Shown here piece after piece: positions 1-32,000 of a DNA stretch of 32,000 nucleotides. Positions within the stretch are counted from its first letter, which is position 1, and the number at the start of each line of letters is the position of its first letter. The stretch spans positions 1 to 32,000 of the forward strand of contig JAJRZD010000035.1 of NCBI GenBank assembly GCA_024275415.1, written 5' to 3'. A model generated the notes under the pieces. That model saw only the letters and a list, made by a program, of their open reading frames with translations. It ran no database searches and was not told where the DNA came from. Source of the stretch: an archaeon. GTDB taxonomy: Archaea > Asgardarchaeota > Thorarchaeia > Thorarchaeales > Thorarchaeaceae. A program made the translations under genes and the position numbers.

Positions 1-2
1 CC

Positions 3-1094
3 AAGCAAGGCGAGTCCCCTTCTTATGTGAGAACAAGTCTTGCAGCCGCGATGACAATGGGGAAAATGAGTGGAAGCTTCTATCGGAATGCGAAACTCCA
101 CTGTGTTAACCTCCTCCTGACATACGATGAAGGCTGTCACGCGAAATGTGCGTACTGTGGGCTATCTGGCTCGCGTGAAACCGAGTCTGAGTGGACCGAG
201 AACTCCTTCATCCGTGTTGACTGGCCTGTCTATTCCATCGAAGAGGTAAAGGAAGCACTAGCAAGTGGCGTCTGTCCTCATGTGGAACGTGTCTGTGTTT
301 CCATGATCACACTGGGAAAGGCCCGGGAGGATTGTATCTCCGTAGTGAAGGATCTGAGCGAGGTCATCCCTCGAATCTCTGTCCTGCTTACCCCGACAAT
401 CGTGAATAGAGATTGGCTTGTGCGCGTGAAAGAAGCAGGCACTGATAAGGTCGGAATCGCAGTGGACGCCGCGACACAAGAAATATTCGAAAAAATGCGT
501 GGAAAGGGCGTAAATGGTCCGCACCAATGGCAGCGATACTGGGACACCATCAAGGACTCCGTAGAAGTCTTCGGGAAACACAATGTGGGAGTACATCTGA
601 TAGTCGGGCTGGGCGAAACTGAGCAAGAGATGCTAGAAACAATCCAGCGTGCACACGATTTGGGTGCTCGGACACACCTGTTTTCATTCTTCCCCGAGGA
701 TGGCTCTGCAATGCAGGACATTCCCCAACCACCTCTTGGTGCTTACCGAAGAGTGCAGTTTGGGCGTTACATCATCAACTATGATCATGGACGATACGAG
801 GACATGACCTTCAACGAGCATGGACAACTCACGTCGTTCGGACTGGATTCTGATGTCTTCGAACGCCTGCTTTCCTCTGGTGAGCCATTCATGACCTCCG
901 GATGCTCTGGTGCTACAGTAGAGAATGCGTGTAATCGACCTTTCGGGAACTGCACTCCATTCCAAGCCGCTGTGGGACACTGGAGGAACTTTCCCATCAA
1001 CCCCAATCAGGATGATGTCGAGATAATCCGAGAGCAATTGAATGATTACTCGCTAACATATGATTTTGAAGAGGTCGAGAAAGAGTTTGAGTGA
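3..1094 (+). CDS. lipS2: Radical SAM protein, LipS2-type subunit of the archaeal two-component lipoyl synthase (probably 5'-truncated by the window edge)
   Basis: Frame is open from position 3 (KQGESPSYVRTSLAAAMTMG). CxxxCxxC (CHAKCAYC) plus C-terminal TSGC...CNRP, matching the TxGCxxC(N/D)RP-type motif described for LipS2. Lies next to a second radical SAM gene, a lipoate ligase and a GGR-like flavoprotein. Confidence 0.8.
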   Translation, partial: KQGESPSYVRTSLAAAMTMGKMSGSFYRNAKLHCVNLLLTYDEGCHAKCAYCGLSGSRETESEWTENSFIRVDWPVYSIEEVKEALASGVCPHVERVCVSMITLGKAREDCISVVKDLSEVIPRISVLLTPTIVNRDWLVRVKEAGTDKVGIAVDAATQEIFEKMRGKGVNGPHQWQRYWDTIKDSVEVFGKHNVGVHLIVGLGETEQEMLETIQRAHDLGARTHLFSFFPEDGSAMQDIPQPPLGAYRRVQFGRYIINYDHGRYEDMTFNEHGQLTSFGLDSDVFERLLSSGEPFMTSGCSGATVENACNRPFGNCTPFQAAVGHWRNFPINPNQDDVEIIREQLNDYSLTYDFEEVEKEFE

Positions 1095-2115
1095 TGACAT
1101 AGACTCGCTCCTTGATCTTTGTTTCAACGGATCCGAAGAGGAGCTTACACCACTCTTTGAGAAGGCATTCGAGGTTTCTCGATCCCGGTTCTCTAATGTG
1201 CTCGCACTACATGCTCCAGGGATGGTTCATTATAGCACAGATTTCCATACTGCAACTGACCCCTACCGTTTTCCAAGTGTTTCTATTTCTGGCTCAGGAT
1301 GTTCATTGAGCTGTGAGCATTGTAGTAGGAAGCTGCTTGAAACCATGATTCCTGCAACGACTCCAGAGATGCTATGGGAAACCTGCCTGAAAGTTTCCGA
1401 AAAAGGCGGAGAAGGGGTTCTCATCAGTGGGGGTTCTACGCCAAAGGGCAACACTCCTCTTCTGGACTTCATTCCTACAATCAAGCGGGTCAAAGAAGAC
1501 CTTGGATTAGATGTCGTCGTACACACAGGCGTTGTATATCCCGATGTGGCTGAAGGTCTTGGTGACGCAGGCGTAGATGGGGCAATGCTTGATATCATCG
1601 GTGATGAGGCTACATTGCGGGAGGTTTACCACCTTGATCTTCATGTCTAGGTCTTTGATGAATCTCTTTCGTTGCTAGAGGACAATAATGTCCCCAGTAT
1701 GCCTCATATAGTGGTCGGGCTCTATTATGGCAAGCTTCGTGGCGAGTCGAATGCCATCAGGATCATCGCTCGGCATGACCCGCAGTCTATCATCATTGTT
1801 GCCTTCAAGCCATTAGAAGAAACACCTATGCACAATGTGGTTCCAGCATCTCCACTGGATATCAGTCGTGTCCTCTTAGCATCTCGTCTGGTCTTTCCGG
1901 ACAAGCCTGTCATCCTTGGATGCGCGAGGCCGCATGGTGACCACCGCCGAGAAACAGACATCCTTGCAATCCGTGCTGGTATCAATGGGATGGCATACCC
2001 GACGGAGGAAGGATACGAGTTCGCAGAAACATTGGGACTAGTACCGAAGATGTCCAACAAATGCTGTTCGTTGATGGATGATGTATTGCCAATACACAGG
2101 GAGCTGAAGATGTAG
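1087..2115 (+). CDS. lipS1: Radical SAM protein, LipS1-type subunit; reading frame interrupted by an in-frame TAG at 1648-1650
   Basis: ORFs 1060-1650 and 1672-2115 share one frame separated only by TAG. The N-half has CSLSCEHC (CxxxCxxC); the C-half has GCAR (1918-1929) and CC (2062-2067), the motifs described for LipS1. Start is TTG 1087 (8-nt overlap with lipS2) or ATG 1060. Confidence 0.8.
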
Positions 2116-3729
2116 ATGGAACAATGGAGATTGCTGGACACAGGTGTTCTCACAGGCTCTGAGAATATGGCGTTAGATGATGCGATATTGGAATGCCGCT
2201 CGGCAGGCACGACTCCTAATACACTCAGATTCCTTCAATTCAACCCTGCCACTGTGTTGGTCGGGTTTCATCAATCAATAGCGCAAGAGGTTCGATTGGA
2301 CTATTGCAGGGCCCATGGCATCGATGTTAATCGGCGCATCACTGGAGGCGGTGCAATCCTCTTTACTCCCACCTGTCTTGGATGGGAGATATTTGCCGAT
2401 AAATCCGTTCCCGGGATACACGAGCTTCGTTACGACCTGGATCGTCTGGCTCAGTTGATATGCTCAGGGACTGTGCTCGGTCTGAAGGAGTTAGGCGTCG
2501 AGGCTGAGTTCCGTCCAAAGAACGATATCGAGGTCAATGGACGAAAGATATCCGGTACTGGCTGGACTGAACGCGGCACTGCGTTCATGTATCAGGGAAC
2601 CTTATTGGTGGACTTTGATGTCGAACTGATGCTGAGAACTCTGCGAATTCCCGTCGAGAAGCTACAGGACAAAGAGATTGAAAGCGTGAAGGAACGAGTG
2701 ACCTGTCTAAAATGGGAACTTGGGTATGTCCCCCCATTGAACGAGATAAAACGGGCTCTCGCAAACGGGTTCGAGCAAGTCTTTCAGATGGAGTTAGAAG
2801 AAGGTAGGCTTACTTCAGAAGAAGAGGCTGTATTCAAGGAGTTCCTCCCAGAGTACCAGTCTGATGACTGGATTGACATGGTCAAACCCCCCAAGGATCA
2901 CGCAGGACATGTGACCGCCGTCAGAAAGACCCCCGGAGGTCTGATTCGTGTTTCGTTGTCGTTGAATGTGGCTGGCAATTTCATCACTAACAGTTTCATT
3001 ACTGGTGATTTTCAGATATTCCCCCAGCGTGCAGTTATGGATCTTGAAGCCAAGCTGAAGAATATTGCCACCGATGAAGAAACCATCCGGAAGAATGTCA
3101 TCGAGTTCTTTGAGCAGACTGGAACGAGGATATTTGGTGTCGAACCCGAGGAGCTTGTCCAATTGTTCCTTGAGGCAACAAAGAAGACTGCTTTCAAAGA
3201 GATTGGAATATCCCTTGAGGACTCTAACCACCTTATGACAGTAAACTTCATGCCTGATGAGGTCTTGGATCAGAGATTCGACTATATCCTTCTTCCCTAT
3301 TGTGCCAAGCTTGTCAATTGTGATTATAGACAAACTGAAGGATGCAGTGTATGTGGCGCATGTACTATCGGCGATATCTACGAGCTCGCTCAGGACTTGG
3401 ACATTCCCGTTCGAACTATTCAGAACTTCGAGCACCTCATTGCGACCATTGACGAGTTCAAGAAAAAAGGTGCACGGGGCTATGTTGGTTCCTGTTGTGA
3501 AGGGTTCTATAACAAGCACCATCGGGATTTCCTTGAAACTGGAGTGCCAGGTTTGCTCATAGATGTTGATGACTCAACATGCTACGAACTTGGAGAAGAG
3601 CATGATGCATATGTCGGTAAATTCGAAGGTCAGACTGCGCTGAAGCTTGAACTCTTGCGAAGAGTGCTCTCGGCCCTAAGAGAGAGAGGACGTATTCATG
3701 GGAGGACAACCGAGAGTGCAAAAGTATGA
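2116..3729 (+). CDS. Lipoate-protein ligase, Lpl(AB) order (catalytic plus accessory domain), with a C-terminal Cys-rich DUF116-like domain
   Basis: WRLLDTG..G..NMALD, RRITGGGAI, KNDIEVNGRKISGTG catalytic signatures; KTPGGLIRV accessory domain; C-terminal LPYCAK...C...CSVCGACTIG...GSCCEG. Confidence 0.88.
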   Translation: MEQWRLLDTGVLTGSENMALDDAILECRSAGTTPNTLRFLQFNPATVLVGFHQSIAQEVRLDYCRAHGIDVNRRITGGGAILFTPTCLGWEIFADKSVPGIHELRYDLDRLAQLICSGTVLGLKELGVEAEFRPKNDIEVNGRKISGTGWTERGTAFMYQGTLLVDFDVELMLRTLRIPVEKLQDKEIESVKERVTCLKWELGYVPPLNEIKRALANGFEQVFQMELEEGRLTSEEEAVFKEFLPEYQSDDWIDMVKPPKDHAGHVTAVRKTPGGLIRVSLSLNVAGNFITNSFITGDFQIFPQRAVMDLEAKLKNIATDEETIRKNVIEFFEQTGTRIFGVEPEELVQLFLEATKKTAFKEIGISLEDSNHLMTVNFMPDEVLDQRFDYILLPYCAKLVNCDYRQTEGCSVCGACTIGDIYELAQDLDIPVRTIQNFEHLIATIDEFKKKGARGYVGSCCEGFYNKHHRDFLETGVPGLLIDVDDSTCYELGEEHDAYVGKFEGQTALKLELLRRVLSALRERGRIHGRTTESAKV

Positions 3730-4786
3730 TGTGGTTGTTGTCGGTGCAGGTCCTGCCGGGTGCAGTGCTGCCGTCACATGTGCATCATTAGGAATGGAAG
3801 TTCTTCTACTATACCGCAAAAAGAAGGAGGCGCGGAAACCCTGCGGTGGAGTTCTACCTTGGATTACCACCGAGATAATTGAGGACATCTTTGACGAGGC
3901 GTTGCCTTCTAGGGTAATGAACAACCCTCAAGAGCTGGGTCTCTATTACGTCCCACCGAGCGGACGAAACGAGAGCGGTCGTGTCAGGAACTACAGGATT
4001 CACTATATTGTCCGTGAGAAGTTCGATGCATGGCTGATTGATATTACTGCCAGCGCAGGTGTTGAAGTCTTGACCGAAACCCGGGCCATCGCCCTCGAAG
4101 GTAACTCTCCTATAACAGTTCATGCTAAACGGCACAGCGGGGAAGAAATGTCATTCCAAGCAGAATATTTAGTCGGCGCAGATGGCGTTAGTTCGATGGT
4201 CAGACGGTCATTGTCCTTGGAGTCCGCAGCGGACTTCTTGATTGTGGGACAGCAGCTTTGGAGTAATAGAAGACATAGCGACCTAGAGGATAATTTCTAC
4301 GGCTTTTTCCGTGGGGACATTTCCATTGCATATTCCTATGCTATCCCAAAAGGCGATGACATACTGATTGGCACAGGCGTTCGACCTAGGCAAACACCCC
4401 ATGCCTTTGATGCACTTGATCGTTTCAAGGAATGGCTTGTTGACGACTTCAACTTTGATGATTCTACAATGTTGAAAAAAGAAACATGGGCAATCCCATT
4501 CGGATATTTCATCCCTGGGACAGGCAACACCTTGTTGGTAGGTGACGCAGCAGGACTATGCAACCCACTTTCTGGAGAAGGTATCCGATTGGGAATAGAG
4601 TCTGGTGAGGCGGCAGGTTCAGCAATCTCCAAAGCTAAAGAAGGTAATGACCTCTTGCAGTATTATATCCGTGAAGTCGATGGCATCGCTCGTATGGTAT
4701 TGGACTTGCACAAGTTCGTCGTCACAAGCACAGACGAATCGAGACAGGAATTTGTCCGGCAAGAACTGACGCGAGGCATCATCTAA
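3698..4786 (+). CDS. Geranylgeranyl-reductase-family FAD-dependent oxidoreductase; LipT-like by context
   Basis: DVVVVGAGPAG FAD motif, KPCGG, VGADG..S, LLVGDAAG..NPLSGEGI. Overlaps the ligase 3' end and is the fourth gene of the lipS cluster. Confidence 0.85.
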   Translation: MGGQPRVQKYDVVVVGAGPAGCSAAVTCASLGMEVLLLYRKKKEARKPCGGVLPWITTEIIEDIFDEALPSRVMNNPQELGLYYVPPSGRNESGRVRNYRIHYIVREKFDAWLIDITASAGVEVLTETRAIALEGNSPITVHAKRHSGEEMSFQAEYLVGADGVSSMVRRSLSLESAADFLIVGQQLWSNRRHSDLEDNFYGFFRGDISIAYSYAIPKGDDILIGTGVRPRQTPHAFDALDRFKEWLVDDFNFDDSTMLKKETWAIPFGYFIPGTGNTLLVGDAAGLCNPLSGEGIRLGIESGEAAGSAISKAKEGNDLLQYYIREVDGIARMVLDLHKFVVTSTDESRQEFVRQELTRGII

Positions 4787-4843
4787 GAGGCATGGCGCCT
4801 ATCGGAACTAATTAATTACTTCCTGATTCTTAGATGTGCAAAG

Positions 4844-6208
4844 TTGGACTCTACCATGCTCGTTGATAAGACCCTGTGTGACCCAAGCAAATGTGATATC
4901 GAGTGCTACAAGGCTTGTCTTGAAACCCATGGTTCGGATGCTCCTCTCACTTATGACATGGGTGGGGGCTATCCAACCATAAGACAAGAATCCTGTACTA
5001 ATTGCTTGAGATGTCTTCGCGCATGCCCCTATAACGCATTGAAGACTGACTCGACAAGAAAACGACGTACACACCCCGAGAGGAAAAAGGGACGTAGCCC
5101 GCAGAAGAAACCATACGTGGTGTCTTCGCAATGGGTCAGATTCTCGGAAGCCGACATGATTTTTGCTCGCGTACGTAATGACCCCTCCTTCGAGAACTAT
5201 CAGAAGAGTGAATGGTGGGGGGCTGAGAACATGATTGCACAGGGAATACCTGGGTATGGGCGGTTCGAGCATCATCTTGCAGCAGCTGGATGGACACTAT
5301 ATGATGAACGTACGAAGATTAATCCTCGTACGACCGATTACAGGACTACCATATCAAAGTCCAAGAGGATCAAGTCATCGCGTGAAACCTTAACAGATGC
5401 TATCAAGCGAGCTGCCCGTTTCTATGGTGCAGATCTCGTTGGAGTCGCAAGGGTTGATTCAAGATGGTTGTACACGCAGAACCGGAACCGTGAGGACTAT
5501 CACTTTCCCAAGTCTTTAAACCGGGCGGTTGTCATCGCGGTGGAAATGGACTATGACGGCATAGCGACTTCTCCTGCCTTTACATCATCTGCAGTCACTG
5601 CATTAGGGTACTCACGCATGGCTTTTGTGGAAATAGAATTGGCAGGCTTCATTAGGAGTTTAGGGTATACAGCTGTGCCCACTGGGAACGATATCGCTCT
5701 TAGTGTTCCCATGGCAATTGATGCAGGCCTCGGGATGGTCGGACGGAACGGGATACTGATAACGAAGGAATTCGGTCCTCGAGTTCGGATCGCAAAGGTA
5801 CTGACTGATATGCCTCTTGAATACGATGAGCCTGACATGAAATTCTGCAAATCTATCATCGAATTCTGTAAGGTCTGTGAAAAATGTGCAAGCACATGCC
5901 CCTCGCAGTCCATACCCTACGGAGAAAGACAAACCTGGAAAGGGGAAACACGCTCGAACAATCCGGGAGTGAAGAAATGGTATATCAATCCCGAAACATG
6001 CTATAACTTCTGGATCGAGAATGGTTCAGAGTGCTCCAACTGCATACGTTCTTGTCCCTACAATAAGCCAAACAATGTGTTTCATCGCTTCATTGTATGG
6101 ATTACCGTGAACTTGCCATGGCTGGACAAGGTCATCGTGAAGATGGATGACTTGTTCGGTTTCGGTAGACAAAAGAACCCCTTGTCGTATCTCGCCAAGC
6201 TTAAATGA
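4844..6208 (+). CDS. rdhA: Reductive dehalogenase-like cobalamin/Fe-S protein (RdhA family) with an extra N-terminal 2x[4Fe-4S] domain
   Basis: FYGADLVGVA, IAVEMDY, VPMAIDAGLG.VGRNG.LIT.EFGPRVR..KVLTD.PL, CKVCEKCASTCP and C...CSNCIRSCP. The DMIFAR and W..NPETCY.FW segments fit RdhA better than QueG. No Tat signal. Alternative start ATG 4856. Confidence 0.75.
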   Translation: MDSTMLVDKTLCDPSKCDIECYKACLETHGSDAPLTYDMGGGYPTIRQESCTNCLRCLRACPYNALKTDSTRKRRTHPERKKGRSPQKKPYVVSSQWVRFSEADMIFARVRNDPSFENYQKSEWWGAENMIAQGIPGYGRFEHHLAAAGWTLYDERTKINPRTTDYRTTISKSKRIKSSRETLTDAIKRAARFYGADLVGVARVDSRWLYTQNRNREDYHFPKSLNRAVVIAVEMDYDGIATSPAFTSSAVTALGYSRMAFVEIELAGFIRSLGYTAVPTGNDIALSVPMAIDAGLGMVGRNGILITKEFGPRVRIAKVLTDMPLEYDEPDMKFCKSIIEFCKVCEKCASTCPSQSIPYGERQTWKGETRSNNPGVKKWYINPETCYNFWIENGSECSNCIRSCPYNKPNNVFHRFIVWITVNLPWLDKVIVKMDDLFGFGRQKNPLSYLAKLK

Positions 6209-7764
6209 CCTCTGAACACCCCGTTGCGAAGGAGAATAAGTATTACAACATCATAAAACTGGTAGATACGCATAATCAATGTTCATTTCATCCAAACGAG
6301 GCTGATACGATGACTAAGAAGGTACAACGACGCAACACGGAAGACAAACCTTCTCACTTCGAGTTCACCCTCGGCGATGTCAAGCTGGATGAAACCGTGT
6401 TACATATGATTCTTGAACACAGCCACGATGCAGTTCTTATTGTTGGAATGGACTATAAATTCGAATACGTGAGCGAAGAAGGCTATAAGATGGTGAATGC
6501 AAAGGCAGGTGAGCTTATCGGTCTTGACTTCAGAGAGTACATGCCTGATGAAATGGCTCGCAAAGAGGTTGTGCAGCGGTTACGGGACATGCTTGCAGGT
6601 AAAGATGTGTCGCCTTCCTATAGCACTAAGATTCTCGATACCGACGGGAACATCCTCCATGTCGACATTCGAATAGTATTGATTCGTGATATCAATGACC
6701 AGCCAAAGGCACTGGTTCTGGTTCACGATAGGACAGAAGAGCGACTGAGTCAGGTTGCGCTTGAGGAGTCAGAATATCGTTATAGGTCACTCGTTGAGTC
6801 GATGAATGACGGTTTGGCGGTTGATACTCCTGATATGATTCTAACATACGCTAATGATGCCTTTTGTCAGATGTTGGAATACACAAGGGACGAGATTGTG
6901 GGACGATGCTGGCTTGATTTCACAACTGCTGATAGGGATGAAATGGAAGAACGTATCCGACAACGGGAAGAAGGTCAGTCAGAACGTTACGAGCTAGAAT
7001 GGATCACAAAGTCAGGACGGGCAGTCTATACCCTTGTGTCTGCTGTTCCCCTGTTCGATAGGTCTGGGGAGTTCAAGGGCACTTTTGGCGTAGTGACCGA
7101 CATAACAACGCAGAAGGAATATGAGGACACCATACAGTTCTATCTCGATCTGCTAACTCATGATATTGCCAATCAGCTTCAGGTCATCATGACTGCTGTA
7201 GGACTCCTTGACCAAGACCTGCCCAAACAGTACCTCGATGATGCTCGACAGGACATCACTGATGCCATCCAACGATGCGACAGGTTGATCACGAAGGTCA
7301 AACGTGCCGGGCAGACGCGATACCTGCCTCTCACCAGAATGGATCTTGCAACCGTCATCAAGGAGAAGGCGGCAGTTCTGCAAAGGGTATACTCTACGGA
7401 AGTAACCTTGAAAGGGATGAATGGTGCTTCTATGGTCTGGGCTGATGCCCTTCTAGGCGAGATGGTGTGGAACCTTCTAGAGAATGCAGCGCGTCACAAT
7501 CCAAGTAAGAAACGTAGAGTATGGATTTCAACATCACGAAAGAATGGCAATCTGCAACTTGTTATCTCTGATAATGGTCCAGGCATTTCAGACTCGAAGA
7601 AAAAGACCCTCTTCCAAAAAATGCAGCGGTCTGGAGGAGTTGGCCTCACCCTAGTATCCCAAATGATTCGCAAGTATGGAGGCACTATTGAGGTGAACGA
7701 CAGGGTGAAGGGCTCGCCCTCAAAAGGGGCGAAGTTCATCATCACCTTGAAGCCAGCAGAATAG
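6205..7764 (+). CDS. PAS-PAS sensor histidine kinase (soluble)
   Basis: Two PAS/PAC units, H-box LLTHDIANQL, N-box NLLENAARH, G1 DNGPGI, G2 GGVGL; no TM segment. Start is 6205 (ATGA overlap with rdhA) or 6310. Confidence 0.88.
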   Translation: MTSEHPVAKENKYYNIIKLVDTHNQCSFHPNEADTMTKKVQRRNTEDKPSHFEFTLGDVKLDETVLHMILEHSHDAVLIVGMDYKFEYVSEEGYKMVNAKAGELIGLDFREYMPDEMARKEVVQRLRDMLAGKDVSPSYSTKILDTDGNILHVDIRIVLIRDINDQPKALVLVHDRTEERLSQVALEESEYRYRSLVESMNDGLAVDTPDMILTYANDAFCQMLEYTRDEIVGRCWLDFTTADRDEMEERIRQREEGQSERYELEWITKSGRAVYTLVSAVPLFDRSGEFKGTFGVVTDITTQKEYEDTIQFYLDLLTHDIANQLQVIMTAVGLLDQDLPKQYLDDARQDITDAIQRCDRLITKVKRAGQTRYLPLTRMDLATVIKEKAAVLQRVYSTEVTLKGMNGASMVWADALLGEMVWNLLENAARHNPSKKRRVWISTSRKNGNLQLVISDNGPGISDSKKKTLFQKMQRSGGVGLTLVSQMIRKYGGTIEVNDRVKGSPSKGAKFIITLKPAE

Positions 7765-7773
7765 TCCTGCCAA

Positions 7774-8040
7774 TCATCTATTGATCCTTCTCTGAACCCT
7801 GTCATACAATCTCAGGTAGAAATTACGTTTCTTGACCTTCTTATTAAGGTCGAAGAAATTCGTGTTGATTCTGTATAGCTTCCTCTTCAACTCGTCATAC
7901 GGTTTCAGCGTACTCCCGTCACACATAGAGGAGAAGATAGAAGCAACTGTTTCAGGAAAATCATCGATATATTGACATCGCTCCAGTTGGATATGAAGCA
8001 ATGTGCTTTTCAGAATTGTTTCTTGCATAGCACTCTTCAT
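7774..8040 (-). CDS. Hypothetical protein (88 aa)
   Basis: ATG-started ORF filling the gap between a convergent kinase gene and an AT-rich divergent promoter region. Confidence 0.55.
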   Translation of the reverse strand: MKSAMQETILKSTLLHIQLERCQYIDDFPETVASIFSSMCDGSTLKPYDELKRKLYRINTNFFDLNKKVKKRNFYLRLYDRVQRRINR

Positions 8041-8193
8041 TTTGGTCCCCAGCAGCGTATTATAGGATATTATTAATTAAGAATTCTGGTAGATTAATCC
8101 GAATATTCAATTATTGGATTCAACATCATAGTGTCTGCTTCCAATGCAGATTTAACTATAGGACCTGAAAAATCCTTGAGGTTCGTCTGAAGT

Positions 8194-8889
8194 ATGCGGA
8201 TAGCTTCGATAATCGATATCAGTCTGGTCGATGTTCCTAGGATCCCAGTCACAGTCATCTTTACGGGAGGGTGTAATTTCGACTGCCCCTATTGTCAAAA
8301 TGCCAGTTTAATCCCGCGCTCGAGTGGTGAAGAGCTCTCTCATGATGACATCATCGCCAAGATGGATGATTTTCTTTCAGACGGGTTCTGTATCACTGGT
8401 GGAGAGCCCACCATACAAAACGATCTCCCGGACTTCCTCGGCGCGCTCCGAAAACGCATTGGAGGACATATCAATCTAAACACGCAAGGCTCCATTCCCA
8501 CGACCCTCAAGAGGTCGCTACCCTTCCTAGATTCTGTATGGTTCGACATCAAGGCTTCCCCTAGCCATTATCAGGTCGTAAGCAGGACTAAGCATGATCC
8601 ATGGCCCTATATCCGGGAGAGCATAGACCTAGTTCTCCGTGCTGATGCCGAATTCTGGCCAAGAACTACTTATGTAGGCAATCTATTATCCCCTCAAGAT
8701 CTTGTGGACATCCTTGAGTTTCTTGAAGGGGTTGGATTTGACGGGACTTATACGATTCAAAACTACGTTCAATCAGCGGGTGTCCGACCCGATGAAACCT
8801 CTCATTTAGTAGAACTAGATATGAGCGATGCAGTGGACGCAGTCGAGTCATTTGCTCCTTCTTTTGATATCTCTTTCATGTGGAGATAG
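8194..8889 (+). CDS. nrdG: Anaerobic ribonucleoside-triphosphate reductase activating protein (glycyl-radical activase, radical SAM)
   Basis: ISLVDVP...VIFTGGCNFDCPYCQN, ITGGEPTIQ, NLNTQGS, FDIKA, RTT motifs typical of the NrdG2 type. Confidence 0.8.
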   Translation: MRIASIIDISLVDVPRIPVTVIFTGGCNFDCPYCQNASLIPRSSGEELSHDDIIAKMDDFLSDGFCITGGEPTIQNDLPDFLGALRKRIGGHINLNTQGSIPTTLKRSLPFLDSVWFDIKASPSHYQVVSRTKHDPWPYIRESIDLVLRADAEFWPRTTYVGNLLSPQDLVDILEFLEGVGFDGTYTIQNYVQSAGVRPDETSHLVELDMSDAVDAVESFAPSFDISFMWR

Positions 8890-9046
8890 TTTTGACTGTA
8901 GCGAAAAGGTTCATCATGCGCGTCATGAAAAAGCGATGTTTTCTCGGATTGTGAACACCACTAGATTCTTTCTCCTATTGTATTCTTCAATTCCCAATTG
9001 CACCATGACTCTTCCAGTTCATCCAAGATTGTTTTTTTTGGTAATA

Positions 9047-9949
9047 ATGGATAAAATATCTGGGTATGTTACGATGCGCGATTTAGTAGTGTTAATACGT
9101 GACTTGGTAGAGCATTTACAATCGAAGAAAATTGGACGATTATTCAGAGCGGGACGAGTTATTGTTTTCGAGATTGGGTCACACCAGATTGCAATTCCCA
9201 TGGGTTGGTTATCAAGAGAGGTCATCTCAAAAATCAAGAATCGATATTACTCACCAATAGTACCCACACGCGGACTCAAGATGCTACGAACAATATCTCA
9301 AATGATTGATGAGATCACTGATTTTGATTTGATCAATATTGATATCCGAATCGATAGTGTGAGGAAGAAGCTCAAAAAACCCTCACGACCCGATGCATTT
9401 TCGGATAATCCCCCTGGGGTCGTACATTTCAAGTACAGACAAGAAAAACGGAAATTCCTATTTCTAAGCCAATATAGAGCAAATACAGTGTGCCAACATG
9501 AGATTCCTTTGATTGCACGTTTAGAACGGTGCTGGTCATTCGGAAAGATATTTCCAAGCTTTTGTCTTGTCGAAGAGAAACGAAATGCATGGCACCGCAT
9601 CTTCGAGATTGATGCTGTTTCCTTTTGTAATGGCGACCTTTTCATGTTCGAGCTGAAGCACAGCAAATACAGTGATGAATTCAAGATCCTCGAACACTTG
9701 TTATCTGCTGGACGAAAGATTCAGATTTGGAGAGAGAAAATGAACCTACCAATTAGAAAGATAATACCTATAGTCTATCTGCGCAAGAAATCAGACCTTG
9801 CTCCACAATATCTAAACATCATCTTTTTTGAGGACTTGCACGAGAGTTTTACTGCACACCATTTGTCTAATTTCATTGCATATCCCATCGACAAAGATAT
9901 TTCCAAGGTGAAACTAGATGGAATGGCAATAGAAATTGCCGAAAGTTAA
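9047..9949 (+). CDS. Hypothetical basic protein with a PD-(D/E)XK nuclease-like motif
   Basis: HE...FEIDAVSF....LFMFELKH pattern; AT-rich coding sequence. The ORF-track start at 8828 overlaps nrdG, so ATG 9047 is preferred. Confidence 0.55.
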   Translation: MDKISGYVTMRDLVVLIRDLVEHLQSKKIGRLFRAGRVIVFEIGSHQIAIPMGWLSREVISKIKNRYYSPIVPTRGLKMLRTISQMIDEITDFDLINIDIRIDSVRKKLKKPSRPDAFSDNPPGVVHFKYRQEKRKFLFLSQYRANTVCQHEIPLIARLERCWSFGKIFPSFCLVEEKRNAWHRIFEIDAVSFCNGDLFMFELKHSKYSDEFKILEHLLSAGRKIQIWREKMNLPIRKIIPIVYLRKKSDLAPQYLNIIFFEDLHESFTAHHLSNFIAYPIDKDISKVKLDGMAIEIAES

Positions 9950-10243
9950 AACATGTCAATACTAAGTGAAATGCCTACAGCTTGTATATCCACGAGTCTG
10001 TATTATTGTGTACAGGTCCTTTACAGCTCGTTTCTCTAGTATGCTGAACCGAACGTGATGAATTTTGGTTTGGAGTCGTGGATGTAGTGGCATAGGATGT
10101 TAACCAAGAGGTATCACCAAACACCCCATCACTTTTTTACGCAATGCCCTTTCTGTGGGTACAGAAATAACCTTAAAAGTGCCCTTCTAATTTCGTAGTT
10201 TTGACCAGTTTGGTAAAAGGCATTGTATTTGGAGTGTTTGATT

Positions 10244-10984
10244 ATGTTTCCGACTCAGAGTATGGGTTATGATAGAGCAATAACAGTATTCAGTCCTGAG
10301 GGACGACTTTATCAGGTGGAGTATGCGACTGAAGCAGTCCGCCACGGTCCTTTGGCGGTTGGAGTGAAAGTTGAAACTGGGGTCGTGTTGGTGGGTGAGA
10401 AACGTTCTCCCAACAAGTTGGTTGACCTCTCCACATTGAAGAAGATTCTACTTATCGATGATCATGTCGGAACAGCAATAGCAGGACTTCATGCAGATGC
10501 TAGGAAGCTCATCGACCAAGCCAGAATTCGTGCACAGATTAATCGGTTGAGTTATGATGAGCCCATCTCTATCCAGTCGCTAGTCGTTGATATATGTGAC
10601 ACGAAGCAGATGCATACCCAATATGGTGGTGTGCGACCATTTGGGGTTTCACTATTGCTCGCAGGCATTGATGATCATGGCCCACAACTCTATACAACTG
10701 ATCCTTCTGGGTCTTTCTGGGGTTGGAAAGCCGCAGCGATAGGCAAGGAGTCTGAACGAGTTCGGGACTTCTTCGTTGAGAAATACAATCCCAAGGCAAA
10801 ACTTGATGCTGCTCTCCAATTAGCGCTAGATGCTATCGATGAGGTCAGTGCTGATACATCCAAACCCGAGGAGCGTAAGGAAACCTTAGAGATCGGGATG
10901 ATCAATTCTGCTGATATGAAGTTCAGAATCCTTTCAGATGATGAAGTTGAAGGCATTCTGAAAACAAGAATAAAGCCAGAATAG
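10244..10984 (+). CDS. psmA: Archaeal proteasome subunit alpha
   Basis: GYDRAITVFSPEGRLYQVEYA signature, GLHADAR, RPFGVSLL, TDPSG, AIG. Confidence 0.96.
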   Translation: MFPTQSMGYDRAITVFSPEGRLYQVEYATEAVRHGPLAVGVKVETGVVLVGEKRSPNKLVDLSTLKKILLIDDHVGTAIAGLHADARKLIDQARIRAQINRLSYDEPISIQSLVVDICDTKQMHTQYGGVRPFGVSLLLAGIDDHGPQLYTTDPSGSFWGWKAAAIGKESERVRDFFVEKYNPKAKLDAALQLALDAIDEVSADTSKPEERKETLEIGMINSADMKFRILSDDEVEGILKTRIKPE

Positions 10985-10990
10985 AGGATG

Positions 10991-11329
10991 TCATGTGATA
11001 TCCTCTAGGAAGCATTTCTTGTTCGCGGCACATCTAATGGTTCGCTTGACCTCTTCCTCATCGAGAATGCCTGTCATCACAACATCACAAACCCTGACAG
11101 CTGGCGCTGTGGTCACACCATCGATGTTCGGTGCATCAGGTATTGAGGACTTGTGTACCATGTTGATGACCTCTACCGAATATCCCTCATCTTTTAGTAG
11201 ATCCTCAACGTAAAGGTTCACCATATCACAGAGGTGACAATCCTCTGTCTTGTATATGGCGATACAGCCATTGCGACCGCAAGCCGTTCTGCGATTCTCT
11301 CTTTCGTATGGACTGGGGGAATCCATCAT
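10991..11329 (-). CDS. Small thioredoxin/glutaredoxin-fold protein
   Basis: beta-strand IAIY, CHLC (CxxC), cis-Pro-like TAPAVRV, then GIL....V...I; additional Cys at both termini. Confidence 0.65.
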   Translation of the reverse strand: MMDSPSPYERENRRTACGRNGCIAIYKTEDCHLCDMVNLYVEDLLKDEGYSVEVINMVHKSSIPDAPNIDGVTTAPAVRVCDVVMTGILDEEEVKRTIRCAANKKCFLEDIT

Positions 11330-11408
11330 TCAATCAAACCGGTGATTCTCAACCTGCTTATGAAGCAGTGTATTAGTGCAATGGGCTTCTACGTGTCCAA
11401 ACCTTCAC

Positions 11409-12294
11409 TTATTTCCTTGCTTTTTCTTCGAGCTTGTCAATAATCATCCCTGCGATATCTATGCCTGTGACTCTTGAGAGGGCACTCCATGAGGGTGATG
11501 CGTTGGCCTCGATGACACACGGCCCATCAGGAGACTCAAGAATATCTATTCCCGTGTAATCAAGCTTGAGTGTTTCTGCGGTTCGGATAGCGCATTCATA
11601 GTATTCATCATCAAGATCTACCATCTCTGCACGTCCTCCCCCATGCACATTCGTCCTCCACTCGCCCTCGATATCCTTGGGCAAATAGCGGTACATCGCC
11701 CCCACGACCTCATCTCCTATAACGAAAGCACGGATGTCTCTGTCAGGCTTCGGGATCATCTCTTGCACGTAGAGCACCTGTCCGAGTTGATGGATGAACT
11801 TCATCGCCCTGTACGTAAGGGCTGGCATCTCGGCGTGGACTGCACCCATCCCACGAGCTCCTATCATAGGCTTCACAATAACGTCACCAACTTCTTCCAC
11901 AAAGGCTATGGCAGCCTCAAGATTCTCACCGATGTATGTACGTGGAACCCTGATCCCTGCTTTCTGCAACGCCGTCAGGGTCGCATACTTGTCCTTTGCC
12001 CGTCTGAACGAGTACGCGGGATTCATCACATAGATTCCCGCATCTTCAAAATGCTCAAGCAGACTAATCCGATACGTGATTTGGTCTCCTGTTCCAAAGC
12101 CAATCGTTCTGACAATAATCCCATGCATATCTGAGATGTCCTCGTCGAGATGGATGAACCTGTTAGGTATCTCGGAGCCTACATCCGAGAGTCGGATAGG
12201 CCGTACTTTGTGGTTTCTTTTCTCCATCGCATCAATGAGGTTCCTTGTCACCCAATTATTCACGTTCTCGAAAAAACGATATCCCGAAGTACAT
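11409..12294 (-). CDS. RimK-family ATP-grasp alpha-L-glutamate ligase (MptN/CofF/LysX-like); probable 1-nt frameshift near the N-terminus
   Basis: RTIGFG..DQI..R, AKDKY, VKPMIGARGMG, YVQEMI, DIRAFVIG, WRTNVHGGG, GIDIL, EANASP. ATG 12294 (MYFGISF) reaches the main frame only if one T is removed from the T6 run (+ strand 12271-12276). The ORF-track start is 12329. Confidence 0.88.
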
Positions 12295-12374
12295 GATTCG
12301 AGATTGGATTGTGGTGAATAAAAAGCCATGCCTATGGAAACTGGATCAAGTTTGACTTCTGCGGCGAACCTGTG

Positions 12375-12638
12375 TCATGTACCTTTGGCTTGGCAACCTT
12401 GTCTGTCTGGAACACATGAAGCCCCATCGATACAGTCCAAGAATTGTCGGAGTGTGATCCTTACGAATCCCAGCTCCTGTCTTCTTTGGTTATCTAGCTC
12501 TGATGCCTCTGCTAATGTAAAATCGTAGATCTGATTCTTCCCTGCTGCCTTCAATGCCTGCTCTCTCTTGCTAAAGAATGTCCACATCGCTCCACATCCC
12601 TCGAATCCCCACACTTTCGCTAGATATTGGTGTTTCAT
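12375..12638 (-). CDS. Hypothetical protein (87 aa), Cys-containing C-terminus
   Basis: ATG-started ORF of plausible composition in the gap between the RimK-family gene and msrB. Confidence 0.5.
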   Translation of the reverse strand: MKHQYLAKVWGFEGCGAMWTFFSKREQALKAAGKNQIYDFTLAEASELDNQRRQELGFVRITLRQFLDCIDGASCVPDRQGCQAKGT

Positions 12639-12746
12639 TTGATTCCACTCAAATGCTGTGGATCACCTATTAAGCACAATGATTGGGGATGCTCTATCCA
12701 ATGCCCTATTCGAATCCTTTTAGCCACTTGATACCAATGACACTTG

Positions 12747-13148
12747 GTGCAGAACTTGGACAAAAGCGAGAAAGAATGGCGACTGGAGCTGACCCCTGAA
12801 CAGTATAGCGTCCTACGACAGTGTGGCACTGAACCTCCTTTTTCAGGCAAGTATGTCCACCACAAGGGAAACGGGATATATCTCTGCGCTGGATGTGGGA
12901 ACCCGCTATTTGCTTCTGGAGCCAAATTCGATTCGGGAAGTGGATGGCCAAGTTTCTGGGATGCTATTTCTGAGGGGAGCGTCGAAAAGAAGATCGACAC
13001 GAGCTATGGTATGCGTCGCATCGAGGTCGTCTGTAAGAAATGTGGGGGGCACCTCGGACATGTGTTTGATGATGGGCCTGATCCGACAGGTCTCCGGTAT
13101 TGCATAAACTCGGCTGCCCTTGACTTCAAGGAACACGAAGAAAAGTAA
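12747..13148 (+). CDS. msrB: Peptide-methionine (R)-S-oxide reductase
   Basis: EWR..LTPEQY.VLRQ.GTEPPF, Zn CAGC/CKKC, KFDSGSGWPSF, HLGHVF.DGP.PTGLRYCINSAAL. Confidence 0.96.
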   Translation: MQNLDKSEKEWRLELTPEQYSVLRQCGTEPPFSGKYVHHKGNGIYLCAGCGNPLFASGAKFDSGSGWPSFWDAISEGSVEKKIDTSYGMRRIEVVCKKCGGHLGHVFDDGPDPTGLRYCINSAALDFKEHEEK

Positions 13149-13254
13149 TTCGTGTAGTCGGATTTCTTTAGTCCATTGGGACTTGATATCAATGAGATGT
13201 TCTGCCAAGAAAAATGAACGGAGTGGAGGGAATTATCCCCCCAACTTTTGGATG

Positions 13255-13748
13255 CTAGATAGTGAACTCAGTTCCACAGTTCTCGCATTCCACTCTGTCG
13301 CCAATCACATAGTTTCCGGCCAAGGGGCATCACAATGTGGGCATCTGGGAATCTTGAGGACTCTGGCTGAATCTCTTAACTCTCTACCTACGAGTGCGGC
13401 GTCCTTGGAGATGAGCTCGCCAGTTGATTTGTCGAACGTCCCTGTGATCTGTCCCCCTGCAATGAGATGAAGGGTGTTATTTCGAACTCTATCCTCATCC
13501 ATTTCAATGATTTTGGACAGCTCGATCATGGTGACTCTGGGGTATGACTTTAAGGCACCTTTCACAATGGCATTTTGAAACACACCAATAACAGGAGTGC
13601 TTGGGCGACTTGGGCCTGGTCCGACCTAGTTGTCGAAACGGCTGGCGGAGGTTCGGTCTTTGGCTATGAAAAAGTCTAGTCCTTGAAATTAGCATGGATG
13701 ATTGCGTGTCAAAATTCCAACACCTCGGTTCTTACCACCATCAGTCAT
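13255..13748 (-). pseudogene. Disrupted PCI (winged-helix) domain protein with a C-terminal double zinc ribbon
   Basis: The core (13583-13330) reads like a PCI/WH tail (LKSYPRVTMIELSKIIEMDEDRVRNNTLHLIAGGQITGTFDKSTGEL). CPHC is followed in a shifted frame by GNYVIGDRVECENCGTEFTI* (one C missing in a C4 run, + strand 13324-13327). The 5' part from ATG 13748 has in-frame TAA and TAG. Confidence 0.65.
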
Positions 13749-13918
13749 GTGGCATCAGGTTGGATTTTTCTCACATCTCCTGTATCTTATATCATCTAAG
13801 GGAATGGTGCTTTTAGACATGTGACCTCATCAACTGACAGTAATCAGCTATGAATAGACACAAGTCTTCCATCTTGGTTGTAACAAAGTCTAAGTGTTGT
13901 CGTTCATGACTAAGGAAT

Positions 13919-14704
13919 ATGACACTTCCCGGATTGACAAAGGCACAGATGATAATGATTGACCGGATGATGATGGAGAACCTTGAAGTTCCAGTGGAAC
14001 TTATGATGGAACATGCAGGGTCGAGCCTCGCACGGCTTGCCGTGAAGCAAGCTCCGAAGAACGATGCGGACTTCACAATCATTGTTGGTTCGGGGAATAA
14101 TGGGGCTGGTGGGATGGTAGCAGCTCGAAGGCTGGCCAGCTGGGGGCACAATGTGGAAGTGTATGCTCCCCGGGGGATTGTTTCTTTTCGAAGGGTTCCT
14201 GCAGGTCAGTTTTCTCGCTTGCGTGCTCTAGACATCCCCGTATCAAACGATATTCCCTCGGAGTCAAAGTCTTCCGATGTCGTTATTGATGCATATTTGG
14301 GGTATGGATTCGTTTCACGAGAGGATCGCATTACAGCCCGTGTGTTCGACTTCTTCTCAAAGCAAGACAACCTGATATGCCTTGATGTCCCGTCAGGGCT
14401 TGATCCTGACAATGGAGAAAGCGAGGTCGAATCGAACCCAAAGGCGACATTGACCATCGCGTTCGTCAAGAAGGGTCTCTTGAAGGCTTATCCTAACCGT
14501 ACAGGTGATTTGTTTGTTTGTGATGTCGGTGTCCCAATGGAAACTATCCGAAACTCACTTGGGATTATGTGGACGGCCCCTTACTCACAGGAATCTCTTT
14601 CACATCTCACTGACGCATTTCAGATCAACTCGATGGTAGAAACTGAAATTGTAGTTTCTAATGCCAAATTGGGATGGATTCCGAAAAATGTTCGAAACCA
14701 ATAG
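13919..14704 (+). CDS. nnrE: NAD(P)H-hydrate epimerase (stand-alone YjeF_N)
   Basis: IDR...LMMEHAG, GSGNNGAGG.VAAR.L, DAYLGYG, LDVPSG, TLTIAFVKKGL, DVGVP. Confidence 0.88.
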   Translation: MTLPGLTKAQMIMIDRMMMENLEVPVELMMEHAGSSLARLAVKQAPKNDADFTIIVGSGNNGAGGMVAARRLASWGHNVEVYAPRGIVSFRRVPAGQFSRLRALDIPVSNDIPSESKSSDVVIDAYLGYGFVSREDRITARVFDFFSKQDNLICLDVPSGLDPDNGESEVESNPKATLTIAFVKKGLLKAYPNRTGDLFVCDVGVPMETIRNSLGIMWTAPYSQESLSHLTDAFQINSMVETEIVVSNAKLGWIPKNVRNQ

Positions 14705-14745
14705 TCATTCCAACGATATCTAACGATATCAGTCATTGAGCAGGC

Positions 14746-14760
14746 GGAAATAACTTATAT
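14746..14760 (+). promoter_or_regulatory. Putative BRE-TATA box for the 14783 gene (leaderless-type spacing)
   Basis: GCGGAAATAACTTATAT about 22 nt upstream of ATG 14783. Confidence 0.45.
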
Positions 14761-14782
14761 CCATTCATACTATAAAATAGGT

Positions 14783-15070
14783 ATGAGCGGGAAAGAAAAA
14801 CCCTTTGAAAGGATGGTTTCATACCTGGTTGAAACATATGGCATGTCACGTCAAGGTGCCGAAAAGCTAGTAGTTCAGAGTTCAGAAGCGATTTACACCA
14901 CAAGGGAGCAGATCAAATATCGGAACCTGCTCGAGCGGCTCATGAAAGAGAAAAGCTGGGACGAAGCACGTGTTGAAGCCTGCAAGGCTGTAATCAACAG
15001 CAATCCCACATGGAACATGATTGCAGAAGACGCCCACAAGTATCAGCTTTCAGGACGGCTATTCGTATAG
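14783..15070 (+). CDS. Hypothetical protein (95 aa, helical)
   Basis: ATG-started ORF with its own TATA-like box and natural composition. Confidence 0.7.
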   Translation: MSGKEKPFERMVSYLVETYGMSRQGAEKLVVQSSEAIYTTREQIKYRNLLERLMKEKSWDEARVEACKAVINSNPTWNMIAEDAHKYQLSGRLFV

Positions 15071-15149
15071 ACATTGGTGACATAGTCCGGCATGGCTTCC
15101 CAGTTACAAACGTCATGTTTTTCTGTCATCTTTCTCAGTTTCACTTAGG

Positions 15150-16172
15150 ATGATTCGAAGGATTACCGAACTTTCCGCGAAGATGGCTGCTGAAAGTAGT
15201 GATGACCCCGAAGCTCTAGAGAGAAGGTTCCAGGCTGCAAAAGGGCAATCTCCCCGTTTTCTTCTTCTTTCTCCTATTCATCGGAGCGCTCAGGACTTGC
15301 AGGTCTTTCGATTTGGGCAGGGAGACGCGTTCCATGCCACAAGAGTGACCGAACAGATTCTTCCTCTACCTAAGAACTCACCATTCCTATTTGCTGGTCC
15401 CGCAGCATATAATCGGCAATTCCCTGAAAAGTCGGGGGTTATCATTACCTTTGATCTTGAAGAACCTGGAGCAGTCGTGAGAGAGTCCATTCAGCATGCT
15501 GCTGAACACCCTGATTTCAAGGAGTTGCCTATATCTGCGTTCCGAGTAGATTACGAAGGTGCGAGTGTGAGGTTGATAGCCCATGGCTTCGACAGGGACT
15601 ACGAGCTTGAGAACTACGTTTTGAAACGTGTGTCAAAGCCCGACTATCTCGACGATGATACTCTTGCAGTTCTCTGCTCGGACTCCCGGGTCCGCCCTCC
15701 CTTGACTCCTAACGGACTGCCTATGGCAATCCAAACTCTTGGAGCATATCTCCCTGCATATAATGAGACCCTTGAAGAAACAGTCCAATTGAACCAATTC
15801 TTTGGGAATTGGCTGAGCAAAGAGTCTATAGAACGCAGGATTATTGTTGTGGTACATGGCAATTTTGAGGGTGAGGGGCCTCCCTGTGGAGCAGCGCAAG
15901 CTTCGCTTTCTGTGGAAGATATCCGCGAAGATTATCTTCGGCGTGTCATCAAGGTCATTGATGCGGATGCCCGTCATGCCGAGGAGAATCTAGCAGGCAC
16001 TCCTGAGGAACGAGCTGTGACAATCGGTAAGGTATCACTTGCTAATCTGCGAACGTATCCCGCTGTCGCGGATGCAATCAAAAAGGGAGTGCTCCACGAA
16101 GACTTCATGAGAGTTCTCAAGATGGATACAGTTACCAATGTGGTATCCCCGTATGAACTCGAGCCTCTTTGA
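15150..16172 (+). CDS. Beta-class carbonic anhydrase-like protein (degenerate N-terminal half plus Zn-ligand-bearing C-terminal half)
   Basis: VLCSDSRV (Cys-x-Asp-x-Arg) and VVHG...CGA; C-terminal N...L...P.V...I..G.L region typical of beta-CA. Confidence 0.6.
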   Translation: MIRRITELSAKMAAESSDDPEALERRFQAAKGQSPRFLLLSPIHRSAQDLQVFRFGQGDAFHATRVTEQILPLPKNSPFLFAGPAAYNRQFPEKSGVIITFDLEEPGAVVRESIQHAAEHPDFKELPISAFRVDYEGASVRLIAHGFDRDYELENYVLKRVSKPDYLDDDTLAVLCSDSRVRPPLTPNGLPMAIQTLGAYLPAYNETLEETVQLNQFFGNWLSKESIERRIIVVVHGNFEGEGPPCGAAQASLSVEDIREDYLRRVIKVIDADARHAEENLAGTPEERAVTIGKVSLANLRTYPAVADAIKKGVLHEDFMRVLKMDTVTNVVSPYELEPL

Positions 16173-16193
16173 TTCAATATGCCTCCAATCGTT

Positions 16194-16850
16194 TCAGAGT
16201 TCTCCTGTAAATGTCAGGATATGGTCTTCAAATCGTGTCAGTTCCTGAAGGAACGAGTTCAGCTTGAAAATAGGAACTACTGGCACGCCCTCATGAATCT
16301 CGACATCCTCTGCAATCCATGTGACTACAATAGGTCTGAGAAAGTAGGTTCCATGGTTCAACGTGGTGAATCTTCTCGTTAGGCTCTGCAAATCGTTGGA
16401 CAGTCGTCTGGCCCGGTTCATCTGTTTCAATGCCGCCTCTTTGATTGCAGAGGTCTTTCCCTTTCGGATGCCCCACATCTTTGCATCGATGACTAAGACT
16501 GAATTCCCCTTTACACCAATGACATCGATTTCCATTCCTCCCTCGGTGGAGTTTCCCTTTTTCCTATAGCTCTCGGTACATACATACTCGTGTTCTCCCA
16601 ATACCTGTGCGATAAACCCCTCAAAGTCCTTCCATGTCAGATACTGGATGACTGTTTCCGCATTGCACCCTTGTCTTATGGTTTCCATCGCAACAGCTAT
16701 CCTTCCATCTCTTTTCTCCTGTATTGTCCAATCCGAATCTGCCATGATTTGTGAAACTACCTCCTGCAGATGTTCAGGCAATTGTTCTACCTCGCAGCTT
16801 TTTGTGATTTTGAGAATTGTAAGCAGCTCGTTGATGTTGGCGTAAGTCAT
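16194..16850 (-). CDS. PD-(D/E)XK / NERD- or Mrr-like endonuclease-domain protein
   Basis: WKDFEGFIAQVL....EIDVIGVKGNSVLVIDAKMW; C-terminal GVPVVPI.KL.SFL. Confidence 0.75.
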   Translation of the reverse strand: MTYANINELLTILKITKSCEVEQLPEHLQEVVSQIMADSDWTIQEKRDGRIAVAMETIRQGCNAETVIQYLTWKDFEGFIAQVLGEHEYVCTESYRKKGNSTEGGMEIDVIGVKGNSVLVIDAKMWGIRKGKTSAIKEAALKQMNRARRLSNDLQSLTRRFTTLNHGTYFLRPIVVTWIAEDVEIHEGVPVVPIFKLNSFLQELTRFEDHILTFTGEL

Positions 16851-16875
16851 TGTTATTTGTTGGGCATCACGTTAG

Positions 16876-16882
16876 TTTATAA
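16876..16882. promoter_or_regulatory. Putative shared TATA box for two divergent genes
   Basis: TTTATAA containing palindromic TTATAA, 26-28 nt from ATG 16850 (-) and ATG 16911 (+). Confidence 0.45.
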
Positions 16883-16910
16883 CCTCCGATGCAGACAATG
16901 CAGTAGGTTG

Positions 16911-17411
16911 ATGGATATGTCCGAAACGGATGAGGGATGGCGTCGAGTCCTTACAGCTTTTGATGACTGGATTTCATACGAAGGGTCTGAGTTCATGCCA
17001 TGGACGGGATACTTCTCATTGGAAGGATTGCGAGACCTAACTCATCAAGAGCGGATAGGTTGGATGCACAATATGGTCGATGAGATTATCCCTTCTCGCA
17101 TAGATCGATGCCGAGAAGCAGGTGTCGCCCTTGAGGATTTCTTGCCATATATGCCTAATCCTGAAACAATTGAAACAGTCCGATCCATGATAGACCTGAA
17201 TGTCACACTACAAGACCTGATGCTCAGGATGAGCGACATCTTTGCCAATATGCTAGACGAATACAAGAGCGGTGGCATGGATGAGATTGTTGTGTATCTT
17301 GAATCAATAGCATCCTGCGAGGAGGAGATCAGGCACCACATGAGCTTGTACTCTAAGGGATTTGGGAAGCTTCAGGCACTCGGCTTAACGATACCGGACG
17401 ACTTTCAATGA
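16911..17411 (+). CDS. Hypothetical acidic helical protein
   Basis: Natural composition from MDMSETDEGW; the ORF-track start at 16770 overlaps the divergent gene. Confidence 0.75.
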   Translation: MDMSETDEGWRRVLTAFDDWISYEGSEFMPWTGYFSLEGLRDLTHQERIGWMHNMVDEIIPSRIDRCREAGVALEDFLPYMPNPETIETVRSMIDLNVTLQDLMLRMSDIFANMLDEYKSGGMDEIVVYLESIASCEEEIRHHMSLYSKGFGKLQALGLTIPDDFQ

Positions 17412-17911
17412 CTGTTCATTGTAATTTGCACAAACTTTGAAATCAGAGTGTCCCACTTCCAGATAGCAATACAGGTGGGCTCTGAGATTCATAGTTGCCT
17501 GTCAGGGCTACCTCCGACCTTTATTCCAGAGGTCAGTATATACAGGTCTGCGATGGTTGCCAAATTGTTGTTTAAATTATGTGCGACTTTCTGTAATTTG
17601 CGGTCAAAAATCCGAAAGATCTTTGATTCCTCAACAGAACCTTTACTGGGGGCGCTGTATAATAAATCACAGTTCCAGACATCGAGTGAGGATCAGACCT
17701 TCCTCTTAATGAGCCAATCCATCAATCGTTAGTATTACTTACATGAATTCACGCATTATTTTACAGAGCCCTTAATGGAGAAAATCTTAAATGATATGAA
17801 TCACCATGGAATCATGGAACCATTCCTAGACCAAGGCGTGGTTCTGTTTGTATATGTTTGATATTCTTTTTTCTCTCAGAATCTATACCATTCCTCGTCT
17901 AATGATGGTGA

Positions 17912-18365
17912 TCATGTATCTGGTTTTTCTATATCGATAATATGCGCATACCACTGTGGACAATAATTTGATATCTGGTTCATGAATTCAGTAACAGGTA
18001 CCTGAATTGCAGGCCCATCTTCCCAGTATTCATTTACAATCTGAACCGGCACCTCAGAACCATCTGCTAGTTCTTTTCTTTTGGTTCTAAGAGTGTTCTT
18101 AGGAATGATGCAATAACAAATCATGACATCATTTTCCATAAGATTTCGTCCTTGCACTGTGCCTGCAATGTCTAGCAGATGATATGTTTTATACACAAAC
18201 CTCGAATTTTGTATACCGATAGCTCCAACATGAGTGTGTATTGATTCTGCATAGGTCTTCCAAAATCGGCTTTCGTTTTTTATTCGAATTAGAACACCGA
18301 TACATGCCTTGAAGTTTCCATCCACTTCGTTCGAACACCCTCGAGTCAACAGCGATTACTGCCAC
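17912..18365 (-). pseudogene. Hypothetical protein with a probable 1-nt frameshift near the 5' end
   Basis: AGGAGG (+ strand 18374-18379) sits 8 nt before GTG 18365 (MAVIAVDSRVFER). This joins the long ORF (VDGNFKACIGVLIRIK...) only if one A near 18326 is removed. Confidence 0.5.
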
Positions 18366-18642
18366 TTGAACTGCCTCCTTCCTTCATACACGTTATACAC
18401 AACATTGCCCTCTACAAGTTATTAAGATGCTGTCGCACCATTCGTGATGTTGCTATATCGTCTTGAACTATCAAGATGAAATGCCATTAGTGGATTTTGA
18501 TAATGCCGGCGAAGTTCTGGTAGATGTATGCAAGCAAATCGCGATTGGTGCTAAAACTGAAGTACACAGACACTGTTTGGATAATGACCCTAATATCATG
18601 AAGAGGTGAAAAACGAAATGGGTGTAGAAGCTACTGCATCTG

Positions 18643-19059
18643 ATGCCCATCGATGTCGGGTCAAATGTCCAGGTGAGTGCGAAATCGCCTCAACAGGTGG
18701 TTATGTTCTCAGGTTCGGATAAGACCTGTTCGATGTGCAAAAGAACTCACTTAGGATCTGCTTTTCAAAGATTGGCCTCAGCATTCCTGAAATTGGCTGA
18801 ATGCAAGATGAATGCAACTCAAAAGTTGGTTCTCGTTCATAGTGTAGATGTTCTCCGTCATAGGGAAGCATCCCTCACAGCATTGGCTGATTTAGTTTCA
18901 AGAAGATCCGGTGTTGCATATAGTACAGTGAAATGGAATCTTAGATTCTTGGTGTCAGTCGGGCTCCTGATTGGAGGCGATGCCACAAATCGAGGTGCAC
19001 CTGCTGAGTTTACAGACCAAGCATTGATGCTTGTCGAATTCTTTGAGCAGAACAAATGA
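18643..19059 (+). CDS. Winged-helix DNA-binding domain protein
   Basis: SLTALADLVSRRSGVAYSTVKWNLRFLVSVGLL.GG.....G.PAEFT is an HTH followed by a wing. The start is uncertain. Confidence 0.65.
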   Translation: MPIDVGSNVQVSAKSPQQVVMFSGSDKTCSMCKRTHLGSAFQRLASAFLKLAECKMNATQKLVLVHSVDVLRHREASLTALADLVSRRSGVAYSTVKWNLRFLVSVGLLIGGDATNRGAPAEFTDQALMLVEFFEQNK

Positions 19060-19165
19060 CAAGGAATCAAGATGATGCAAAGAACAATGCTGGTTTAGAG
19101 GTGTCCGACAGGAATCAGGGTGCTTCCCCGTGCTCGAAGGGCACATGTTCTTTTCCGTGCCTATT

Positions 19166-19873
19166 TCATCGCATCTTCCTGTCGTAGAGGCCCCACGCTT
19201 CCCGCGTGAGGTCTTTCACCTCATCGAGACTCACCGCCGATACCAATGCTACATCGATAACCTTGGATTCCCCAACATCGATGTCGCCTAGGTTACACTG
19301 AAGCCCCACGACAATGTCGCGAGGTCCCATCTCGAGAACATCAGTAAGGTCGCGCCGAGTAGAGTCAACGACCATCTTTACCGGAGTCGAGATTCCCCCT
19401 TTGTCTGGGGGCTGTCTTGATGTCAGCCGTGCAAAGAGAAGATTCTCATCCCATGCGGTCATGGTGCCATGCTCAGGATCGTACTTTCCTAAGTCGTCCT
19501 TGTAGCTTTTTGGTCCTCCGATGTCGAAGTCCATCAAAAGGTAAGATCTTACGTCCTCAAAGGGCATACGTCCTGAATTCCTTATGCTGTGCCGCCAGAG
19601 AAGCATAGGTTTGTTCTTACTCCAAAGTGTATCTGTCAGGTTCACAAGTGGAGCACAACCAAAATGATTGTACCCCATTGAAACAGTGACCGTTCCAGTT
19701 TCCGACTCTGAAGTGACGTTCATTTTGCTCATCGGTTCAGTAGCACCCACAGCATGAGGCTGTCCGTCATAGACAAAGGTCATCCAGAACCCTGCTTTGT
19801 AGTTCGCAGGATTCTGCAATAATATCCTGTCATACCCTTCGCGGTCAATCAAGCTCAGTCTCTTGATGTACAA
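19166..19873 (-). CDS. Hypothetical beta-rich protein
   Basis: 235-aa ORF with alternating beta-strand patterns (IRNSG....DVRSYLLMDFDIGG....DD...YD). No family named with confidence. Confidence 0.75.
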   Translation of the reverse strand: MYIKRLSLIDREGYDRILLQNPANYKAGFWMTFVYDGQPHAVGATEPMSKMNVTSESETGTVTVSMGYNHFGCAPLVNLTDTLWSKNKPMLLWRHSIRNSGRMPFEDVRSYLLMDFDIGGPKSYKDDLGKYDPEHGTMTAWDENLLFARLTSRQPPDKGGISTPVKMVVDSTRRDLTDVLEMGPRDIVVGLQCNLGDIDVGESKVIDVALVSAVSLDEVKDLTREAWGLYDRKMR

Positions 19874-20129
19874 CCCGTTGCGTCCCTGTCCTCAAGATGC
19901 ACATTCAAGGGAGTAGGCAATGTCGAGCCTCGGCCTTCTGTTTCCAGTTTCCAAGATTTCTGACATGACCGACCACTTTAGCCTCTGCAAAAAATGATAC
20001 ATCCACAGGCTGATATAAATTCTCGTAGTAGTGCATGAATTCCTATCCTGTAGATAGTTCAATGCCTCTTCTTTCAAAAGGTTGATAAACTCGCAATGAT
20101 TTTCGGCTGTTATCGAGAGTGCCTTTCTG

Positions 20130-21368
20130 ATGAGAACTCTTACAATCCCTGAACTCGAGAAGTGGTATCGAAAGAACCTCACAAAGAAAAGCAAGGACTT
20201 CCTCAAGCATGCTGAGAAGAGTTACAAGACCGTGGAACAGGCTCTACGGGACATCAAAAGGGTAGCTGCCGAGCTGAAAGATGTCAGTGGCGAGACAGAA
20301 GCAAAGGAAGAGGGAACTGCCACTCGTTTTGCGAACAAGATTGATGGTATTGTTGCAGATTTCGATGTGAAGAAGGATATAACCTATGCGAGTACTGAAG
20401 CCATGCAGTCTGAAATTCAGTATCTTATCCAAGAGATTTGGGGTGCAGGTGCTCGATGGATCCGGCGGATGGACAAGAAATACAAGAACATCATCAAATC
20501 ACTGGATGTCTACATGAAGGAACTAGCTAGCGAAATGAAGAAGATCTCCAAGTTGCTTTACGAGTATGGCTGGATTAAGGACTTGGAACGTATCGGAACT
20601 CGTATCGAAACCATGCGCGAGATTACTTATGGCACTGAGGCATATGAGGAACAAGTCAGGACTATCCGGATGAAGATTAAGCAAGCCCAAGAAGAGTATC
20701 TGAAGAAGAAATCAGAGTTCGATACTTTTAGGGAGCAGTCCAATGTTTCCGAATTGCTATCACTGGATGAAGAACTTGAACGCATTTCCAGCCTACTTCG
20801 GATGAAATTGAACACCTTGAGGAAAACTGTGAAGAAGTTCAATCAGGCCAATACGGGAATTCGGATATCCCCCGCTGGCCAAAAAGCACTAACGGAGTAC
20901 TTCGAGGATCCATACGTTGCAATCGTTTCCGAATCTGAAGGGTATCCCGATCTCATCGAGGGATTGGACGGGCTCAAGAAGGCTATTGAAAGTGGTGCAT
21001 TGAAACTGAAGGATCGATTGGCTCGAAGATCCCTGGAGGAGATAGATCTGATCGCCAATGGTTCACTCCGCGACCTACAGGCGAAAGCGAAAGACATTGA
21101 GGACAAGCGGACAAAATATGCAGGCTCTGATGTCTACGCGAAGAACAAGGAACTGCAGGCTGCTGTTGACGAAGCCAAGAAGAATTTGGACTATCATAAG
21201 AATGACCTCCTTCGTGTTGCAGACGATATAAAGAGGGAAATCGAAAAATTTGAGGATTTCAAGTCCCGTGTTGAAACCGAGATCAATGAGGCTTTCGACG
21301 AGAAGATCTCAATCAAAGTAGAGAAGCTTGAACTGATTCCATTGCTGGAAAAATGCAAGGTTGATTAG
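20130..21368 (+). CDS. Hypothetical all-helical/coiled-coil protein (412 aa)
   Basis: K/E/L-rich heptad-like segments throughout; no catalytic motif seen. Confidence 0.8.
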   Translation: MRTLTIPELEKWYRKNLTKKSKDFLKHAEKSYKTVEQALRDIKRVAAELKDVSGETEAKEEGTATRFANKIDGIVADFDVKKDITYASTEAMQSEIQYLIQEIWGAGARWIRRMDKKYKNIIKSLDVYMKELASEMKKISKLLYEYGWIKDLERIGTRIETMREITYGTEAYEEQVRTIRMKIKQAQEEYLKKKSEFDTFREQSNVSELLSLDEELERISSLLRMKLNTLRKTVKKFNQANTGIRISPAGQKALTEYFEDPYVAIVSESEGYPDLIEGLDGLKKAIESGALKLKDRLARRSLEEIDLIANGSLRDLQAKAKDIEDKRTKYAGSDVYAKNKELQAAVDEAKKNLDYHKNDLLRVADDIKREIEKFEDFKSRVETEINEAFDEKISIKVEKLELIPLLEKCKVD

Positions 21369-21389
21369 CCCCCATTGAGGTTGGTTCAT

Positions 21390-22214
21390 GTGAGAGTACT
21401 TGTAACATCAAGTCACGACCCTGCTAGTTTGAACATCAAGCAAATCCTTGTCGAGGAACACCAGTTCATAGAAACCTCTGACATGTTTGATGGGTTTCCA
21501 GTCTTCGTAGATGATAACGGTACATACCTCGTCACATCCTCTCGGGATTTGATTGCGACCAACCATCTTGAGTCACAGGTTCCCGCAGAGGCGTACATCT
21601 TCTGTTCCCGTCACAGGGCAGAATCAGGGAAGCCCGCATTGCTGGTACACAGCACAGGCAACCTTGGTCCAGAAGCGGCGTTCGGTGGTGACCCTTGTTC
21701 CCTTTCAGTGGCATCTGGTTCTCTTGTTTCTGTTGCCCTGAAGACACTTGCAGTGGAGAAGGCTGAAAGAAACCTTGAGGAATTCGATGTCACAATGGAA
21801 GCGACACATCATGGTCCTACGAGTATGGACACACCTTTAATCTTTGTAGAGCTTGGTAGTACCGAAGAATATTGGCAGCACAAGGAGGGATCTAGAGCAG
21901 TCGCTGCAGCTGCACTTCAATGTGCTCAAGCGCCATTCGAAGAGAGCTGCTACATCGGTTTTGGTGGCACTCATTATGTGTCGAAGTTCAATAAGATTGT
22001 ACTAGAAAAGAATGTGCGGTTGGGACATATCGCTCCAAAATACGCCCTTGATCATATCACCAAAGAAATCGTTCAGAAAATGGTGGAACGCTCGAAGGAA
22101 CGCATTACGGGTGCTATCATCGACTGGAAAGGGACAAACCAACAGCAACGAGAACGTTTGCTGCCAATTTTGCAAGAACTCGCAATCGACCTTTTCAGAT
22201 CCAAGAGATTTTGA
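21390..22214 (+). CDS. dtdA: D-aminoacyl-tRNA deacylase (archaeal DtdA/GEK1 type)
   Basis: DPASLNI, IFCSRH.AESGKPALLVHSTGN, MEATHHGPT, FVELGSTEEYW, IGFGGTHY, GHIAPKY, IIDWKG. GAGGT precedes GTG 21390. Confidence 0.93.
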   Translation: MRVLVTSSHDPASLNIKQILVEEHQFIETSDMFDGFPVFVDDNGTYLVTSSRDLIATNHLESQVPAEAYIFCSRHRAESGKPALLVHSTGNLGPEAAFGGDPCSLSVASGSLVSVALKTLAVEKAERNLEEFDVTMEATHHGPTSMDTPLIFVELGSTEEYWQHKEGSRAVAAAALQCAQAPFEESCYIGFGGTHYVSKFNKIVLEKNVRLGHIAPKYALDHITKEIVQKMVERSKERITGAIIDWKGTNQQQRERLLPILQELAIDLFRSKRF

Positions 22215-22240
22215 GATACACTATCTCGCTCTGCAATCAG

Positions 22241-22249
22241 CTCTTTTTA
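22241..22249 (+). promoter_or_regulatory. Putative TATA box upstream of the 22323 gene
   Basis: TTTTTATAT in the intergenic region after dtdA. Confidence 0.35.
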
Positions 22250-22322
22250 TATCCCAGAAAAGCTAAAAACAAGCAGACATTCCCATTCTGTCTGATTACA
22301 TCTACAATGGGGAGCATCAGTT

Positions 22323-23405
22323 ATGTCTTCAGAAAATGACTTTTCGCTTGTGAAGGAACTAGAGAAAAAGGTCGAAACCCTGACAAAAGAGCTCGAAACG
22401 CATACTGAGAAACTAGCAGCTCTTGACAAAATTCACGAATTATCCAAGAAGATTGATGCTCTTGCAAATGATTTGGAATCCATTAAGACCAAGGTTGATG
22501 ATCAGACCAAACTCGAAGAGATTGCAAAGTCTATTGAAGAAAAGGATGTGGATGGGCTCTCATCAAAGATTGACAACCTCGCCTCAAATCTTGACAGCCT
22601 CTCATCAAAGCTTGGAGAAGTAGAGGCAAGTGTTACGACAATGAGGGACTCGAAAGAAACGGAGGTTCTGTTCAAGAAACTGGATGACATCCTTATCGCT
22701 GTGACAGACCTGAATTCTGTGGTGGACGAATCACTGTCTTCCAGTAAGAGTAGCCTGATTGATGAGAAGATAGAGAGCATCTCCAAGTCCACTATGGATA
22801 TTGCTAGCAGCGTCGACCAGTTGCGGGAAAGTAGCAATACAGAAGTGTTAGGCAAGAAGATTGATGATTTGCAACACTACGTTGCAGGTCTGTCGGTATT
22901 AGAGGAAAAAGTCGGTGAAATCTCCTCGTCATATGCTGAAACCAAGGAAATAGTAGGGATAATTGTTCGGCAACTTGATGACATTGAACGCAAGTATAAC
23001 AAAGCCCTCGATGAGATTGGGCAAGCCATGGAATCGGTCAGGTCTCTTGTTGAAGGAAGGGTGATGCCAGTATCTGAAACCCCGAAAAAGTCTCCGAAGA
23101 AACCTTCTACCAAAGAACCTAAGCCAAAGATTGATGCAGCCACCGTCGATGGGCTAATGAATGCTCTTTTGAAAAAGGTCAAGCCACAAACTGAGGCTAA
23201 AGAGATGGCAAAGGCTTTGGAGGAAGTCCGAGACAAGCTCACCACAATGATTAAAACTCACTCTCCAGTCTTCCATCAGTTTGGAACTCGTGCACGAGAA
23301 CTCAAATCATACCCTCCAACTGCTACACTGAATGAAAATGACATCGCTAGGCTCAACAAGGATCTCCGTGACTGGACCGCCAAGCTCAAAAAGCTTGCAA
23401 GTTAG
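22323..23405 (+). CDS. Segmented coiled-coil protein with a Lys/Pro linker and a C-terminal helical domain
   Basis: Recurring L.KK(I/L)D.L units; ETPKKSPKKPSTKEPKPK linker; ~90-aa helical C-domain. Confidence 0.8.
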   Translation: MSSENDFSLVKELEKKVETLTKELETHTEKLAALDKIHELSKKIDALANDLESIKTKVDDQTKLEEIAKSIEEKDVDGLSSKIDNLASNLDSLSSKLGEVEASVTTMRDSKETEVLFKKLDDILIAVTDLNSVVDESLSSSKSSLIDEKIESISKSTMDIASSVDQLRESSNTEVLGKKIDDLQHYVAGLSVLEEKVGEISSSYAETKEIVGIIVRQLDDIERKYNKALDEIGQAMESVRSLVEGRVMPVSETPKKSPKKPSTKEPKPKIDAATVDGLMNALLKKVKPQTEAKEMAKALEEVRDKLTTMIKTHSPVFHQFGTRARELKSYPPTATLNENDIARLNKDLRDWTAKLKKLAS

Positions 23406-23593
23406 CAACGAAGCAAAACCCATTCTTTGGAAAAGCTGGTCAAACTATCACTGCCTGTTGAATACATTTATCTCATTCGAGTACAATCCTTCACATCGGC
23501 AACAATTCGTATGTTTCGACATCCGACGATGACGGGTGGCACTCGTACGAATGATAGCTTTCGTGCATCTTATCCCTGTGAGTTGATACTGAA

Positions 23594-24394
23594 ATGCATC
23601 TAACGAGTCACAACGATGATCTGGCCAACCGACTGAATCTCCTCTATCCTGACGCAGATCGCCAGCTGGCAAAGGAACTCATGGAACTCCACGAGAACAA
23701 ATGCAAACACTGTCAGGAGGATCGGCTGAGTTGTACTGTCCGTCCTGCCTGCAAGAACCGTAATTTTCTCAATACTCTGATAGAGCTAGGAATTGAGGCA
23801 CAGGATTTGCCAGCATTCTGCTATTCTGTCTATATCAATCAGATTGGACGCTACATCTCAGAACGAAAGGGCAGACCGATGACTGATAGACGCATTCTAA
23901 TCAAGGATTTTCTAGCAACGCTGAAAGTCAGCTCGATACGACATTTCAATAGCAAATTCAAGAAGGAATGGAAGAACTACGTTTCAGTAACACAAAAGGA
24001 TCAGATGATTGTCACAGGGAATAACATGCTCTTCCATTTTGATTTCTCAAGAGGAATTGTCCATGTTAATCCCGATAACGAACAGATTGACAGCTTTGAC
24101 ATCTTGAAACATTACACTGAGGTATTCTCACAGCTCTTCAAAGTGTCCGTGGATCTGCAAGAGATAACCACTAATTGGTGGGAACTCCTGCTCACTTTGA
24201 ACGGAACGCCTGAGAAGAACAAGCTGGATGTTTTCCTCGGGAAGCTTCCTCGGGGAATCACAAATCACAGCGTTGTGAAAGACAAGAATGCAACAAGAAT
24301 TCTGCTTGAGGTATATGGGGATTGCCAGAGCAATCTCCTGACAGTAAAAGATGTGCGTGAGCTATTCAACTCCTTCAAGAGCATGGTCTCTTGA
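23594..24394 (+). CDS. Hypothetical protein with an N-terminal Cys cluster
   Basis: CKHC...C.....C...C in the first 80 aa; 266-aa ORF. Confidence 0.75.
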   Translation: MHLTSHNDDLANRLNLLYPDADRQLAKELMELHENKCKHCQEDRLSCTVRPACKNRNFLNTLIELGIEAQDLPAFCYSVYINQIGRYISERKGRPMTDRRILIKDFLATLKVSSIRHFNSKFKKEWKNYVSVTQKDQMIVTGNNMLFHFDFSRGIVHVNPDNEQIDSFDILKHYTEVFSQLFKVSVDLQEITTNWWELLLTLNGTPEKNKLDVFLGKLPRGITNHSVVKDKNATRILLEVYGDCQSNLLTVKDVRELFNSFKSMVS

Positions 24395-24427
24395 AAATAT
24401 ATGTTAATCTAGATAATAACATAGGCG

Positions 24428-27400
24428 GTGTTAAGAGTGAGCAAGACTGTGCAAATCAGAGCAATCCCATTGCTGAAAGAAACCCTTTCCCTCTCAAAGA
24501 ATGAAGCGACAGTATTACTACCAGTCATTCGTGGTGGTAACATGACGGTTGGAGCAATCGCCACAGCTGTCAATCTGCCCATGAGCAAGGTGTCTACTGC
24601 GCTCAAGTCCCTTATCAAGAGAGGGCTTGTCGAGGAGATAGATGGTATATTGCCATTGTATCAAGCAAACCCTCCGATTCTTCCGATGGTTGACACACTT
24701 GAGGGCTTCGTATCTGATACTGAAAAAGTGATGACCAAGACAACGGCGACTGTCCAAAAGCTTCAGGAATCTATCGAGAAAACAGTAGGTGGGGTCACAA
24801 AGACGAATGAGGAACGTTTCAATGCGCTCAATGAAGCCTTTGAGGAATACGAAACCGAAGTAGCCTCCAAGGTTCAGTCACACGTTGCTACTATGACCGG
24901 TATCGCATCAGATGTCCTTGCACAGTATTCGCAAAAGATACAAGGCGTCCTAGAATCGCTGAATGTTTCTGTCGAGGATAGCATTGGCGAACGACTTACA
25001 GTCCTTCAGAAGGAGTTGGATGATAGTCAAAAACAACTTGCAAAAGATACAAAGAGGATTCTGGGTGACTTCGAGAATTGGCTTCTTCATGAAAAGGCAT
25101 CAGCGGTTTCATCAGTCACTGACGCACGCGAGAGATCACAGAAGTTGCTCGATGCTACAAAGAGCGTGCTTGAAGAATCCTTACGAAGTTCTGAGAATGC
25201 CCTTTTGGACAGTATTGATAATATTTCCACATTGCTGGGGACAAAGGCACTTGAGGTGTCTAATCAAATATCTGAAATGCTCTCCGAACTTGCCGAATCA
25301 TTGAAACAGAAAAGTCTTAACTTTGTCACTACTGCGAGTCAGAACCTGTTAGCTGCCAGAAAATCAATTTCCGACACCGCCGCGGAAGCAAGGGACAGCA
25401 CAGAATCCCAGGCTGAAAGCACACAGAAACGATTCGATGACGCTGTAGCCTCGACCGAAGCTTTCACAGAAGCGATAGCACTCTGGAAAGAGGAAGTCAC
25501 CAATTACATGAACTCGGCATCGGGTTCGGTTCTTGCCCAGCTTGAACAGCTGAGCTCGTCAGAGAAGGCATTCCTTGAAGTAATTCGTTCGTCACTCACC
25601 GGGCACCTTGAAAAAACGAGTGCTTCGATTGGTGAGGAATACAAGGCTGTAAGGTCTCTCGCGAGAAATCTTACCGCAGATACCGACTCGCTCATGAGCG
25701 AAGCCCGAGCCTCCGTTCTTGAGCTTCTACAAAATGAAGTATTAGAGAACAAGAACCGTCTTCAGAAAGCAAATGAGATGTTATTCAATGACATCTCTGT
25801 TTGGAATGAAAAGACAACAAAGGCGATCGATAAGAAGATCATGTCTACTGTAAAGGAAATCACCAATGTCCTTGATACCGAAACATCCGAATTGAATGCA
25901 TTGACTGATAACATCTCGAGCCGTCTAAAGTCGTCCATCTCAAGCATCGTAACCACAACCGAAACCAAGAATGAAGCGGTATTGTCTGATATTCGACGAA
26001 TCGCGAATGCCTATGAATCAGGTATTGAGAAAAAACTACGTGAGATATCAAACAGGCATGTCACTGCAATCCAAGAACAGGTGCAGGATGCAAAAACACT
26101 CTATGAGAGCTTGAATAAGCGATTGAATGAGCGTCTTAGCGAGAGCATAGCAGTTTTGAACTCGAAAATAGCTCGTGCGCAAAAGGAGATTGACTCCAGT
26201 ATTGTAGAACAGGTCGAACGTATCGAAACGCATGCCAATGATATGCGTGCTGATTTCCATGCCCGTGTTGAGGAAATCACCCAGCAGTTCATCTCAGTGA
26301 CTCAAACCATCGAGTCAACATTCAACGGGCTTATAGCCAGTCAGGTTGTCGAAGCCAAAGACCTGATTGCATCCGCTCACACTGAGTTCAAGACCTCGAT
26401 GAAATCGGAGATGGAATCGTTGGACAGCGATTCTATCAAGTTACAACAAGAGTTCGCATCCGAGATTGGCATGCGGATTGACACCGTTACAGAATCCAGC
26501 ACATCTCTAAAGCGCACACTGGACGATTTCATATCCGAAAAGAAAGTCGAAATCAGTAAACACATGGAAGTAGCATTATCAGAAATCGAAACCTCTTTAT
26601 CGGGTGCACAAGAAAGCTTGGCAAATATTGAGGGCATTACTATAAAGCAGTTTACCGACGACGTCCGCAGGTTGTCACACGAATTCTCGACATCTGTGAC
26701 GGGTGCACGAGATAACATAAGTGAGCGATTGAGAGTGTTGTCCCGTGAAACCGCTGATATCCTTGCCAAGAACGCGGCAAATGTCAAGACCACTGTAGAT
26801 GCCTATCTCTCAGAAGAAACGGAATCCATGCAACGAGTTCTTGGAGAAACCAGCACAAAGCTGGATCGGTTAGCCGCCGCCAATATCAGGAAGACGACTG
26901 AACAAGTCGAGGCGTTCTATGAGAAAATCGAATCAACCCAAACGACAACATTGGCTGAGCGAGTGAAGGCAAAGGATGAGTTGATGTCGATCATGGAAGA
27001 GCGCAGAAAGGAGAACATATTGGCATTCGATGCAGCATTGGTCTGGATCGATTCTGCAACTGATAATGTTTCGACCACATTGGAAACACTGGGCTCGAAG
27101 TTGAGTTCTGAGGTTATTCACCTCCAACAAGGATTAAGAAAATCCGCCGATGGTGCATTGAACGTTTTCAGAGAACGTGCGCAATCTCAAGTTTCCCAGT
27201 TGGAAGAAATCGGGAATTCTCTAATTGAACACATCGAGAAGACACTACAATCAACATCGACAGACCTCAGCGAGTCTAGTGTGGCTACTGTGAATGGAGC
27301 AATCGATTCCCTAGAAACATTGCCTGACAGGGTGAAACAGGAAATCCATCAGATAGGAAACGATGCTTTGGCGGAAAGCAAATCCCAACTACAAAAGGTA

Positions 27401-28330
27401 GAGGCTTCTTGGAATGATAAACTACTGGCGTTAGAGACCTCGACAAGTGCAACATTTGATGAGGTCGATACTCTTTTGGAACGAGTGAATGAAAAAGTAA
27501 CAATGGAGCAGACTAGGGTTGTAGAGCAGATACAGCAGGCCGCCATCATCTCAAACCAACACGCAACAAGGAGATTCGAATCTGTAGGTATCGACCTAAA
27601 GGCTGTATTGAGCAGCTCGACTTTCGAGCTCATTGAGAATATGTCTTCAGATGTGAATGTGTCTACATCTCTTCTTCAAGAACAGCAAAGCACATGCTTT
27701 GAAGACATCACGGCTGCAACAGGCGCCCTTCGACAAACAAGAGCAGAGATGCTCAAGGCCATAACCAATGAAACAAACGAATCCCTTGGATCATGGGCAA
27801 ACCAGGCCCGTGATTCGAATATGAAGTTGAGATCGATAATCCAAGACATGAATGCAGCGGTGATTGAAGCGGCACGGATCACAGCGAGGATGCTGATGGC
27901 AATATCCAACTCCTCAAAGGAGATACAGCATCTGCCGTCCGAGAACACATGGTATCTTACGGGCAAAGATGAGGTCTGCGCACATATCCACGATATGTCC
28001 ATGAGAGCAACGAAATCAATCTTGATATCCACACCGGATTTGGACTGTCTAGATCTAAAGAAGCTTGCAAAAGTAAAAACCCCAATCAGGCGGATCATTG
28101 TAATCCCACAATCTGAAGAGAGGAACCCTGATCTTGATTTGCTGAATGGATGGCGAATCTGGGAGCTGCCTGACCCAGTCCTGCTTGCACTGGCTGATGA
28201 TACCGAGATACTGATTGGAGGTCAATCATCTCTCGATGCGCCTCTCTGCATAGTATCAAGAAACGAATCATACCTCCGGCTCTTCAAGGAGGTCATCGGT
28301 CCGAAGATTGTGGCAGAGGCACAAAAATAA
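24428..28330 (+). CDS. TrmB-family protein: N-terminal winged HTH, ~1100-aa helical rod, C-terminal TrmB effector/PLD-like domain
   Basis: LSKNEATV...G.MTVGAIA....P.SKV..AL.SL..RGLV....G....Y.A.PP is a TrmB wHTH. WYLTGKDEVCAHIHDMSMRATKSILISTP is a TrmB C-domain start. The middle is S/E/T/L-rich with 11-residue periodicity. Confidence 0.8.
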   Translation: MLRVSKTVQIRAIPLLKETLSLSKNEATVLLPVIRGGNMTVGAIATAVNLPMSKVSTALKSLIKRGLVEEIDGILPLYQANPPILPMVDTLEGFVSDTEKVMTKTTATVQKLQESIEKTVGGVTKTNEERFNALNEAFEEYETEVASKVQSHVATMTGIASDVLAQYSQKIQGVLESLNVSVEDSIGERLTVLQKELDDSQKQLAKDTKRILGDFENWLLHEKASAVSSVTDARERSQKLLDATKSVLEESLRSSENALLDSIDNISTLLGTKALEVSNQISEMLSELAESLKQKSLNFVTTASQNLLAARKSISDTAAEARDSTESQAESTQKRFDDAVASTEAFTEAIALWKEEVTNYMNSASGSVLAQLEQLSSSEKAFLEVIRSSLTGHLEKTSASIGEEYKAVRSLARNLTADTDSLMSEARASVLELLQNEVLENKNRLQKANEMLFNDISVWNEKTTKAIDKKIMSTVKEITNVLDTETSELNALTDNISSRLKSSISSIVTTTETKNEAVLSDIRRIANAYESGIEKKLREISNRHVTAIQEQVQDAKTLYESLNKRLNERLSESIAVLNSKIARAQKEIDSSIVEQVERIETHANDMRADFHARVEEITQQFISVTQTIESTFNGLIASQVVEAKDLIASAHTEFKTSMKSEMESLDSDSIKLQQEFASEIGMRIDTVTESSTSLKRTLDDFISEKKVEISKHMEVALSEIETSLSGAQESLANIEGITIKQFTDDVRRLSHEFSTSVTGARDNISERLRVLSRETADILAKNAANVKTTVDAYLSEETESMQRVLGETSTKLDRLAAANIRKTTEQVEAFYEKIESTQTTTLAERVKAKDELMSIMEERRKENILAFDAALVWIDSATDNVSTTLETLGSKLSSEVIHLQQGLRKSADGALNVFRERAQSQVSQLEEIGNSLIEHIEKTLQSTSTDLSESSVATVNGAIDSLETLPDRVKQEIHQIGNDALAESKSQLQKVEASWNDKLLALETSTSATFDEVDTLLERVNEKVTMEQTRVVEQIQQAAIISNQHATRRFESVGIDLKAVLSSSTFELIENMSSDVNVSTSLLQEQQSTCFEDITAATGALRQTRAEMLKAITNETNESLGSWANQARDSNMKLRSIIQDMNAAVIEAARITARMLMAISNSSKEIQHLPSENTWYLTGKDEVCAHIHDMSMRATKSILISTPDLDCLDLKKLAKVKTPIRRIIVIPQSEERNPDLDLLNGWRIWELPDPVLLALADDTEILIGGQSSLDAPLCIVSRNESYLRLFKEVIGPKIVAEAQK

Positions 28331-28331
28331 A

Positions 28332-28790
28332 TCACAGAGCCATCTCATAGATGATGGCATCTTCATCAACATAGTATCTCACAGACCTATCGACCGGACG
28401 AAAGCCGTTCTTCTCATAGAATGACCGTGCGCTATGGTTACTCTCTCGGACCTCTAGGAAATACCTCTTGGCCCCATTACGCCTCAGTGAGTTCTCCACA
28501 TAGTCTAGTAACTCGGTGCCATTACCTTGCCTTCGATGGTGTTCGTCAATTGCGATGTTCAGGAGATGTCCCGCCTGTGTTTCCGAATCATATTCCCATA
28601 CTGCATAGCCTATGATGTGCCCCTCATGCTCATAGACCACCATTCTGATGATTTTCTCCCCATCAATAATGCTCCCTCCGGCCAGCGCAAACATCATGAA
28701 CAACGAGTATGGCCAAGGACGCAGAAAGGACTCCTGTTCAACCTTTAGGATATCTGCTACGTCCATCAAACTTACTTTTCGTATGGACAT
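28332..28790 (-). CDS. rimI: GNAT N-acetyltransferase, RimI/Ard1 type
   Basis: IEQESF..PW, HLLNIAID..HRRQGNG..LL, LEVRESN..AR.FYEK.GF, YYVDEDAIIY. Confidence 0.9.
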   Translation of the reverse strand: MSIRKVSLMDVADILKVEQESFLRPWPYSLFMMFALAGGSIIDGEKIIRMVVYEHEGHIIGYAVWEYDSETQAGHLLNIAIDEHHRRQGNGTELLDYVENSLRRNGAKRYFLEVRESNHSARSFYEKNGFRPVDRSVRYYVDEDAIIYEMAL

Positions 28791-28799
28791 TTTCTCTCC

Positions 28800-29162
28800 C
28801 TATTCCCCATAATCCCCACTATATGCATCAAACTCATAACCAGTGGTCTTTGTGCCACAACGTGGACAGTATGCGTAGCCGCTAGGGGTTTGCACCTGAC
28901 AGTGTGGACACCATGTAGGTTTTCTATTAGACCCTTTTTCGATATTAACAATAGGTCGAAGCGCGAATAACTGGAACAGACAAATTGCAGTGAATGCGAG
29001 TATGGCTATCATAACTACTGGCGCACTTGCATTGCCAAAGAAGAAGAATGGGAACACAAAGACGAAGAATTCTGTACTCCCCGAAGACGCTGCAAGGAGT
29101 ACAATCCCCACTATGATCAAGAATACACCGGCAACTATTGTAACTTCACTTTTTCGCATCAT
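28800..29162 (-). CDS. Small membrane protein with a C-terminal zinc ribbon
   Basis: Two or three hydrophobic segments, FVFVFPFFFFG motif, CPHC...YCPRCG. Confidence 0.75.
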   Translation of the reverse strand: MMRKSEVTIVAGVFLIIVGIVLLAASSGSTEFFVFVFPFFFFGNASAPVVMIAILAFTAICLFQLFALRPIVNIEKGSNRKPTWCPHCQVQTPSGYAYCPRCGTKTTGYEFDAYSGDYGE

Positions 29163-29301
29163 GTTACCCTGTCCTCTCATCAAATACCTAACAACTTCTA
29201 TAGGTGGGACTCATACTCACAAAACTTATTCATCAATGTGAGTAATGACTATTGTTCTATAGGCACATTGCCTAGTTAAATGAACGGGGGACTGGTGAAT
29301 C

Positions 29302-29763
29302 ATTCCCGACGACAATAACGAGAATGGAACTGACGACTCGAAGGACAAATATCTTTTCAAAGTAGCAGTCATCGGGCCCGATGACCAGTTATTGGAACAG
29401 GTTCTTTCAATTGTGAATGAAGCGGCACTCTCTGTTGACGGTGTCCGTATTGGGATTGCCAAGATGGATGACGAGGACTCGCGTGTCCAAGCAGTCACAT
29501 GGTCGCCCCAAAGTTCCGCGTTGGACATTCTTCTGTGTATGACTTTTGCCGGCACAAGTGCTGCTGTTATCGTCATGCCCGAAGCTGATCCAATACTCGA
29601 AACGTCATATCGCAATGAAATACGTATGCATCTAGGAATCGGCACACCTACCCGGCTTCTTCTAGTCGAAACCGAAATCGACGAGTCAAAACGAACTGAA
29701 ATCATGGATGTGTTTCAGGATCTGTACAAGGAGCTGCTCGAGAAAAGGGCGCGCTCAAAATAA
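29302..29763 (+). CDS. Small-GTPase-fold (Rab-like) protein lacking G1/G3/G4 motifs; apparent ATT start
   Basis: YLFKVAVIG, SVDGVRIG...VQAVTWS, TFAGTSAAVIV follow the Rab strand/helix order. GGTGA (29294-29298) precedes ATC/ATT. There is no ATG/GTG/TTG in frame before 29392. Confidence 0.6.
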   Translation: MPDDNNENGTDDSKDKYLFKVAVIGPDDQLLEQVLSIVNEAALSVDGVRIGIAKMDDEDSRVQAVTWSPQSSALDILLCMTFAGTSAAVIVMPEADPILETSYRNEIRMHLGIGTPTRLLLVETEIDESKRTEIMDVFQDLYKELLEKRARSK

Positions 29764-29828
29764 CATAATCCCCCTATGATGGAAAGCCTTTTCTCATTAT
29801 CTTCACCTGCGAAACTTGGTGCCTTCTA

Positions 29829-30695
29829 ATGAGTCCAGAGAATAGACGGTCTGATGATTATTGGATGGGCGTACGCGATGCCCTGCGAATGGTTGATTCA
29901 TTTCTCCGTTGGTCAAAGATGAACCCTGATCGAGCAAAGCCTCTTGAGGATTTTGTTCGTGACGGCCTTGTGGCAGCTGCGAAGCGATGTGAAAGCTGCC
30001 TGCATAAAGAGCTGGGTGTTGACTTCACATCCGATGAGGGAACTGAAACATCCGACATTTCCGAAAGTGCTGAACTTTCTGAGATAGAGGATACCGACTA
30101 TGCTGAAGATGTACCGGCACCAACCTTTGAACCAGTTTCTTCTGAAATAGTACTGGAGCCAGCCGGCACAGATGAGACCTATGAGATTCCAATCACGATA
30201 GAATCCGATAGTGAAGATATTGAAACTGCTGATGACACTCCAAGTATGGATTCCCTCGGCATCCCTTCTGAGGGGATTGAAGATGATGAGTCTGTCATCT
30301 CGGGTAGCCCACGAGACTTCTCTGATGACTTTGAGCTTGTAGAGCCCGACCCACTGGTCATCAAACCTGAAGATGAGGAATCTTCATATGAAGAGCCATC
30401 GGAGCCTCCTATCGATGAGATTTCTGTAGAGCGTCCCCGATATGCTTGGGAGATACCAGTCGCAGGATCAAAATCGGATGAGCACGTTCCAGTGGATTCC
30501 CCAGAACCCTCTTCCCCTGCAAAGGAATGGAGTCCCCTTGATGAGCCCTCACCCGAAGACATCGAAGAAGAAACTCCCGATGAACGCGAAGACTCAGCCC
30601 TAGAATCACCACCTCCCCCACCTCCTCCGCCCGAAACCGAAGAGAGTGAAGATGAACGCAGACGAAGGGCGCGTCGGCTGTTCTTCGGTGGGTAG
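29829..30695 (+). CDS. Acidic, largely disordered protein with an N-terminal helical domain (CESC), a Pro8 tract and a basic C-terminal helix
   Basis: D/E/S/P-rich middle; PPPPPPPP at 30609-30632; ends EDERRRRARRLFFGG. Confidence 0.78.
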   Translation: MSPENRRSDDYWMGVRDALRMVDSFLRWSKMNPDRAKPLEDFVRDGLVAAAKRCESCLHKELGVDFTSDEGTETSDISESAELSEIEDTDYAEDVPAPTFEPVSSEIVLEPAGTDETYEIPITIESDSEDIETADDTPSMDSLGIPSEGIEDDESVISGSPRDFSDDFELVEPDPLVIKPEDEESSYEEPSEPPIDEISVERPRYAWEIPVAGSKSDEHVPVDSPEPSSPAKEWSPLDEPSPEDIEEETPDEREDSALESPPPPPPPPETEESEDERRRRARRLFFGG

Positions 30696-30703
30696 ACTGA
30701 TTC

Positions 30704-31525
30704 ATGTCTTTCACTTCGTTTGTGGCAGTCGCGGTTCGACGGTCGCCAAGAGAGGCATTGATGACGGCATTGGCAAAGATGCCTTAACCGATTCCCATCA
30801 CGCCAACCATCCCGCGGGTAGTGATTAAGCCATCAATCTATGACCCCAACTTGCCTAGAAACACGACTTTTGGGATGATAAAGGCCGTAGTTGACTTTCT
30901 TAGAGAGGTCGCTCCGCTGAGCATCGTTGAATCTGACACTCACATTCGGACCGCTGAGGATGCGTTTGACAAGTGCGGGTACAACGCCCTGAAATCCGAC
31001 ACTGTCGAGCTGGTGAACCTGTCAAAGGCGACTCTTGAACCCGTGAAGATGGCCGGTCATTACCTTAATGAACAGGCAGTACCAAAAATCCTTCTCGATA
31101 ACAAATTTATTGTGAACGTTGCCACAGCCAAGAAACAAAAGCTAATCTCCTTTGGAGCTGGAATCAAGAACCTCTTTGGATTGCTGCCCCAGTCTGACAA
31201 ACAGACGCTACACCCTCACATATCTGACATCCTGCTAGATCTACTGCTCTTTTTCAAACCCGATCTGACCATCATCGACCTGACCCAACTATTGCTAAGA
31301 AATCGGTCTGATATGAAACCCCGTCAATTTATCGGGGTTGTTGTCGGAACAGATCCTGTTGCTGTGGATGCATATTGCGCTCATATCACTGGACTAGACC
31401 CATTAGGAGTCGAGTATCTTCGTAAGGCATCAGACCTTGGGATTGGCGAAGCACTTCCAGAAAGAATTCAGGTTTTCGGGACTGAGCATCAAAAACAGAT
31501 ACTGGAATCCATTCAAAAGAATTAA
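30704..31525 (+). CDS. DUF362-family protein interrupted by an in-frame TAA at 30785-30787
   Basis: MSFTSFVAVAVRR...AL...*...RVVIKPS; IVESD, VNLS, IVNVATAK, GIKNLFGLL, PDLTIID, GTDPVAVDA.CA...G.DP..V.YL. Confidence 0.78.
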
Positions 31526-31608
31526 TGCCTATCCACAAGTGATATATTGGAACCAGTCATGGAATCCTCCTCCTTCACGGGACATGCATCAGGCGAAGGT
31601 GACGATCC

Positions 31609-32000
31609 ATGGATTGGACCTCACATCACATGCAGGTTATCCCTGCATCCGGCACACTAAGGATTCTCGAAATTGCGAAGAAGATGGAGCGAGAGGGGAA
31701 GAAGGTCTATCATTTTGAGGTTGGGCAACCGGACTTTCCTACACCAGAGAATATCGTGAATGCCGCTATTCAGGCTTTGAAAGATGGGAAAACACGATAC
31801 ACTTCTGCTAGAGGAATTCCCGAGCTCTTAGATGCCATCCAAGAACTTTACGCTCGTCGAAATATCTACATCGAAGGTCGTGAGAATGTCATAGTCACCC
31901 CTGGAGCGAAAATGGCTCTGTTCCAAGGCTTTCTCGCTACCATTGACGTGGGTGATGATGTCCTTCTGCTTGCGCCATCATGGCCGACATACAAGGTAAT
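31609..32000 (+). CDS. PLP-dependent aminotransferase class I/II (aspartate aminotransferase-like), 3'-truncated by the window edge
   Basis: AGGTGA then ATG 31609; IPASGTLRILEIAKKMEREGKKVYHFEVGQPDFPTP, Y....GIPEL, VIVTPGAKMALF, GDDVLLLAPSWPTY. Not in the supplied ORF track. Confidence 0.92.
   Translation, partial: MDWTSHHMQVIPASGTLRILEIAKKMEREGKKVYHFEVGQPDFPTPENIVNAAIQALKDGKTRYTSARGIPELLDAIQELYARRNIYIEGRENVIVTPGAKMALFQGFLATIDVGDDVLLLAPSWPTYKV

Follow-up and report, generated by a model that had tools for sequence, protein, structure and literature searches.

Organization and gene content of the locus

The window analyzed here, a stretch of 32,000 nucleotides, opens with four genes on the + strand in the order lipS2-lipS1-lpl(AB)::DUF116-lipT. 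Their open reading frames occupy positions 3..1094, 1060..2115, 2116..3729 and 3698..4786, respectively, such that lipS2 and lipS1 overlap by 35 nt, lipS1 abuts the ligase gene, and the ligase and flavoprotein genes overlap by 32 nt; these coordinates bear out the run of overlapping or abutting same-strand genes described in a sequence-only reading of this DNA. The window begins at the edge of a contig, and the first 37 nt of lipS2, including its real ATG start codon at C54:8915, lie upstream of window base 1 on contig C54. Contigs C54 and C11 share 311 identical overlapping bases, and full-length LipS2 comprises 376 aa. The closest matches, at the level of loci and of proteins alike, all carry the label Candidatus Thorarchaeota, in keeping with the Asgard host that had been thought probable.

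The first two genes encode radical SAM lipoyl synthase subunits. The window part of LipS2 matched the model NF053743 with 217 bits, compared to at most 58 bits for the next-best families and 25 bits for bioB, while LipS1, when read through the in-frame TAG codon described below, matched NF053742 with 196 bits (195.6) over residues 68-336, across the stop, compared to 39 bits for bioB. The profile search proposed with the sequence-only reading thus separates both genes clearly from bioB. The two scores lie below the curated cut-offs of 270 and 230 bits, respectively, as does the score of the ligase against TIGR00545 (156 bits; cut-off 280), and since all three fall short of the NCBIfam thresholds we regard LipS2, LipS1 and the ligase as divergent members of their families. 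In LipS2, the radical SAM motif C58-x3-C62-x2-C65 (PF04055, 49 bits) is invariant in 59 sequences, as are C111, C314 (TSGC) and C323 (CNRP), and these sequences include a cut-off-passing paralogue from contig C100 of the same genome. C111, C314 and C323 are taken as equivalent to the auxiliary-cluster cysteines of Thermococcus kodakarensis LipS2 (C85, C276 and C279; PMC9585515) on the basis of their position in the family. Similarly, C81-x3-C85-x2-C88, H155, H216, C288 (GCAR) and C335-C336 (CC) of LipS1 are invariant in 55 sequences; the auxiliary ligands of the T. kodakarensis protein are C230 and C276-C277, accompanied by a conserved His159 (PMC9585515). The cysteine motifs pointed out earlier are therefore present and 100% conserved in 55-59 homologues, and together with the family scans they uphold the identities assigned to the genes. 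In T. kodakarensis, LipS2 (TK2248) acts at C8, followed by LipS1 (TK2109) at C6, and the cluster ligands of both enzymes have been given (PMC9585515). By analogy, the LipS2 of the window would insert the C8 sulfur and its LipS1 the C6 sulfur.

The third gene encodes a ligase of 537 aa in which an Lpl(AB) part (2116..3165, + strand) is fused to a C-terminal DUF116 domain (3166..3729, + strand). The Lpl(AB) part combines a catalytic LplA domain (LplA-B_cat, PF21948; 158 bits, residues 15-220) with an LplB-type accessory domain (Lip_prot_lig_C, PF10437; 25.6 bits, residues 271-350), both above their cut-offs, and the lysine of its GRKISG motif, K144, is invariant in 14 orthologues. The fourth gene encodes a LipT-like FAD flavoprotein of the geranylgeranyl-reductase (GGR) family. 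As had been claimed, this gene set fits the published LipS1/LipS2 route (PMC9585515) and the lipS1-lpl(AB)-lipS2-lipT clusters already described (PMC10332631).

A second, basic set of lipoate genes, unlinked to the operon, is present elsewhere in the genome. It consists of a lipS2-lplA pair on contig C100, the LipS2 of which scores 316 bits and thus exceeds the 270-bit cut-off, and a lone lipS1 on contig C120, which lies beside an ADP-forming acetyl-CoA synthetase gene and whose product also falls below the 230-bit cut-off (213.8 bits). No LipA was found in the genome, which is 92.9% complete. The basic LipS2 and LipS1 are 32% and 46% identical to their counterparts in the window, and the LplA domains 40% (tblastn) to 41% (genome search); in contrast to the fused ligase of the window, the C100 ligase is a bare LplA large subunit of 256 aa that lacks both LplB and DUF116, and no flavoprotein is linked to the basic set. 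Because the genome has this separate set, the operon in the window is an accessory lipoate system, an optional second line.

The in-frame TAG codon of lipS1

Codon 197 of lipS1 (1648..1650, + strand) is TAG. It lies between the radical SAM cluster half of the gene and the auxiliary-cluster cysteines, and termination at this point would remove C288, C335 and C336. The operon had been called complete, and all four genes are indeed present, but it can be called functionally complete only if the TAG is spurious or is read through. All 11 aligned LipS1 orthologues are uninterrupted, and the residue they carry at the corresponding position is E, D, T or S; the two closest read GAG, from which TAG differs by one base, and a third reads GAC. 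TAG terminates 781 of 2283 long open stretches in this genome (34%), with no excess of TAG-split frames, and it is also lipS1's own stop codon (2113..2115). PylS (TIGR02367) was not found in the genome at its completeness of 92.9%, nor was a tRNA with a CUA anticodon, searched for with or without introns, among the 23 tRNAs detected, a level of recovery that does not prove the absence of either. The genome does contain a tRNA-Sec. Apparent in-frame TGA or TAA codons within orthologues, suspected of specifying selenocysteine, proved to be the normal stop codons of those genes, past which the match had extended.

Decoding of the codon, as pyrrolysine or by programmed read-through, would yield a full-length LipS1 and a functional operon. 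It would be consistent with a frame that is otherwise intact and retains every conserved residue in both halves, and the tRNA-Sec means that the genome does some recoding. We nevertheless regard it as very improbable, given a site that varies among orthologues, with GAG in the closest two, the ordinary use of TAG as a terminator, and the failure to find PylS or, among the few tRNAs detected, a suppressor tRNA. On these same grounds we read the TAG as an ordinary stop: it is not a recoded codon, and is either a nonsense mutation that inactivates this copy or an assembly error.

If it is a mutation, the operon may be decaying in the host population, with lipS1 a true pseudogene and lipoylation carried out by the C100/C120 set alone. 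This is a serious possibility, if somewhat short of probable. The loss of three auxiliary-cluster cysteines speaks for it, as does the intact LipS1 paralogue elsewhere in the genome, and the operon is dispensable in this family: 17 of the 24 family genomes searched yielded both the fused ligase and the window-type LipS1, and the other seven, which are 81-98% complete, yielded neither. However, the stop is the only lesion, the genes around it are undamaged and conserved (77-81% identity to same-genus orthologues), and a single wrong base in the consensus of the metagenome-assembled genome would explain the TAG equally well.

The flavoprotein and the cysteine-rich domain of the ligase

The flavoprotein (3698..4786, + strand) matches the GG-red-SF model (TIGR02032) with 177 bits, over the cut-off of 158.8, and FAD_binding_3 with 77 bits, and retains the PCGG and GDAAG motifs. 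These are the features of an ordinary GG-red-SF member, and the gene might accordingly encode an isoprenoid, lipid or other C=C reductase that is a mere neighbour of the lipoate genes. Several observations make this quite improbable. In 64 of 70 related loci, which come from many phyla, the ligase gene is directly followed by a same-strand GGR-like gene, and in the window the two genes overlap. Two paralogues in the genome score 419 and 448 bits against the lipid reductase model NF041080, compared to 69.5 bits for the flavoprotein of the window, and are thus much better candidates for that role. The module-linked archaeal proteins also form a clade of their own (support 100/100) that excludes nine paralogues encoded by this genome. 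The view of the sequence-only reading, that this gene is LipT and not a lipid reductase, is therefore supported by its position and by the better-fitting paralogues. What the tree does not support is a shared origin of the module flavoproteins of archaea and those of bacteria, a point that favours the plain reductase: the bacterial module clade (99/98) is separate from the archaeal one and joins the paralogue on contig C62 (99/90). Forcing the two together costs 17.4 lnL (AU p = 0.04), in a test whose group was chosen once a quick tree had been inspected, and which involves a long branch (2.7) and does not include characterised LipT sequences.

The DUF116 domain of the ligase (PF01976; 36.4 bits, residues 356-491, gathering score 25) contains eight cysteines, C396, C402, C410, C413, C416, C460, C461 and C489, that are conserved without exception in 20 sequences from archaea and bacteria and include a CxxCxxC motif. 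An AlphaFold2 model of the domain (pLDDT 86.9) adopts a flavodoxin/CheY-like alpha/beta fold, in agreement with the published prediction that DUF116 is a metal-binding, flavodoxin-like-fold domain with a role in electron transfer (Makarova 2015; PMC5898192). When the model was aligned with VIA-align, the matches were confined to generic Rossmann and receiver folds (Z no higher than 7.2), a Foldseek search with it returned nothing at E <= 0.001, and no sequence relatives of the domain were found in the PDB. We predict that the ligase-fused domain binds a metal or an Fe-S cluster. No mention of the fusion was found in the papers on the LipS1/LipS2 pathway that were consulted, and a whole-word search for 'DUF116' found nothing on lipoate. 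In these sources the eight-cysteine domain on a lipoate ligase is undescribed; the pathway and its occurrence in Asgard archaea have already been published.

The locus is very probably best explained as an accessory lipoate-assembly operon of Thorarchaeota. By analogy with published work on LipS1/LipS2 and sLpl(AB), the ligase half would activate octanoate (or lipoate) with ATP and attach it to a lysine of a carrier protein, after which LipS2 followed by LipS1, both of which have a radical SAM and an auxiliary [4Fe-4S] cluster, would add sulfur to the octanoyl-lysyl group, at C8 first and at C6 second. As a hypothesis, LipT, which has been proposed as an electron donor (PMC10332631), and the eight-cysteine domain would provide redox support, with electrons most likely passing from NAD(P)H to the FAD of LipT, on to the metal or Fe-S site of DUF116, and from there to the radical SAM clusters. 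How LipS1 and LipS2 are supplied with electrons and how their clusters are replaced in the cell is the question at stake, as the in vitro work with these enzymes uses dithionite (PMC9585515). We tentatively suggest that DUF116 and LipT may together render this lipoate line self-sufficient, either by relaying electrons from NAD(P)H or by rebuilding sacrificed auxiliary clusters, on the ligase that holds the octanoylated carrier.

It could also be that there is no relay at all, and that DUF116 restores the auxiliary clusters of LipS1 and LipS2 by donating Fe-S or sulfur, as NfuA does for LipA, or is only a structural zinc site. Eight invariant cysteines exceed the needs of one cluster, the auxiliary [4Fe-4S] clusters of LipS1 and LipS2 are of the sacrificial type (PMC9585515), and it is the acceptor-holding protein that carries the domain, all of which would suit such a role. 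The near-constant pairing with a flavoprotein and the CxxCxxC motif, however, fit electron transfer better (PMC5898192), and we hold a donor or zinc site without a relay to be rather unlikely. A strictly conserved eight-cysteine ligase domain that is nearly always accompanied by a flavoprotein in hundreds of mostly anaerobic species is a testable candidate for the missing link, and gives DUF116 its first pathway context; if the relay or the rebuilding of clusters were true, the orphan domain would gain its first function and the reduction of LipS1 and LipS2 in vivo would be explained.

Distribution, acceptor candidates and comparison with known systems

The fused ligase occurs in at least 532 species genomes, and the module, with its GGR-like gene, LipS1 and LipS2, recurs in archaea and bacteria; both lipS genes are present at 33 of the 37 fused-ligase loci with enough flank. 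Within Thorarchaeota, every one of 15 loci compared, which come from 14 genomes, preserves the intact operon. A pathway composed of a ligase plus LipS1/S2, the presence of LipS1/S2 in Asgardarchaeota, and the transfer of bacterial-type Lpl(AB) into Thorarchaeota have all been reported (Tanabe 2023; PMC10332631). For Asgard biology the meaning is modest, namely that Thorarchaeota keep two parallel lipoylation lines, one of which is optional and of a type that bacteria also have. Many Desulfobacterota encode a GcvH-like carrier and HdrD-like proteins next to the module, and this association with disulfide reductases hints at lipoyl redox carriers beyond the sulfur oxidisers.

The statement that the window contains no lipoyl carrier is correct, and the upstream contig C54, whose genes encode HDAC-family, sensor or beta-propeller proteins, likewise contains none. 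GcvH-like genes are found elsewhere in the genome, outside the window and C54, and the acceptor candidates are GcvH1, GcvH2 and an E2; no acceptor linked to the operon was found in Thorarchaeota. A quick GcvH tree places GcvH2 on the same side as most of the module-linked bacterial carriers, a lead only, as the support is 88 and a single canonical reference was included. Co-occurrence does not single out GcvH2, orthologues of which are present in all 23 matching family genomes, including seven without the operon, and the HdrD-like and GlcD-like genes near GcvH2 belong to a family-wide syntenic block that is also present in an operon-less genome and thus does not speak for a link. A 276-aa protein on contig C125 with a 'lipoyl' match is the biotin carrier of pyruvate carboxylase/oxaloacetate decarboxylase.

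Compared to the T. kodakarensis enzymes, LipS1 and LipS2 of the window share the Cx3Cx2C motif and the auxiliary residues (one Cys, a CC pair and a His in LipS1; three Cys in LipS2), and the NCBIfam LipS1 and LipS2 models are their best matches by a wide margin. They differ in scoring below the curated cut-offs, in the TAG that interrupts lipS1, and in how far apart the final two cysteines of LipS2 lie, C-x8-C in the window versus C276/C279 in T. kodakarensis; the lipS genes are adjacent in the window and far apart in T. kodakarensis. The sLpl(AB)-LipS1-LipT-LipS2 clusters of sulfur oxidisers such as Thioalkalivibrio sp. K90mix and Hyphomicrobium denitrificans (Cao 2018, PMC6067878; Tanabe 2023, PMC10332631) likewise bring together a ligase, two radical SAM sulfur insertases and a GGR-family FAD protein in one cluster. 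The gene order in the window is instead S2-S1-lpl-T, orthology of the archaeal to the bacterial flavoprotein is unsupported by the tree, and no shdr or lbpA genes were found in the window or on C54, so that the sHdr-type linkage is absent there. The characterised Thioalkalivibrio ligase is short enough to have been regarded at first as lacking even the small accessory domain (PMC6067878), whereas the ligase of the window bears a DUF116 domain of ~185 residues with eight cysteines. That domain shares with stand-alone DUF116 proteins (arCOG02078/COG1852; PMC5898192) the Pfam family, the CxxCxxC motif and further cysteines, and a predicted flavodoxin-like fold and electron-transfer role. Canonical stand-alone proteins have two N-terminal transmembrane helices and are encoded near sulfite/nitrite reductase or ATPase genes; the one in the window, by contrast, is a soluble and divergent domain joined to a ligase, scoring 39 bits versus 131 bits for the stand-alone copy on contig C56.

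Gene content of the operon and an interrupted lipS1

Window positions 1-4786 hold four plus-strand genes, neighbours overlapping or abutting, which were named by scanning with Pfam and NCBIfam profiles. These scans upheld the identities proposed in the sequence-only reading: a LipS2-type radical SAM protein (3-1094; NF053743, 217 bits), a LipS1-type radical SAM protein (1060-2115; NF053742, 196 bits if read through one stop), a lipoate:protein ligase (2116-3729; LplA-B_cat, 158 bits, plus Lip_prot_lig_C) and a lipT-like flavoprotein of the geranylgeranyl reductase (GGR) family (3698-4786; TIGR02032, 177 bits). As the two radical SAM proteins scored just 25 and 39 bits against bioB, a grouping with biotin synthase, which would speak against that reading, was not observed. 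The Cys motifs it had quoted are present and invariant among 55-59 homologues, whose alignment revealed invariant C58-x3-C62-x2-C65, C111, C314 and C323 in LipS2, and C81-x3-C85-x2-C88, H155, H216, C288 and C335-C336 in LipS1. They are of the same kind as the ligands that mutagenesis identified in LipS1/LipS2 of Thermococcus kodakarensis (PMC9585515). The closest loci and proteins all carry the label Candidatus Thorarchaeota, in agreement with the suspected Asgard origin.

The lipS1 frame is interrupted by an in-frame TAG at 1648-1650 (codon 197), and termination there would cut off the auxiliary-cluster cysteines from the radical-SAM half, killing LipS1. Eleven orthologues from related genomes lack the interruption and have E, D, T or S in this column; the codon is GAG in the two closest, placing TAG one transversion away, and GAC in a third. 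Neither PylS nor a tRNA with a CUA anticodon was found in the source genome (92.9% complete), where TAG terminates 34% of long open stretches, as well as lipS1 itself, with no excess of TAG-split frames. Taken together, the intact orthologues, the missing PylS and CUA tRNA and the ordinary use of TAG as a stop lead us to read this codon either as a nonsense allele or as an error in the consensus. The genome also encodes a tRNA-Sec (anticodon TCA; G000:C69:8832-8922), so the organism probably makes selenoproteins.

Base 1 of the window is the beginning of its contig, C11, whose first 311 bases are identical to the last 311 of contig C54, which places the lipS2 ATG 37 nt upstream of the window and gives a protein of 376 aa. 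Inspection of C54 revealed no GcvH, LbpA or E2; it carries a histone-deacetylase-family gene on the same strand, followed by divergent sensor and beta-propeller genes. The deacetylase-family gene (G000:C54:7738-8817, locus L030; PF00850, 260 bits) lies 97 nt 5' of lipS2 and is retained beside it within the genus and in one further genus of Thorarchaeota (L036), not elsewhere; a deacylase or lipoamidase role is only a guess. Downstream lie genes for a signal-less reductive-dehalogenase-like protein with an N-terminal ferredoxin domain (4844-6208), a PAS histidine kinase (6205-7764) and an NrdG2-type radical SAM activase (8194-8889); only members of the genus keep the first two beside the operon. 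Several Thorarchaeota (L039, L040, L041, L043, L048, L050) have a second Lpl(AB)-type ligase directly 3' of lipT (~350-375 aa, 27-32% identical, without DUF116), which is absent from the source genome.

The DUF116-fused ligase and its flavoprotein partner

At 537 aa, the ligase owes its length to a DUF116 domain (PF01976) located C-terminal to the accessory domain, and the characterised Thioalkalivibrio ligase (PMC6067878) is far shorter. Eight cysteines of DUF116 are invariant among 20 archaeal and bacterial sequences. A confident AlphaFold model (pLDDT 86.9) predicts a flavodoxin/CheY-like alpha/beta domain with generic structural neighbours only (Z at most 7.2); no related solved structure was found. 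The model is consistent with the 2015 prediction that arCOG02078 is metal-binding, flavodoxin-like and engaged in electron transfer (PMC5898192). A stand-alone canonical DUF116 gene (G000:C56:3384-3839, in a 221-aa frame) scored 131 bits versus 39 bits for the ligase-fused copy, which marks the latter as a divergent subfamily.

With one genome taken per species, the full-length fusion was found at no fewer than 532 loci, in archaea (Thorarchaeota, Bathyarchaeia, Jordarchaeales, Thermoplasmata) and in bacteria (Chloroflexota, Desulfobacterota including Desulfovibrio desulfuricans, Bacillota, Nitrospinota and further groups). Within the best 80 of these at least 532 loci, a GGR-like gene lies 3' of the ligase on the same strand at 64 of the 70 with room for one, and both lipS1 and lipS2 are present at 33 of the 37 flanked by 4.5 kb on both sides. 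Thorarchaeota, Bathyarchaeia and Jordarchaeales share the order S2-S1-lpl-T; most bacteria have lpl-T-S1-S2 or lpl-T-S2-S1.

This genomic position argues strongly that the flavoprotein is a LipT-type helper rather than a lipid reductase. In the flavoprotein tree, the module-linked proteins of archaea group together with 100/100 support on a long branch that excludes nine same-genome paralogues; the lipid-reductase model gave 419 and 448 bits for the paralogues on C116 and C98 and 69.5 for the window gene. Bacterial module flavoproteins group separately, in a clade joining another paralogue from Thorarchaeota, and a constraint uniting the archaeal with the bacterial clade was borderline rejected (AU p = 0.04, for a group defined once the tree had first been inspected). 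Thus, of the earlier proposal that this gene is LipT, a LipT-like function is well supported by position, while the tree does not support orthology with bacterial LipT.

An accessory lipoate system in Thorarchaeota

The window operon is an accessory second lipoate system: the source genome holds another LipS2 (C100; 316 bits, above cut-off) adjoining a bare LplA, a stand-alone LipS1 (C120) and a third LplA (C36), and no LipA was found in this 92.9% complete assembly. Near the stand-alone LipS1 lies a gene for a TnpB-family RNA-guided endonuclease (G000:C120:7823-8854, L023). From 14 Thorarchaeota genomes, 15 loci were retrieved, and the operon was intact and colinear at every one. In the 24 family genomes searched, the fused ligase and window-type LipS1 were either both found (17 genomes) or both missed (7 genomes, 81-98% complete); the operon is gained or lost as one unit. 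Candidate acceptors comprise two GcvH proteins, one canonical and encoded beside GcvT, the other divergent (GcvH2), together with an E2 encoded on a contig of 1.8 kb; none is linked to the operon in this genome, and GcvH2 occurs also in family genomes without it. The GcvH2 gene (G000:C1:61251-61685; L025:7249-7689, minus strand) scored 109 bits, slightly under the 117 cut-off, and across the family sits in a block of HdrD-like, GlcD-like, Orc1/Cdc6-like, GcvH2, RadA-like and ~1970-aa genes.

Relation to known lipoylation systems

The gene set matches the non-canonical lipoylation route it had been assigned to: the pathway, its clustering with lipT and its occurrence in Asgardarchaeota have been published, as has the presence of an Lpl(AB) of bacterial type in Thorarchaeota (PMC10332631). 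DUF116 is not mentioned in that paper or in a 2026 specificity preprint, and neither the fusion nor its tight pairing with a flavoprotein was found in the pathway papers examined. The main value of this variant is as a testable candidate for redox or cluster supply of LipS1/LipS2.

Upstream of the module in D. desulfuricans (L092:536-11533, NZ_CP176628.1), L083, L110, L119 and ~20 other Desulfobacterota loci, same-strand genes recur for a fusion of a multihaem cytochrome c with a NarI-like membrane domain, for a carrier resembling GcvH, for HdrD-like CCG iron-sulfur proteins (one or two) and in some cases for a GlcD-like FAD oxidase, which looks like a membrane redox complex around a lipoyl carrier. 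Overall, of 64 bacterial loci, no fewer than 26, most of them from Desulfobacterota, have a GcvH-like gene upstream, often with an HdrD-like CCG protein and sometimes also with the cytochrome/NarI-like protein or the oxidase; a LipB-LipA fusion adjoins the GcvH-like and HdrD-like genes in D. desulfuricans. This linkage parallels the logic of sHdr-LbpA systems, which suggests that those bacteria use the module for a dedicated lipoyl redox carrier.

Follow-up and report, generated by a model that had tools for sequence, protein, structure and literature searches.

The window analyzed here, a stretch of 32,000 nucleotides, carries on its forward strand an open reading frame (4844-6208, 454 open codons from a TTG at 4844) that encodes a homologue of the reductive dehalogenase RdhA with an additional iron-sulfur domain at its N-terminus. 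Because all homologues begin at a Met aligned with residue 5 of this frame, rdhA most likely starts at ATG 4856; the predicted 450-amino-acid product is identical to a database entry (P0002). Residue numbers (Tyr256, C12 etc.) count from TTG 4844. The gene is single copy in its own genome. Upstream of it, a gene encoding an FAD protein ends at 4786; downstream, the ATG of a gene for a soluble PAS kinase overlaps the rdhA stop codon (ATGA). This same kinase gene lies directly 3' of the rdhA orthologue in four related loci (L010, L011, L012 and L013), and rdhA sits in a conserved block together with the PAS kinase, a radical SAM gene and proteasome alpha. The coordinates of all features are collected in Table 1.

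Table 1. Features of the rdhA locus in the window (residues numbered from TTG 4844)
Feature	Position	Strand	Evidence
rdhA (450 aa, Tat-less RdhA homologue with N-terminal Fe-S domain)	4856..6208	+	TIGR02486, homologue starts
N-terminal 2x[4Fe-4S] ferredoxin-like domain, ABCE1/RLI type (residues 5-67)	4856..5044	+	NF009945, PDB profile, Foldseek, hhalign
First Cys motif C-x4-C-x3-C-x3-C, CDPSKCDIECYKAC (C12, C17, C21, C25)	4877..4918	+	Sequence, alignment
Second Cys motif CxxCxxCxxxCP, CTNCLRCLRACP (C51, C54, C57, C61, P62)	4994..5029	+	Sequence, alignment, Pfam
Flexible linker, 22 residues, basic in this orthologue only	5045..5110	+	pLDDT, charge count
RdhA catalytic core (cobalamin-binding fold and two Fe-S motifs)	5111..6205	+	PceA/NpRdhA sequence and fold matches
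Tyr256, equivalent to catalytic Tyr246 of S. multivorans PceA	5609..5611	+	HMMER alignment to 4uqu, codon checked
Asn282, equivalent to PceA Asn272	5687-5689	+	HMMER alignment to 4uqu, codon checked
Arg315, equivalent to PceA Arg305	5786-5788	+	HMMER alignment to 4uqu, codon checked
Core Fe-S motif 1, CxxCxxCxxxCP, CKVCEKCASTCP (C342, C345, C348, C352)	5867..5902	+	Sequence, alignment
Core Fe-S motif 2, C-x10-C-x2-C-x3-CP (C386, C397, C400, C404)	5999..6058	+	Sequence, alignment
Soluble PAS-PAS-HATPase sensor kinase gene	6205..7764	+	Pfam matches and sequence; conserved neighbour downstream of rdhA

The larger, C-terminal part of the product corresponded to an RdhA catalytic core with two Fe-S motifs of its own, as an earlier note on this DNA had read it. 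The RdhA model TIGR02486 scored 214.6 bits (cut-off 160.35), and the Pfam Dehalogenase model PF13486 scored 13.5 bits, under its cut-off of 24.3. The best matches in both sequence and structure were the respiratory PceA enzymes of D. hafniense (PceA2B2, 8q4h_A, E 2e-61) and S. multivorans (4uqu_A, E 3e-54), with about half of residues 227-447 identical, while NpRdhA was more distant (E 3e-27). When the AF2 model of the full-length protein (pLDDT 91.9) was used in Foldseek, PceA and NpRdhA were retrieved at E values from 1e-26 to 1e-18. In an alignment of 64 homologues with 39-71% identity, 16 of 16 cluster cysteines, Tyr256 and Asn282 were invariant and Arg315 was present in at least 90% of the sequences; the PceA Tyr/Arg/Asn residues are also kept in the Thorarchaeota RDases described by Manoharan et al. 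(2019, mBio, PMC6737245). Grouping of the core with QueG, a member of the same cobalamin/Fe-S superfamily, was the alternative assignment that the earlier note had wished to see checked, and some database copies of this RdhA family are labelled epoxyqueuosine reductase by JGI. However, the QueG model TIGR00276 gave 52.2 bits against a cut-off of 200, the PDB entry of QueG matched at E 1e-4 along no more than some 70 residues, and its Foldseek TM score was 0.30 as compared to 0.62 for PceA. By sequence and by modelled fold the protein is thus placed in RdhA and not in QueG.

The likeness to PceA comprises the fold of the core, both of its Fe-S motifs and the Tyr/Asn/Arg set, but PceA, exported with a Tat leader, docks on RdhB, whereas the protein analyzed here shows none of this and has a ferredoxin domain instead. 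With the cytoplasmic NpRdhA/BhbA-type enzymes it shares the lack of Tat and of RdhB. Enzymes of the NpRdhA type are about 700 amino acids long; they contain a second, vestigial cobalamin-binding domain and often also an NAD(P)H-ferredoxin reductase module at the C-terminus. Neither that second domain nor a C-terminal NAD(P)H reductase module was detected here by Pfam or NCBIfam; the 450-amino-acid protein ends with the RdhA core, and its extra redox module is N-terminal.

Both cysteine motifs that had been noticed at the N-terminus were found at their place, and their likeness to the Fe-S domain of ABCE1/RLI, also claimed before, was borne out, ABCE1 being the best full-length match in sequence, profile and fold. 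The RLI model NF009945 matched at positions 6 to 67 only (E 1e-8), the best full-domain PDB match of the N-domain profile was ABCE1 (6tmf_d, 50.7 bits), Foldseek superposed the N-domain on ABCE1 over 65 columns with an rmsd of 1.9-2.0 A, and hhalign aligned it with a Thorarchaeal ABCE1 at 98.7% (E 3.6e-16) over 69 collinear columns. An ordinary PorD-type ferredoxin domain, used as control, gave 32 columns only, with the second motif alone aligned. Pfam placed Fer4 and Fer4_6 matches at residues 44-67, and Fer4_RLI (PF04068) scored 18.0 and 22.6 bits, under the cut-off of 23; the precomputed annotation of P0125, a fused relative of divergent sequence, includes a weak match to Fer4_RLI. The N-domain folded alone reached a pLDDT of 59.3, and about 90 only in the full-length context, so that the structural likeness to ABCE1 refers to the full-length model, the isolated-domain model being too poor for a fold search.

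In detail, the collinearity with ABCE1/RLI extends over about 65-69 residues and includes the first motif C-x4-C-x3-C-x3-C, with a C-x-P-x2-C signature within it in this orthologue, a gap of 25 residues between the motifs (C25 to C51) and then CxxCxxCxxxCP. There are differences as well: the fourth Cys of the first motif is followed by Leu here and by Pro in ABCE1, the N-domain is only 23% identical to that of the Thorarchaeal ABCE1, and since the twin ABC ATPase domains are missing the protein is not itself an ABCE1. The eight N-domain cysteines are invariant in the 64 homologues and the motifs are therefore not a matter of chance; together with the two core motifs they make four [4Fe-4S] sites plausible, and the enzyme probably holds four clusters, in agreement with the up to four proposed in the earlier note. 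A profile search for a stand-alone form of the N-domain at similar lengths yielded two matches, both fragments, so that this query revealed no split form. Other PF04068 matches in the genome (a Tsr3-like protein and an ABCE1 fragment at a contig end) were unrelated to rdhA, and so was the C45 match in the same genome, a PorD-type subunit.

N-domain and core are joined by a linker that had been described as basic. This holds for the present orthologue, in which the net charge is +9 over residues 66-92, but not for the family: among the 64 homologues the linker has 27-41 residues and a net charge from -7 to +9 (median +1), and a basic linker is for this reason not a family feature. The linker is apparently flexible, as residues 73-81 were modelled with pLDDT below 50. 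When N-domain and core were predicted as a complex, the score was 0.34 (runs of 0.34, 0.23 and 0.71), the best of three controls giving 0.00; the mark applied to this score is passed by 58 of 80 solved complexes and by 2 of 110 mismatched pairs, and scores of 0.60 or lower include only 7 of those 80 solved complexes and both of the passing mismatches. The runs agreed in at least 57% of contacts and the partner pLDDT was at least 81. This modelling weakly suggests that the N-domain may dock on the core.

The N-terminal fusion was seen in no fewer than 110 of the 120 protein clusters nearest to this sequence, the remaining 10 being N-terminally truncated calls, so the N-domain is kept in close orthologues. 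Among 70 sampled genomes of the same family rdhA was present in 50, always as a single copy, with the fusion in all 48 full-length matches; it was not found in the other 20, several of which are more than 90% complete. Four further families of the phylum contain fused full-length relatives (39-44% identity), and the nearest database proteins (51-71% identity, from many genera) are annotated as Thorarchaeota reductive dehalogenases. In a phylogenetic tree the fused forms made up one clade nested among Tat-less short RdhAs, with a support of only 80, and a single origin of the fusion, among RdhAs without Tat, is probable.

The earlier note suggested that such an architecture might not have been described, a reading it would give up if the fusion were a documented common form; this is the case, and this part of its reading did not hold. 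Manoharan et al. (2019, PMC6737245) reported Thorarchaeota RDases with an extra N-terminal 4Fe-4S domain, an RdhA core, a C-terminal dicluster, no TAT signal and no B protein, present once per genome of an Asgard host in conserved synteny, and Han et al. (2025, Microbiome, PMC12219181) found N-terminal 4Fe-4S ferredoxin domains in RdhA-like proteins of Heimdallarchaeia. The fused architecture is accordingly a standard and already published form in Thorarchaeota and other Asgard archaea, and the gene in the window, from a Thorarchaeota-type Asgard archaeon, is orthologous to the 'putative reductive dehalogenases of Thorarchaeota' already on record, from which it differs in nothing essential, the unusually basic linker of this orthologue apart. 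Yet Manoharan et al. annotated a single extra 4Fe-4S domain (pfam00037) and neither the C-x4-C-x3-C-x3-C motif nor a likeness to ABCE1, and this specific likeness, together with the implied second extra cluster (four in all), appears to be unpublished. The Heimdallarchaeia proteins are similar in their N-terminal ferredoxin domain and in being archaeal RdhAs that group with PceA-type enzymes, but their domain was tied by the authors to quinone-derived electrons, whereas the RdhA analyzed here shows no membrane or quinone sign.

Concerning the location of the enzyme, the lack of a Tat leader and of an adjacent rdhB, on which the earlier note had based a cytoplasmic reading, was corroborated. 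No RR pair is present in the first 60 residues, the FAD protein and the PAS kinase flank rdhA without room for rdhB, and rdhB does not lie next to rdhA in the four related loci either. No hydrophobic stretch or membrane helix was found in the protein (maximum Kyte-Doolittle 19-residue mean of 1.25), and TatC was not found in its own 92.9%-complete genome, the control search being positive in 11 of 14 reference genomes. In genomes of Thor- and Lokiarchaeota, Manoharan et al. (2019, PMC6737245) found no B proteins.

With a probability of about three in four, we consider that the gene encodes a soluble cytoplasmic cobalamin-dependent RdhA, in which a PceA-like core with two [4Fe-4S] sites and the Tyr/Asn/Arg set is connected by a flexible linker to a two-cluster ferredoxin domain homologous to that of ABCE1/RLI, and in which dehalogenation would be fed by a soluble low-potential donor. 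Judging from the sequence, cytoplasmic reductive dehalogenation is its likely function. The N-domain clusters would be reduced by reduced ferredoxin or a partner oxidoreductase as the low-potential donor, and electrons would pass from them to the two core clusters and on to cob(I)alamin, which would strip a halogen off an organohalide; halogenated phenolics or aromatics are the most likely substrates. A reaction that takes place inside the cell, uncoupled from the membrane, would serve catabolism, detoxification or an electron sink rather than organohalide respiration of the classical kind. The soluble PAS kinase, conserved downstream, is a possible regulator of rdhA.

No known prokaryotes are more closely related to eukaryotes than the Asgard archaea, whose energy metabolism is still read largely from their genomes. 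A cytoplasmic dehalogenase that is nearly universal and brings its own domain for electron input could provide an important sink for electrons in marine sediments, or else give access to halogenated organic matter. The literature had pointed this out in 2019 and again in 2025, and the window contributes one further orthologue; the refinements contributed here are the homology of the N-domain to the ABCE1 Fe-S domain, the eight rather than four invariant cysteines and the conserved soluble PAS kinase downstream.

Organohalide respirers carry variable, multi-copy rdhA genes, unlike the single, strongly conserved copy in conserved synteny seen here, and such a pattern would be compatible with a different physiological substrate that is itself conserved. 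The protein could then belong to the RdhA family and be no dehalogenase in vivo, acting as a conserved housekeeping reductase that directs cob(I)alamin to another substrate in a QueG-like manner; QueG reduces an epoxide. One copy per genome in 50 of the 70 sampled genomes, the block shared with the PAS kinase, radical SAM and proteasome alpha genes, the identity of 51-71% kept across many genera and the PF13486 score under its cut-off are all in line with such a role. We nevertheless consider it unlikely, since the PceA-type Tyr/Asn/Arg set is conserved, TIGR02486 is above and the QueG model far below cut-off, and the fold is much closer to PceA than to QueG; besides, the 20 family genomes in which the gene was not found make a poor fit to an essential function. 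Furthermore, in the part of Li et al. (2026, PMC13101508) that cites Ng & Silver 2024, a Thorarchaeota RDase (UniProt A0A5C9E7E1) is given among the RDases heterologously expressed in E. coli that are active on organohalides.

It is also conceivable, though improbable, that the N-domain is no electron relay at all: it could sense redox state or oxygen, serve for docking between proteins, or reductively activate cob(II)alamin in its inactive state, in no case supplying electrons for catalysis. The homologous Fe-S domain of ABCE1 acts structurally and mechanically on the ribosome, with no known redox role; this, the flexible, poorly conserved linker and the weakly supported docking on the core would be compatible with such a reading. 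Against it stand the invariance of all eight cysteines and the loss, in this enzyme, of the other known routes of electron entry, RdhB and an NAD(P)H reductase domain, and the domain was modelled confidently only together with the core. Finally, a respiratory, quinone-linked RdhA that a partner yet to be recognised holds at the membrane, and whose extra clusters broaden the route out of the quinone pool, would agree with the menaquinol-dependent PceA of D. hafniense being the closest solved relative and with the grouping with 'quinone-dependent prototypical' enzymes and multiple electron paths from the quinone pool proposed by Han et al. (2025, PMC12219181), but we regard it as very improbable in a protein without Tat motif, membrane helix or adjacent small membrane gene, from a genome in which TatC was not found and a lineage in whose genomes Manoharan et al. 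found no B proteins, and whose fused clade lies among Tat-less short RdhAs, if only with the tree support given above.

The cytoplasmic dehalogenase with an electron-input domain can be extended to a bolder reading, which we put forward as possible but doubtful. The N-domain might be a true descendant of the archaeal/eukaryotic ABCE1 Fe-S domain that became fused, inside the Asgard archaea, to a Tat-less RdhA core derived from bacteria, and the single-copy, kinase-paired gene might represent a regulated ferredoxin-oxidising electron sink of Asgard fermentation instead of an occasional catabolic accessory. If true, the protein would be a chimeric four-cluster enzyme.

Two sets of neighbouring genes were considered as partners of rdhA and rejected. 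The FAD protein encoded upstream (3698-4786) is preceded by LplA and radical-SAM lipoate genes, and among the five loci compared (the window and L010-L013) it is found upstream of rdhA only in the window and L010; it was not retained as a dedicated reductase partner. In L011 the region upstream of rdhA contains divergent genes for MtrH, RACo and a B12-binding protein, and in L013 a deacetylase gene; as the MtrH/RACo/corrinoid genes are missing from the window, L010, L012 and L013, they are not part of the rdhA unit and were discarded as a cobalamin-activation partner. The genome has two CbiM genes, for corrinoid or cobalt handling.

The protein encoded by the ORF at 4844-6208 (+) scored 214.6 bits against the reductive dehalogenase (RdhA) model NCBIfam TIGR02486 (cut-off 160), whereas the QueG model TIGR00276 gave 52 bits (cut-off 200). 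Its top sequence match among solved structures was D. hafniense PceA (8q4h_A, E 2e-61); S. multivorans PceA (4uqu_A) matched at E 3e-54 and the catabolic NpRdhA at E 3e-27, while the QueG match (E 1e-4) was limited to about 70 residues. A Foldseek search used an AlphaFold2 model built on a 64-homologue alignment (mean pLDDT 91.9, pTM 0.85, pLDDT below 50 only at linker residues 73-81). It placed PceA on top (E 1e-26 to 1e-22, TM about 0.62), NpRdhA second (E about 1e-19) and QueG third (E about 5e-6, TM 0.30). Thus the core groups with RdhA and away from QueG. In a HMMER alignment to 4uqu, Tyr256, Asn282 and Arg315 aligned with PceA Tyr246, Asn272 and Arg305; the first two are invariant in the 64-sequence alignment and the arginine occurs in 90% or more of its rows, and the eight core Cys are invariant in these 64 homologues. 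Residues are numbered, as in the earlier note, from TTG 4844, where the ORF, which is real, opens. The true rdhA start is almost certainly ATG 4856, because all homologues begin at a Met aligned with residue 5 and the database copy (P0002) has 450 aa.

The N-terminal domain carries two further Fe-S motifs, found where the earlier note had read them. Residues 6-67 matched positions 6-67 of the NCBIfam RLI/ABCE1 model (E 1e-8, the top match for the region), and the top PDB match for the region was the archaeal ABCE1 chain 6tmf_d (E 8e-6). When the PDB was searched with a profile of 40 N-domains, the strongest matches running the full length in one piece were to ABCE1 chains (50.7, 46.2 and 43.7 bits, profile positions 3-67); polyferredoxins scored higher in total only by summing repeats, each matching the second motif alone, and no single stretch of them exceeded 21 bits. 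In Foldseek, ABCE1 chains came first after the RdhA/QueG superfamily, with alignments mostly of 65 columns, rmsd 1.9-2.0 A and 26% identity. Using hhalign, the N-domain aligned with a profile of ABCE1 proteins from the window's family (12 genomes) over 69 collinear columns (98.7% probability, E 3.6e-16, score 79), whereas a control, an ordinary PorD-type two-cluster domain of the same genome, aligned over just 32 columns near the second motif (score 34). Model, profile, fold and hhalign matches, together with this control, support the ABCE1/RLI-type assignment, with the caveat that Pfam Fer4_RLI scored 18.0-22.6 bits, just below its gathering score of 23. Eight N-domain Cys are invariant in the 64 homologues and, with the eight of the core, make four [4Fe-4S] sites plausible.

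As for the ABCE1 proteins of the 12 genomes, the second Cys of CxxCxxCxxxCP is replaced by Glu or Ala in 11 (C-S-G-[E/A]-x-x-C-V-K-K-C-P), CSGCGMC being kept in L027 only; with this replacement, the ferredoxin-like cluster of ABCE1 in this family would have three Cys ligands. The assembly breaks up the window genome's own ABCE1 gene: the C-terminal half ends at a contig edge (C69:20463-21251), and an RLI-type Fe-S fragment lies at the edge of another contig (C50:3-68).

No RR pair occurs within the first 60 residues and the peak 19-residue Kyte-Doolittle mean is 1.25; therefore the protein has no Tat leader and no membrane helix, in agreement with its description as Tat-less. The absence of an adjacent rdhB also held, since the upstream gene stops at 4786 and the downstream gene begins at 6205, overlapping the rdhA stop (ATGA), which leaves no space for it. 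The window's genome (92.9% complete) has one rdhA copy, two CbiM genes and no detectable TatC.

Of the 3863 homologues from a word-indexed search, the 120 best clusters all consist of proteins of about 450 aa with query coverage of 87-100% (mostly 97-100%); by source label they derive from Thor-, Loki-, Hod- and Odinarchaeota MAGs and, where named, they are all labelled reductive dehalogenase. Both N-terminal motifs are present in 110 of them, and the other ten are truncated calls whose start is an internal Met codon or a contig edge. In a survey of 301 genomes of the phylum (each at least 80% complete; E 1e-40 or better), 194 had an RdhA match. Within the window's family rdhA was found in 50 of 70 genomes, always as a single copy; 48 matches are full length with the N-domain, and the two in genomes G016 and G180 are confined to a part of the core. 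Fused proteins of full length (39-44% identity) occur in four more families, and other families have shorter Tat-less forms without the N-domain. When 135 core sequences were placed in a maximum-likelihood tree, all 14 fused rows fell within one 18-row clade (SH-aLRT 94), whose other four rows are an N-truncated fragment and a small group without the fusion. Its neighbours in the tree are short Tat-less RdhAs (support only 80), a position that fits a single fusion in an already cytoplasmic lineage followed by occasional loss. No stand-alone N-domain was found in a profile search.

The architecture, which the earlier note thought undescribed, is both common and documented. Manoharan et al. 2019 (PMC6737245) reported Thorarchaeota enzymes nearest to S. 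multivorans PceA, with conserved synteny, which like the window protein carry an extra 4Fe-4S domain at the N-terminus, lack TAT signals and B proteins and keep Tyr246/Arg305/Asn272; Han et al. 2025 (PMC12219181) described Heimdallarchaeia RdhA-like proteins whose N-terminal 4Fe-4S ferredoxin domains are complete. The window protein is a further orthologue of this published type: the observation stands and its structural interpretation was largely right, but the claim of novelty was wrong. Neither paper mentions the unusual first Cys motif or the ABCE1 homology, and our literature search found no paper naming both 'reductive dehalogenase' and 'ABCE1'. Once the first motif is recognised, the number of implied extra clusters rises from one to two. 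The sole addition is a refinement, namely that the extra domain of these RdhAs is an ABCE1-type two-cluster module.

Concerning electron supply, this RdhA has lost the two known routes of entry (quinol through RdhB, and an NAD(P)H reductase at the C-terminus), and it has acquired a two-cluster domain whose ligands are invariant. On the simplest view, the N-domain would serve as the electron entry point from a soluble low-potential donor. Its pLDDT is about 90 within the whole protein versus 59 when folded alone. The predicted N-domain/core complex, with four clusters included, scored 0.34 (runs 0.34, 0.23 and 0.71), against a best score of 0.00 for three controls. Of 80 solved complexes 58 reach this mark, as do 2 of 110 mismatched pairs; at 0.60 or below, however, only seven of the 80 do, together with both passing mismatches. 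The runs share at least 57% of contacts, with partner pLDDT of at least 81, and weakly suggest docking on the core. According to Li et al. 2026 (PMC13101508), citing Ng & Silver 2024, a Thorarchaeota RDase expressed in E. coli was active; the cited screen was for PCE dechlorination and 2,4,6-triiodophenol deiodination. This report, on an enzyme akin to the window protein by host lineage and enzyme class, and the conserved PceA active-site residues favour genuine dehalogenation as the probable activity.

Coordinates of Fe-S motifs and of genes flanking rdhA
Feature	Position (nt)	Strand	Basis or place
Radical-SAM ORF	1060-1650	+	upstream of rdhA
BATS-domain ORF	1672-2115	+	upstream of rdhA
LplA-DUF116 fusion	2116-3729		upstream of rdhA
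FAD-binding protein	3698-4786		directly upstream of rdhA
N-domain motif 1, C-x4-C-x3-C-x3-C	4877-4918	+	sequence
N-domain motif 2, CxxCxxCxxxCP	4994-5029	+	sequence
Core Fe-S motif, CxxCxxCxxxCP	5867-5902	+	sequence
Core Fe-S motif, C-x10-C-x2-C-x3-CP	5999-6058	+	sequence
PAS-PAS-HATPase kinase, soluble	6205-7764	+	starts on rdhA stop codon
88-aa ORF, no Pfam family	7774-8040	-	after kinase
373-aa ORF, no Pfam match	8828-9949	+	between radical-SAM gene and proteasome alpha

Both in the window and in each of the four related Asgard loci that were compared (L010-L013), the kinase is the gene directly 3' of rdhA. Its HisKA match is weak (15.8 bits) and no response regulator was seen nearby. Since Thorarchaeota genomes are broadly syntenic (Manoharan et al., PMC6737245), this adjacency is suggestive of a regulatory pairing with rdhA but not proof. 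A functional link of the four upstream genes to rdhA was rejected, because they adjoin it only in the window and its closest relative L010, and not in L011 or L013. The radical-SAM and BATS ORFs resemble halves of one lipoyl-synthase-like gene with a stop between them. In L011, a complete Thorarchaeota genome, genes for MtrH, a RACo-type corrinoid activase and a B12-binding protein (2548-5837, -) are divergent from rdhA; they are missing at that position in the window, L010, L012 and L013. Past the kinase the gene order is conserved: the small opposite-strand ORF (89-90 aa at the matching place and strand in L010-L013), a radical-SAM gene, proteasome alpha and RimK. No gene occupies the position of the 373-aa ORF in L010, L011 or L013, so this ORF may be an insertion; the GC content of its region (8001-10000, 0.417) is the lowest in the window.

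Follow-up and report, generated by a model that had tools for sequence, protein, structure and literature searches.

The locus studied here, in a stretch of 32,000 nucleotides from a Thorarchaeaceae genome (the window), raises the question of what a TrmB-type protein is doing with a helix many times longer than either of its end domains. An earlier note made from the sequence alone had described the gene as a TrmB regulator split by a helical rod of about 1,100 residues with an 11-residue (hendecad) period. The open frame spans 24428 to 28330 on the forward strand and comprises 1,300 codons, the first being GTG at 24428. The likely start, judged from the sequence, is the GTG at 24437, giving a rod protein gene at 24437 to 28330 (+); it is preferred because the resulting 1,297 aa agree with the database record and with the orthologues (1,295 to 1,302 aa), and GGCGGTG lies 7 nt upstream. 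Residues are numbered throughout from the codon at 24428.

Closer examination of the two ends supports their assignment to the TrmB family. Residues 17 to 83 (24476 to 24676, +) form a TrmB-type winged helix-turn-helix (wHTH), as the earlier note had proposed, with a match to Pfam TrmB PF01978 of 42.8 bits against a gathering threshold of 25.6. A single-sequence PDB search with the N terminus gave no match, and a profile search found TrmBL2 (5bpd, E = 6e-7) as best match and also TrmB (3qph, E = 4.6e-5). Sequence support for the C-terminal domain (residues 1172 to 1300; 27941 to 28327, +) is weak: the protein itself has no Pfam match here, PF11495 (Regulator_TrmB) matched the C terminus weakly in 4 of 16 orthologues (best E = 3e-4), and a PDB search with the sequence profile of the domain returned nothing. 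The AlphaFold model of residues 1131 to 1300 (pLDDT 85) shows a single PLD-like domain, for which Foldseek ranked TrmBL2 5bpd first (E = 1.5e-8), followed by TrmB (2f5t/3qph) and PLD/Nuc folds; 2f5t superimposed with an rmsd of 2.6 over 127 columns. The catalytic HKD motif, HxK(x)4D, was not found, there being no invariant His in the alignment of this domain. The sugar-binding subdomain with its Gly320/Glu326 site is absent, and the chain stops some 130 residues past the rod, after the PLD-like domain, as in TrmBL2. The evidence supports a PLD-like domain of the TrmBL2/TrmB type at the C terminus and, for both ends, a TrmBL2-like identity without the sugar-binding subdomain.

The protein also has the domain order common to TrmB and TrmBL2, namely wHTH, amphipathic pairing (dimerisation) helix, and C-terminal domain (PMC4877046), which in those proteins takes up 264 to 360 aa (PMC4158304). 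TrmBL2 (PF0496/TK0471; PDB 5bpd, 5bpi, 5bqt, and 5box), a chromatin protein of Thermococcales, matches both ends better than any other PDB entry and likewise lacks the sugar-binding subdomain. However, its pairing helix extends over only a few tens of residues in a chain of 264 aa, and the identity between the C-terminal domains is 13 to 15%. The sugar-responsive TrmB of P. furiosus (3qph, 2f5t) shares the PF01978 wHTH and the PLD-like first half of its effector domain, but carries an additional C-terminal sugar-binding barrel (G320, E326) that the rod protein lacks, and has no long rod. The head may bind DNA. Binding is not assured, because the recognition-helix residues Tyr50/Asp51 of TrmB and TrmBL2 are not kept in the profile alignment to TrmBL2, where the TYD motif aligns to V55-S56-T57 and the Tyr/Asp pair falls on Ser/Thr at positions that vary within the family, and because the wHTH is weakly basic (mean net charge, +2.5).

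Between the two domains lies a helix of about 1,080 residues (87 to 1165), close to the 1,100 given in the earlier note. Fourier analysis of hydrophobicity over residues 95 to 1150 gave a single peak at 3.66 to 3.67 with a normalised power of 75 to 82 (about 1 expected by chance) and a power of 0.1 to 0.3 at the heptad period of 3.5. The rod first read by eye in 11-mers was thus confirmed with a single period of 3.665 (11/3), close to the 3.67 anticipated. The stretch on which that reading had rested, residues 465 to 700, showed a hendecad power of 27 to 37. All 16 orthologues tested peaked at 3.665 (power, 79 to 111; at most 1.2 at 3.5), and the peak recurred in further representatives of the family. 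When the rod is cut into 11-mers from residue 465, position 3, said to be hydrophobic in almost every one of about 21 repeats, is so in 18 of the 21; family-wide, the hydrophobic fraction reaches 0.71 at position 3, compared with 0.33/0.61 at positions 6/7 and 0.57/0.27 at positions 10/11, and the register composition places the core at a/d-e/h. Arm 1 (residues 87 to 618; 24686 to 26281, +) is a continuous hendecad helix according to AlphaFold DSSP, Fourier and phase analysis, and register composition. It contains a register slip of one residue around residues 303 to 335 (25334 to 25432, +), where the amplitude dips at residue 303 and the local phase changes from about 2.4 residues to about 3.4; N-terminal of about residue 320, the hendecad frame is shifted accordingly. 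Only 1 proline occurs in 1,056 rod residues (1 to 2 among orthologues), the net charge is -57, and the hydrophobic seam is narrow, with about 27% hydrophobic residues. Long-range charge periodicity, as in staggered myosin rod assembly, and higher-order sequence repeats were looked for in the rod, and neither was found.

Beyond this first observation, five lines of evidence agree that one half of the rod runs antiparallel to the other and pairs with it, with F621 at the centre and residue i lying opposite approximately 1242-i. An AlphaFold monomer of residues 1 to 1200, a setting that necessarily renders intermolecular contacts as a hairpin, gave helices at 87 to 618, 622 to 1043, and 1051 to 1165 and breaks only at 619 to 621 and 1044 to 1050. 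Mirror symmetry is seen both in the pLDDT profile of this model (r = 0.93 at i+j = 1241) and, across 533 pairs, in the conservation profile (r = 0.75 at i+j = 1245); the latter signal is modest on its own (z of about 2.5 to 3 against other offsets). Along anti-diagonals, APC-corrected mutual information has its maxima at i+j = 1244, 1241, and 1238, each ranking first among 45 offsets of the same hendecad phase (z = 6.0, 4.9, and 5.5) and holding against entropy-matched decoys (z = 5.2, 4.6, and 3.8). Arithmetic on the registers gave the same centre: no value of i+j other than 10 mod 11, i.e., 1242, superimposes the core residue classes on themselves, which makes F621 central. Arm 2 (helices 622 to 1043 and 1051 to 1165; 26291 to 27922, +) is thus antiparallel to arm 1 by model, covariation, and mirror symmetry. 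A complex prediction with two copies of residues 505 to 737, run without controls, scored 0.01 and carries no weight for or against self-association.

No other part of the protein is as conserved as its central block (residues 595 to 690; 26210 to 26497, +), which contains the symmetry centre. T618, Q620, and F621 are invariant in a 16-sequence alignment and nearly so in one of 36, and residues 619 to 621 form the sole mid-rod helix break of the AlphaFold model, with pLDDT values below 50 at 617 to 621. A conserved break or joint in arm 2 (residues 1044 to 1050; 27557 to 27577, +) is seen in the AlphaFold DSSP, in mirrored pLDDT dips, and in conservation islands at residues 177 to 220 and 1035 to 1056; it lies beside E1051 and G1054, opposite a conserved L193/E196/D198 patch of arm 1.

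Rod length is strictly constrained. Among 38 orthologues with 21 to 58% identity, no indel was found between residues 9 and 1168 except for one 1-aa deletion and a duplication in one cluster (P0040; 1,532 to 1,537 aa). This tandem duplication has a period of 232 and 75% identity between its copies and corresponds to residues 505 to 736, symmetric about 620.5. Since no insertion other than a duplication of the self-paired central block leaves all i/1242-i pairs intact, it supports antiparallel pairing. The new centre reads DTGASASTS and is rich in Gly, Ser, and Thr. Two other placements of the 232 residues, an apex insertion near residue 734 and a duplication of 554 to 785, were discarded upon direct self-alignment. 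In a related orthogroup of the Lokiarchaeota type (n = 117), every rod indel is one of an equal-length mirror pair (11/11, 18/18, 22/22, 44/44, 62/62), and unpaired indels of 3 to 4 aa occur only at a Gly-flanked central loop. Alignment of the Thor orthogroup to a group of 1,302 to 1,308 aa (about 15% identity) was too noisy for indel placement.

The reading that we favour, with roughly even confidence, is a TrmBL2-type protein whose rod of about 1,080 residues folds back on itself and serves as a DNA-anchored tether or spacer of fixed length. The short amphipathic pairing helix between the wHTH DNA-binding domain and the non-catalytic PLD-like domain would have lengthened into a hendecad (11/3) helix of about 1,080 residues. 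Its halves would most likely form an intramolecular, two-stranded coiled coil of about 80 nm, in which the wHTH and the PLD-like domain share one end, an arrangement also found in TrmBL2, and the highly conserved apex forms the other. The near-invariant length would follow because each residue has a set partner on the other arm, so that single indels are not tolerated. With its head on DNA, the rod would act as a structural arm whose apex, or whose joint near 195/1047, takes up a partner, a second copy, or the co-encoded five-cysteine protein described below. The protein would then be a chromosome-associated tether or spacer rather than a sugar-sensing regulator.

The closest competitor is an antiparallel homodimer, which we regard as a serious possibility although a rather doubtful one. 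Two continuous helices of 1,080 residues, with F621 on the dyad, would give a rod of about 157 nm carrying at each end the wHTH of one chain and the PLD-like domain of the other, a stretched TrmB dimer with two DNA sites at fixed spacing. It shares the pairing evidence in full, as hairpin and antiparallel homodimer leave identical covariation, mirror-indel, and duplication signatures. Residues 617 to 625 of the Thor orthogroup contain neither Gly nor Pro, and the hydrophobic seam, its phase, and its amplitude run unbroken through residue 621, as for a continuous helix on a dyad; moreover, the P0040 duplication requires the old centre to be ordinary coiled-coil helix. The pairing helices of TrmB itself zip antiparallel between chains (F81/I91', F84/L88'), with domain-swapped DNA-binding domains (PMC4158304). 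On the other hand, a single wHTH per end would forfeit the paired-wHTH grip on DNA of TrmB-family dimers, and the new P0040 centre turned Gly/Ser/Thr-rich. Where antiparallel coiled coils extend over several hundred residues, as in SMC, Rad50, and MukB, the pairing described so far is intramolecular. The mirror-paired indels together with the Gly-flanked, length-variable central loop of the Lokiarchaeota-type proteins, which suits an apex, make a hairpin of about 80 nm the likeliest topology.

The remaining explanations account for less of the evidence. An ordinary sequence-specific regulator of the TrmB type, with the rod serving oligomerisation or long-range operator looping, would agree with the wHTH, and the conserved upstream gene could be its target or co-regulator; we nevertheless consider it improbable, as no effector-binding subdomain follows the PLD-like domain, the recognition Tyr/Asp pair is not conserved, the rod centre rather than the wHTH is the most conserved segment, and a rod of constrained length, retained in most of the genomes sampled from the phylum, makes up about 80% of the protein. 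An in-register parallel homodimer or oligomer of 157 nm, with wHTHs at one end and PLD-like domains at the other, was also weighed, since parallel packing is open to hendecad coiled coils and an unvarying length is suggestive of a ruler. This is very unlikely: it predicts no i/1242-i covariation, no conservation mirror, and free 11-residue indels, all of which fail, and it parts the wHTH from the C-terminal domain, unlike in TrmB and TrmBL2. Least credible of all is an 11-mer helix of the apolipoprotein, LEA, or perilipin kind lying on a lipid or membrane surface and linking DNA to membrane lengthwise. The Pfam Apolipoprotein family (PF01442; apolipoproteins A1/A4/E) did match with E = 6.8e-21, but its score of 75.3 is below the 90-bit cutoff and is explained by the common 11/22-residue amphipathic periodicity. 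The rod is acidic with a narrow hydrophobic stripe, has no Lys-rich interface positions and no proline-punctuated 22-mers, and its arms co-evolve with each other and require length-matched indels, neither of which a surface-bound helix would need; the lipid-binding option raised in the earlier note is accordingly not supported.

That note had also suggested an SMC-like shape without an ATPase, which fits antiparallel halves with both terminal domains at the same end; no ATPase motif or SMC/Rad50 family match was found with Pfam and NCBIfam. SMC, Rad50, and MukB arms resemble the rod in being long, antiparallel, two-stranded fold-backs with N- and C-terminal parts in one DNA-associated head, matched and conserved arm lengths, and conserved discontinuities. 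This working principle, an antiparallel arm with length-matched halves, is found in the rod protein, and both intra- and intermolecular pairing fit it. In contrast to SMC, Rad50, and MukB, the rod protein has no ABC ATPase head, hinge domain, or Zn hook (no Cys at the centre), and it is almost purely hendecad and not homologous to them. SMC arms are about 50 nm long, shorter than this rod. Scy/FilP-type bacterial proteins and tetrabrachion are further very long prokaryotic rods with 11-residue-based periodicity, but these are parallel assemblies without DNA-binding heads, and homology to the rod protein is not evidenced. More speculatively, and we think this unlikely, Asgard archaea might possess phylum-wide, ATPase-less analogues of SMC/Rad50 arms, DNA-anchored fold-back rods whose apices dock elsewhere and hold the chromosome at a set distance. 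Rod lengths would be lineage-specific and fixed, from about 35 to about 110 nm; for example, the Lokiarchaeota-type apex would be a basic/aromatic, membrane-binding-like loop, and the Thor-type apex would dock to the five-cysteine partner. If true, the rods would set the distance of the chromosome from the membrane or from other DNA, as a primitive nucleoid-to-envelope tether.

Literature searches for a TrmB-headed hendecad rod architecture found no description, and this conserved TrmBL2-headed rod protein is apparently undescribed. Of 301 genomes sampled from the phylum, 202 contain a member of the family, as a single-copy-like gene. To call it a split TrmB undersells the gene, which belongs to a single orthogroup within a large family that spans the Asgard archaea and has a fixed length in each lineage. 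Asgard archaea are the closest prokaryotic relatives of eukaryotes, and the organisation of their chromosomes and cytoplasm bears on the origin of eukaryotic cell architecture. Here, a chromatin-protein head is joined to a rod whose length is kept to the residue over long divergence, a constraint otherwise seen in machines whose geometry is their function; SMC arms, myosin, and intermediate-filament rods are examples. The family offers a concrete, expressible target for testing whether fixed-length DNA tethers operate in Asgard cells, and with the mirror-paired indels nature has run an unusually clean experiment on how coiled-coil arms are matched.

Rod genes often lie directly downstream of a conserved gene for a five-cysteine protein. 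At this locus, the partner gene (23594 to 24394, +) encodes 266 aa with five invariant cysteines (C37, C40, C47, C53, C76) and ends 42 nt before the likely rod gene start. It has no Pfam or NCBIfam family, no PDB relative, and no convincing Atlas neighbour, and the gene upstream of the paralogue in the same genome (P0181, with a membrane segment) is unrelated to it. Homologues are found directly upstream of rod genes at Thor loci and also, amid otherwise different neighbours, at distant loci of the Frey- and Helarchaeota types, and the same arrangement occurs in seven families of the phylum.

Comparative analysis of the rod protein and its orthologues, combined with structure prediction, revealed that the two halves of its hendecad rod (arm 1, residues 87 to 618, and arm 2, residues 622 to 1165) pair antiparallel, with each residue facing a fixed partner. 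The AlphaFold monomer of residues 1 to 1200 (36 sequences, pLDDT 68) contains helices at 87 to 618, 622 to 1043 and 1051 to 1165, broken only at 619 to 621 and 1044 to 1050, and when its pLDDT profile is reflected about i+j = 1241, the reflected and original profiles correlate at r = 0.93. Since both the helix layout and the mirrored profile describe a hairpin, the ends of the rod are predicted to fold back together.

Four lines of evidence for this pairing do not depend on the model, namely, conservation, covariation, register and duplication. Once smoothed, conservation along the protein shows mirror symmetry, with the best fit at i+j = 1245 (533 pairs, r = 0.75); r was 0.59 to 0.66 when the trend was removed, and z against other offsets was ~2.5 to 3. 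Averaged along anti-diagonals, APC-corrected mutual information (~29 effective sequences) peaked at i+j = 1244, 1241 and 1238, each of which ranked first among the 45 offsets that share its hendecad phase (z = 6.0, 4.9 and 5.5), and an 11-wide band average was highest at i+j = 1243. The signal persisted against entropy-matched decoy partners (z = 5.2, 4.6 and 3.8), with 0.574 observed versus 0.530 for the best of 65 control offsets. Furthermore, the core classes of the rod (residue number modulo 11 of 5, 9 and 1) map onto themselves only at i+j = 10 modulo 11, which gives i+j = 1242 and places F621 exactly at the center.

The duplication is found in the P0040 lineage, a cluster of nine rod proteins of 1532 to 1537 aa encoded on several contigs (up to 527 kb). 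Self-alignment revealed a recent tandem duplication with a period of 232, whose copies are identical at 171 of 229 residues (75%). The duplicated block is equivalent to residues 505 to 736 and thus symmetric about 620.5; duplication of such a central block is the sole type of large insertion that spares every i/1242-i pair. Apart from this 232-residue insertion and one deletion of a single residue, no indel occurs between residues 9 and 1168 among 38 orthologues with 21 to 58% identity. The highest conservation in the whole protein was found at the rod center (residues 595 to 690) rather than in either terminal domain. Two further islands of conservation lie amid variable stretches: the break in arm 2 at residues 1044 to 1050 (window 27557-27577, + strand), which adjoins E1051 and G1054, and a patch in arm 1 with L193, E196 and D198 (residues 193 to 199, window ~25004-25024, + strand), which faces that break. 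This site sits ~150 residues, or ~22 nm, from the head and could act as a joint, as an elbow or as a docking site.

A sister orthogroup of 117 sequences (750 to 962 aa), many of them from Lokiarchaeota, was aligned to an 853-aa member. Away from the center, every rod indel is matched by another of the same length at the mirrored position (i+j = 770 to 784), with lengths of 11/11 in five distinct placements, 22/22 in three placements, and 18/18, 44/44 and 62/62. Unpaired indels occur only at the center, with three to four residues at 386 to 389 and one residue at 397. This center is bracketed by glycines (G385 in 113 and G394 in 105 of the 117 sequences), is loop-like and is rich in Phe/Trp and Lys, as in KKG-FFWMGKKKKYK (residues 385 to 399 of the member P0092), while the rod outside it is very acidic. 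The center resembles a tip that binds membrane or nucleic acid. In contrast, the center in the Thorarchaeia-type orthogroup is different and non-basic.

The variable, glycine-flanked center of the Lokiarchaeota-type rods fits the apex of a hairpin, which we consider the probable arrangement. Antiparallel pairing would also be provided by a homodimer of ~157 nm with one head at each end. We give this a lower yet appreciable probability because the center of the Thorarchaeia-type rods carries neither Gly nor Pro and the hydrophobic seam runs uninterrupted through it; in addition, the pairing helices of TrmB are reported to zip together antiparallel from one chain to the other (PMC4158304). The dimer accounts less well for a loop-like center that is the only site of unpaired indels, and the new center at the junction of the P0040 rod has likewise diverged to a Gly/Ser/Thr-rich stretch.

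The periodicity of the rod was equally clear. The hydrophobicity spectrum of residues 95 to 1150 showed a single sharp peak at 3.66 (normalized power of 75 to 82, with ~1 expected by chance), close to the 3.67 anticipated in the earlier note, and power of only 0.1 to 0.3 at the heptad period of 3.5. A period of 3.665 was present in all 16 orthologues tested (power of 79 to 111). In the 11-mer frame of that note, the family-wide hydrophobic fraction was 0.71 at position 3, 0.61 at position 7, 0.57 at position 10, 0.33 at position 6 and 0.27 at position 11, with at most 0.13 at all remaining positions; the hydrophobic pattern is an a/d-e/h hendecad core. The local phase is flat from ~83 to 300, slips by one residue at ~303 to 335 and is flat again to ~1140. 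Searches of the rod for a long-range charge period or a higher-order repeat found neither. The proposal of an 11-mer helical rod between TrmB-type ends was thereby borne out in full.

Ser, Thr and Glu are abundant in the rod, and the net charge in the window's protein is -57. Across orthologues, the mean net charge is -31 and -25 for the arms, +2.5 for the winged helix-turn-helix (wHTH) domain and -4 for the C-terminal domain, and the rods of 16 orthologues contain one to two prolines per 1,056 residues. Given these properties and the co-evolving arms, the suggestion of an apolipoprotein-like, lipid-coating helix is not supported.

The names of its homologues assign the rod protein to Thorarchaeota, a group of the Asgard archaea (Promethearchaeota). 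The open frame of the rod gene, on the + strand, begins at GTG 24428 and runs for 1300 codons to its stop at 28330, and residues are numbered from this GTG. The likely start is GTG 24437 (MSK..., 1297 aa), three codons inside, since GGCGGTG lies 7 nt upstream and the database record and all orthologues begin at the equivalent position. TrmB and TrmBL2, with 264 to 360 aa (PMC4158304), share the order of wHTH, dimerization helix and C-terminal domain (PMC4877046). As had been read from the sequence, the N terminus matches the TrmB winged helix in Pfam (residues 17 to 83; 42.8 bits, cutoff 25.6). When a profile was built from the N-terminal 125 residues of 14 orthologues, its best PDB matches were TrmBL2 (5bpd, E = 6e-7), followed by TrmB (3qph, E = 4.6e-5). 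In this alignment, Tyr50 and Asp51 of the recognition helix fall on the variable Ser56 and Thr57, so that the residues that read DNA lack conservation. The predicted TrmB effector-like C terminus was recovered mainly by structure: a Pfam search of the rod protein itself gave no match there, and PF11495 (Regulator_TrmB) was touched by 4 of 16 orthologues (best E = 3e-4). An AlphaFold model of residues 1131 to 1300 based on 16 orthologues (pLDDT 85, pTM 0.67) consists of a single long helix and, after it, an alpha/beta domain; the top Foldseek matches of the model were TrmBL2 (5bpd_C, E = 1.5e-8), PLD/Nuc-fold proteins and TrmB 2f5t (rmsd of 2.6 Å over 127 columns). The alignment of this domain has no invariant His, indicating a non-catalytic PLD-like domain, and the second, sugar-binding subdomain is absent. 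Based on the profile and Foldseek matches, both ends are TrmBL2-like.

A TrmBL2-type head, an antiparallel arm, a conserved center and joint, a conserved partner gene and a wide Asgard distribution are established for the rod protein. By analogy to TrmBL2, the head would sit on DNA, with the arm as a rigid, fixed-length spacer and the apex or joint engaging a partner or another copy; the outcome would be a DNA tether or bridge. Of the SMC-like shape without ATPase suggested earlier, the arm design and the lack of an ATPase hold, but the protein also has no hinge or Zn hook, which limits its likeness to SMC/Rad50 to the arm design. A literature search returned work on TrmBL2, TrmB and hendecad coiled coils and no account of this architecture.

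A C-terminal domain profile, run exhaustively against 1.84 billion representative proteins, found 128 proteins of 59 to 1794 aa. In those above ~300 aa, the domain is always C-terminal and nearly all are periodic at 3.65 to 3.69; full-length members begin with an HTH. Source names comprise Thor-, Frey-, Sigyn-, Hel-, Loki-, Hermod- and Hodarchaeota, the sole exception being a Bathyarchaeota-labeled fragment. Within the phylum, the domain (E ≤ 1e-5) was present in 202 of 301 sampled genomes (73 of 90 among those of high quality and 67 of 76 in the taxonomic family to which the window belongs), with lineage-typical open-frame lengths of ~760, 838, 857, 1030, 1300 and 1795 aa. The same genome (G000) encodes a second member, P0180 (1002 aa; contig C63, L007:4791-7799, + strand), which has, besides an acidic tail at the N terminus, a wHTH, a hendecad rod rich in S/T/E and a PLD-like domain. 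Its orthogroup (999 to 1007 aa) has no rod indels at 37 to 40% identity. The upstream gene, P0181, encodes a 254-aa protein that contains a membrane segment and has no relationship to the partner described below.

Directly upstream of the rod gene, window 23594-24394 (+ strand) encodes a 266-aa protein with invariant C37, C40, C47, C53 and C76 and an FCY motif, for which a search for a known family found none; the protein may have a site for a metal or an Fe-S cluster. Homologues lie directly upstream of the rod gene in Thorarchaeia loci and in distant Frey- and Helarchaeota-type loci with otherwise unrelated neighbors. Coordinate matching found this adjacency in seven anonymized families of the phylum (f1, f2, f3, f7, f15, f21 and f28); in f9 and f12, both genes are present and unlinked. 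Of the 301 genomes, 216 have the partner, nearly always in single copy. Downstream, the 159-aa and 288-aa open reading frames at window 29226-30695 had no Pfam match. On one Helarchaeota-type contig, a single case, an Orc1/Cdc6 gene (L009:2677-3975) is immediately upstream of the pair. In the window, genes for helical/coiled-coil proteins of 360 aa (22323-23405, +) and 412 aa (20130-21368, +) flank a D-aminoacyl-tRNA deacylase gene; with peaks at 3.49 and 3.61, their products have a heptad-like or mixed periodicity rather than a hendecad one, and the genes neighbor the rod gene within Thorarchaeia loci only. The order 411 aa, DtdA, ~350 aa, ~267 aa and rod is kept in three such loci, where general synteny is high.
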